Part shown: one piece after another, positions 1-64,000 of the stretch | How the letters are laid out: each line of letters starts with the position of its first letter | How positions within the stretch are numbered: the first letter of the stretch is position 1 | NCBI GenBank assembly: GCA_020137815.1 | Contig: CM035356.1 | Coordinates: 3,224,001 to 3,288,000, forward strand | DNA from: Hormiphora californensis | Taxonomy: Eukaryota; Animalia; Ctenophora | DNA: 64,000 bases | Reading direction: 5' to 3' | The notes under the pieces: generated by a model | What the model was told of the DNA's origin: nothing | What the model saw: only the letters and a program-made list of their open reading frames with translations | Databases searched by the model: none | Program-made: the position numbers and the translations under genes

Positions 1-2027
1 TTGGCACGGAGACAGTCGTAGTAGTGGAGCAGCTCCAGTTTGTCCTTCATCTCCGCTTCGAACTCTGGAGAGAAGGATAAAGGAGGGGTTGTTAGAGGGA
101 TAAAGGAGGTGTTAGAGAGATCAGGAGGGGTTAGTAGGAGGGGGATAGTTAGGGGGCAGAGGTAAGCAGGCTGTCTTTCGCTTGTTATGTTCTAACCCTT
201 CTTTACATTTCGCGGGCGCGGGTGCACAAAACACAGTCTAGCTAGGTAATCTTTCGCGTGTTGAATAGTCTTCGGTCCCCGGTGTGAGCCGACAGACTGG
301 GAACATGTCAAGTGAAACCCCTCCTTTGCAGCTTACCTTCGTTGTTGGGTGCATAGTGGAAGTAGAGGTATCCTCCCCAAGCCTCGTCACTGCCCTCCCC
401 ACTGAGGACCATCTTGAAGCCCAGACTGTGAATCTTCTTGCCCAATAGGTAGTTTGGCGTAGAGGACCGAACAGTGGTGGTGTGGGGTGTTTCTATCTTC
501 CTAATCACCTCCGGGACAAGATCAATGCCCTCCGCTAGGGAGTACTTGAACTCATGATGGATGGAGCCTATGTGGTCAGCCACCGCACGTGCAAACTTGA
601 AATCCGGGGCATTTTCAAGGCCAATGGTGAAGGTGTGTAGCTCGTGTTCGGGACCGAGGATCTTCCTAGTGAATGCGGCAACTAGTGATGAATCAAGTCC
701 ACCGCTTAGTAACACCCCACTTGGGCAATCACAGGGAAGCATTCTCTCTACCGCTTTATACATTGCGTTGTAAACTCTATCATACACCTCCTCCTCCTCC
801 ATGCCTCCTGGGGTGAAGGGTGCTGGAACCCAATGGTCCATGGTATACCATTGTGTCACCGCCCCCATGGTTGGGGGTCCGTGGTAGTAGCACCGAGGAG
901 GGAAGTTCTCCACCCGCTCACAGACACCCACCAGACATTTCTGCTCACTGCTCACATACAGCCTTCCCTTGCTATCACTACCCCAGTATAGGGGGATGAT
1001 GCCCATGTGATCACGTGCGATGAACACCTTCCCAGTCTTGTTATCCACCACCACCGTAGCGAACATGCCGTTCAGCAGCTTGGGAAGATCAGTGCCCACT
1101 TTCTCAAAGAGAGCAGGGATCAGCTCACAGTCACTCCGACCCACCGGCTCGATCTTGTGGTCTTCCTCCAGGGCCTTGTGGTTGTAGATCTCTCCGTTGG
1201 TCATGCCGGTGTACTGGCCAAAGGTGAACGGTTGTCTACCTACAGCGGGGGAGGAGGGGGTCAGTTATTTATATAGGTATTACCCAGTGAGGGTGGGGGG
1301 GGGGGGTGGTCAGTTCTTGAGAATTGTGGGGACTGGGGGAATTATATGGCGGTTAGTGTTTGTTATAATATGCTGTTGAATTATTTCAGACGTCGGGTCA
1401 TCATGTGAGAGAGAGGGTAAGAGAGGGAGAGAGTGAGGGAGGAAGGAAGGAAGAAGATGGATCGTGAACTGGCAATATAATGATATTTTAGAGGCGTGTT
1501 TGTTAGGTCACAAGCGTGATAATGTCACATATAGTGTTCCTTGGACAGCTAGTTTTGTGGAACACCTACCAGAGTCAGATCTGCAGTATTTGTCAATGTT
1601 CAGTTTCTGCCTTACCTGAGTCAGATCTGAAGTATTTTTCAATGTTCAGTTCCTGCCTTACCTTGTTAAGTAAGGGGTACTCGACTAGCCTTACCTGAGT
1701 CAGATCTGTCCATAATGTTGAGTCGAACAAAGCAGAAGAGTCCGTTAGCAACTGGGTGGCAATAGAAATCATCGGGGCCCCTGTGTACCTGAAATTGTTT
1801 TTGAAAGCTGAAGTTTATCATTTAGGAACAAATTGATTATATGGTTAGGTGGAAATCCACATGTTAATCAAGATATCAGATATTCATGTTGGTATTAACT
1901 ATTATCATTATGGAGTTTGGAGTCTTGTTTCTTCACCGGTTTATTTTCTAGTTACCTGTTTTAAAGCACTTTCCACGCACAGCGCCCTGTCACAGTCCTC
2001 CCCAAAGCATGCAAATATACCACACAT
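1..2027 (-). CDS. ASNS: Asparagine synthetase (glutamine-hydrolysing), 5' part; exons 2027-1956, 1788-1695, 1239-337, ~65-1 (continues beyond window)
   Basis: Spliced translation MCGIFACFGE...VHRGPDDF...TNGEIYNH...ARDHMGIIPLY...LLSGGLDSSLVA...VLSGEGSDE...LHYYDCLRAN. N-terminal Cys nucleophile, HRGPD and SGGLDSS motifs; GT-AG introns with matching phases. Confidence 0.95.
1566..1708 (-). repeat. Degenerate duplications of ASNS exon-2 end plus donor site
   Basis: cttacctgagtcagatctg occurs at the true donor (~1690) and again at ~1611, with a degenerate copy at ~1568. Confidence 0.8.
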
Positions 2028-3155
2028 ACTGCTGTTATACTGCTAGGAAATATGAACTGATTAGTTATGTAGTGGAGACTGGAGTATTATTATTAGTATT
2101 ATTAATATTATTATACACCGGGAAGGGGGAGCTAGGTCGGAGTTCACATAGAAAGCGAGAACTCGTTGTTCAATCAGTCTATCCAAATGGTTTACCCGTG
2201 ACTCCTAGCCTGTTTCATTAACTGATCACGTATGAAACGCTGCAGTCTGCACACGTACGTGTGGATAGCTACACGTTACTTGAAGGGTTCAAGATGTTGG
2301 CCTATATAATGTTCTAATTGATACAAGCTGACAGTGCTGGTGGCCTTGGCTTGAATTCGTTTCATCTAGTCTCGGGACTCACATGAACATTGAACAGTGC
2401 ACTCGGTCTACTTTATATCAGTTATACCTTCCACACTTGCCGCTTAGAAGCTATACCAATCACATAACGAGAGAGTGTGGGCACAGTAGACAGAACACAC
2501 GTCCCTATCTGTTTCGAATATAATGTGGCACATGCCCCGATATATCAAGCTAGAGTGGTGAATGATATAGATAGCAGAAGTTCTTTCTTTAGATCGCGTT
2601 TTAGACGTTAAAATTGATATTTTTATTAAACCTTCAAAGACTAGACTTCATGTAGGCGTGACGGCACCCCGGCGGCCGGCCCAAGCTACTAAAATTGTGT
2701 GTAGCTGATCCCACTGCTTTCTATTTCATAAAATGATAGAGCGAGCACGCTCTGTGAGGGTTCAGTAGATCAACTGAAATGACCTGAAATTGTATTGCCC
2801 TATCTTTATGTGTGTGTCTAGACACGCCGCCACACGCAAGTGGCTTGGAATTGATTTGTTGACAGATTTCTCCTCTGGTTTGATATTTACCCACTTATCA
2901 ACCTTTGTGTTTGCTTGCCGAATGAAGAGTTTGTCTAAATGCTAATCAGTGGAAAGCCCATCTCTATTGAATCTTGAATATAAAAGAGCCCCTTCCGATT
3001 GGTGAAGCAGTCACCCTTACAACTCGTGCGCGTAGCACGCCAATACGAAGCCCGTGTAGCGGGCTGAGTTGTCTCGCAGAGAGGTGACGTTGCTAACAAT
3101 CCTTCCGATCAGTACGGGCGCCCCCTTCATTCCTATATTAGCCCGGTATATAATG

Positions 3156-3181
3156 TGCCGTTAAATCGGGGTCCGACTGTA
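3156..3181. mobile_element. Solo terminal inverted repeat of the pogo/Tigger-like MITE family at 51119-51984
   Basis: gtgccgttaaatcggggtccgactgta is identical to the right end of the 51119-51984 element. Confidence 0.7.
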
Positions 3182-3236
3182 CTGCTAAATCGTTATTTTC
3201 TTGAGTCCCTTATATTCCTTCATAATATAGCTGCAG

Positions 3237-3328
3237 ATGACGACTCACCCGTTATTCCTAATATAGCCATCACCATGACGACTCACCCGTTATTCCTAAT
3301 ATAGCCATCACCATGACGACTCACCCTG
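3237..3328 (+). repeat. 38-bp tandem repeat covering acceptor-like AG plus start codon of the GPCR
   Basis: atgacgactcacccgttattcctaatatagccatcacc repeated; ATG at 3237, 3275 and 3313, only the last is open. Confidence 0.85.
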
Positions 3329-5418
3329 GAACCCTCCTTTGTGTCTCGTTCTGCTATGCTGCTGTGGCAATAGCTGCCACATTTGGAAATCTATACGGAA
3401 TCATCAAAATATCCGTACTGTGCAAGGTATGTAGTCACTCCGATGTAGTATCCGATCTGTTCACGTTCTTACTTCAAACCCCTCCTTGGCCTTCCTAGCT
3501 TCTTTGATCCCCCAACACACACTGTACGGTGAGAGGATACAGGGATCCTATGACATTGGAGCAGGGGGAAGAAGTACGACCTAAGTTACCAGCTCAGCTA
3601 ACTATGTGTTTCAGATGGCAAATGATAGGGACAAGACGAGTTTACGAAAGACCAACCTACATCTCCTTCTCCACATGTGTCTCAGTGACATGTTGACCGG
3701 GGCTCTGGCTGCCCCTTTTACTGTCATCACACTAGTCATTCAGGTAGAGACTCTATACTTATTATTCAGCTAGCACGTGTTTTAGGAAACTGTCAGGCAA
3801 TACTGACCCCTCTATTCTCCCCCTCTCCAGGCTTCAGGCAATGCTGACCCCTCTATTCTCCCCCTCCAGGCGTCAGGCATCACTGACCCCTCTATTCTCC
3901 CCCTCTCCAGGCTTCAGACATCACTGACCCCTCTATTCTCCCCCTCTCCAGGCTTCAGGCAACACTGACCCCTCTATTATCCCCCCTCCAGGCTTCAGGC
4001 AATACTGACCCCTCTATTCTCCCCCTCCAGGCTTCAGGCAACACTGACCCCTCTATTATCCCCCCTCCAGGCTTCAGGCAACACTGACCCCTCTATTCTC
4101 CCCCCTCCAGGCTTCAGGCAACACTGATCCGGACATCCCATGGCTTCACCGGTACATGTGTAATGTGTCCGGGTTCGTGCAGTGTACCACGTGCCGCATG
4201 TCCCTACTTGTAACCATGCTGCTAGTCACCATACGTGCATTAGCAATCTACTCTCCGAAAAAGGTAAAGTCAGGTTTTTGAAGTTGTCTCCCCAAACTCG
4301 TGCTTGCTTAATGCTTACAGCTCGATTACTCCGACCGTCAAAATTTGTCTTTAGATAAATATAGATCTCTGTTAACCTCCCTCCTCCCCTGCAGCTGTCA
4401 GTACGTGGCTTCTACACTGGCACGGTGTATCTTGTTTACAGTCTCTGGATCCTCTGTATAGGTAACAGTGTTGCTGGAGGGGTTACCATAATGTTAATAT
4501 GTTAACATGTTAACATATGTTGCTGTTAACACGATGTTCACCCCTCGGTCCTCCGGTAAACAATCCTTTCGTGTAGTTCTCATTTCTTTATGCTCCACTT
4601 GTTGAGTAAGGGCCGTCATCATGAACAACTCAACAGTACACTCCTTCCAACACTCTGCACTCCTGCAGGTATTGCTGTGATTCATTAACAACTCGACTCC
4701 TTCCATCTCAACTCCCCTCCTTCAGGTATTGCTGTGATTCCGTTCCTTGGTAGCACGGTGTACCACTATGAGAGGCCCCTTGAAATGGGATGGTGGGATA
4801 TCGACGAGATATTCGGAGAGAATGGATTCATCACAGGTACACATAATAGCTGTGCGAATCCCTGTTAGATCTGTCAGCTGCCAATATGCTATATCATGAG
4901 TCTTCCATAGTGTGTACCACTTCTCTGTTAGATTATTCATAGGCTCTGACATTACACTTGTTAGATGTCATAAATTTGTGGACATAGCTCTGATTAGGTT
5001 GTATGTGTTTGTGTCCAAGCAATTGTATGTTCCCCCTCCCTGAATTGTTTCTGAATAACTGAAGTCTGACGTCACATCCATTTTTATGAGAACTCAAGTT
5101 TTCACGTTCATCTAATCAATGTTATGAGCCCAAACTGAAAGTTCTCTCACTCTTTCTCCCTGTAAACCTCACTTTCTCTCTCTACCTCTCAGTTTCTCAT
5201 CTAGGAAATTGGCCCTCGCATATATATGGTGATTGGGATTTGTGGTTTTATAGCTCGGTCAGCTTTTGGAGTCAGGGGTCTCATATAATATGAGTTCTGA
5301 ACTGCTAATGAACCCAGCCCCTATAGATTCATTATGTTTCACTATCACTTGTGCAAAACGTTTTTTCTTATTCAATCTCATTGCCTTTCTCTCTCACTAT
5401 CTCTCTCTCTCTCTCTCT

Positions 5419-5474
<56 letters not shown>

Positions 5475-8400
5475 CCTCTCTCTCTCTCTCCCTCCCCAGG
5501 GTATCTACTGGTAGATACGATTCCCTTCTTTATCCCGGGTAGTGTAGTACTGATTGGAACTGCAGCGGTTCTCTCCGGCCTGAAACGTATCCAAAGGCAA
5601 TCTGATGTCCGGAGGAGATCACAGGTACTAATTAATTAATTAATTGCTTAATTAGAGCAGGTTCGATCCTGAGATTCTTCCTTCAAATTAACCATGTCCC
5701 ATCTCTAAGTATCCCCCTCATATTAATACTAATTCTAGGCCACAACATCTTTCCCCCTCATGTGCTAATTATCCTCCTCCCCTCTCTCCAGGTGACTGCA
5801 ATGGCATCTGGTGGTACTACAGCAGTGGTACCGCGGGCGCCCTCTGGGAAGAGGGTACATTGCCACTACCAGGCTGCCATTACCACCCTACTGGTAGCGG
5901 CCTTATTCCTGGTGTCATATGGGATGTGGTGGATAACGAGCGTCATCACCCTCCTCGCTGAGGTGAGGTTGAGAGAGGTGTTGAGAGATCTATTATAGAG
6001 CCTAAACAGATCCAAACCGCTAGCTCCTCCTAAATTCTACAGTCTAGGCGAGGTTTAAGGCTAGGTGATATCATTAATCTTATAGTGCTCAAATTAGATC
6101 TACCAGCCCAAAGTACACGACTTGGGTGCAGTTAGATTAATTTAATCCGGCTCATAAATTTGAGAGGAGGATTAAAACTAGAATACAAAGTTATACAAGC
6201 TGGAGTACCTATAGGCGTGATACAAAGACAAAGAATACAATACACACTAGAAGAGGGATACATAGCTGAGAAGAAGCCTTTGTTGCACTAGACGGGTTGC
6301 ATAATCGCATAATGCTATGCTGACGTCATTGTGAGAACTGAGAGGGAGGAGACTATAATTGTTAGTTGAAGGGCTTGAAAAGTGGAAACCTACTATATAA
6401 ATCCGATAATATCTTCTATCTATCTATCTACGGAGTGCCTGGGCTTGCCAACGGCAAGCCCACAGGGGACTATCGCAAAGCGATATCGCCGGCACTAGGA
6501 GAATAGCCCCCCTCCCCTCCCCCACCATCAGGAACTGCCCACAGGACAGGTTCCATTATAGGTGGCTTCGGGTTCGGGAGGGTAAACTCCTTCGAGAGTC
6601 GCAGGATATTGATTCTTCTTCCCTATGAGTCTTGGATCTTTGGCTCTCTATCCCTGCGACAGGTGGGGATGAGTTCTTCTAATCTTTCTCTTGGTTCTTG
6701 AGTTTATTTGCTTTCTCGATTAGCTTGATGGCTACCGCGGTATATATTATATGTGTAATGTGAGACCTATCTGTCTGATTAGGATCAATTAAGTCCGATT
6801 AGGTTAGAAGGCTGAACTAGCAAGGATTTGTTCTCAGTCAACAGTTTTGTTTAGTATGTATATATTGGTGGTGGGCGGGGCGGTTCGGGGCGGGTGGAGG
6901 GTATCGCGTAGTGGGGGAGAGAGAGAGAGAACGAATCTTGAACTATAGAAGGGGAGAGAGAGAGAGAGTTAATCTCATGCGAGTGAGAGAGAAATTTTGC
7001 GGGAAATTGAGAGATATAGAGATAAAATAGTTGCTGTTTTGTTCTCTTACTGTGAGAGAAGAAGAGAGGACTTAATAGAGGTTAAATGTAAAATATGGTT
7101 TAGTCGCTGGTATAATATCTTGATATATCAGTATTCAGTATCCTAACCTTAGAACATGTCTGCTAGGCTTTTATATTCTAACCCTTTCTCCACATCCCCT
7201 AATCTAGGTCTGCTAGGCTATATATTCTAACCCTCTCTCCACATCCCCTAATCTAGGCGGGCGTGATTGAGATGCCAGACTCATTCAAGCTGGTGAAAGG
7301 ACAACACAACATCACCATCATGCTATCCCACGGCTTCATGGTCTATCTAAACTGCGCTGCTAACCCCATTCTCTACCACTTCAGGTTAGTGTCTCTAGAT
7401 TATACTCTATGTTATATTTACGGGGTGGGGTGGGTGGGAGGCTACATACCACTGATAACTGTTCTGGGCCAAACTGGTAGTACCATTTTGGCTCAGAACA
7501 GTTATTTGCCTAGCTGGTAATATCGATCAAGGATCAAATCTAGAGTTAAACAATCCACGGAGAAGGAAAGTGGAACGACAGGGGTTAGCTGTAGGCAGTT
7601 AGTAGGCAGCATGACAATCTCGGTAAAATGATAGTACAATATGGTAGTGATAAGCCGGCAGTGAAGTCATGTTCGGCAATGAGCTGTCGACACACATTCC
7701 AAGCGAGATAAGCTGATAATCAGAACAGAAAAGTGAAATCATCGCAAAGTGCATGTGAGATTATATGTGCTAGCAATTGAAAAGTATGAAGCAGACAAAT
7801 TGAAAAGAAGTAGAAGTGATAGTTCTGCTGGCAGGCCAATTTGAAAGAAATGAGAGTAGGGTCAGGCCAATGCTCTGACAGTACAGTTCCGATATAATAT
7901 GTATTCCATTTTGTTGACGTAGCACAATTCACTTCGCGTGTGTTTACTTAGTTAGGTCAACAATATCTGAGGTTCCAATTACACCGTAATCAGTTCAGAC
8001 TTTCAGAGACTAAACGGGGGAGTGGGGTGGTTACCGGTATATTAGTTGTGAAACCGGTTATGACCAAGATCATAATCTCTATAATAGGACCGGGTTTTCA
8101 ATTTTGGTTCCCCAAGGATGGATTCGATCGTGGAGCGCACAGTGATAGTATAGGTATATCCAAACAATGTCGCGATATTGTGACCTTTACGTGCAGAGAG
8201 GATAGTCTTTTGAGAGCGGGAAAAAGTGAAAGTGCTCAGAGAGTCAACTCTAAGTTACTCTACTAGAACCTACAACAAGCTTGTACAATTCTGTTTCGGT
8301 CCACTCTCAATCAATTTTAATTTTTAATTTTAATTAGAGATACGTGGTACACAGCATTCCAGTTTCAAGCGACACAATGTCAAGAGCACTCCCCCCTCCC

Positions 8401-11400
8401 CCTCCCCCCTAACCCCTCCCCCTCCCTTACTAGGTTGTTCAATGTGAGACGACCGGACAGGACCAGGAAGGTGTCTTTCTCAACTCTAGACACAAAGATG
8501 GGCAAGATGTCCGGGTACTTTAAGAAACACAACAATACCGTATCTACAGCCTCCAAGAACAACAATCTACCTGAGGTATGTTTCACACGGCCTCGGCAGA
8601 TCAATGTTTCATCTCCCCATGTATTAAAACTTATTCAAGTGATGCCTGTTGTTATGCATTATTTGGACCTAGGAATACTTGTTATCATGACTGAGTATAA
8701 CAGCTGTGTAATTTGCATCTGCTGATAGCATTGGGATTTGATTAGTAACAGATTGCATTGTGTGTTATGTACAGTTTCAAACTTTTCAACACTACTTTAA
8801 ACAAATTAATTTGAGGATCCGTTTTGCTGCCCCTCGTTAATCCTTCTGAGACTTCTGTTTATCCCTCTCCTTAAAGAAAAGACAAGAGAAGACGTGTCTG
8901 GTTTTTCTAAGTAAACAGATCTCAGAGGACCTCGTTGGGTTATAACCAAGGACGCCAAGACTTGCAAGGAACGGTTCCTCGCGCCTCTATTTACAGGACA
9001 GGATGTCGGGTGTGGCTACCCATGATGTTATAATGTGCAGGAACGATATGGAGGGTAAGTTGCTCGCCACGAGCTACTCTGATAGATGTAAGGGTGCCAG
9101 TATTTTGCAGAGCATTAAGGATGATGCAGTGGAGCCTCCAAGTGGAGCTTCCAAGGCGGTTTTATGGACGATGGTCAAGGAACTATATGGATTGTTACCA
9201 GAAACACGACGCATCTCTACCCACTCATCTGAATCTGTGACATCATTCACAGCTGAAGACTTGAAGGATACACTGGATAAGCTGAAAGAGGATCTTCTGA
9301 GCACACTACCGGATCTGGTTGCCCCCAAGGTTAGTAAGATCTTAGCTCCTGGCAGTGACCAATTGGCTATTCACGCTGTGAATCGCATTGGCTCAGCACA
9401 GGAAACTGTGACACCTGTGACTCCAATTAAGAGGTATCTGACTATCAAGGATAAAGGTGAGGAAGGACCTATGTGTGAGAAGAAGTGGACTACTGTCGTG
9501 AAGACAAAGGTGGAGAAAGCATTGAATAAGATTCCAGTCCTAGATCTTTCAGTCACCAAGAGGAGGACAAATCTTATGTTTGAGACCGATGAACAGTTGG
9601 AACAGGCGAAAGAAGTTCTTTCACCGTTCCTTGATGTTTCTCCTGTAGTAGAGAAGGAGAAGAAGAGAGATCCTCGCATCATGATCAATGATCTTGACCA
9701 AGACCTGCTGGAAAAAGATCGCCTTCTGTCAGAGATTGTCAGTGATAAGAATGAGTCTGTGAAGAGACTAGTTGAGGAGGGTCACCTGGTGAAGGTGGTC
9801 CATGTAAACAGAACAGGAAGATATGCAGTGTTCCAGGTCTCTCCAGAAGTGAGGAAGGCGATATCAGAAAGGAAGGACAAGCTATTCTTGAAACTTCGAC
9901 AGCATTCAGTGAGGAACAGGTTTTATGTCACGCAGTGTTTCCACTGTCAGCGCTTTGGCCATGTAGCAGGATCCATCTACTGCCCAAACAAGGATAAATC
10001 TCCGGTTTGTGCCTTCTGTACGGGAGATCATGACACGAGGAGTTGCCATGCCAAGAAGGAAAATGTAGTGAGCAGGATGAAATGTGTCAACTGTGATCAT
10101 GGAGGAAGCAGAGAGGACAAGCGCCATGCTCAAAGTCACCCAGCCTCCAGCAGTATGTGTCCATTCTATGTAAATGCTAAAGGAAGACTCATGGAGAGTA
10201 CCAGTGGAGTAACAAAGCAGGAAAAAAACGTGTACCTGACGAGGGCATGGGAGGATCTGAGAGGAAAACGTCTTGGAGGATTGGCACACTAAACGTCCAT
10301 TCTATTATGAATAAAACGTCAGGTGTAATTACACACTTGGAGGAAAAAGGATGCGACTATCTGCTTGGTACAGGAGACTTATCTGAAACAGAGTGACACA
10401 GCTAAACTTCAGGAGATCAGAGACTATGGTTGGAATATCTTCTCCTCGCCTAGAGCGGAACGTTCAGGAGGTGGAATTGGAATCTTGTACAGGGATGGTG
10501 TCAAGTTGAAATACACTCCGGTAAAAGCCAAGTTTAAATCGTTTCAAGTCCAGGAAGCCCTTATTGGAGGAGGAAAAGATGTAACGAGGCTGTGCAATAT
10601 CTATAGACCTCCGTATACTGGCAAGGCACGGTTTACGGAAGCCCAGTTCTTGGATGAGTTTACTGATTATTTGTCAGAGTTGGTCTGCAAAACGGGGAAC
10701 CCTATCCTGATGGGGGACTTTAACTTCCAGGTTCAAGATACTCAGAACTTCTATGCGAAGAAGTTGCTTGGACTACTTGACTCTCTTGGATTTGATCAGC
10801 GGGTCCCACTACAACCTACTCATGTTCGTGGTGGTACTTTAGATCTGCTTCTCTGCCAAAAAGACAGATATTCTAAGGTTCAATCAGTTGAAGTATTTCC
10901 TGACGGAACGACCTCTGATCATTTTCTTGTATTGGCGGAGCTGTGTATAGAAACTGTTGCAAGTGAATACAAGACTCGTGAAAAAGTGGACATGTACAGA
11001 GATTTCAAGGCTGTTGATATTGAAATACTTCGATATGCTTTTAGGAGCGTGGATTGGAGTGAAGCGATGGAATCTGGATCAGCTGAGGAGGTCTTGTTTA
11101 TTTATATGAGGAAACTTGAGGAACTTGTGGATAGGACTGTCCCGTTGAAGAGGAGAAAGAAGAGAGGAGCTACGCTGAGGCCATGGAGAGATAATCCAGA
11201 GGTGCGTCAAGTTCTTCGTCAGCGGCGGAATGCTGAGCGAGCCTGGGAGAACAATAAAACCAGCGTCACGAAGAAGCATTTCAATGAACTCAAGAGGCAG
11301 TTTGGGCGTGTTGACAAGGAAGCGAGGACGAAATACGTCAAGGAAGACTTGGAGGAGTCCAGAGATGACCCTAAAGCCCTTCAAAGGAAACTGAACCGTC

Positions 11401-14400
11401 TACTTGGTAATACTGAGACCTTTATGCCTGAAACCACAGATAAGCAGAGGTTAGCGGATGACTTTGCGGACTTCTTTGTTGGAAAAGTTGATAAGATCCG
11501 GTCTACTGTTATTGGAGAGAAGAATCTGAGGACTAAGAGGAACCCTATTCATCAGACACCCGTCTGTTGTTTTGAGGAATTTGAGGAAGTTTCCCCAGAG
11601 AAACTAAAGAGGATAATCAAAGACATGCCAGACAAGACATGTGATCTTGACCCTATACCGACTTGGTTAGTGAAGGGGTGTATGCATGAGCTAGCTCCAG
11701 TCTTGTGCAGGTTTATTAACCTATCTCTTGGATGTTCCAGTGTTCCTGAACTTCTCCAGCAAGCTTTGGTGTTTCCCACGATTAAGAACCCTTATGGCGA
11801 TAAGGACACTTTGACCAATTATCGGCCAGTCTCCAACCTATCTTTTGTCTCCAAACTTCTTGAAAAGATAGTTCTAGAGCAGCTCAACTCGTATCTCAAT
11901 GAGAACGAGTTACTAAATAAGCATCAATCAGGTTACAGGGTGAATCATAGCTGTGAAACCCTACTGATGGGTATGTTTGATGATCTCCTTCGGGATATGG
12001 ATGAAGGAAAGGTCGCAGGCCTCTTTCTATTAGATATGAGCGCCGCTTTTGACACAGTGGACCATGGAAAGCTGCTAGAAGTTCTTGAAGGACGGTTTGG
12101 AGTGAGGGGTTCTGTCTTGGATTGGTTCGCCAACTATCTACAAATGAGGACTTATCGGGTAAACGTGGAAGGGGAACTTTCGAGGATTGTCTCTCTGATT
12201 TGTGGAGTTCCGCAGGGTTCACTGCTTGGACCTGTGTTGTTTTTACTGTATGTGGAGGAATTGCAAGATTTGGTCAAACCTTATGGCTTGAGGATTAAAC
12301 TTTATGCTGATGACTCGCAATTGTACATCAGCTTTGTACCAACTGATGAGGAAAACTGGAAACTGGCAAAGGAGAGGACTGAGGAATGCTTGTCAAGTGT
12401 GAAAGAGTGGATGAGTGAGCACTGGCTAAAGTGCAATGAGGCAAAGACTGAATTCCTGCTGTTAGGCAAAAACAGTGCCCTGGATAAGATGGTGTATCAG
12501 CCCACTGTGGACTTTGGTGGAGTGGAGATAAGCCCAGTGGACTTTACGGGTAATGCAGGAAAAACACTAGGAGTGTTCCTTGATAGCAACCTCTCAATGG
12601 AGAGACAAATCAACAGTGTTAAGAAACAATGTGGTTTGCTTTTGAAGAATCTATGGCAAGTAAACCGATGTCTGGATAAATCGACCAAGATACTCCTTGT
12701 TAAGCAGCTCATCATTTCAAGATTGGATTATTGTAATGTCCTTTACCATGGCTTACCTAAGAAGCTTCTCAACAGCCTTCAGAGAGTCTTGAACTCGTGT
12801 GTCAGATTTGTTTATGGCCTATACGGTCACCAAGACACCTACATGCCATACTTGAAAGAGTTGCATGTTCTTCCTGTGGAACAACGAGTCACGTTCAAAG
12901 CATGCCTCATGGCGTACAAGATTGTACATGGATTGGCCCCTGACTACCTGCAAGATCAGGTCCCTGTTGATGATGGACTTCATGTGATCCGGGCTACTAG
13001 AGGAAATGCTTGGCCTGATGGCCTCAAGCTGAAGTACCCTAAGCTATCAAGTGTCAATGCGACTTCCAAGTTGAGAAGAAGACGTCCGTCGGTTTACCTG
13101 CCTGAAGTCTGGAATGGGCTTCCCCTTGATCTGAGAGCTGTTGAGTCTGTGGAATCTTTCAAGTCTAAGCTCAAGACTAGTCTTTTCACTGAGGCTTTTG
13201 GTGAGACTGGACTGTCCTCTTAACACTCTCCTTCTTGCTGAGGTATGTGCTCTGGCTGGTACCCGTTTTTAATTGTTTTTCTGTATTATAGCTCGTGGCG
13301 AGCAGAAGTGTGAAGCATAAATTGGGGTTTTTCATAGCACGAGTGTTTTTCTGTGTTTCCAATCTACGGACTTTTATATCAATTTTTAGAGTTCCAGGAC
13401 TCTAACTCAGTCTGTTATGTATTCAGTCACCGATAGTTATGTGAGCCGATAGTAATGTGAGCCGGTGTATTTTTTCTTTATTATTTTTTTTTTTGTTCTA
13501 TTAGGGATAAGTTTGCGAGGTCTTACCAGTATATTAACCGTTCAGATCATCCTTCAGTGACAGTAGCAGTTCTGCTGCTCTGTCCCTGTCGGATATGGGC
13601 GGAATATAAACATAGTTATTATTATTATTATTATTACATGTGCACTAGCAAACTGAGAATTGGGGCGGGGGCGCTAAAATGCTGAAAAACAAAACTGAAT
13701 GAAAAATTGAATGAAACGATTACCCTGCACCTCATGCATAAGCGCGCTATGCTCCGATATTTCGCTACAGCTGAAGCAAGCTGTTCCTTTTTTCTTACCA
13801 CAGCAGGATTTCATGTTGATTCAATTGCTCTCTACGTGTTGATGATCTGCATCTCTCCTCTTGCTATTATGTTGTATTGTTGAGTAAGGGGTTACTCAAC
13901 AAGTTTATATGTTGTCAGACTCAGCATCTGAATGTGTAATTGTTTGCTTTTTGTATCTGCTGAAGCTGTGTGTTTGCCTGCAGCAGCTGTATAATTTCCT
14001 CACGACCCCCATTGCCCAGCATACCTCCCTGTGTGTGTAGGATAGTGGCAGTGGCACGACAAGACGGACATCCCATCACATCGCCCCTCCTTCTGATTTC
14101 AACTCCGATCATCAGGACGCACCAGCAGTTCGTTCTTTTTGGGAGAGAGTGGTGGATTGGTTGTGGGGAGGAAGAATGCGGGACAGCAGCACTGTGCTAA
14201 ACAATCCCCAAAAAGAGACTATTTCCTCCCTTGGCGTAGTTGTGGAATCATGATGACAAAGAACATAAACATTTGAATGTTATAAAAACGATAATTCGGT
14301 AGAAAACAATATTTCGCTGACCCGCTATCTCAGATTTAATTGTTATGCACAGAGATTTCATTTCTCGGCGTGGAGCATGCCAATATTGTAACAACTTAAA

Positions 14401-14568
14401 CACTTTCATTTGTTTTCAACAACATCATTGAGTCTATTATTTTACTTTTCTACCCTTCAGATCATCTTTTCTGAGCTTCTCCTTGATGTCCCTGACGAGG
14501 TTTCGTTCCGCGTTCAAACTGCACTGCTTCAACAGGGTCTCAGAGGAGTCATCCAAAATGGAACCTAG
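3313..14568 (+). CDS. Rhodopsin-class (class A) orphan GPCR; exons 3313-3426, 3615-3743, 4111-4263, 4395-4461, 4726-4836, 5500-5624, 5792-5962, 7257-7384, 8434-8575, probable last exon 14461-14568
   Basis: Seven hydrophobic segments with GN (TM1), LSD (TM2), C...TIR (TM3), W (TM4), FFIP (TM5) and NCAANPILY (TM7). All introns are GT-AG with consistent phase; the last exon is less certain. Confidence 0.85.
3792..4127 (+). repeat. 39-41 bp tandem array of 3' splice site plus exon start (8 acceptors)
   Basis: Unit gcttcaggcaayactgacccctctattctcccc(ct)ctccag; exon 3 begins GCTTCAGGCAACACTGA at 4111. Confidence 0.95.
5388..5490. repeat. (CT)n microsatellite directly upstream of an acceptor
   Basis: About 100 bp of CT dinucleotide ending at cccag 5499. 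Confidence 0.95.
7158..7257 (+). repeat. 50-bp tandem duplication of a 3' splice site
   Basis: gtctgctaggct.tatattctaaccctytctccacatcccctaatctagg twice; the second copy precedes the TM7 exon. Confidence 0.9.
9003..10292 (+). CDS. LINE ORF1, gag-like protein with three CCHC-type zinc knuckles
   Basis: 429-aa ORF with CFHCQRFGHVAGSIYC, CAFCTGDHDTRSC and CVNC...H...C. Confidence 0.9.
   Translation: MSGVATHDVIMCRNDMEGKLLATSYSDRCKGASILQSIKDDAVEPPSGASKAVLWTMVKELYGLLPETRRISTHSSESVTSFTAEDLKDTLDKLKEDLLSTLPDLVAPKVSKILAPGSDQLAIHAVNRIGSAQETVTPVTPIKRYLTIKDKGEEGPMCEKKWTTVVKTKVEKALNKIPVLDLSVTKRRTNLMFETDEQLEQAKEVLSPFLDVSPVVEKEKKRDPRIMINDLDQDLLEKDRLLSEIVSDKNESVKRLVEEGHLVKVVHVNRTGRYAVFQVSPEVRKAISERKDKLFLKLRQHSVRNRFYVTQCFHCQRFGHVAGSIYCPNKDKSPVCAFCTGDHDTRSCHAKKENVVSRMKCVNCDHGGSREDKRHAQSHPASSSMCPFYVNAKGRLMESTSGVTKQEKNVYLTRAWEDLRGKRLGGLAH
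10247..13223 (+). CDS. LINE ORF2 (apurinic endonuclease + reverse transcriptase), with a 1-nt frameshift near 10357
   Basis: IGTLNVHSIMNK (frame of 10247) then LVQET, MGDFN, SDHF, YRPVSNL, PQGSLLGP, YADD and an L2-type C-terminus SRLDYCN...LHVLPVEQR (frame of 10365). Confidence 0.92.
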
Positions 14569-14608
14569 GAGTGGAAAGAGTATTGTAGTTTGTACGGCTA
14601 ACATGGGG

Positions 14609-14703
14609 TCACGTGATGCCCATGTATGGTGTTATCTGTCACGTGATGCCCATATATGGTGTTATCTGTCACGTGATGCCCATATATGCATGGTGTGTTT
14701 CAG
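14609..14703 (+). repeat. 30-bp tandem repeat x3 ending in an acceptor-like gtttcag
   Basis: tcacgtgatgcccatrtatggtgttatctg repeated. Confidence 0.85.
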
Positions 14704-14925
14704 AGGACAGAGGATGCATCCAAAATATAAACTACTAGGAGTGGAAACTATTGTATGATTTCTAAAACTCGATCCATCATAAATTAGGCACATGTCCATT
14801 ATATAGTGACATGTTCATAAAGGCACACTATGCGGCATACAATGTCATAATAGTACATATATATGACATGTTGTGCTACTCAACCACTTAGTACAAAGAA
14901 TATGTATACAGTACTGGGCCACCAC

Positions 14926-35513
<20,588 letters not shown>

Positions 35514-35839
35514 GGTGATATATATCCTCTTGCCCGTCCTGTGCAGGTGGACTTGCAGGTTTAAACCAGCTGCGACAGCTGAGCGAGATCACTTCAAAAC
35601 TTGAAATGGCAAACACTAATATATAATATATATCAATGCAAAGACAGAGGAGCTCAGAAAGATAATACGTTGTCATGGTTTCGAGAGGGTGTGAGACTAT
35701 AAACAGGGAGACAGCGGACTTTGAGTCGGAATGAGGTTCCTAAAATAAGCTACTTATACTTTTAGAAACGGATCATGACTTCTCAGCATTGAGAGAGAAA
35801 CATAGAGGCAGTTTTCAAGAAATGAGTGACAGAGTTTTT

Positions 35840-35946
<107 letters not shown>

Positions 35947-36064
35947 TGATAGAGGGAGAAGATATGTGGGTTTTAGTCCGCGTGCCACCATATGTGGGAG
36001 GGTCCAAAGATATCCCTGCACTCTGCAGGAGCACTCCTCTAGTCCTCTCTCAATGAAGAATACG

Positions 36065-36782
36065 ATTCATGAGTATCGTATAGGTAGCTCTAGGCTCTCA
36101 AGACTGCTGCTAGGTTCGAGACAGCACGACAAAGCGCACGATTCTGCAACAAGTGTCAAACCTATCAATCGGTGATATATATCCAACAAAAAGGCGTCTG
36201 GTAATTGCAGTAAGATCACCTTTGAACCTTGTAGGATAAGAGAAATGCTTTATAGACAACGCTATAAGTGAGAAATTGGCTGAAATTCATGAGTATCGTG
36301 AGAAATTGGCTGAAATTCATGAGTATCGTATAGGTAGCTCTAGGCTCTCAAGACTGCTGCTAGGTTCGAGACAGCACGACAAAGCGCACGATTCTGCAAC
36401 AAGTGTCAAACCTATCAATCGGTGATATATATCCAACAAAAAGGCGTCTGGTAATTGCAGTAAGATCACCTTTGAACCTTGTAGGATAAGAGAAATGCTT
36501 TATAGACAACGCTATAAGTGAGAAATTGGCTGAAATTCATGAGTATCGTGAGAAATTGGCTGAAATTCATGAGTATCGTATAGGTAGCTCTAGGCTCTCA
36601 AGACTGCTGCTAGGTTCGAGACAGCACGACAAAGCGCACGATTCTGCAACAAGTGTCAAACCTATCAATCGGTGATATATATCCAACAAAAAGGCGTCTG
36701 GTAATTGCAGTAAGATCACCTTTGAACCTTGTAGGATAAGAGAAATGCTTTATAGACAACGCTATAAGTGAGAAATTGGCTG
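36065..36782. repeat. 250-bp unit tandem repeat (~2.9 identical copies)
   Basis: Units start at 36065, 36315 and 36565; each junction contains a doubled 30-mer gtgagaaattggctgaaattcatgagtatc. Confidence 0.95.
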
Positions 36783-36914
36783 CAGTAAAAGAATCAAATG
36801 AAGCTGTAGCAGTGTAGTGGTGGATGCCCCCTGCAACTAATTCGCATTGCTAAATAATCTCAGATGTTACGCGTGCTCCTCTCGCCATGCTTCTTACACG
36901 CTACATACAAGATG

Positions 36915-37097
<183 letters not shown>

Positions 37098-38252
37098 TCG
37101 CCTTTGCTTGCATGAAGTATGGAGGACGATATACTGCGGCCAGAAGAACAATCAAAGAAAGCGCACAGTAAAGGATGAGCTGTTAAACATTTTAATGTCA
37201 CATGCGGATCTCTCTTCAGATTTCCGGAAAAAGATCTTTTTGGCTAACTCACAATTTAATGACTAAAGAATATAACGACTGCATCGTCTGGTGATGAGAG
37301 AAAGAAAAGCCATGCATATACAATGTGGCCGTGGTCAATGTGAAATTAAACGAAGAATGATCGATTTATTTCAGCAGCTTGTCGGTGGTCGATACACAAC
37401 TTTTTGATAACATGCACGTCACAGTGAAATAAAACGATACTAGATGGTGGGAATATGGTGAAGATATTGAATGGGGTTTTATACTGATTTTAAACACCAT
37501 GACTTCCGGTATATTGACGTATTGATTTCCGCACTTTTGTATTATGTTCCGCCTTTGTGAAGCATCATCTAAAGGTGTGTCTTTAGAAGTTTATATCCCA
37601 TTGTGACAATAATAGTACACAACGTCCGCACTCGACAATAGGTCCGTTGTTAGTCTGTGTATTATAATAGCAGCTCCCCTGCCTTGTTAAAACGGGGTGT
37701 TGTCCGGGTAGTATAACATACCCAATGTGTCCTTAATGTGTCCTCAATGTGTCCTCAAACGTTCCGTAGGCAGTATGTTATACTACCGTTGTCCGCACAT
37801 TTTAGAGAGATTCAATGTAATGCCTCTTTTTTATAGTCGTTGAACACTTCATAACGATTTCGCAATTCATCGGATAACTGCCCATCTGGTTATATATATT
37901 AAAGTCCTTCCATTTTCGCAGTTCCTTCTAATTCTGTGAAGAAATGTAGTTATGTATCCTCATGTCTAGCCATAAACAGCTAACTACAGCGGTTATCCAT
38001 TGCAATAACTGCACTATAAAACGCCTGATTTGAAGTTTATTGATGCCATTTCTAGCTGCCGTTTTGATTCTCAACTGTGCAGTGATCTCAGATCGGGTGC
38101 CGCCAGACAGGTGATCACTGATCCCTAGGGCTAGAGATATGATCGAATTATTTATTTATCACCTCACATTGTAACTAAACGATAAACACCCTATAGGATT
38201 CCCTTATTTGTGTAACTTAACAAAACACCCACATAGAGATCAGGAGCAGATC

Positions 38253-39975
38253 ATGTTGAAGTTTGTCAGTGTTGCGGTCCTCGTGGTGATGATGTCGTCC
38301 CTTGTCAGCGCTGATCAGGAGGGCTGTTCCTACTACGACCCAGTCCTGGGAGGTGTCTACGGTCTCTGTGATATGAAGGCCTACTGCAGCTACGGGTGCC
38401 ATGTAAGTTCTGTAGGACACTCATAGAAGAATTATATGTTCGGTAACCAATTCTGGTTACACAATCTGATCTCGGATAAGTTTTTAAAACAAGTTTAGAC
38501 TATTAAAAAAGTTTGCTGAGCATTGAGCACGCTACTATATCAGTATTATAGGGCCTAATACTTATAAATGTCAACTTATCCTTCACACAGCGAAACCAAT
38601 GCTGGAAGCAGTGCGGAAACGCCGAGGATATCTGTGTTCGAGAAACCCGAGCCTTCGCCCTTGCCGTTAACAAGGATGGTACGTAACTAAAGTATCTATT
38701 AGTTAACTAATAAGTTGCTAACTAATAACTATTAATAACTACAATAGCTCCACAGAAAACCCTGTCCAGTGTCCAGGCTCTGACTGTAAAATTATTAGAA
38801 ATTAGAAACTATAATATCCCCTTCAGGAACTCTTTTAACCTGTGACTATCACTTCAAGAACTCTTTTAACCTGTGACTATCACTTCAAGAACTCTTTTAA
38901 CCTGTGACTATCACTCCAGGAACTCTTTTAACCTGTGACTATCACTTCAGGAACTCTTTTAACTGTGACTATCACTTCAAGAACTCTTTTAACCTGTGAC
39001 TATCACTTCAGGAACTCTTTTAACCTGTGACTATCACTTCAAGAACTCTTTTAACCTGTGACTATCACTTCAGGAACTCTTTTAACCTGTGACTATCACT
39101 TCAAGAACTCTTTTAACCTGTGACTATCACTTCAGGAACTCTTTTAACCTGTGACTATCACGACGATTGCAAGAACGAGATCGACTTCACCAAAGCAGGA
39201 TCCAGGTAATAATAATATTAATAATCTCTATTATAATTTGGAGATGAACGACGTCGAAGTGGTGGTCGTTCGTTAGGCGGTATCTAAGCGACAGACTGCT
39301 CCTTCATAAAATACTTCATGTACCCAAAGCTGTAAAGCTGTTGCTCACACTTTTGGAACTTCCAGTGGAAGTTTGAAAATGTTTTTGAATGAGTTTTAAC
39401 ATGCCAGTCCCTATAGTTAACAATTCAGTTGCCATGACAACCGTGTTGACGTTGAAAGGGCGAAAAGAACCACCCGGCGAAGCCGGGTGGGTTATCAAAA
39501 GGCCTTACTTGAGGCGCACCCAATGGGTGCGCTAGTCTATATTATAATTTGGAGATGAACGTCGTGATGGCCGTTCGTTCAGCGGTATCTAAGCGACAGA
39601 CTGCTCCTTCATAAAACACGTCATGTACCCAAAGCTGTAAAGCTGTTATATTCACACTTTCTGAAGTTTCAGTGGAAGTTTCTTAATATTTCGAATGACT
39701 TTTAACAGGCCAGTCCCCATAGTTACCAATTCAGTTGCCATGGCAACCGTGTTATTGACGTTGAAAGGGCGAAAAGAACCACCCGGCGAAGCCGGGTGGG
39801 TAATCAAAAAGCCCTTACTTGAGGCGCACCCAATGGGTGCGCTAGTTAACTAAATAAAGATTTTGGCCACACGACCAACTCGACATGTACTCTACGCAAA
39901 GTATTCTAAACTCCCTTCAATTTCTAAACTCACTAAACCATTTCCAGGTGCATCTACTCCGACCCCAAGTGGTAG
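38253..39975 (+). CDS. Secreted cysteine-rich peptide, 111 aa, 10 Cys; exons 38253-38402, 38591-38678, 39136-39205, 39948-39975
   Basis: MLKFVSVAVLVVMMSSLVSA-DQEGCSYYDPVLGGVYGLCDMKAYCSYGCHRNQCWKQCGNAEDICVRETRAFALAVNKDGTLLTCDYHDDCKNEIDFTKAGSRCIYSDPKW*; intron phases 0, 1, 2 are all consistent. Confidence 0.85.
38821..39161 (+). repeat. 31-bp tandem array of acceptor plus exon start (11 copies, 6 CAG / 5 CAA)
   Basis: Unit cttcarGAACTCTTTTAACCTGTGACTATCA; the last copy runs into exon 3. Confidence 0.95.
39224..39845 (+). mobile_element. Head-to-tail dimer of a ~311-bp non-autonomous Helitron
   Basis: Each unit starts TC(T)..tattataatttggagatgaacg and ends with hairpin gcgcacccaatgggtgcgc overlapping CTAG; the dimer is inserted between A and T. 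Confidence 0.85.
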
Positions 39976-41161
39976 AGAGACCTCAACAAGAAAGCCCAAA
40001 TAAACATATATAACGGACACTGCTGCACTTCACCCTTATCATAATACATATCTAGCTGGTTATAATATCTCTCTAAACAGACACTATAATATCTCTCTCC
40101 CCTCTGCCTGTTGAACTATGTCGGACATACTACCACCACCTCTTTATTGATCCTTTTCGCTGCTTCTTATATAGTGTTTCTCTCTCTCACATAAACACTT
40201 ATATTACATCTCTCTCTCTTATTATTTTACTAGGTACCATCAACATCATGTATAACATATATGAGAGATATTTTAATTCTCATGATATAACATGTTCGGA
40301 GAGTAATCTTGAGTGGGCTGTTAGCTTTTAAATCCAAAACAGAATTGTTATGTTTAAATTTTGAATTTCTTGATGCCAATACATAATGCTCTCTTGAATT
40401 TGTACCATAAAGGATGACTACAAAATATACCATGCACAGGACAAGTACATCAAAGCAACGGAAAGCCTATCGTTTCCCTTTTCAAACCCAATTTATCAAA
40501 CACACAAACTGTTCCATGGTTGTTCATTATATGTCCCAGTTACTATGGTAACTGACCAGGGTTCAGTTGTCCGATAAACAATGATATAATGGTACTCCTT
40601 CATGTTGTTTTTCATATGGATCATACTGCCAACTTACCTTTTTCGAATAAAAAGGGTTTGAACAAAACAACTGCGGCCAACTCATAGTTCCAGAAAATAA
40701 TTTCGATTGATCAGAGAATTAAATGTGAAAACATTGGGATACTGCCTGACATCAAAAACAGTGTGGCGTGTAAGTTTTAATTTGAAGTCATGAAAAACTT
40801 AATCTTTTGGATAATAACGATAATATTTTAATTATCATGCCTAGCGTTTATATGCGTTCCGTGAAATGAGAATAGGACAGGACCGAAACCGTTTTATCAC
40901 TGCACTATAACAAGCAGCCTTGCTATATCACATATTATAAGCAAAGCCAATTTATCTTTTCAGTGTCTTTAAAAATTTAAATAAAAACGTTCTTCATGAT
41001 CAGCGACTCTCATCATTGCTGCATCAGTCTCGGCTGGTGTTTTTCAAAAACATATTGTCATTTCTGTCACACTTGTTGATTGACACTTGTTAAGTGACAC
41101 TGGGTCAGTGGGTCAGTGGATCATCTACTGTCAGAACAGTGTCATGTATGGATCTGCTGAA

Positions 41162-43425
41162 CTAGTTGATGAGGGCCAATAAAACTCTCCTGTAGTCTCC
41201 ACTTGTATCATCCTGAACAGAGAGAGAAAGAGAGGGAGTGTTAATTACTACTTGGGTTGAGGGTTTACCATAATAATTGTCACTGAACTGTGTTCACCAT
41301 AACACCCTTGTTCCATGGGCAGAATTCGGCAAAATTTAGGCTGAATTACGCCTTTTAGGCCGAATTCTGCGGCCGAATTACGCCGCAGAATTACGCCTTG
41401 TGCACAGGCCGAATTACGCCTAAAAGGCGTAATTCGGCCTTTTTGGTAGCCCCTCGGGAGGGTGTTATTCACACATCTAATTGATCAATGAAATAACTCA
41501 GTAGATCTCTCTTTCACACCATGCTTAATTAGGGCGTGAAAAACCATCTCACACGGAGTTTGTGCATCTGTGTGTCAGTATTTTTTCCCTGCCCGGGTGA
41601 ATGCCGAAGGCATTCACCCGGATGCCTTTTTACTTTGTAAAAAGGCATAGCAGGGTTAGAATTCGAAAACGACATTTTGGTATACTAACTAATCGGTAGA
41701 GGGACCATTTTGGTCACACTTTAGTTGCGAGGGCAACGGTGTAGCAACAAGAGCCGCGCACACAGTTACGAGCTGCTCCTTCATAAACCACTTCATTGGC
41801 ACGTTTTCAGGAAATGTGTGGCGCGCAATGTGGCGGCGTGGCGCGCAATTTATTGCTACTAAAACACAAGGATTTGCTCTATACTGTTTGTGTGATATAT
41901 AAATGATCGGGATTTTGTGTCCCGCTTGCTGCTACAGCGGATCTGGTCATGATTTCCTTTCTTCATAGATTCACATGGCAGGGAAATTCAGCATTATGTT
42001 AGAACATAATGCAATTAATCTTGTTCTTCCCTTGGAACCGAAGTGCTCACTTTCAAACGGCAGACCGTTTTGCGGAGTTCTGCCCATGGAAGTAGGGGGT
42101 TATACACGGTTCCGTGGATGGTCATATATAAATAATGGGATAGAAAACGTTTAATTACTGTCATGCTCAGACAGTTTAATTAGGAATGCTCAATATTATT
42201 AAATTAATATGATTTATACCTTGACATCTTTGGCAAGTTCACGGGATGTCAGTTTTCTGTAGGAATCCTTGATAGAAGATAGGTCCTTGTCTGCTCGGGT
42301 TACTATTATCCTCGTGAGAGTACCCTCGTCAGTGCCTCGTCCCTGATTTAGAATGTAATAATATATCGATTAGTTCCGATTAAAACTAATTAAAACTCGG
42401 GTCAAATCACTGTACTGTTGTTCAAACTGGGGAATGAGGGTCGAGCAAGGTTATCTACACTCTACATTCTACGGTGATTCTGGATTCATTAAATCCAACA
42501 CACGAGGTGTTTATGTTGCATTAGAGACAGTCCACGTCTCATTCAAACGTGGACTGTCCCATTTACAAGTCTGTGTTTGGCAGTACTAAATACCACCGCC
42601 GGTACTAAGGGCGCGATCACACCAAGATCTTCGAAAGAATTCTTTCGAAGCACCAAACCCAATCACACCAAAATGTTTCGTTTGGTTCTTGCGTGCGGAT
42701 GGCTGTTGTATGCTTTTCACTGTCGTCAGAGTCAAAAACTAGCAATAGACATACGCACGCAAGAACGAAACGAAACATCTTGGTGTGATTGGGCTTGGTG
42801 CTTCGAAAGAATTCTTTCGAAGATCTTGGTGTGATCGCGCCCTAAAATGTGATTCTTTTGTTTCCAAAGTTTGTGTGTGTATGCATAATGCCAATGAATG
42901 AGATCTGTTCAGGATTAAATTTGATTTTAATCAATCCATTCTTCCACAACCGTGATCTGCCCGCTGTATGTTTCCCCTTCACTGTTGTACAGTAGGGCGT
43001 GTATGTGTGTGAGAGAAAGTGAGATTAGCAGCCAGAGAAGATATTAAAAATCTTGTTCCGATATGCATAATGCAACTGCTTTCCCCTTACAGTATTACCA
43101 TAAGAAAGAAACCTGTACTAAAATAAAGCTTCAAGAATTCCGTATTCACCGGCTGAAAAAGCAGTTTTCACATGGTAAATCTTTCTAAGCTCTTTGTACA
43201 AGATTTCTTACTCAGTTTCTTGATTCAAGCTCTCCCTTCGCTAAGCTTTACACCTGTTATACTTGTAGCTCTTCTGTAGGACGTTTGTCCAATGCGGTTG
43301 AGGTAATGAGGTATAATCCTCCATGACCATCCGGCACCCTCTGTTGCTATAATTGCCAGTACTTAACTCCATTCTCCTCAAATCTCTTTCTGGGGTCTCT
43401 CTCACTCACTCTTTCTCTCTCTCTA

Positions 43426-43462
<37 letters not shown>

Positions 43463-46400
43463 CTCTCTCTCTCTCCGCCTTTTTTTCTGACTTCGACATT
43501 GAGCTCTTCGTTTAGCTTTTCAAAATATATCTTCATCTACAATCCAAAGCAGCAGCAGGCAAAACTAAAGGTGTAAGTGCCATGGTCTAGCTTTCTGGCC
43601 AACTAAGTTCCATTACAGTGCTGCTTGTAGTGGCATTACCGTAATAATATTACAGTAATAAGACACAGACTTTGCATAACGTGTGGAAAAAAAGTTCATG
43701 TGTCAGCACGTACTAGCGCACTGATTGGCCACGGTTGTGCGTCGTCATACCGTATCTCCATTTTCCATTACCGTTTTCCCACTACAAGCGACCGGGTTAA
43801 TTTTTCTGGCTCAATAATATGCTCTTTTAGTGGCATGAGATGTTTATCTTTGGAGTTCTTACCGGGCTTATTGGATTGGCAAGTCTTTTGGAGACCTCCT
43901 TCGATAAAACATCGGTCTCTACAGATGAGTGTAAATTAGTGGAGGTTGGTGGATATCTCCACGAACAGTGTTTCCTAAACGAGACTACAACATACTACAA
44001 ATGTCCTCTATCAAATATTGTGTACAATGTGTCTCACGAGATTAGTTATAAGGAAACTAATTGTAGAGGTGTTGAATTCAGCACTCATTGTCCTTCTGAT
44101 CCAGGGTTCTACCAGGCATGCGGGCATGAAGGTTGCTCAGAGTATAGAGAACTAACGGGTGACAACTAAAAATTGTCCCTAATTTAAAACGGCTGTATAA
44201 ATTTTTCCTTTTGAGATACAGCTTCGGGCCAGTTATAGAACGATTTTTCAGACAATTTTGAATCGGAATAACATACTGCCAAAGTCTTAAAAGTTCATTT
44301 TCATTGCAATGACCATCAGGTTGTCGCATGTGCTCAACAAAGCATGTAGGAGGAGAATGCAAAATTCCTATTTTAACAGAACGACCATCCATGAAAGAAT
44401 GTCAAATTATGTTGTTGTTGCCAGAATAATCTACTGCAGTTCAAATTAGCTCATTGAAGTTGGTTTGCCAAGTCTAAGTGATTTAAGTTTCGAATGGCCG
44501 GTTAAGGTAATAAACTAGGCAATTGTTACAAATCCTGAAAAGAATTGGGGTAGGTATGTCAATTACGAGGCAGCGTTAAAAAGTTTAAAATTTTTACCGA
44601 AAAAAGGAAAATTGGTTTACAACCAGTGTTGGCTTTCCTTGATAAATTTTTAACAGGGTACGTATCTGGTTGATACCGATCAGAATGGATGTGTATCATG
44701 AAAGTTAGCCAAAGTTCATTTTTGACCTGAAAATGTTCATTTTGGACCAAAAATGTTCATTTTGGACTAAAAATGTTCATTTTGGTCTTTTTCTTCAATT
44801 TTGAGAGCTTTTTCATGAACGGGATCGTGTTCAGCAGGTCAAAATTAGTCGGTTACAACCGGAATTTGCATTCCGACAAATAAAATCTCAAAAAGTTAAA
44901 ATTCGTCTCCACTAATACTGCAAAGTAGGAAAATGTGCAAGAAAAAAAGATGAAAACAAGAATTATTGCATTATGTATTCATAATGCTGTGTTTCCCTGC
45001 CCTACCGTTTCACATGTCAGTGACATTGTCACTGCCAACAGGATCAAGGCTTGGTCATAATGTAATGTGAGATGCATATGATCTAGCTGTCAGTATACTT
45101 CTCACATAGCTTAGAGTTAGCTAACTCCCAATCACATGACACTTGCTAACCAGCTTTTGACATTCCAACTTAACTACTTATATAACATCTCACACTCGAC
45201 TCGCAAGATGAAAATGTGAATGTAACACGCGAAACGCGCGGCAGAGCATTTCATGTTTTGTTGAGTGGTGCGCGCACACACGTCCATCAAACTGTGTCAA
45301 TGAGGTGTTTGATGAAGGAGTAGCTCGTCACTGTGTGCGCGGCTCTAGTTGCTACACCGTTGCCCTCGCAACGAAAGTGTGACCAAAAAATGTCCCTCTA
45401 CCGATTAGATAGTATACCAAAATGTCGTTTTCGAATTCTAACCCTGCTATGCCTTTTTACAAAGTAAAAAGGCATCCGGGTGAATGCCTTCGGCATTCAC
45501 CCGGGCAGGGAAAAAATAAATTTTTCATTATAAAATAGAGTTCTGAAGGTACAGACTGGAAATAATGGTTGTACTGAGTCTCATGAGGCGATTCATATGT
45601 GTGGTTTTTTCGAAATAACGCCCCAAAAAACATTTTTTGATATGAATATGCCCATATATGGGCATACATCGGCCCACGTAATTGGGCCAGAGTAGGACTA
45701 AAATTTTTTTACCAAATGTTTTAAAATGATCGTAGGAACTCATTCTAGGGGTAAACTATGTGAAAATTGGATTTGATTTATGAGTTGGGAAAAATAGCAG
45801 ATTCTGCAATAGAAATGTGGAATGTACCAGTGCCGAAGATGAGATTGGATATTCTTATTTGACCGTTGATGATCATACCACCTGTAAGATGTACGGATCC
45901 GGGGAGATCGTAAAAATTCAAGATAATATGAGGTGTTTTGATCCGACACATTCCGACTGTTTGAGCAGACAAGATCAGACCAACTGCAGTGATCCTGAAA
46001 AGGTTGTTATGCAGTGTCCCTCCCAGGGCTTCCCAACAACCATATCGTTCTGGGGTTATTGTGTGGGTCGTAAACTTTGTGATGATGATTACAATAACGT
46101 TTGTGTTGATCCAGAAATAGGCTGTACCATTCACAAGGGGCAGTTGTGTGATGACCATCGTGACTGCAATAATGGAAGAGACGAAACTTGTAAAGATCTC
46201 ACAAATGTGACTTGCATCAGAAGATTTCACTCTCCAAACGTGGAGAAGAACATCTCCCTACCATTTCCATTGGAGTGGGTCATGGATGGGGAAGTGGACT
46301 GTCTGGATGGAATGGATGAAGATAAGGGTAATTGGAAGATATGCGGATCTGACTATTACACCAGGTATCAAGAGATAGGGACTGAATGCGATGAAGTTCT

Positions 46401-49322
46401 TCTCTGTCCTTTAGAGCGAAACTATATTGACTTAAACAGTCTTTGCGATAGAATAAACACGTGCTCGTTTGAGGAAAAACTGTGTATCGCAGCTCGGCAA
46501 ACTGACGCTGATGTTACAAGCCTCGTCGATACTTTCATCAAAGGTCCCAATGAACAGTTCATTCAGCACTGTTTTCCATTCGGAGCTTCTGACCTGGAGA
46601 GGAAGTTGGGAAAGTGCTACACAGTCGGACACACTGCTGGGCACGTCAAAACGGTTCTTGATGTTCAACAACCTGTGTTCGTAAAGATTCCTGAAACCAA
46701 GGTCGATTGCTCCCATCTTTTTGGTGAAAACTATGTCTATGCTGCTTGCAACGATGTTTGTTTGAATGCTGAATGTCCGCTAAGGGAAATTCCGGGAGAC
46801 ACATGTCTAAATAAAAAGGATTCTGTAGTAGCCCTGGCAGCGACTGAGTTTCCAAGTAAAACTACACTGATCAAAACGGCACAAGTCCCCGGATTCTACG
46901 ACAACGAAATATTCCCGTGTGATAATGATAATTGTGTCTCCTATCGGGATGTCTGCAATCTTAAGGACGACTGTGGTGATGGCTCCGACGAGAAGAACTG
47001 CTCTAATCACTTTGAGTGCAACAACAGTAACATATTGGAACTCATACCGCTATCTTATGTTTGTGATGGCGTGGTACATTGCCGTTATTTCTCAGACGAG
47101 TGCTTTGAAGGTTGCCGCTCTACAAGCCAAAATATCTTCGAGAGCGAATTTCTCCGATATGCAAGCCCATCTATGGGACTTTTATCAACATCCTTGAACA
47201 CTATTTCATTAATTAAATCGGTTTGGGAGTTACGACAACAAGAAACGTATGAAATGTTCCTCAATAAGCTGGCCATCACAATGATAAACCTTGGTGACTT
47301 GATGATTGGTGTATACCTGCTGCTCATCTCTTACTTTGACCATGCCTACAGAGCTGATGGCAACTATTGCCAAGAGAGATATCAATGGTTTAGCTCCAGC
47401 GAGTGTTCCTTCCTTGGAGTTCTGAGCACAACTGGATCACAACTATCACTCTTCGCAATGACAATGCTAAGCCTAACCAGAGTAGCAAACATCGGCAACC
47501 TCATCCAACGGGACTTATTCAGCTACAAGTCTGCTGCCAAGCTTGTGTTTCTCCTAGTTTGTCCTACTTTAGCAAGTTTCGTGATTGCAGTCACACCCAT
47601 CTTGTCATTGACTGAGGACTACTTTGTGAACGGCTTGTACTATCATGAATCACCGCTCTTCATCAGGCCCGTAACTAAGATTAACCACTATAAAGTTTTC
47701 AAGGAGTACTTTGGAGGGCGGTCAGTGTCGTGGGAGAAAGCATCGTTTTCCTGGGAAGTGATCCGTTCAACAGTCAAAGACATGTTTTCGTCAAATTATG
47801 GAGGTAATTACTGTTTTTAATTGTGTATCAATATATATGTTTACATGCTTGATTTTACAATAAATATAATGTTCTAAATCATTTTCAGGTATTCGAAGTT
47901 CGACTGTCCATTTTTATGGCAATGATGGTGTGTGCATTTTCAAGTATCTGGTTACCCGAGATGACCCCCAATGGGTGTTTTCAACAACCATCCTAATGAT
48001 TAATTTCTTGTGTTTCATCTTGATTTTGCTGAGCTATGTATACATCAACTTGAAAACGCAGCAATCCAGCCGGAATGTGGGAGCTGCTGCAGGTGGTCGA
48101 AGCAATAACAAAGCACTGCAAGCAAAAATATCAGCAATTATCCTAACAGACTTTTTTTGCTGGATTCCATTGAGCATTGTTGCATTTCTTCATCTCTCAG
48201 AAGCTGTAAATGCGTCAACTTGGTATCCCTTCTTTTCGATTCTTATCCTTCCCATCAACTCGGTTATCAATCCCTTGTTGTATGACTCCAATTTCTACTT
48301 TGGTCTTCTAAGTATTCCAACACAAGCTATACGTCGGAGTACACGAAGACTAATACTGTTCATACAGAATTCTATCGGCAATCATCAAATGCCTATGGAA
48401 ACAAATCCCCTTGCCCAAGAAACGGCGCTTTGAAAATGCGACCAGTGATTAAATGACGGACAATTGGGACAATGAAAAACCGTTTAGAGACTATCATTTA
48501 TTATCAAGAATATGTATGTGTTAGTTATACTGTGTTGGTATCAACTTAATTTGAGATCAACAATGACAATGAGCAAAGTATCTTGTGTGAATATTATGTT
48601 ACCCTCTGTAATTACTGAATTAAGCTGTTTTATCTGTATTTCTATTTTCTAGGCATGACTGCTTTGAGTCATTACCGTACGACGTACGACAAATATACAG
48701 AAATTTAAATGCAACCTACAGATCTCGTTGATAATGAAATTATAATTAACCCTTATCCGCGCTATAATAGCTCACGGAGCATATAGTCACGGGGTGACTT
48801 CGTAAGCAACAGATCTCAAGTCTTGGTAACCTAGATACACTTTGGTTACGAAGTTACTCCTCCCTTGCCAGCTCGTGAAGGTCACGGGGCGACCTTTAGA
48901 GGGGTTATTACTTATTTCATAGCCAAAGATAAACATACCTCCATGGTTGGTTACCATGGTGACCAACTCTTTCGTAACCTACCTCCATGGCGGCCTTCAG
49001 CTCGTAGGCAGCGTAGTAGTTGAAGTCTCGTGCCACGAGGAGGAGAGATGTGAAGCAGTCTTTGACATGGTGACCTGTCATCTCAGCTAACACCGTAACC
49101 AGTTCATCTGCTGTCTCCTATATGGTAAAATGGAAATTAGGGCCGGAGTCTCAACAGGGAATAGAAGGGATCAGTCTCAATTAATAGATCCTACAATTGT
49201 ATACACTATTATGCCAAAAACTAACAGAAATTAGTTGGCTGAAAAGGTGACCACTTTTGTTGACAAATTGACACCTTTGCCCTCTCCGGGTTTCATCATT
49301 ATCTTTCCCTCTCTAATTTCTA

Positions 49323-49398
<76 letters not shown>

Positions 49399-52300
49399 TC
49401 TCTTTCTCTTCCTCCCTATCTCTCTCTCTATCTCTCTTCTCAAACTCCCTGATTTACCCCCTGATTTTCCCAATTATAATAAATCGATGATATCCGTAAC
49501 CCGGGCCGGGCAAAGGTGTCAATTTGTCAACAAAAGTGGTCACCTTTTCAGCCAACTAATTTCTGTTAGTTTTTGGCATAATTGGGGTACATTTTTGGTA
49601 TTTTCTGATGTGAAATACAATGTAAGACATGTCTGGACGTAGCAGAACGTATAAAGACCGTCAGGAATCGCTAAAATACGAAAATTTTAATTTTGACGTC
49701 ATTGTGACGTCATAGCGTGACGTCACGACGTTATAACGTCATGATAGGGAAATATTATTATCAGGCTCATTTAGATAAAGAGGCTGACCAAGTTTGAGAT
49801 CGATTGGACAAGATTTGAGGTCGCTATGGCGAAAAACGCACTATCGTCATATCTATTTTCATACAGTCTTAACACTTCAGACGCGATTTGAGACCCTTAG
49901 AAATAGAGTTTTACAAATTCGCGATATAGTTTCTGAAAGTTTAGACGATTATCTTTCATAAGTGTGGTCCTCTTTTTCAATCAGAAATTGTCTTCAGGGT
50001 GTAAATTGAGCTCAAAGAAATTTGGTTGGTTTGAAAAATGTCTTATCTTTATGACAGTTTGTCAAGACGTTCTGATTGGACCTAGAACATGAAAACTATT
50101 CGTCTACACAATTTAAACGATTATCTTTCGAATGCAACAAACGAGAAGTGTCTATCTTATGTCGTTTTCTCTCAAAAACGATTATAAATTTGGTAAAATA
50201 GCGTCTATCCATAGATAGATACATAGATAGATACATAGATAGACCCGGGACACTTATTGCTTTTTTCACGATGCCATATCTCTGAAACTAAAAGAGATAG
50301 AGACTTGCCCTTTTAAACTACAGTAGATCTAGACTATGTGACACTGTATACCAAATTTCAGACTGATTGGTGCAGTGGGGGCCTCGCTATGGGCGTCGAA
50401 AAATGCCATTTTTTGGCTAAACACTGAAAAAAGTTATTACTGCATTCTGGCACACGCGGCTGGGGGGAGGGGATGGTCACCTTTGCGCTTGCCAGCGCAG
50501 TGACGCATAAAGGAGCTAGGCTATAGTTTGGGCTGGGAGCTTAAAGAGAATGCTTCGACTGGATAAGTGAAACGAGATGGATAATAAAAAGTTGTGTATT
50601 TCTGTACCATGAAATAGGTTCTTTGCAGAGCGTCGATCCTCTTGAGAGAGATACTGGTTAGGAAAGTTGCTATTCCATCAACATTCTGCCCCTCCATGAG
50701 ACCCTTCATCTCGGTCAGATCAGCAGCCTGCTGGGAGTCTGGCACTGTGGTCTCATTCATCACACCACGATCCAGAACACCCAATAGGAAGGTCTTTAGT
50801 GTTCCGTCTGTCTCGCTCACTATCCTATCTCGGAGCTTCTCGCTGTAGACTAATAGGGGAAATAGTTATAGTTAAAGTAGTGGAATTTATCGGATATTTA
50901 AAGTTATCATTCTTATCCATATAATTCCATCCTCAATTATCTCAGCCTGGTTATCTGATATTGCCCCAGCCTATACTACATATTTATCTGATATTCCACC
51001 GGGCTCCGTAATATGGAGTCAATATTATCCCCTGATATTTAGCAAAAAGCTATAACAAAACTATATAACCCCAATATCCCCCGATAATCCGATATATGTA
51101 GTAGTTATCTTATAGGTACAGTCGGACCCCGATTTAACGGCCCCCGATTTAGCGGCACCCCGATTTAACGGCAGGATAAATTTCCCCCAACAATTTTTTC
51201 AAAATTTTTTCGAAAATTTTTTGAAAATTTTTTGAAAATTTTCCAAAGGTGTTTAAACCACGTCCGAATCGTGTTTCGAATCGGTGCATCTTATTGCAGG
51301 TCTTACCCGTAATTAGACGGTTCGAAACGAACAGATATGTGATCCCCATGAGGCCAATCGAGTCGCAATTTTGACGCTTGTTAAACTGGCCCCATGGGGA
51401 TCACGTATCGGTTCGTTTCGAACCGTCTAATTAGCGACAGGACGTGCGATAAGATGCACTGATTCGAAACACGATTCGGACGTGGTTGATATATCTTTGA
51501 AAAAATTTCATAACTTTTTTTTGGAAAATATTACAGAATGATTGTCAATGCTTTGATCGGTGCTCCCCATGAATTTTCAGAGAAAAAGATATTTTGAAAT
51601 TCGAATTCTTCCTCACTCCGCTTAAAGTGCCCCGATTCGGCATGGTATCACGTATCGGTTCGTTTCGAACCGTCTAATTAGCAGCAAGACATGCGATAAG
51701 ATGCACTGATTCGATATACGATTCGGACGTAGTTGATATACCAGTACCTTAGAAAATTTTTATAACTTTTTTTAAAATTTTCAAAATTATTTTATTTTTC
51801 TATCCAGAAATGATCATGTAATCAATACATGGACATAGCATTTACTTAGAGGTGTTTTAGTATAGTATTTTGGACAAAAATAGGGTTTTATGGGCCAAAT
51901 ATGCTCTACCCCGATTTAACGGACACCCCGATTTAACGGACAAAACCCTTCCCCCGAGGGTGCCGTTAAATCGGGGTCCGACTGTAGTTATCTAATATGA
52001 GTTCCCCATACCTCAACTACCTCAAATATATAATTATCACCGCGTTAAATATTTGAGCTAAACTGTAACTTACGAGAGTAGTAATAAGATTTGACTCCTC
52101 TCACGGTGGTGGGGTCCCGGACAGTGAGCATGAGACAGTTGATTAGTGTATCCTCGTTTGTACCCCATCCTTGCTGGAGATGGGAAGGACGTGGAGGTTA
52201 GCGAATAAATCATATCCCTCCTCAATAAATCATACGCACAGAAAAGACATGTCTTTATAACTATAAATAATCTAGAAAACTTATTAATATATTACTCTGT

Positions 52301-53152
52301 GCGGACCATCATGCATCTATGATTTGTATATAGAATCACACACATACTATTCGAGAGAGATACATTTATCTGATAGGATCTGATAAGATCACCATGGTTA
52401 CACACTGATACACTAGCTCACATTCGCACTGTCGTAACCCTGTACCATGGCAGATCTCATCTCCTCAGCAAGGAACTGGGCCTCCGTCATGACAAGTCCC
52501 TTGAGGGCATTCCTGAAATCTCCACTCGTATCAGACTTGATGTCCCCCCACAGTGTCCTGTCAAACTCTCTCTCGTACACATTGGACAGCATCTGATATA
52601 TGGGATTTGTAAATTTGAATGAGGGGTATTAGTGCCTTCCTGCAAACCCATATGATGAAATCATACCGGACATGATCATGCAGATCACTGAGCCTGTACA
52701 TTGTACATGTACATTGTACATGTACAGTGTACACTGTACATGTACAGTGTACATCGAGTAACCTACCAATCGTGTGTTGTACCGCCGGTTGGCGAGAACA
52801 TTGATAATCGCCTTCTCATCTGTTCCCCATCCCTTCACCGCCTTTCTGATTGTGGCCGCATCAGCTGTCAGATCTACCGAATCGGGCTCAATAATCGTCT
52901 CACCCCTGTGAAGGAAATAGGGTGAATAACAAGACGTTAATAGTAGATCCATATAATTTTAGGCCCTAAAATTAGGGTGTGGTACTGGTATGGTACTGTA
53001 CAAATTTTAGATACACTGTATTTTAGAAGCACCTTGAATACACCTCTTATCTACTACTAATAAAAGTGTAAAACAACAAACTTATGTGTAACATACGGGA
53101 GAGTTGCTGCAGATAAGATCTGGAAGGTTACCAAGACCAGGACAAGTAACAT
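41162..53152 (-). CDS. Annexin with N-terminal signal peptide; exons 53152-53097, 52905-52767, 52592-52446, 52173-52074, 50849-50608, 49117-48983, 42342-42220, 41212-41162
   Basis: Four annexin repeats: AVKGWGTDEKAIINVL..DTSGDF, AMQGWGTNEDTLI, a degenerate repeat 3, AMEGRGTDEGTLTRIIVTR..DDTSGDYRRVLLALIN*. Exon 1 MLLVLVLVTFQILSAATLP joins in phase 2. Confidence 0.9.
41299..42103. mobile_element. MITE with imperfect ~33-bp TIRs and internal gccgaattacgcc repeats, containing a nested hairpin element
   Basis: ttccatgggcagaattcggcaaaa at 41311 vs ttttgcggagttctgcccatggaa at ~42068. Confidence 0.65.
41581..41986. mobile_element. Terminal-hairpin dispersed repeat family (Helentron-like), copy A
   Basis: tttccctgcc...ggcagggaaa ends; terminal hairpin ccgggtgaatgccgaaggcattcacccgg; reverse-complement match to 45300-45517. 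Confidence 0.7.
42609..42842. mobile_element. PIF/Harbinger (Tourist-like) palindromic MITE
   Basis: TAA|GGGCGCGATCACACC...GGTGTGATCGCGCCC|TAA with ~88-bp arms. Confidence 0.9.
43840..48433 (+). CDS. LDL-receptor class A repeat-containing GPCR (GRL101-like, no LRR seen), nested in annexin intron; exons 43840-44158, 45749-47803, 47889-48433; in-frame TGA at 45781
   Basis: Signal peptide, multiple LDLa motifs (CDDHRDCNNGRDE, DGEVDCLDGMDE, CNLKDDCGDGSDE) and 7TM with GDLMIGVYL, FYGNDGVC, TDFFCWIP, PINSVINPLLY. Confidence 0.88.
44992..45517. mobile_element. Terminal-hairpin dispersed repeat family, copy B
   Basis: tttccctgcc at 44992, hairpin plus ggcagggaaaaaa at 45476-45517; body near-identical to 55880-56135 and 56620-56748. 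Confidence 0.75.
49208..50504 (+). mobile_element. Helentron/DINE-1-like non-autonomous element (copy 2)
   Basis: Perfect 75-bp inverted arms (49208-49282, 49508-49582) around (CT)n, a (TAGA)n tract, and the same 3' end cacctttgcgcttgccagcgcagtgac as copy 1. Confidence 0.7.
51119..51984. mobile_element. Tc1/mariner (pogo/Tigger-like) MITE
   Basis: TA|CAGTCGGACCCCGATTTAACGGC...GCCGTTAAATCGGGGTCCGACTG|TA; subterminal ccccgatttaacgg repeats. Confidence 0.92.
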
Positions 53153-54261
53153 ATTTCAGTGTGATGTGGCTAGAAAGGGCGTGTGTTAGACAAACAATGG
53201 CAGCAAAGCAGTACCAGCTAAACAGTCGATGCAGCTACAACCGCACCAGACATAGTTAGATATAATACTGAGCTGAGATGCAGACAGCAGCTGTCAGAGC
53301 ATTTGACTGACAAGGCAGCAGGGGTAACGTCATGAAACTGTCATGACAGACTAGTCCAACTCCAGGGTCGCGAGATTAAAATCTGGAGATGGAAGGCCAT
53401 GATCACGAGACAAACAATATAGCTACAACAGAGAGCAGCTAGACAATGTAAATTGTTACACCATCTCTCTCCCTCCGATCTATGTTGTGTAAAGAATGAC
53501 TCAAGAGCTCTCTCTCCCTCCGATCTATACTTTGCTATATCTACAACAAAAGTTGCCCAAAAGTAACGATATACTCATAGATCGAAGAACGGCCGGAAAC
53601 AGTGTAGCGAACACAAGTTGAGATGTGTGCATTGAGATGACACACGTCAATGGCGATCATTCTAATTGAAACAGGTTACTGCATCACACTTCAATTAGGA
53701 TCACTAATAATGGGACACAGGTCACTGACACTATAATAATGGGACAGAGATGCAGGGATCAGGCACATGAATCCACATCTACAGTGTGCTTGGCAATAGT
53801 ACAACAACAAACAACACCAAACAACACCAATATATTTAATTTGTGAGGCAGCGTATAGCTCAAACAGCACGGATATTTTGTGAGGCAGCTCGCATTGCTC
53901 GAACAGAGAGCTAAATAGGTCGCTATGAAAGCATGGGATCATCTGATTACTGTTCATTGAACATCCTAGTAGATCTCTATATATGGCAGGGGAAGTAAGT
54001 GACGTATGGAAAACATACTATTATTAATATGATATCGTTACGTCACTGTGCCCATACGGACACAGGATTCTCGTGAAATTATGTGTGTGAATTATTTGAA
54101 GCATGAACATGAGAACGAGAGAAGAAAAGGATATTGTTTTCATGTGTTTCAGATACACTATACAGTTGACTTGGTGTGTCATGAGAAATTATATCTTACT
54201 ATTTCTAAGTTAAAATGAGTGTTTCGTAGGCCCTATAGATTACCGCCCCATCACCCTTGTA

Positions 54262-55133
54262 TCAAGACCCTTCTTTGCCACTGAGCTGGGTGAGCAAGAA
54301 AGGGTCGGTTGAGGTGCATGGTCCTTTTAATACGAGTTGTCACGCTCTCACGGTGAGTGGTGACAACTATACAACTAATTAAGTAATTATGATTTTACCT
54401 TGATCAATCCACTCTCCGCCGTACCACACACAAGGAAAGGTATTGGGGAAATAAAAGGCGCTGGTAGCGGTGTTGATATTCGGTTTGTAGGTGGTTATCG
54501 TCTTTACCCACTTCCAATTCACTGAAAATATCAGAGCACCCGACTTTCCGTCTATCTTCATCTTAATTGTGTTCATTCCGTTTTTGAGGACTCCTGAAAT
54601 CAGGATATTTAGTATTTTTGTCACGTTTAAATGGCGATAAGGTTGGTTTAAAATAAAAAAATCATAAAGTTTTACCTTTTTCTAGAGAAGGTTTGCCATG
54701 CGATTTCCACCCGTTATTAATAACTGATGAAAACTTGATGTAATTAGAACTTAGCTCTATTCTAATCGGCCGGTATTTGCTACTCCCCTTAACGAGATAG
54801 AAATTCGTCGTCTTGGTAACTGAATAACTCCAACTCTCCTTCAGGTAGAGCTTAAAAATCACGGTGTCCCCTTTGTCAGGCTTTACCGGTCCAATCTTTT
54901 CATTATTACGAATGGTCCGACGGATTCCTGCCACTGAAAGGATGCTTTGAGAGGCTTTCTAACAGAGAAAAAGTTCAAAAATAAAAAATAAAAAAAAGTT
55001 CAAAAAATAAAAAAAGTTCAAAAAATGAAAAAATGGTTCAAAAATAAAAAATGAGCACTGAGCCTGCAATCTATTAAATATTGTTACCTGACGCTGTCAT
55101 GATGGTAAATAACAAGATACTAGACCACCCCAT
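54262..55133 (-). CDS. Secreted basic beta-rich protein, possibly galectin-like fold; exons 55133-55088, 54933-54676, 54593-54399, 54323-54262
   Basis: MGWSSILLFTIMTASVAG signal-like N-terminus; three phase-1 GT-AG introns; alternating beta pattern and FSSVINNGWKSH resembling the galectin NS..NG.W.xE segment. Confidence 0.6.
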
Positions 55134-55847
55134 TCTGTTTCCAGCTATTATCCGGGATTCGGGAAGGGGGCCGAGGCTGTTGTAGAATTTACATATCAAT
55201 AAACTATTCTATTGGTAAATGGAGGGATCATCGTCAATTATAGTTTTTGCAAAATATCAACAAACTAACAGAAAACTAGTTTCATATAATTCCTCACAAA
55301 TCAGGCTAAAGGCTAGAGGATAAGGGGATAAGGGGATAATGCGTTATGCGGCTTGGTTACATAGATAGCTATGTGTTGCAAAGACACGGAGAATTTTATT
55401 TATCTCTCCTGACTCCTTGACATTGAATAACATTATAAATCTTGTGACGTCTGTCTTAAACGCATGTGTCTTTGTATGTTTGTTTGTCAGTTTGTCCGAT
55501 CAATATTAGTACTTAGTAGGGACGATAACGTGTTAGTGAGGGTTGTTATGTTCTAACGTGCAAAACACAGTCTAGCTAGGCAAAGTGAGGGTGGGGGATT
55601 TCAAATTTACCTGTTTGCTGGCAATTTTCGAAATTACGAATGTGATCACCTACGGATTCCGTAAAGCTCTAAAGAACCAACAATATAGGAAAGGCGCGGG
55701 AAAAACCAGTTAGCTCAATTCTTCGTTTGTCATGTCACCAGGATGTAGTCAAACCGAATATAGGTAAACACAGAAAATCATTTGAGAGACTCATCCCTCT
55801 TTAGTGATATGATAGTAACATAACAAGATTTTCAGTGTTATAATCAG

Positions 55848-56748
55848 TTTCCCGCAGTTCGCATGTCAGGCATTAGTAATCCAATCACATGACACTTGCT
55901 AACCAGCTTTGACATTCCAACTTAACTACTTATCTAACATCTCACACTCGACTCGCAAGATAAAAATGTGTATGTAACACGCGAAACGCACGGCAGAGCA
56001 TTTCATGTTTTGTTGAGTGGCGCGCGCACACACGTCCATCAAACTGTGTCAATGAGGTGTTTGATGAAGGAGTAGCTCGTCACTGTGCGCGCGGCTCTAG
56101 TTGCTACACCGTTGCCCCTCGCGACAAAAGTGTGACAAACAAGAATAATTGCGGTATAATGCCATACCGCCTGATTTCCCCGCCAACCATGTGATCTGCA
56201 TGTGCCAGTTGCCACACCTGCTTCTAATTGGGCACTGATACGTGAGCCGGTATAGCTGATGGGTTGTCTGAGCTATGTGATATCCTAGTAATAATAATAG
56301 TCGCAGTTCCGATCACAAATGCAGAACAATGTTCATTGCACAATGACGTAGGGCGCGATGACAAATCTATGAACAATTGTAATTGCAAGTGCAACATAAA
56401 GGCGCCGCGCACATGCGCGCAAACATCCTGTTGTGTTCAGTCAATGAGTGACAGCATTCCGCACTGGATAGTTGCCAACAGCAACTCAGGAGGTTACGTT
56501 ACAGGACAAAAAAGCGTGACACTTCACTAGTATGTAAACTTGTCGAATTCTAAACCCCTATGCCTTTTTGCAAAAGGCATCCGGGTGAATGCCTTCGGCA
56601 TTCACCCGGGCGGGGAAAAAATGTCCCTCTACCAATTTAGTTAGTATACCAAAATGTCGTTTTCGAATTCTAACCCTGCTATGCCTTTTTACAAAGTAAA
56701 AAGGCATCCGGGTGAATGCCTTCGGCATTCACCCGGGCAGGGAAAAAA
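55848..56748. mobile_element. Terminal-hairpin repeat family, copy C with a related copy nested inside
   Basis: Sequence continuous in copy B (gtgtgac..aatgtccctctacc) is split by ~56136-56620, which ends in the same hairpin plus ggcggggaaaaa. Confidence 0.7.

Positions 56749-64000: not shown

What the first reader, a model, noticed from the sequence alone, without database searches (positions are those of the whole stretch)
3792..4127. Eight complete 3' splice sites in a row, seven non-productive
Each 39-41 bp unit has a CTGAC branch-like motif, a polypyrimidine tract and CAG. Upstream acceptors add 280, 241, 200, 159, 119, 80 or 40 nt. The only in-frame one (159) hits TGA, so only the last AG (4110) gives the GPCR. 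A first-AG scanning model would predict failure.
Basis: partly seen in the sequence, partly recalled or inferred. Interest (0 to 1): 0.7.

Follow-up and report, generated by a model that had tools for sequence, protein, structure and literature searches.

The report
Splice-acceptor mirage repeat, comb-jelly receptor
The last 23 bases of an intron and the first 17 bases of the next exon of a receptor gene, likely from a comb jelly, are repeated eight times in a row, leaving seven spare splice signals that are likely cut out unused; this kind of repeat is already known from lancelets ("mirages") and humans, and similar copies sit at about ten other likely splice sites in the same stretch of DNA.

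Summary
The array is real: 3793-4127, 8.4 copies of 39-41 bp. It is a tandem duplication of an intron/exon junction in an intact 380-codon rhodopsin-class receptor model, 46% identical to a Mnemiopsis protein that aligns without a gap only with acceptor 4110. The seven offsets are right. Two corrections: each unit has a second CAG 7 nt on, and the one at 4077 keeps the frame open (+11 residues); and scanning runs from the branch point, not the donor, so no paradox follows (PMC1431707). This is a known kind: lancelet "mirage" minisatellites (PMC3087553), human CBS 844ins68 and F7. The scan has reported the same kind on at least five other genomes. The last copy is likely chosen by exon definition, with decay of mis-spliced RNA; no RNA could test this. 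Side result: 11 of 27 near-tandem duplications in the window span a likely splice junction, against about 2-4 expected. My searches found no ctenophore report. Ordinary kind, new lineage, tidy test system.

The parts
3793..4127 (+). Minisatellite, 8.4 copies of 39-41 bp; unit = last ~23 nt of the intron + first ~17 nt of the next exon
3615..3743 (+). Upstream coding exon (TM2 region), phase 0; donor GT at 3744-3745
   Evidence: matches P0121 and P0122
3744..4110 (+). Intron of 367 nt holding the array
3829..4070 (+). Seven upstream acceptor copies (AG ends 3830, 3869, 3910, 3951, 3991, 4030, 4070); all give a premature stop 738-897 nt before the last modelled junction
4076..4077 (+). Second AG of unit 7; in frame, no stop, would add 11 residues after TM2
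4084..4088 (+). Branch-like CTGAC of the last unit (A at 4087, 23 nt before the AG end)
   Evidence: use as a branch point is inferred
4109..4110 (+). Exon-proximal acceptor that gives the normal protein
   Evidence: gapless alignment to P0122
4111..4263 (+). Downstream coding exon, 153 nt (ECL1-TM3)
3237..3326 (+). 38-bp x2.4 duplication of a likely 5' acceptor plus the start codon (ATG 3237, 3275, 3313; only 3313 opens the gene)
   Evidence: acceptor use inferred
4660..4740 (+). Second duplicated coding acceptor (AG ends 4668 and 4725; upstream copy adds 57 nt with a stop)
7158..7257 (+). Third duplicated coding acceptor (AG ends 7207 and 7256; upstream copy shifts the frame)
3313..8575 (+). 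Host gene: nine modelled coding exons (3313-3426, 3615-3743, 4111-4263, 4395-4461, 4726-4836, 5500-5624, 5792-5962, 7257-7384, 8434-8575), 380 codons with no stop; rhodopsin-class GPCR; 3' end not resolved

Best explanation
This is a tandem duplication of an intron/exon junction (a 'mirage' minisatellite) in an intact receptor reading frame, likely from a ctenophore, and the spliceosome likely uses the last copy (4110), so the seven spare acceptors would leave with the intron. Origin (inferred): slippage or unequal exchange between two look-alike 8-nt words 40 nt apart, the branch-like site and codons 5-7 of the exon, then expansion and homogenisation. Choice (inferred): the copies are equally good acceptors, so the choice likely comes from downstream. 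Only the last copy is followed by the whole exon and by a donor at a normal exon length (153 nt against 193-433 nt). Once that branch point is bound, scanning finds 4110 as the first suitable AG. Leak to upstream copies would make premature stops that nonsense-mediated decay is expected to remove. The array is likely tolerated, not selected.
For: Shown: unit equals intron end plus exon start. Reading frame intact over nine exons; 161 of 347 aligned positions identical to Mnemiopsis P0122 (Pfam 7tm_1, E 1.4e-9) with no gap at this junction. The last copy is no stronger than the others by matrix, so local strength does not explain the choice. 16 of 17 modelled internal exons are 196 nt or shorter; 6 of 7 upstream copies would give 233-433 nt. 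Same layout for donors and acceptors elsewhere in the window: in 9 of 9 arrays tested in a stop-free model, only the exon-proximal copy of the repeated site keeps the frame, and 44 of 44 other copies give a stop. Literature: lancelet mirages retain AG/GT and do not disturb splicing (PMC3087553, PMC3902484, passages); CBS 844ins68 uses the downstream copy (PMC2630376, passage).
Against: No transcript of this gene was seen, so use of 4110 rests on frame and orthology. The first copy would give an 87-nt intron, which an intron-defining spliceosome could prefer. The nearest rivals (4070, 4077) give exons of 193 and 186 nt, inside the normal range. Early duplicated-site minigenes disagreed on which copy is used (PMC1557585, passage), and human donor-side arrays in CBS intron 13 and in an interferon-related gene do use one or two pseudo-sites (same paper). 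The 9-of-9 count is partly circular: the models were built on the exon-proximal copy, and only the receptor and asparagine synthetase have homologue support. The array's 5' edge carries 9 more matching bases than the 8-nt slippage model predicts, so a trimmed ninth copy fits as well.
Confidence: 0.72

Rival explanations
1. A copy-number dial: a real share of transcripts uses upstream acceptors and is destroyed, or uses 4077 and makes a receptor with 11 extra residues, so array length sets receptor dose or isoform.
For: All 8 main AGs are intact and score high, the first, third and fourth highest; 4077 is open and in frame; human junction minisatellites can use the nearest pseudo-sites (PMC1557585, passage).
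Against: With so few substitutions among the copies, intact AGs are expected without selection. The Mnemiopsis protein lacks the 11 residues. The same layout occurs in unrelated genes, asparagine synthetase among them, which points to a mutational habit. 4077 lies behind 4070, which scanning from that unit's branch point would meet first.
Confidence: 0.13
2. Stepwise (recursive) removal: the donor joins an upstream AG, the new junction acts as a donor, and splicing ratchets to 4110.
For: Every main AG in the array is followed by GC and follows CAG, a GC-type donor outline.
Against: No AG-GT site; the only GT in the array is at 3872, not after an AG. The six distinct GC sites match the GC-donor consensus poorly at +5 and +6 (consensus recalled). 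The intron is only 367 nt.
Confidence: 0.04
3. RNA structure hides the spare acceptors: each unit folds a small hairpin over its AG.
For: The A of each upstream AG is predicted mostly paired (unpaired 0.15-0.22) and that of 4110 free (0.93-0.94).
Against: The hairpins are no better than shuffles (z -0.65, -1.25, -0.72) and the one over 4110 is the most stable, -9.3 against -7.2 and -7.5 kcal/mol. Whole region z -0.14. Of four other coding acceptor arrays, one shows the same asymmetry and three do not; many single acceptors are also predicted paired.
Confidence: 0.05
4. The gene is silent or decaying, or the array is an assembly error, so nothing needs explaining.
For: Four duplicated acceptors in one gene could reflect weak selection.
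Against: 380 codons without a stop, 46% identity to P0122; a 98%-identical database model P0121 differs by substitutions and a short indel where it aligns. The units carry patterned differences (units 5 and 7 identical, 3 and 4 share a variant), as real minisatellites do.
Confidence: 0.06

Closest known systems
Amphioxus 'mirage' minisatellites, above all globin BflGb6 (also BflGb9, Adh3, troponin C, PGBD5). PMC3087553 and PMC3902484, passages read; the Adh3 paper known only through them
   Same: Tandem copies of the 3' end of an intron plus the 5' part of the next exon; units keep AG/GT; both 5' and 3' boundaries are affected; several genes per genome; unit length inside the 10-160 bp range given.
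   Different: Likely a ctenophore, not a cephalochordate; 40-bp unit against 150-160 bp in BflGb6; four acceptors of one gene affected; normal splicing and length variation were shown there and could not be tested here.
Human CBS 844ins68 (PMC2630376, passage; Romano et al. 2002 seen only as a reference title)
   Same: Duplicated intron/exon junction; the downstream copy is strongly favoured and the mRNA is normal.
   Different: Two copies, 68 bp, against eight copies of 40 bp.
Human F7 intron 7 37-bp VNTR, and the CBS intron 13, lamin B2 and PDGF junction minisatellites (PMC1557585, abstract and passages)
   Same: Array of near-identical, competent splice sites of which the exon-proximal one is used.
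   Different: Donor side; tested in minigenes. The window's 28914-29490 array is the direct counterpart.
Dual-specific splice sites of UBC and recursive splice sites (PMC10809524, abstract only)
   Same: Tandem array of splice signals.
   Different: Those are AG-GT sites that serve as donor and acceptor; this array has AG-GC and no AG-GT.

Membership tests
Mirage minisatellite | Tandem repeat whose unit spans an exon-intron boundary | tested here: met
Mirage minisatellite | Minisatellite-sized unit (10-160 bp in the lancelet cases) | tested here: met
   39-41 bp; range from PMC3087553 passage
Mirage minisatellite | Many units keep the AG or GT signal | tested here: met
   8 of 8 main AGs intact
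Mirage minisatellite | Homogenised units with shared variants | tested here: met
   92% matches; units 5 and 7 identical, 3 and 4 share a variant; no tree built
Mirage minisatellite | Normal mRNA is still made | not testable with these tools
   No transcript of this gene was available; frame and orthologue fit 4110
Mirage minisatellite | Copy number differs between haplotypes | not testable with these tools
   No second DNA copy of the locus; no genome held
Recursive / dual-specific splice sites | AG directly followed by GT, re-forming a donor | tested here: not met
   AG-GC only; single GT at 3872 not after AG
Recursive / dual-specific splice sites | Splicing intermediates or lariats at the inner sites | not testable with these tools
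   needs nascent RNA or lariat reads
Rhodopsin-class (class A) GPCR, host gene | 7tm_1 family match | tested here: met
   Through the orthologue P0122: PF00001, 38.2 bits, cutoff 30.5, 46% identical to the model; Atlas look-alikes of P0121 are 7tm_1 clusters, score 0.94. Single exons and the partial model P0121 do not reach it; the full model was not scanned.
Rhodopsin-class (class A) GPCR, host gene | TM1 GN, TM3 cysteine, TM7 NPxxY motifs (motif set recalled) | tested here: met
   visible in the translation and shared with P0122; the DRY motif is not kept

The most novel reading that the evidence does not exclude
In this ctenophore lineage splice junctions are hot spots for tandem duplication across the genome (11 of 27 near-tandem duplications in 64 kb; four acceptors of this one receptor gene), by a process or a persistence bias tied to the junction itself, and array length works as a heritable dial on gene output through leak to decay or to a longer isoform. 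That would put mirages near the base of the animal tree and give hundreds of natural competition experiments on how a ctenophore picks splice sites.
Probability: 0.12. Interest if true: 0.6.

Novelty: new member of a known kind. Interest (0 to 1): 0.22.

Why it matters
As it stands it is a clean natural case of a described repeat type in a lineage where my searches found none. Eight near-identical acceptors, the last no stronger than the rest, make a ready test of exon definition against intron definition in an early-branching animal: junction reads alone would settle it. It also warns annotators, since such arrays mislead gene prediction. The enrichment at junctions would matter more if it held across the genome, because mirages have been proposed as a source of new introns (PMC3087553).

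Tried and rejected
Expression: no RNA holder listed. The one listed run, X1, laid on 1-5300, gave 11 contig pieces, 10 of them under 90% alike, on the asparagine synthetase gene and a repeat near 5150, none on the receptor exons; it is a relative or another organism and says nothing on this junction. No whole genome is held, so no genome-wide count and no second allele. The representative-protein search never ran, so orthology rests on one named protein, P0122, and one unnamed model, P0121. Pfam on seven single receptor exons: 0 of 7 reach 7tm_1. Hairpin masking: tested, not supported as the main cause. Recursive splicing: no AG-GT. A junction-first count (16-mer centred on the junction, up to 2 mismatches) found 5 of 44 junctions recurring nearby against 20 of 1128 intronic control points outside the arrays (172 of 1360 with them). 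It misses lopsided copies, and four of the seven genes were modelled because of their repeats, so I do not lean on it. The annexin-like model had 6 stops and was dropped, but its 3 acceptors and 3 introns are in the matrix and length lists. The 28469/28407 donor pair was tested only in a model that already had a stop and is left out of the 9-array count, as is the 5' repeat at 3237. One search had the donor one base off and one exon end off; replace them. A search for the classic work on splice-site proximity and exon sequence (recalled: Reed and Maniatis 1986) did not return it, so it is not used as support.

Full report
Observation. Tandem Repeats Finder gives an array at 3793-4127, period 40, 8.4 copies, 92% matches. 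Each unit has CTGAC, a C/T tract and CAG, with the putative branch A 22-24 nt before the AG. Each unit also has a second CAG 7 nt on. Of these 16 sites 14 give a stop, 652-938 nt before the last modelled junction, and two stay open: 4110, and 4077, which adds 11 residues.

Host gene. Nine exons between 3313 and 8575, all introns GT-AG, give 380 codons without a stop. The exon after the array finds one database protein, P0121, 98% identical and carrying only an id. P0121 in turn finds itself and P0122 from Mnemiopsis leidyi, which is a 7tm_1 protein. The model is identical to P0122 at 161 of 347 aligned positions, with no gap at this junction for 4110 and an 11-residue gap for 4077. P0121 joins at 4110 too, but it looks like a predicted model, not a transcript. 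The organism is therefore likely a ctenophore; the id style of P0121 is, from recall and from no call, that of Pleurobrachia gene models.

What the unit is. It is the last 23 nt of the intron plus the first 17 nt of the exon. The branch-like site and codons 5-7 of the exon share an 8-nt word with one mismatch, 40 nt apart, which could have seeded slippage (inference). CTGAC or CTAAC before a C-rich tract is the native acceptor style here: several single acceptors of the window look the same. The 5' edge has 9 more matching bases than this model needs, so a trimmed ninth copy is as possible.

Which copy is used. On a matrix from 24 other modelled acceptors the eight main sites score 13.4-20.0 bits, and 4110 is joint lowest (scores not held out, three training sites from a faulty model). 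So local strength does not pick the last copy. What sets it apart lies downstream: the full exon and a donor 153 nt on. Upstream copies would make exons of 193-433 nt, while 16 of 17 modelled internal exons are 196 nt or shorter. Exon definition is the likely route (inference). Leaks would carry premature stops of the kind that nonsense-mediated decay removes (established knowledge; not tested in this animal). Hairpin masking and stepwise splicing were tested and found weak. No RNA bearing on this junction was available.

It is not alone. A scan for near-tandem duplications (period 20-200, low complexity removed) gave 27 regions. I classed 11 by eye as spanning a likely splice junction: six acceptors (3237, 3792, 4660, 7172, 30341, 38821) and five donors (1567, 17696, 28379, 28914, 61028). 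Three are borderline: 7172 includes one exon base, 28379 needs a gap, and the acceptor at 3237 is only inferred. With 100-200 junctions assumed in the window, 1.7-4.4 are expected; the chance of 10 or more, allowing for the focal array, is 0.006 or less under all six settings. The junction number is my estimate and the classing was after the fact, so this is a lead from one window. In 9 of 9 arrays tested in stop-free models only the exon-proximal copy keeps the frame, and 44 of 44 other copies give a stop; this is partly built in. A simple cause for the excess (inference): one copy at a junction can never be lost, so such arrays persist and keep being homogenised, and C/T tracts slip easily.

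Known systems. Lancelet 'mirages' are tandem repeats across exon-intron boundaries. [quoted passage not shown] CBS 844ins68 duplicates an intron/exon junction and the downstream copy is favoured (PMC2630376, passage). F7 and other human genes have donor-side arrays in which the exon-proximal site, sometimes with one or two neighbours, is used (PMC1557585, abstract and passages). UBC's dual-specific sites need AG-GT and differ (PMC10809524, abstract). The name 'mirage' and the F7 paper came to me from earlier notes of this scan, which report the same kind in at least five other genomes; I then read the passages myself. Four sequence features of mirages are met; normal splicing and length variation could not be tested.

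Novelty. Searches gave no report of such repeats in ctenophores. The Hormiphora genome paper reports 13% tandem repeats and many non-coding indels but, in the passages seen, nothing on junction repeats (PMC8527503); its supplements were not read and could bear on this, and the library lacks most subscription papers. Verdict: a real, neat, new member of a known kind; interest 0.22.

Noticed in passing
window 28914-29490 (-): Donor-side array: 18 copies of a 32-34 bp exon-end/donor unit. The exon-proximal donor matches the consensus less well than most downstream copies, yet only it keeps the frame. Direct counterpart of the human F7 array.
   Followed up: partly
window 38821-39161 (+): Acceptor array of 11 copies x 31 bp in a small cysteine-rich, likely secreted protein gene; 5 of 10 upstream copies have lost the AG (CAA); the last copy's pyrimidine tract is made of copied exon sequence.
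   Followed up: partly
window 30341-30598 (-): Acceptor array of five or more 40-bp copies in the same gene as the donor array; one copy has lost its AG.
   Followed up: partly
window 1567-1708 (-): Donor duplicated twice in an asparagine synthetase gene. The best database hits after the near-identical P0001 are about 45-48% identical and mostly bacterial or unnamed; origin not examined.
   Followed up: partly
window 17696-17772, 28379-28474, 61028-61228 (-): Further duplicated donors; at 61028 a 74-nt exon end plus donor is copied 127 nt into the intron.
   Followed up: partly
window 3229-3326 (+): The 38-bp repeat copies a likely acceptor together with the start codon, giving two short upstream frames; with leader trans-splicing common in ctenophores (PMC8527503) this may be a duplicated trans-splice acceptor.
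   Followed up: no
window 4668 and 7207 (+): These spare acceptors are AG followed by GT, so unlike the focal array they could act as dual or recursive sites.
   Followed up: no
window 8946-13223 (+): Two long open frames (448 and 964 aa) that look like an intact LINE retrotransposon right after the receptor's last modelled exon; the receptor's 3' end is unresolved.
   Followed up: no
window 43831-48433 (+): Large receptor with cysteine-rich LDLa-like repeats and a 7TM part, few introns; family read by eye.
   Followed up: no
window 23740-27120 and 16570-17580: Long palindromic, foldback-like elements seen by eye.
   Followed up: no
window 36065-36782: 250-bp repeat, 2.9 copies, 100% identical, outside modelled genes: very recent or an assembly artefact.
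   Followed up: no
window about 59250-59330 (-) and 59715-59790 (+): Two tRNA-like sequences seen by eye; not scanned.
   Followed up: no

Follow-up and report, generated by a model that had tools for sequence, protein, structure and literature searches.

A young, polymorphic splice-acceptor minisatellite in a ctenophore intron, probably removed whole through its last acceptor

In a small gene of the ctenophore Hormiphora californensis, a 31-nt repeat carries the intron 2/exon 3 junction in eleven tandem copies. We consider it likely that this array is a near-neutral minisatellite of the type called a "mirage" in amphioxus, present on some haplotypes and removed whole by splicing to its last acceptor. 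It lies in a window (the whole stretch of DNA analyzed) of 64,000 nt, contig CM035356.1, positions 3,224,001 to 3,288,000 of the forward strand. Judged by its sequence and by matching DNA and RNA contigs, the array at 38821-39161 is a real, young, polymorphic mirage minisatellite: its unit spans an exon-intron boundary, intronic copies keep splice signals and copy number varies between haplotypes.

The host gene, as read from open frames, has four coding exons encoding 111 amino acids with a hydrophobic start and several cysteines. The gene and its array comprise the following features.

38253 to 38402, plus strand: coding part of exon 1, cysteine-rich, with the ATG and a signal-peptide-like hydrophobic start; open frame, RNA contigs of runs X9, X10 and X18 stopping at 38402 and restarting at 38591
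38591 to 38678, plus strand: exon 2, with a phase-1 donor whose GT is at 38679; RNA contigs and frame
38679 to 39135, plus strand: intron 2, 457 nt long; without the 309 nt contributed by the array, 148 nt
38821 to 38851, plus strand: copy 1, the native end of intron 2, with CAG at 38824-38826, joined to nucleotides 1-25 of exon 3; top-scoring acceptor, leading to TGA at 38874
38852 to 39129, plus strand: copies 2-10, decoys, four with CAG (AG ends at 38919, 38950, 39011 and 39073) and five with CAA and a weak AAG
39112 to 39116, plus strand: candidate branch site for copy 11, TTAAC with its A at about -20, exon-derived and found in every unit; proposed from motif position
39130 to 39135, plus strand: copy-11 acceptor, the sole productive one; frames and RNA contigs
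39136 to 39205, plus strand: exon 3, 70 nt; RNA contigs and frame
39206 to 39947, plus strand: intron 3, 742 nt, holding a two-copy transposon-like insert
39948 to 39976, plus strand: coding part of exon 4 up to the stop; AATAAA at 39999, transcript ending at about 40120-40230

Pfam held no family for any of three exon peptides, and the exon-1 peptide gave no match against longer proteins. There was one Atlas match at 0.78, a weak score, and three phmmer matches were discarded as repeat-rich and spurious. The protein may resemble small secreted cysteine-rich proteins such as the Tha p 2-like proteins.

As had been claimed from the letters of the window, the array comprises 11 units built mostly of exon sequence. 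TRF called a period of 31, 11.0 copies, 96% matches and a score of 633 over 38821-39161, and each unit joins the last 6 nt of intron 2 to the first 25 nt of exon 3. Ten of the eleven copies sit inside intron 2, five with CAG and five with AAG only. The last intron base of copies 1-11 reads G,A,A,G,G,A,G,A,G,A,G, and this unit-by-unit reading agrees with the alternation of CAG and CAA reported earlier for copies 5-11. Copy 4 has one extra substitution and copy 5, at 30 nt, is one base short; three mutations (the G>A change, the copy-4 substitution and the copy-5 base loss) therefore suffice for all variation among units. The CAA copies had been described as dead. They have indeed lost CAG, but they are not free of AG, since the first G of the exon leaves an AAG one base on (38858, 38889, 38981, 39043 and 39105).

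To rank the sites we used an acceptor matrix built from the 35 other acceptors of the 64-kb window, whose median score was 8.5. Copy 1 scored 10.3 and the CAG copies 4, 5, 7, 9 and 11 scored 6.5-7.2 (copy 11, 6.5), while the AAG sites scored -0.6 to -0.2, within the bottom 2% of real acceptors. Copy 1 had been identified as the ancestral site with the genuine pyrimidine tract; it is the native intron end and has the highest score, but its tract is no richer in pyrimidines than that of copy 11 (fraction 0.65 upstream of both). The upstream context of copy 11 is, as first proposed, exon-derived with a plausible branch site, the A of TTAAC at -20 falling within the -20 to -28 cluster of branch-like motifs in other introns of the window. 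Because this motif is present in each unit, every unit can supply its own candidate branch site. RNA structure prediction did not single out copy 11, the mean unpaired fraction being 0.48-0.56 across copies 2-11.

Reading frames do set copy 11 apart. All ten upstream AG sites lead to a stop inside the array, and only the AG at 39135 opens the 111-amino-acid frame. The sequence-only reading had expected every upstream CAG to run into TGA in the next unit; all upstream sites do stop within the array, but copies 4 and 5 reach their TGA two units on. The decoy-derived stops fall 82-336 nt ahead of the last exon junction.

DNA contigs came from X2, X5, X12 and X15, four of the 13 runs taken to be DNA; the runs that match the stretch derive from two coded organisms and from marine plankton samples. 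In X2, an array-linked contig of depth 41 extends through intron 2 into copy 1 and contigs of the unit have depths of 125-145, so that unit depth is 3.1-3.6 times that of the flank, where the window allele would predict 3.6-4.5. This excess over the flank points to a real multi-copy array. X2 may be the source sample of the window and would then lend the array no independent support. In X5, from another sample and another study, both CAG and CAA junctions occur at 5.2-5.3 times the flank, against 3.0-3.8 predicted, with uneven depths. Array copy number therefore differs between haplotypes, X5 lying above and X2 below the window prediction, with allele lengths approximate.

An assembly artefact would be an extremely improbable source of the array. 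Two exon-2 positions of the X2 array-linked contig disagree with the window and copy number was read without a spanning read, as an artefact might predict; against it, two DNA samples each yield contigs of both unit types, 3-5 times as deep as the flank. Those two differences may also mean that the window is a mosaic of haplotypes.

A second X2 contig, of depth 38, has 132 non-array letters before 39130 and does not contain the intron-3 insert. We take it to be an array-free haplotype, a paralog being less likely. Organism B, a related species, has no array: in its X12 contigs and in an X15 contig of 1109 nt, about 190 nt of different sequence separate 38699 from a single acceptor. The absence of the array from one X2 haplotype and from organism B implies that it is young and segregating, and the length of intron 2 before the array arose was about 150-220 nt.

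Intron 3 (39206-39947) also varies. It is missing from the DNA of organism B, where exon 3 joins exon 4 directly in X12 and X15, and a 7-nt direct repeat is common to its two ends; on this sequence comparison it is a recent precise gain or loss, of unpolarized direction. Within it, 39222-39846 holds two tandem copies, 87.5% alike, of an element of about 310 nt that has very high depth in X12 and is absent from the second X2 haplotype. The ends of this element look Helitron-like.

For expression we used three of the six runs on record as RNA, environmental contigs from other, untyped animals. X9, X10 and X18, from three studies, yielded one contig each, running from exon 1 through exon 2 and 39135-39200 to exon 4; all three join exon 2 to 39135/39136 and contain a single copy of the exon-3 start, which confirms the gene model and the exon boundary. 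Together with the sole 111-amino-acid frame, these contigs, present in all three RNA runs, support the earlier proposal that copy 11 is the only working acceptor. The contrary outcome that it had envisaged, dominant use of the copy-1 acceptor, was absent from all three runs, whose animals are untyped. Depth was zero in bins 38726-39085 in the three runs examined, in data where contigs lose rare forms and decay would hide them. Because array-free alleles exist and the animals are untyped, the three transcripts are not provably products of an array allele. Flanking variation gives a hint: the X9 transcript has T at 38632, as have the contigs linked to the array in X2 and X5 DNA, whereas X10 and X18 carry 38632 C, so the X9 transcript may derive from an array-type haplotype. 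We infer that array-bearing alleles probably splice cleanly.

If the clean transcripts came instead from array-free alleles, the array allele could be leaky or partly null, a mildly harmful segregating variant. We judge this unlikely. The array-free haplotype in X2 and the 38632 C of X10 and X18, which differs from the array-linked contigs of X2 and X5, would accord with it, and since copy 1 is a stronger site than copy 11 (10.3 versus 6.5) leaky use of copy 1 would be plausible. Nevertheless, the array occurs in two samples and in the window with differing flanking variants, the X9 transcript has the array-linked T at 38632, and many other genes of the window bear intact decoys.

A regulatory role is very improbable. 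Regulated use of upstream acceptors could send part of the transcripts to decay, with array copy number setting protein dose; each decoy does lead to premature termination, 82-336 nt ahead of the final junction, and human splice-site VNTRs can alter splicing (PMC5954066). Such a tuner is hard to reconcile with the lack of the array in the related species and in one haplotype, and with zero decoy-containing RNA contigs in all three runs.

The alternation of CAG and CAA had been read as possible selection to silence decoys. On such a view CAA would have been favored, chiefly in the unit adjoining the real acceptor. We find this quite unlikely. In its favor, none of the window's 35 other acceptors uses AAG and such sites rank in the bottom 2%; the G>A change weakens the unit nearest the real site (AAG, -0.6), as selection would favor; with the alternation, the nearest CAG lies at a distance of 62 nt rather than 31 nt; and CAA units occur in both array-bearing samples. 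However, a single mutation accounts for all five CAA copies, and by chance three changes in a 31-mer would strike the AG at least once with a probability of 0.18. Moreover, five of the ten decoys remain CAG, including the strongest site, copy 1.

Decoys elsewhere in the window also argue against silencing. We probed 12 junction duplications with probe lengths chosen by hand, and 11 gave decoys; one row scored as broken is a truncated array end. GT or AG was intact in 41 of 49 decoys in these 11 arrays and in 36 of 39 outside the host-gene array; in each of the 10 other arrays, the decoy adjoining the real site was intact. Distinct changes fell in the GT/AG dinucleotide in 4 of 47 cases against 3.26 expected, a low-power count from 11 arrays in one window. 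The excess of AG-destroying changes for which a genome-wide search had been suggested is therefore not seen at window scale. One G>A change followed by expansion of a 62-nt dimer is enough to produce the alternation, and no selection is required.

We favor a near-neutral mirage with the following origin. A 31-nt duplication over the intron 2/exon 3 junction, by slippage or unequal exchange, would have seeded the array; one G>A change in one unit would then have been followed by amplification of a 62-nt CAG+CAA dimer, and the higher-order dimer proposed by the sequence-only reading is thereby supported. Choice of acceptor would be made from the exon side, by the remainder of exon 3 and its donor at a distance of 70 nt, that is, by exon definition. 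Copies 9 and 11 have identical sequence from 111 nt before the AG to 26 nt after it; copy 11 is set apart only by exon 3 from +27 to +70 together with the donor (39206). If the array allele splices normally, this sameness on the intron side, together with similar pairing, calls for an exon-side cue. Simple scanning from a single branch point to the first AG would not on its own explain use of the last acceptor. Skipping of exon 3 would shift the reading frame. Transcripts that stop well before the last exon junction are likely degraded by nonsense-mediated decay; mis-spliced products with early stops would probably be removed in this way, which would lower the cost of intact decoys.

The host-gene array has counterparts in the window. 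From open frames we modeled 36 introns manually, 20,955 nt in all, with RNA support for the three of the host gene; the models were made after the repeats were known, and exon 28567-28469 was found through a control match. The window contains 30 duplication clusters, 15 of which touch modeled introns, and 9 of these 15 span a junction, corresponding to 9 of 72 splice sites. The 15 clusters that do not touch modeled introns were left out, among them 3237-3326 and 30341-30598, which resemble junction arrays but have no confirmed partner exon. Against a naive null, 9 of 15 junction events compare with 1.39 expected (about 6-fold), an event-level comparison that we set aside because it overstates the enrichment relative to a retest within each event's own intron. 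With that fairer null, array length removed and the host-gene array dropped, 8 of 14 events span a junction against 3.36 expected (2.4-fold, P 0.0014). Counting interior events twice gave P 0.012. Capping introns at 300 nt gave P 0.033, at 200 nt P 0.12, and at 100 nt there was no excess. Since an ancestral intron length of 200 nt or less would remove the excess, the junction-array enrichment in the window is only suggestive. A position-level control with array zones excluded (P about 1e-5) was circular and was replaced by the event counts.

One tentative and rather doubtful explanation is that tandem duplications here arise preferentially at splice junctions, where exon-side choice leaves them unpunished, for instance if recombination between highly divergent alleles halts at the limits of exon homology. 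If true, mirages would be a leading cause of intron growth in the lineage sister to other animals, and arrays that are polymorphic, like that at 38821-39161, would be ready tests of exon definition.

The individual arrays differ in side and size. In a coiled-coil gene on the minus strand, an exon end with its donor recurs about 17-18 times at 28914-29490 in units of 32-34 nt, and GT is intact in nearly all of them. A GPCR-like gene has eight copies of a 40-nt acceptor unit at 3792-4127, all seven decoys keeping CAG and a full pyrimidine tract, and two further acceptor duplications at 4660-4740 and 7172-7257. At 30341-30598 (minus strand) an acceptor array of 40-nt units ends at exon 30355-30269, whose upstream exon is unconfirmed. 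Donor-side duplications lie at 1567-1708, 17696-17772, 28379-28474, 61028-61228 and 3237-3326, in genes for asparagine synthetase and an ankyrin-repeat protein and in two unnamed genes; that at 3237-3326 is a putative 5' UTR donor.

Other features of the window include a receptor gene at 45784-48433, whose best matches are EukProt "sb/" models at 72-81% identity (top seven) and whose named matches are mostly from Mnemiopsis leidyi at 33-38%, which makes a ctenophore host very likely. We take the "sb" identifiers to be Pleurobrachia gene models. An apparently intact non-LTR retrotransposon occupies 8946-13223, with a 448-amino-acid ORF followed by a 964-amino-acid endonuclease and reverse transcriptase ORF. 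At 36065-36782, a 250-nt unit is repeated 2.9 times at 100% identity, either a very recent duplication or an assembly artefact. Between exons of the coiled-coil gene, 30925-31425 (minus strand) is a 166-amino-acid open frame with no Pfam match, which may be a gene nested there or an exon still to be placed. Two stretches near exon 59389-59477, at 59250-59330 and 59715-59790, were judged tRNA-like by eye.

One ctenophore genome is reported to have about 3.2% heterozygosity and many non-coding indels (PMC8527503), and in the passages of that paper listed "tandem" refers to repeat annotation only. Our search of the open-licence PMC and bioRxiv literature listed no mirage described from a ctenophore; this record, and a density in the window of about one intron in four, may be new. 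The single locus is a clean but ordinary mirage whose value is that of a natural experiment: the identity of copies 9 and 11, with array and array-free alleles in one animal, could show whether a short-intron ctenophore chooses its acceptors from the exon side.

Three known systems offer comparison. In the Rogers model of intron gain by tandem genomic duplication, a duplication bearing splice signals is spliced out (PMC4974935). Here too such a duplication is removed by splicing, but intron 2 was only lengthened and none was created; we rejected intron gain for this locus, intron 2 being present free of the array in organism B (X12 and X15) and in the second X2 haplotype. The 37-bp VNTR in intron 7 of human F7 is a donor-side array whose silent copies are functional yet unused (PMC1557585). 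As in our array, identical splice sites stand in tandem, the exon-adjacent one is used and the silent copies have not been mutated away. The F7 array differs in consisting of donors, their use being explained by 5'-to-3' scanning, whereas here the last of several acceptors is used; the function of the F7 pseudo-sites was tested, whereas the ctenophore decoys are known from sequence.

Closest are the amphioxus mirages, tandem repeats over exon-intron boundaries that are described for Adh3 (units of 10-72 bp), the globins BflGb6 and BflGb9, troponin C and PGBD5, with copy-number differences between haplotypes, splice signals partly kept and normal splicing (PMC3087553, PMC3902484). Somatic length instability is also reported for the Adh3 mirage. 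Like these, the array at 38821-39161 repeats an intron 3' end and the next exon start in tandem, with a 31-nt unit inside the 10-72 bp range; its copy number varies between haplotypes, and some copies keep and some lose the splice signal. The normal mRNA form made in amphioxus was seen here in all three RNA runs, from untyped animals that may carry array-free alleles. Unlike those described in amphioxus, it has a ctenophore host, one wholly array-free haplotype and a CAG/CAA dimer, and because only 6 nt of intron were copied its working acceptor stands behind exon-derived sequence.

Follow-up and report, generated by a model that had tools for sequence, protein, structure and literature searches.

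An annexin gene in a 64,000-nucleotide stretch of Hormiphora californensis DNA (the window) was found to belong to a conserved annexin subfamily that carries a predicted signal peptide and whose named members come from ctenophores only. Judged from its sequence, the protein is very probably exported by the normal route through this peptide. The original prediction of a conventionally secreted or luminal annexin is thus upheld as a prediction, the leader character being kept across four diverged lineages of one branch. The distinctive feature is an old, conserved signal-bearing annexin in a free-living lineage; signal-bearing annexins as such have already been published.

The annexin gene model comprises eight exons on the minus strand (53152–41162, 993 nt), with GT-AG borders at every intron and a frame open to the stop at 41162, and the spliced product is a four-repeat annexin of 330 amino acids. 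Exon 1 (53097–53152, 56 nt) encodes the start codon and the hydrophobic leader, the predicted signal peptide, with the sequence MLLVLVLVTFQILSAATLP, and ends at 53097 in a phase-2 donor (GTATGT), with which the acceptor at 52905 agrees in phase, as had been claimed for a separate first exon splicing onto repeat 1. Exon 2 (52767–52905) starts the core and includes the repeat 1 AB loop GWGT (52832–52821; Pfam Annexin E 1.8e-08), exon 3 (52446–52592) includes the repeat 1 cap Asp86 and the start of repeat 2 (Pfam Annexin E 1e-05), and exon 4 (52074–52173) includes the repeat 2 AB loop GWGT (52170–52159), Cys127 and a two-residue insertion specific to the clade (clade profile E 8.3e-12). Exon 5 (50608–50849) contains the repeat 2 cap Glu160, the linker with the sequon NET (50757–50749) and repeat 3, of which the AB loop is missing (clade profile E 2.6e-15), exon 6 (48983–49117) contains the end of repeat 3, helix A of repeat 4 and Cys249 (clade profile E 2.8e-11), exon 7 (42220–42342) contains the repeat 4 AB loop GRGT (42342–42331; Pfam Annexin E 1.1e-09), and exon 8 (41162–41212) ends the protein with the repeat 4 cap Asp316, a tail free of KDEL-type, transmembrane and GPI-type signals, and the stop codon. 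The Pfam Annexin family (PF00191) matched three of the six exon pieces scanned. A profile of eight relatives, from the build of which the model was left out, aligned residues 3–330 of the model (E 5e-127), and the same profile, run against the six-frame translation of the window, matched, out of 3,334 segments, solely those of the seven core exons. The ATG of exon 1 at 53152 has an A at −3, and the 5' region (53156–53180, minus) contains an in-frame TGA two codons 5' of the ATG together with a pyrimidine-rich, acceptor-like AG site (53170–53180), 17 nt 5' of the ATG. Trans-splicing occurs in ctenophores, and this site may represent the acceptor of a 5' UTR intron or of a spliced-leader trans-splice.

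The relatives were exposed by two routes. The gene model P0001 of Pleurobrachia bachei, retrieved with exon 5, shows 98% identity over that exon; it has the same exon 1/2 join and a leader identical at 17 of 19 residues, the two changes being conservative, and its later part carries a frameshift, so P0001 may itself be a mere prediction. The profile search added Bolinopsis microptera XP_063683374.1 (P0006) with its cluster mates P0124–P0127, P0007, P0074 and P0041. The P0006 group, P0007, P0074 and P0041 display 43–50% identity to the model, against about 35–36% for the best other annexins. Six relatives lie on contigs of 1,094–1,511 nt and are probably spliced transcripts, since contigs so short nevertheless encode 337–342 amino acids. 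Five of the records are 93–99% alike, so the relatives represent four lineages and not eight. P0041 has no leader and begins at the Met preceding the repeat 1 loop, and is read as an N-terminally truncated record. In a midpoint-rooted tree of 54 selected rows, which contains no cytosolic ctenophore annexin, the six representatives fall on one branch with support 100/100, P0007 being the outermost. Further sampling yielded no close relative among 21 annexin loci in a scan of metagenome contigs (best segments 22–58% identity), generic annexin clusters only in the ESM Atlas, and, within the top 150 of the 5,814 hits of an exhaustive profile search, no further member of the clade; the ranking of this search was crowded by long multi-repeat proteins, so that an absence of further members is not shown by it.

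Whether exon 1 is the true first exon of the gene depends on its chance level and on its counterparts in the relatives. It could alternatively be a chance hydrophobic stretch, or the exons of the upstream gene could feed the annexin, and such a misplacement of the true or main first exon is considered very improbable. The two strands of the window together contain 397 candidates that run from an ATG to a strong phase-2 donor. The signal-peptide heuristic, which looks for an uncharged hydrophobic window and small residues at −3/−1, was passed by 9 of them, and just one of the 397, namely exon 1 itself, reaches the hydrophobicity of exon 1, which speaks against chance. Among 42 candidates lying from the stop of the upstream gene to exon 2, three pass, of which two share the ATG of exon 1 and the third has a weak donor. 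Moreover, leader and core are spaced in the orthologues as they are in the model. On the other side stands the RNA comparison, which covered two runs over 49600–54960 of the window, with word shares of 0.04 and 0.00. No contig of either run crosses the exon 1/2 junction (53097/52905) and exon 1 is uncovered, which is evidence neither way. A 151-nt RNA contig spans the exon 2/3 junction, and a longer contig (1,123 nt) from a relative, about 85–89% alike, matches exons 2 and 4 and starts inside exon 2.

The possibility that upstream exons feed the annexin is raised by P0002 of P. bachei, which joins the first 51 residues of the upstream gene to exon 2. The upstream gene (55133–55088, 54933–54676 and 54593–54379, minus), located 1.2 kb upstream of the annexin, is however a complete three-exon ORF of 172 amino acids, and at the position of the P0002 junction, the window lacks a phase-2 donor. 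P0002 is accordingly read as a prediction chimera, whose N-terminal piece maps to the upstream gene. The start of P0002 is itself signal-like, so the P0002 form would be exported too. The upstream gene shows 81% identity to the matching part of P0002, and therefore changes faster than the annexin. Its 172-aa protein has a signal-like start and a body rich in lysine and aromatics; a galectin-like identity, judged by eye, was dropped, as it gave no Pfam or PDB sequence match.

The leader is hydrophobic in all lineages. A start hydropathy of at least 2.0 over the best 10 residues was observed for the model and for all eight clade records with an N-terminus (this count excludes P0002, as chimeric, and P0041, as truncated), against 1 of 117 other annexins. 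Between lineages, the leaders share 3–10 of 17–23 residues and the cores 135–163 of about 308 (44–53%); the leaders have diverged more than the cores, a pattern as expected of signal peptides. A lenient form of the signal-peptide heuristic was passed by all nine sequences and a strict form by the model and five of eight relatives, the failures being P0006, P0127 and P0074. The leader of the model has no basic n-region. Small residues at −3 and −1 are the rule for signal-peptide cleavage, and for the model, the cut originally placed after Ala15 (L-S-A|A) is matched by S-A-A|T, after Ala16, which fits the rule at least as well, so that the exact cut position is uncertain.

Such a segment could also stay uncleaved as a membrane anchor, with the core tethered on the luminal side or outside the cell, or left in the cytosol. 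This is thought improbable, although the first 19 residues of the model average a hydropathy of 2.15 and the P0074 leader is devoid of a standard −3/−1 site. The corresponding mean is 2.01 in P0001 and just 1.41–1.83 in the seven other relatives, and small-residue cut sites are found in eight of the nine leaders, both of which disfavor an anchor. The orientation of hydrophobic segments follows the charges that flank them, and the charge difference (C minus N) around the leader ranges from −3 to −7 in all nine; these acidic flanks after the segment argue against a cytosolic core, and would fit a luminal C-terminus. The core has no second hydrophobic segment (19-residue hydropathy at most 1.25), and the full-length proteins end in -LIN or -LVN with neither a retention motif nor an anchor.

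Behind the leader, the fold of an ordinary annexin is probably preserved. Four annexin stretches were recognized in each of P0006, P0007 and P0074, and the model aligns end to end. The predicted structure of the Bolinopsis orthologue, used as a proxy for the model, displays the standard annexin fold with a 20-helix core (pLDDT 92.5) and resembles annexin IV (TM 0.84, Foldseek E 3.7e-20), with residues 1–26 unpacked and of low confidence; the four repeats and the 20-helix core are shared with annexins A4, A3 and A5, the nearest solved folds. A type II calcium site is described as a GxGT loop with an acidic residue about 40 positions downstream (PMC3588008). The earlier observation of GxGT in repeats 1, 2 and 4 and its loss from repeat 3 was confirmed in the 330-aa model, and in all six representatives, the G-x-G-T loop and the acidic cap are conserved in repeats 1, 2 and 4, as in the annexin family (PF00191), and both absent from repeat 3, the motif of which is the one described as most often lost in other annexins (PMC3795353). 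The clade differs from canonical annexins in that the hydrophobic leader replaces the cytosolic head and repeat 3 has kept neither loop nor cap.

Differential changes were also observed around the calcium sites. The lysine preceding GxGT in repeats 1, 2 and 4 is present in 91%, 81% and 94% of the 117 other annexins, respectively, against 1, 0 and 1 of the six representatives, and in the clade, helix B of repeat 2 no longer has its conserved Glu and Arg. Five of six representatives have a net charge of −20 to −28 and the model one of −9, against a median of −2 in the 117 others. These changes would also suit a protein that enters the secretory pathway and, being acidic, binds calcium within granules, mucus, mesoglea or mineral concretions instead of coating membranes, and the loss of the lysines together with the acidic charge might just as well reflect reduced lipid binding. 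Such a granule or matrix role is regarded as unlikely, if far from negligible, since the membrane-binding face is intact, with three AB loops, their caps and the exposed loop 1 Trp in all six representatives, and 13 of the 117 ordinary annexins are equally acidic.

The N-glycosylation sequon NET noted in the linker of repeats 2 and 3 was found as the single sequon of the model (residues 179–181). Its use as support for secretion did not hold up, being weak evidence because 89 of the 117 ordinary annexins have a sequon somewhere; in 12 of the 117 it lies near the same place, and within the clade, four of six representatives have it in the same column, P0074 has it displaced and P0007 has none. 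A conserved disulfide was likewise considered and found no firm support, as Cys127 and a helix IVA Cys are paired in sequence in three of six representatives and the second Cys of the model lies elsewhere.

As a possible history, an ancestral ctenophore annexin would have swapped its head exon for a signal-peptide exon. The leader would direct the chain into the ER and be cleaved near Ala16, with Asn179 perhaps glycosylated, and the protein, having no anchor or retention signal, would be released. Extracellular calcium, in seawater and body fluid, is millimolar, and the sites of repeats 1, 2 and 4 would therefore stay permanently loaded outside cells. Rather than a calcium switch, the released annexin would act as a standing coat or patch on phosphatidylserine-type surfaces, candidate targets being wounded or dying cells, shed vesicles, and prey or microbial membranes; with the lysines lost and an acidic charge, binding at low calcium would be weaker, which fits a high-calcium setting. 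A putative role in coating exposed anionic membranes in calcium-rich fluid is given close to an even chance on these residues. Somewhat more tentatively, the secreted subfamily might have arisen before the cydippid/lobate split and been retuned for millimolar calcium, serving as a standing membrane patch or a phosphatidylserine opsonin, for example in rapid wound closure or the gut lumen. If true, the subfamily would be the first case of a conserved annexin that a free-living animal secretes classically, with extracellular and cytosolic function separated in one gene.

Annexins are described as proteins without a signal sequence (PMC10882027, PMC3588008, PMC12249911). The premise that they generally lack signal peptides holds in these reviews and in the 116 of 117 other annexins without a hydrophobic start, and is qualified by published exceptions (PMC2791119, PMC5078806). 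Heterodera 4F01 (Hs4F01 and Hg4F01) is reported as an annexin-like effector of 340 amino acids with a predicted cleaved signal peptide (PMC2791119), and in this combination of four repeats and leader it resembles the ctenophore model. It is, by the same account, a parasite gland effector of one genus, thought active in the host cytosol (PMC2791119), and by this description contrasts with the ctenophore gene, which occurs in a free-living lineage and is kept at 43–50% identity; from lineage, we infer a separate origin for the two. The venom annexin of Psyttalia concolor likewise bears a signal peptide, of 20 amino acids, and was detected as protein in the secretion, but is described as having two annexin domains only and as a venom component of one parasitoid species (PMC5078806). 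The published signal-bearing annexins located in the literature thus come from parasites only, cyst nematodes and a parasitoid wasp. Among 147 further proteins of the exhaustive search, four had a hydrophobic start and two were signal-like, namely P0198 of the horsehair worm Gordionus (CAK9296931.1) and P0206 of the rumen fluke Calicophoron (CAL8071370.1), both outside the ctenophore branch. These possibly represent further independent gains in parasites, and the Gordionus start may be a prediction variant, because the same organism has a 1,179-aa cluster mate. Together, the nematode, wasp, and predicted horsehair worm and fluke cases suggest a recurrent capture of signal peptides by annexins.

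The vertebrate annexins A1, A2 and A5 act outside cells, as is proposed for the ctenophore protein, and extracellular annexin A5 shields exposed phosphatidylserine; they are described as having no signal sequence, and their release route is called enigmatic (PMC10882027). The extracellular roles are called a conundrum in the same review, since cytosolic and outside functions are inseparable (PMC10882027). An apparently exclusively secreted annexin in free-living animals that can be cultured and branch close to the root of the animal tree would allow the role outside cells to be tested by knockdown, and would also reveal the residues that change once the fold works in calcium that is always high.

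Bolinopsis XP_063683374.1 carries the database label 'annexin A13-like'. Annexin A13 is myristoylated at Gly2, and Gly2 is absent from all nine sequences, so there is no A13-type myristoylated start; the clade also forms its own long branch (100/100) apart from A13, and A13 membership was rejected. No paper on ctenophore annexins was found in the largely open-access literature searched, and supplements of ctenophore cell atlases and preprints may list the gene; the supplements of PMC9525235 and PMC11184263 gave no matches to 'annexin'.

Several other features were observed in the window. A gene for a receptor with LDL-receptor-class-A and rhodopsin-type 7TM parts (43831–48430, plus) is nested antisense in the 6.6-kb intron 6 of the annexin, with frames at 43831–44166 (signal-like start), 45784–47817 and 47870–48430. 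An asparagine synthetase frame (311–1264, minus) stays open over at least 318 codons, in contrast to the intron-rich remainder of the genome. A LINE-type element (8946–13220, plus) retains an open ORF1 of 448 amino acids and an ORF2 of 964 amino acids with endonuclease and reverse transcriptase, and several short frames at about 14900–23500 (minus) resemble ankyrin-repeat exons by eye. In addition, a 31-nt unit repeated 11 times in tandem, with 96% identity, occupies 38821–39161, and a short signal-like frame lies near it at 38175–38423 (plus).
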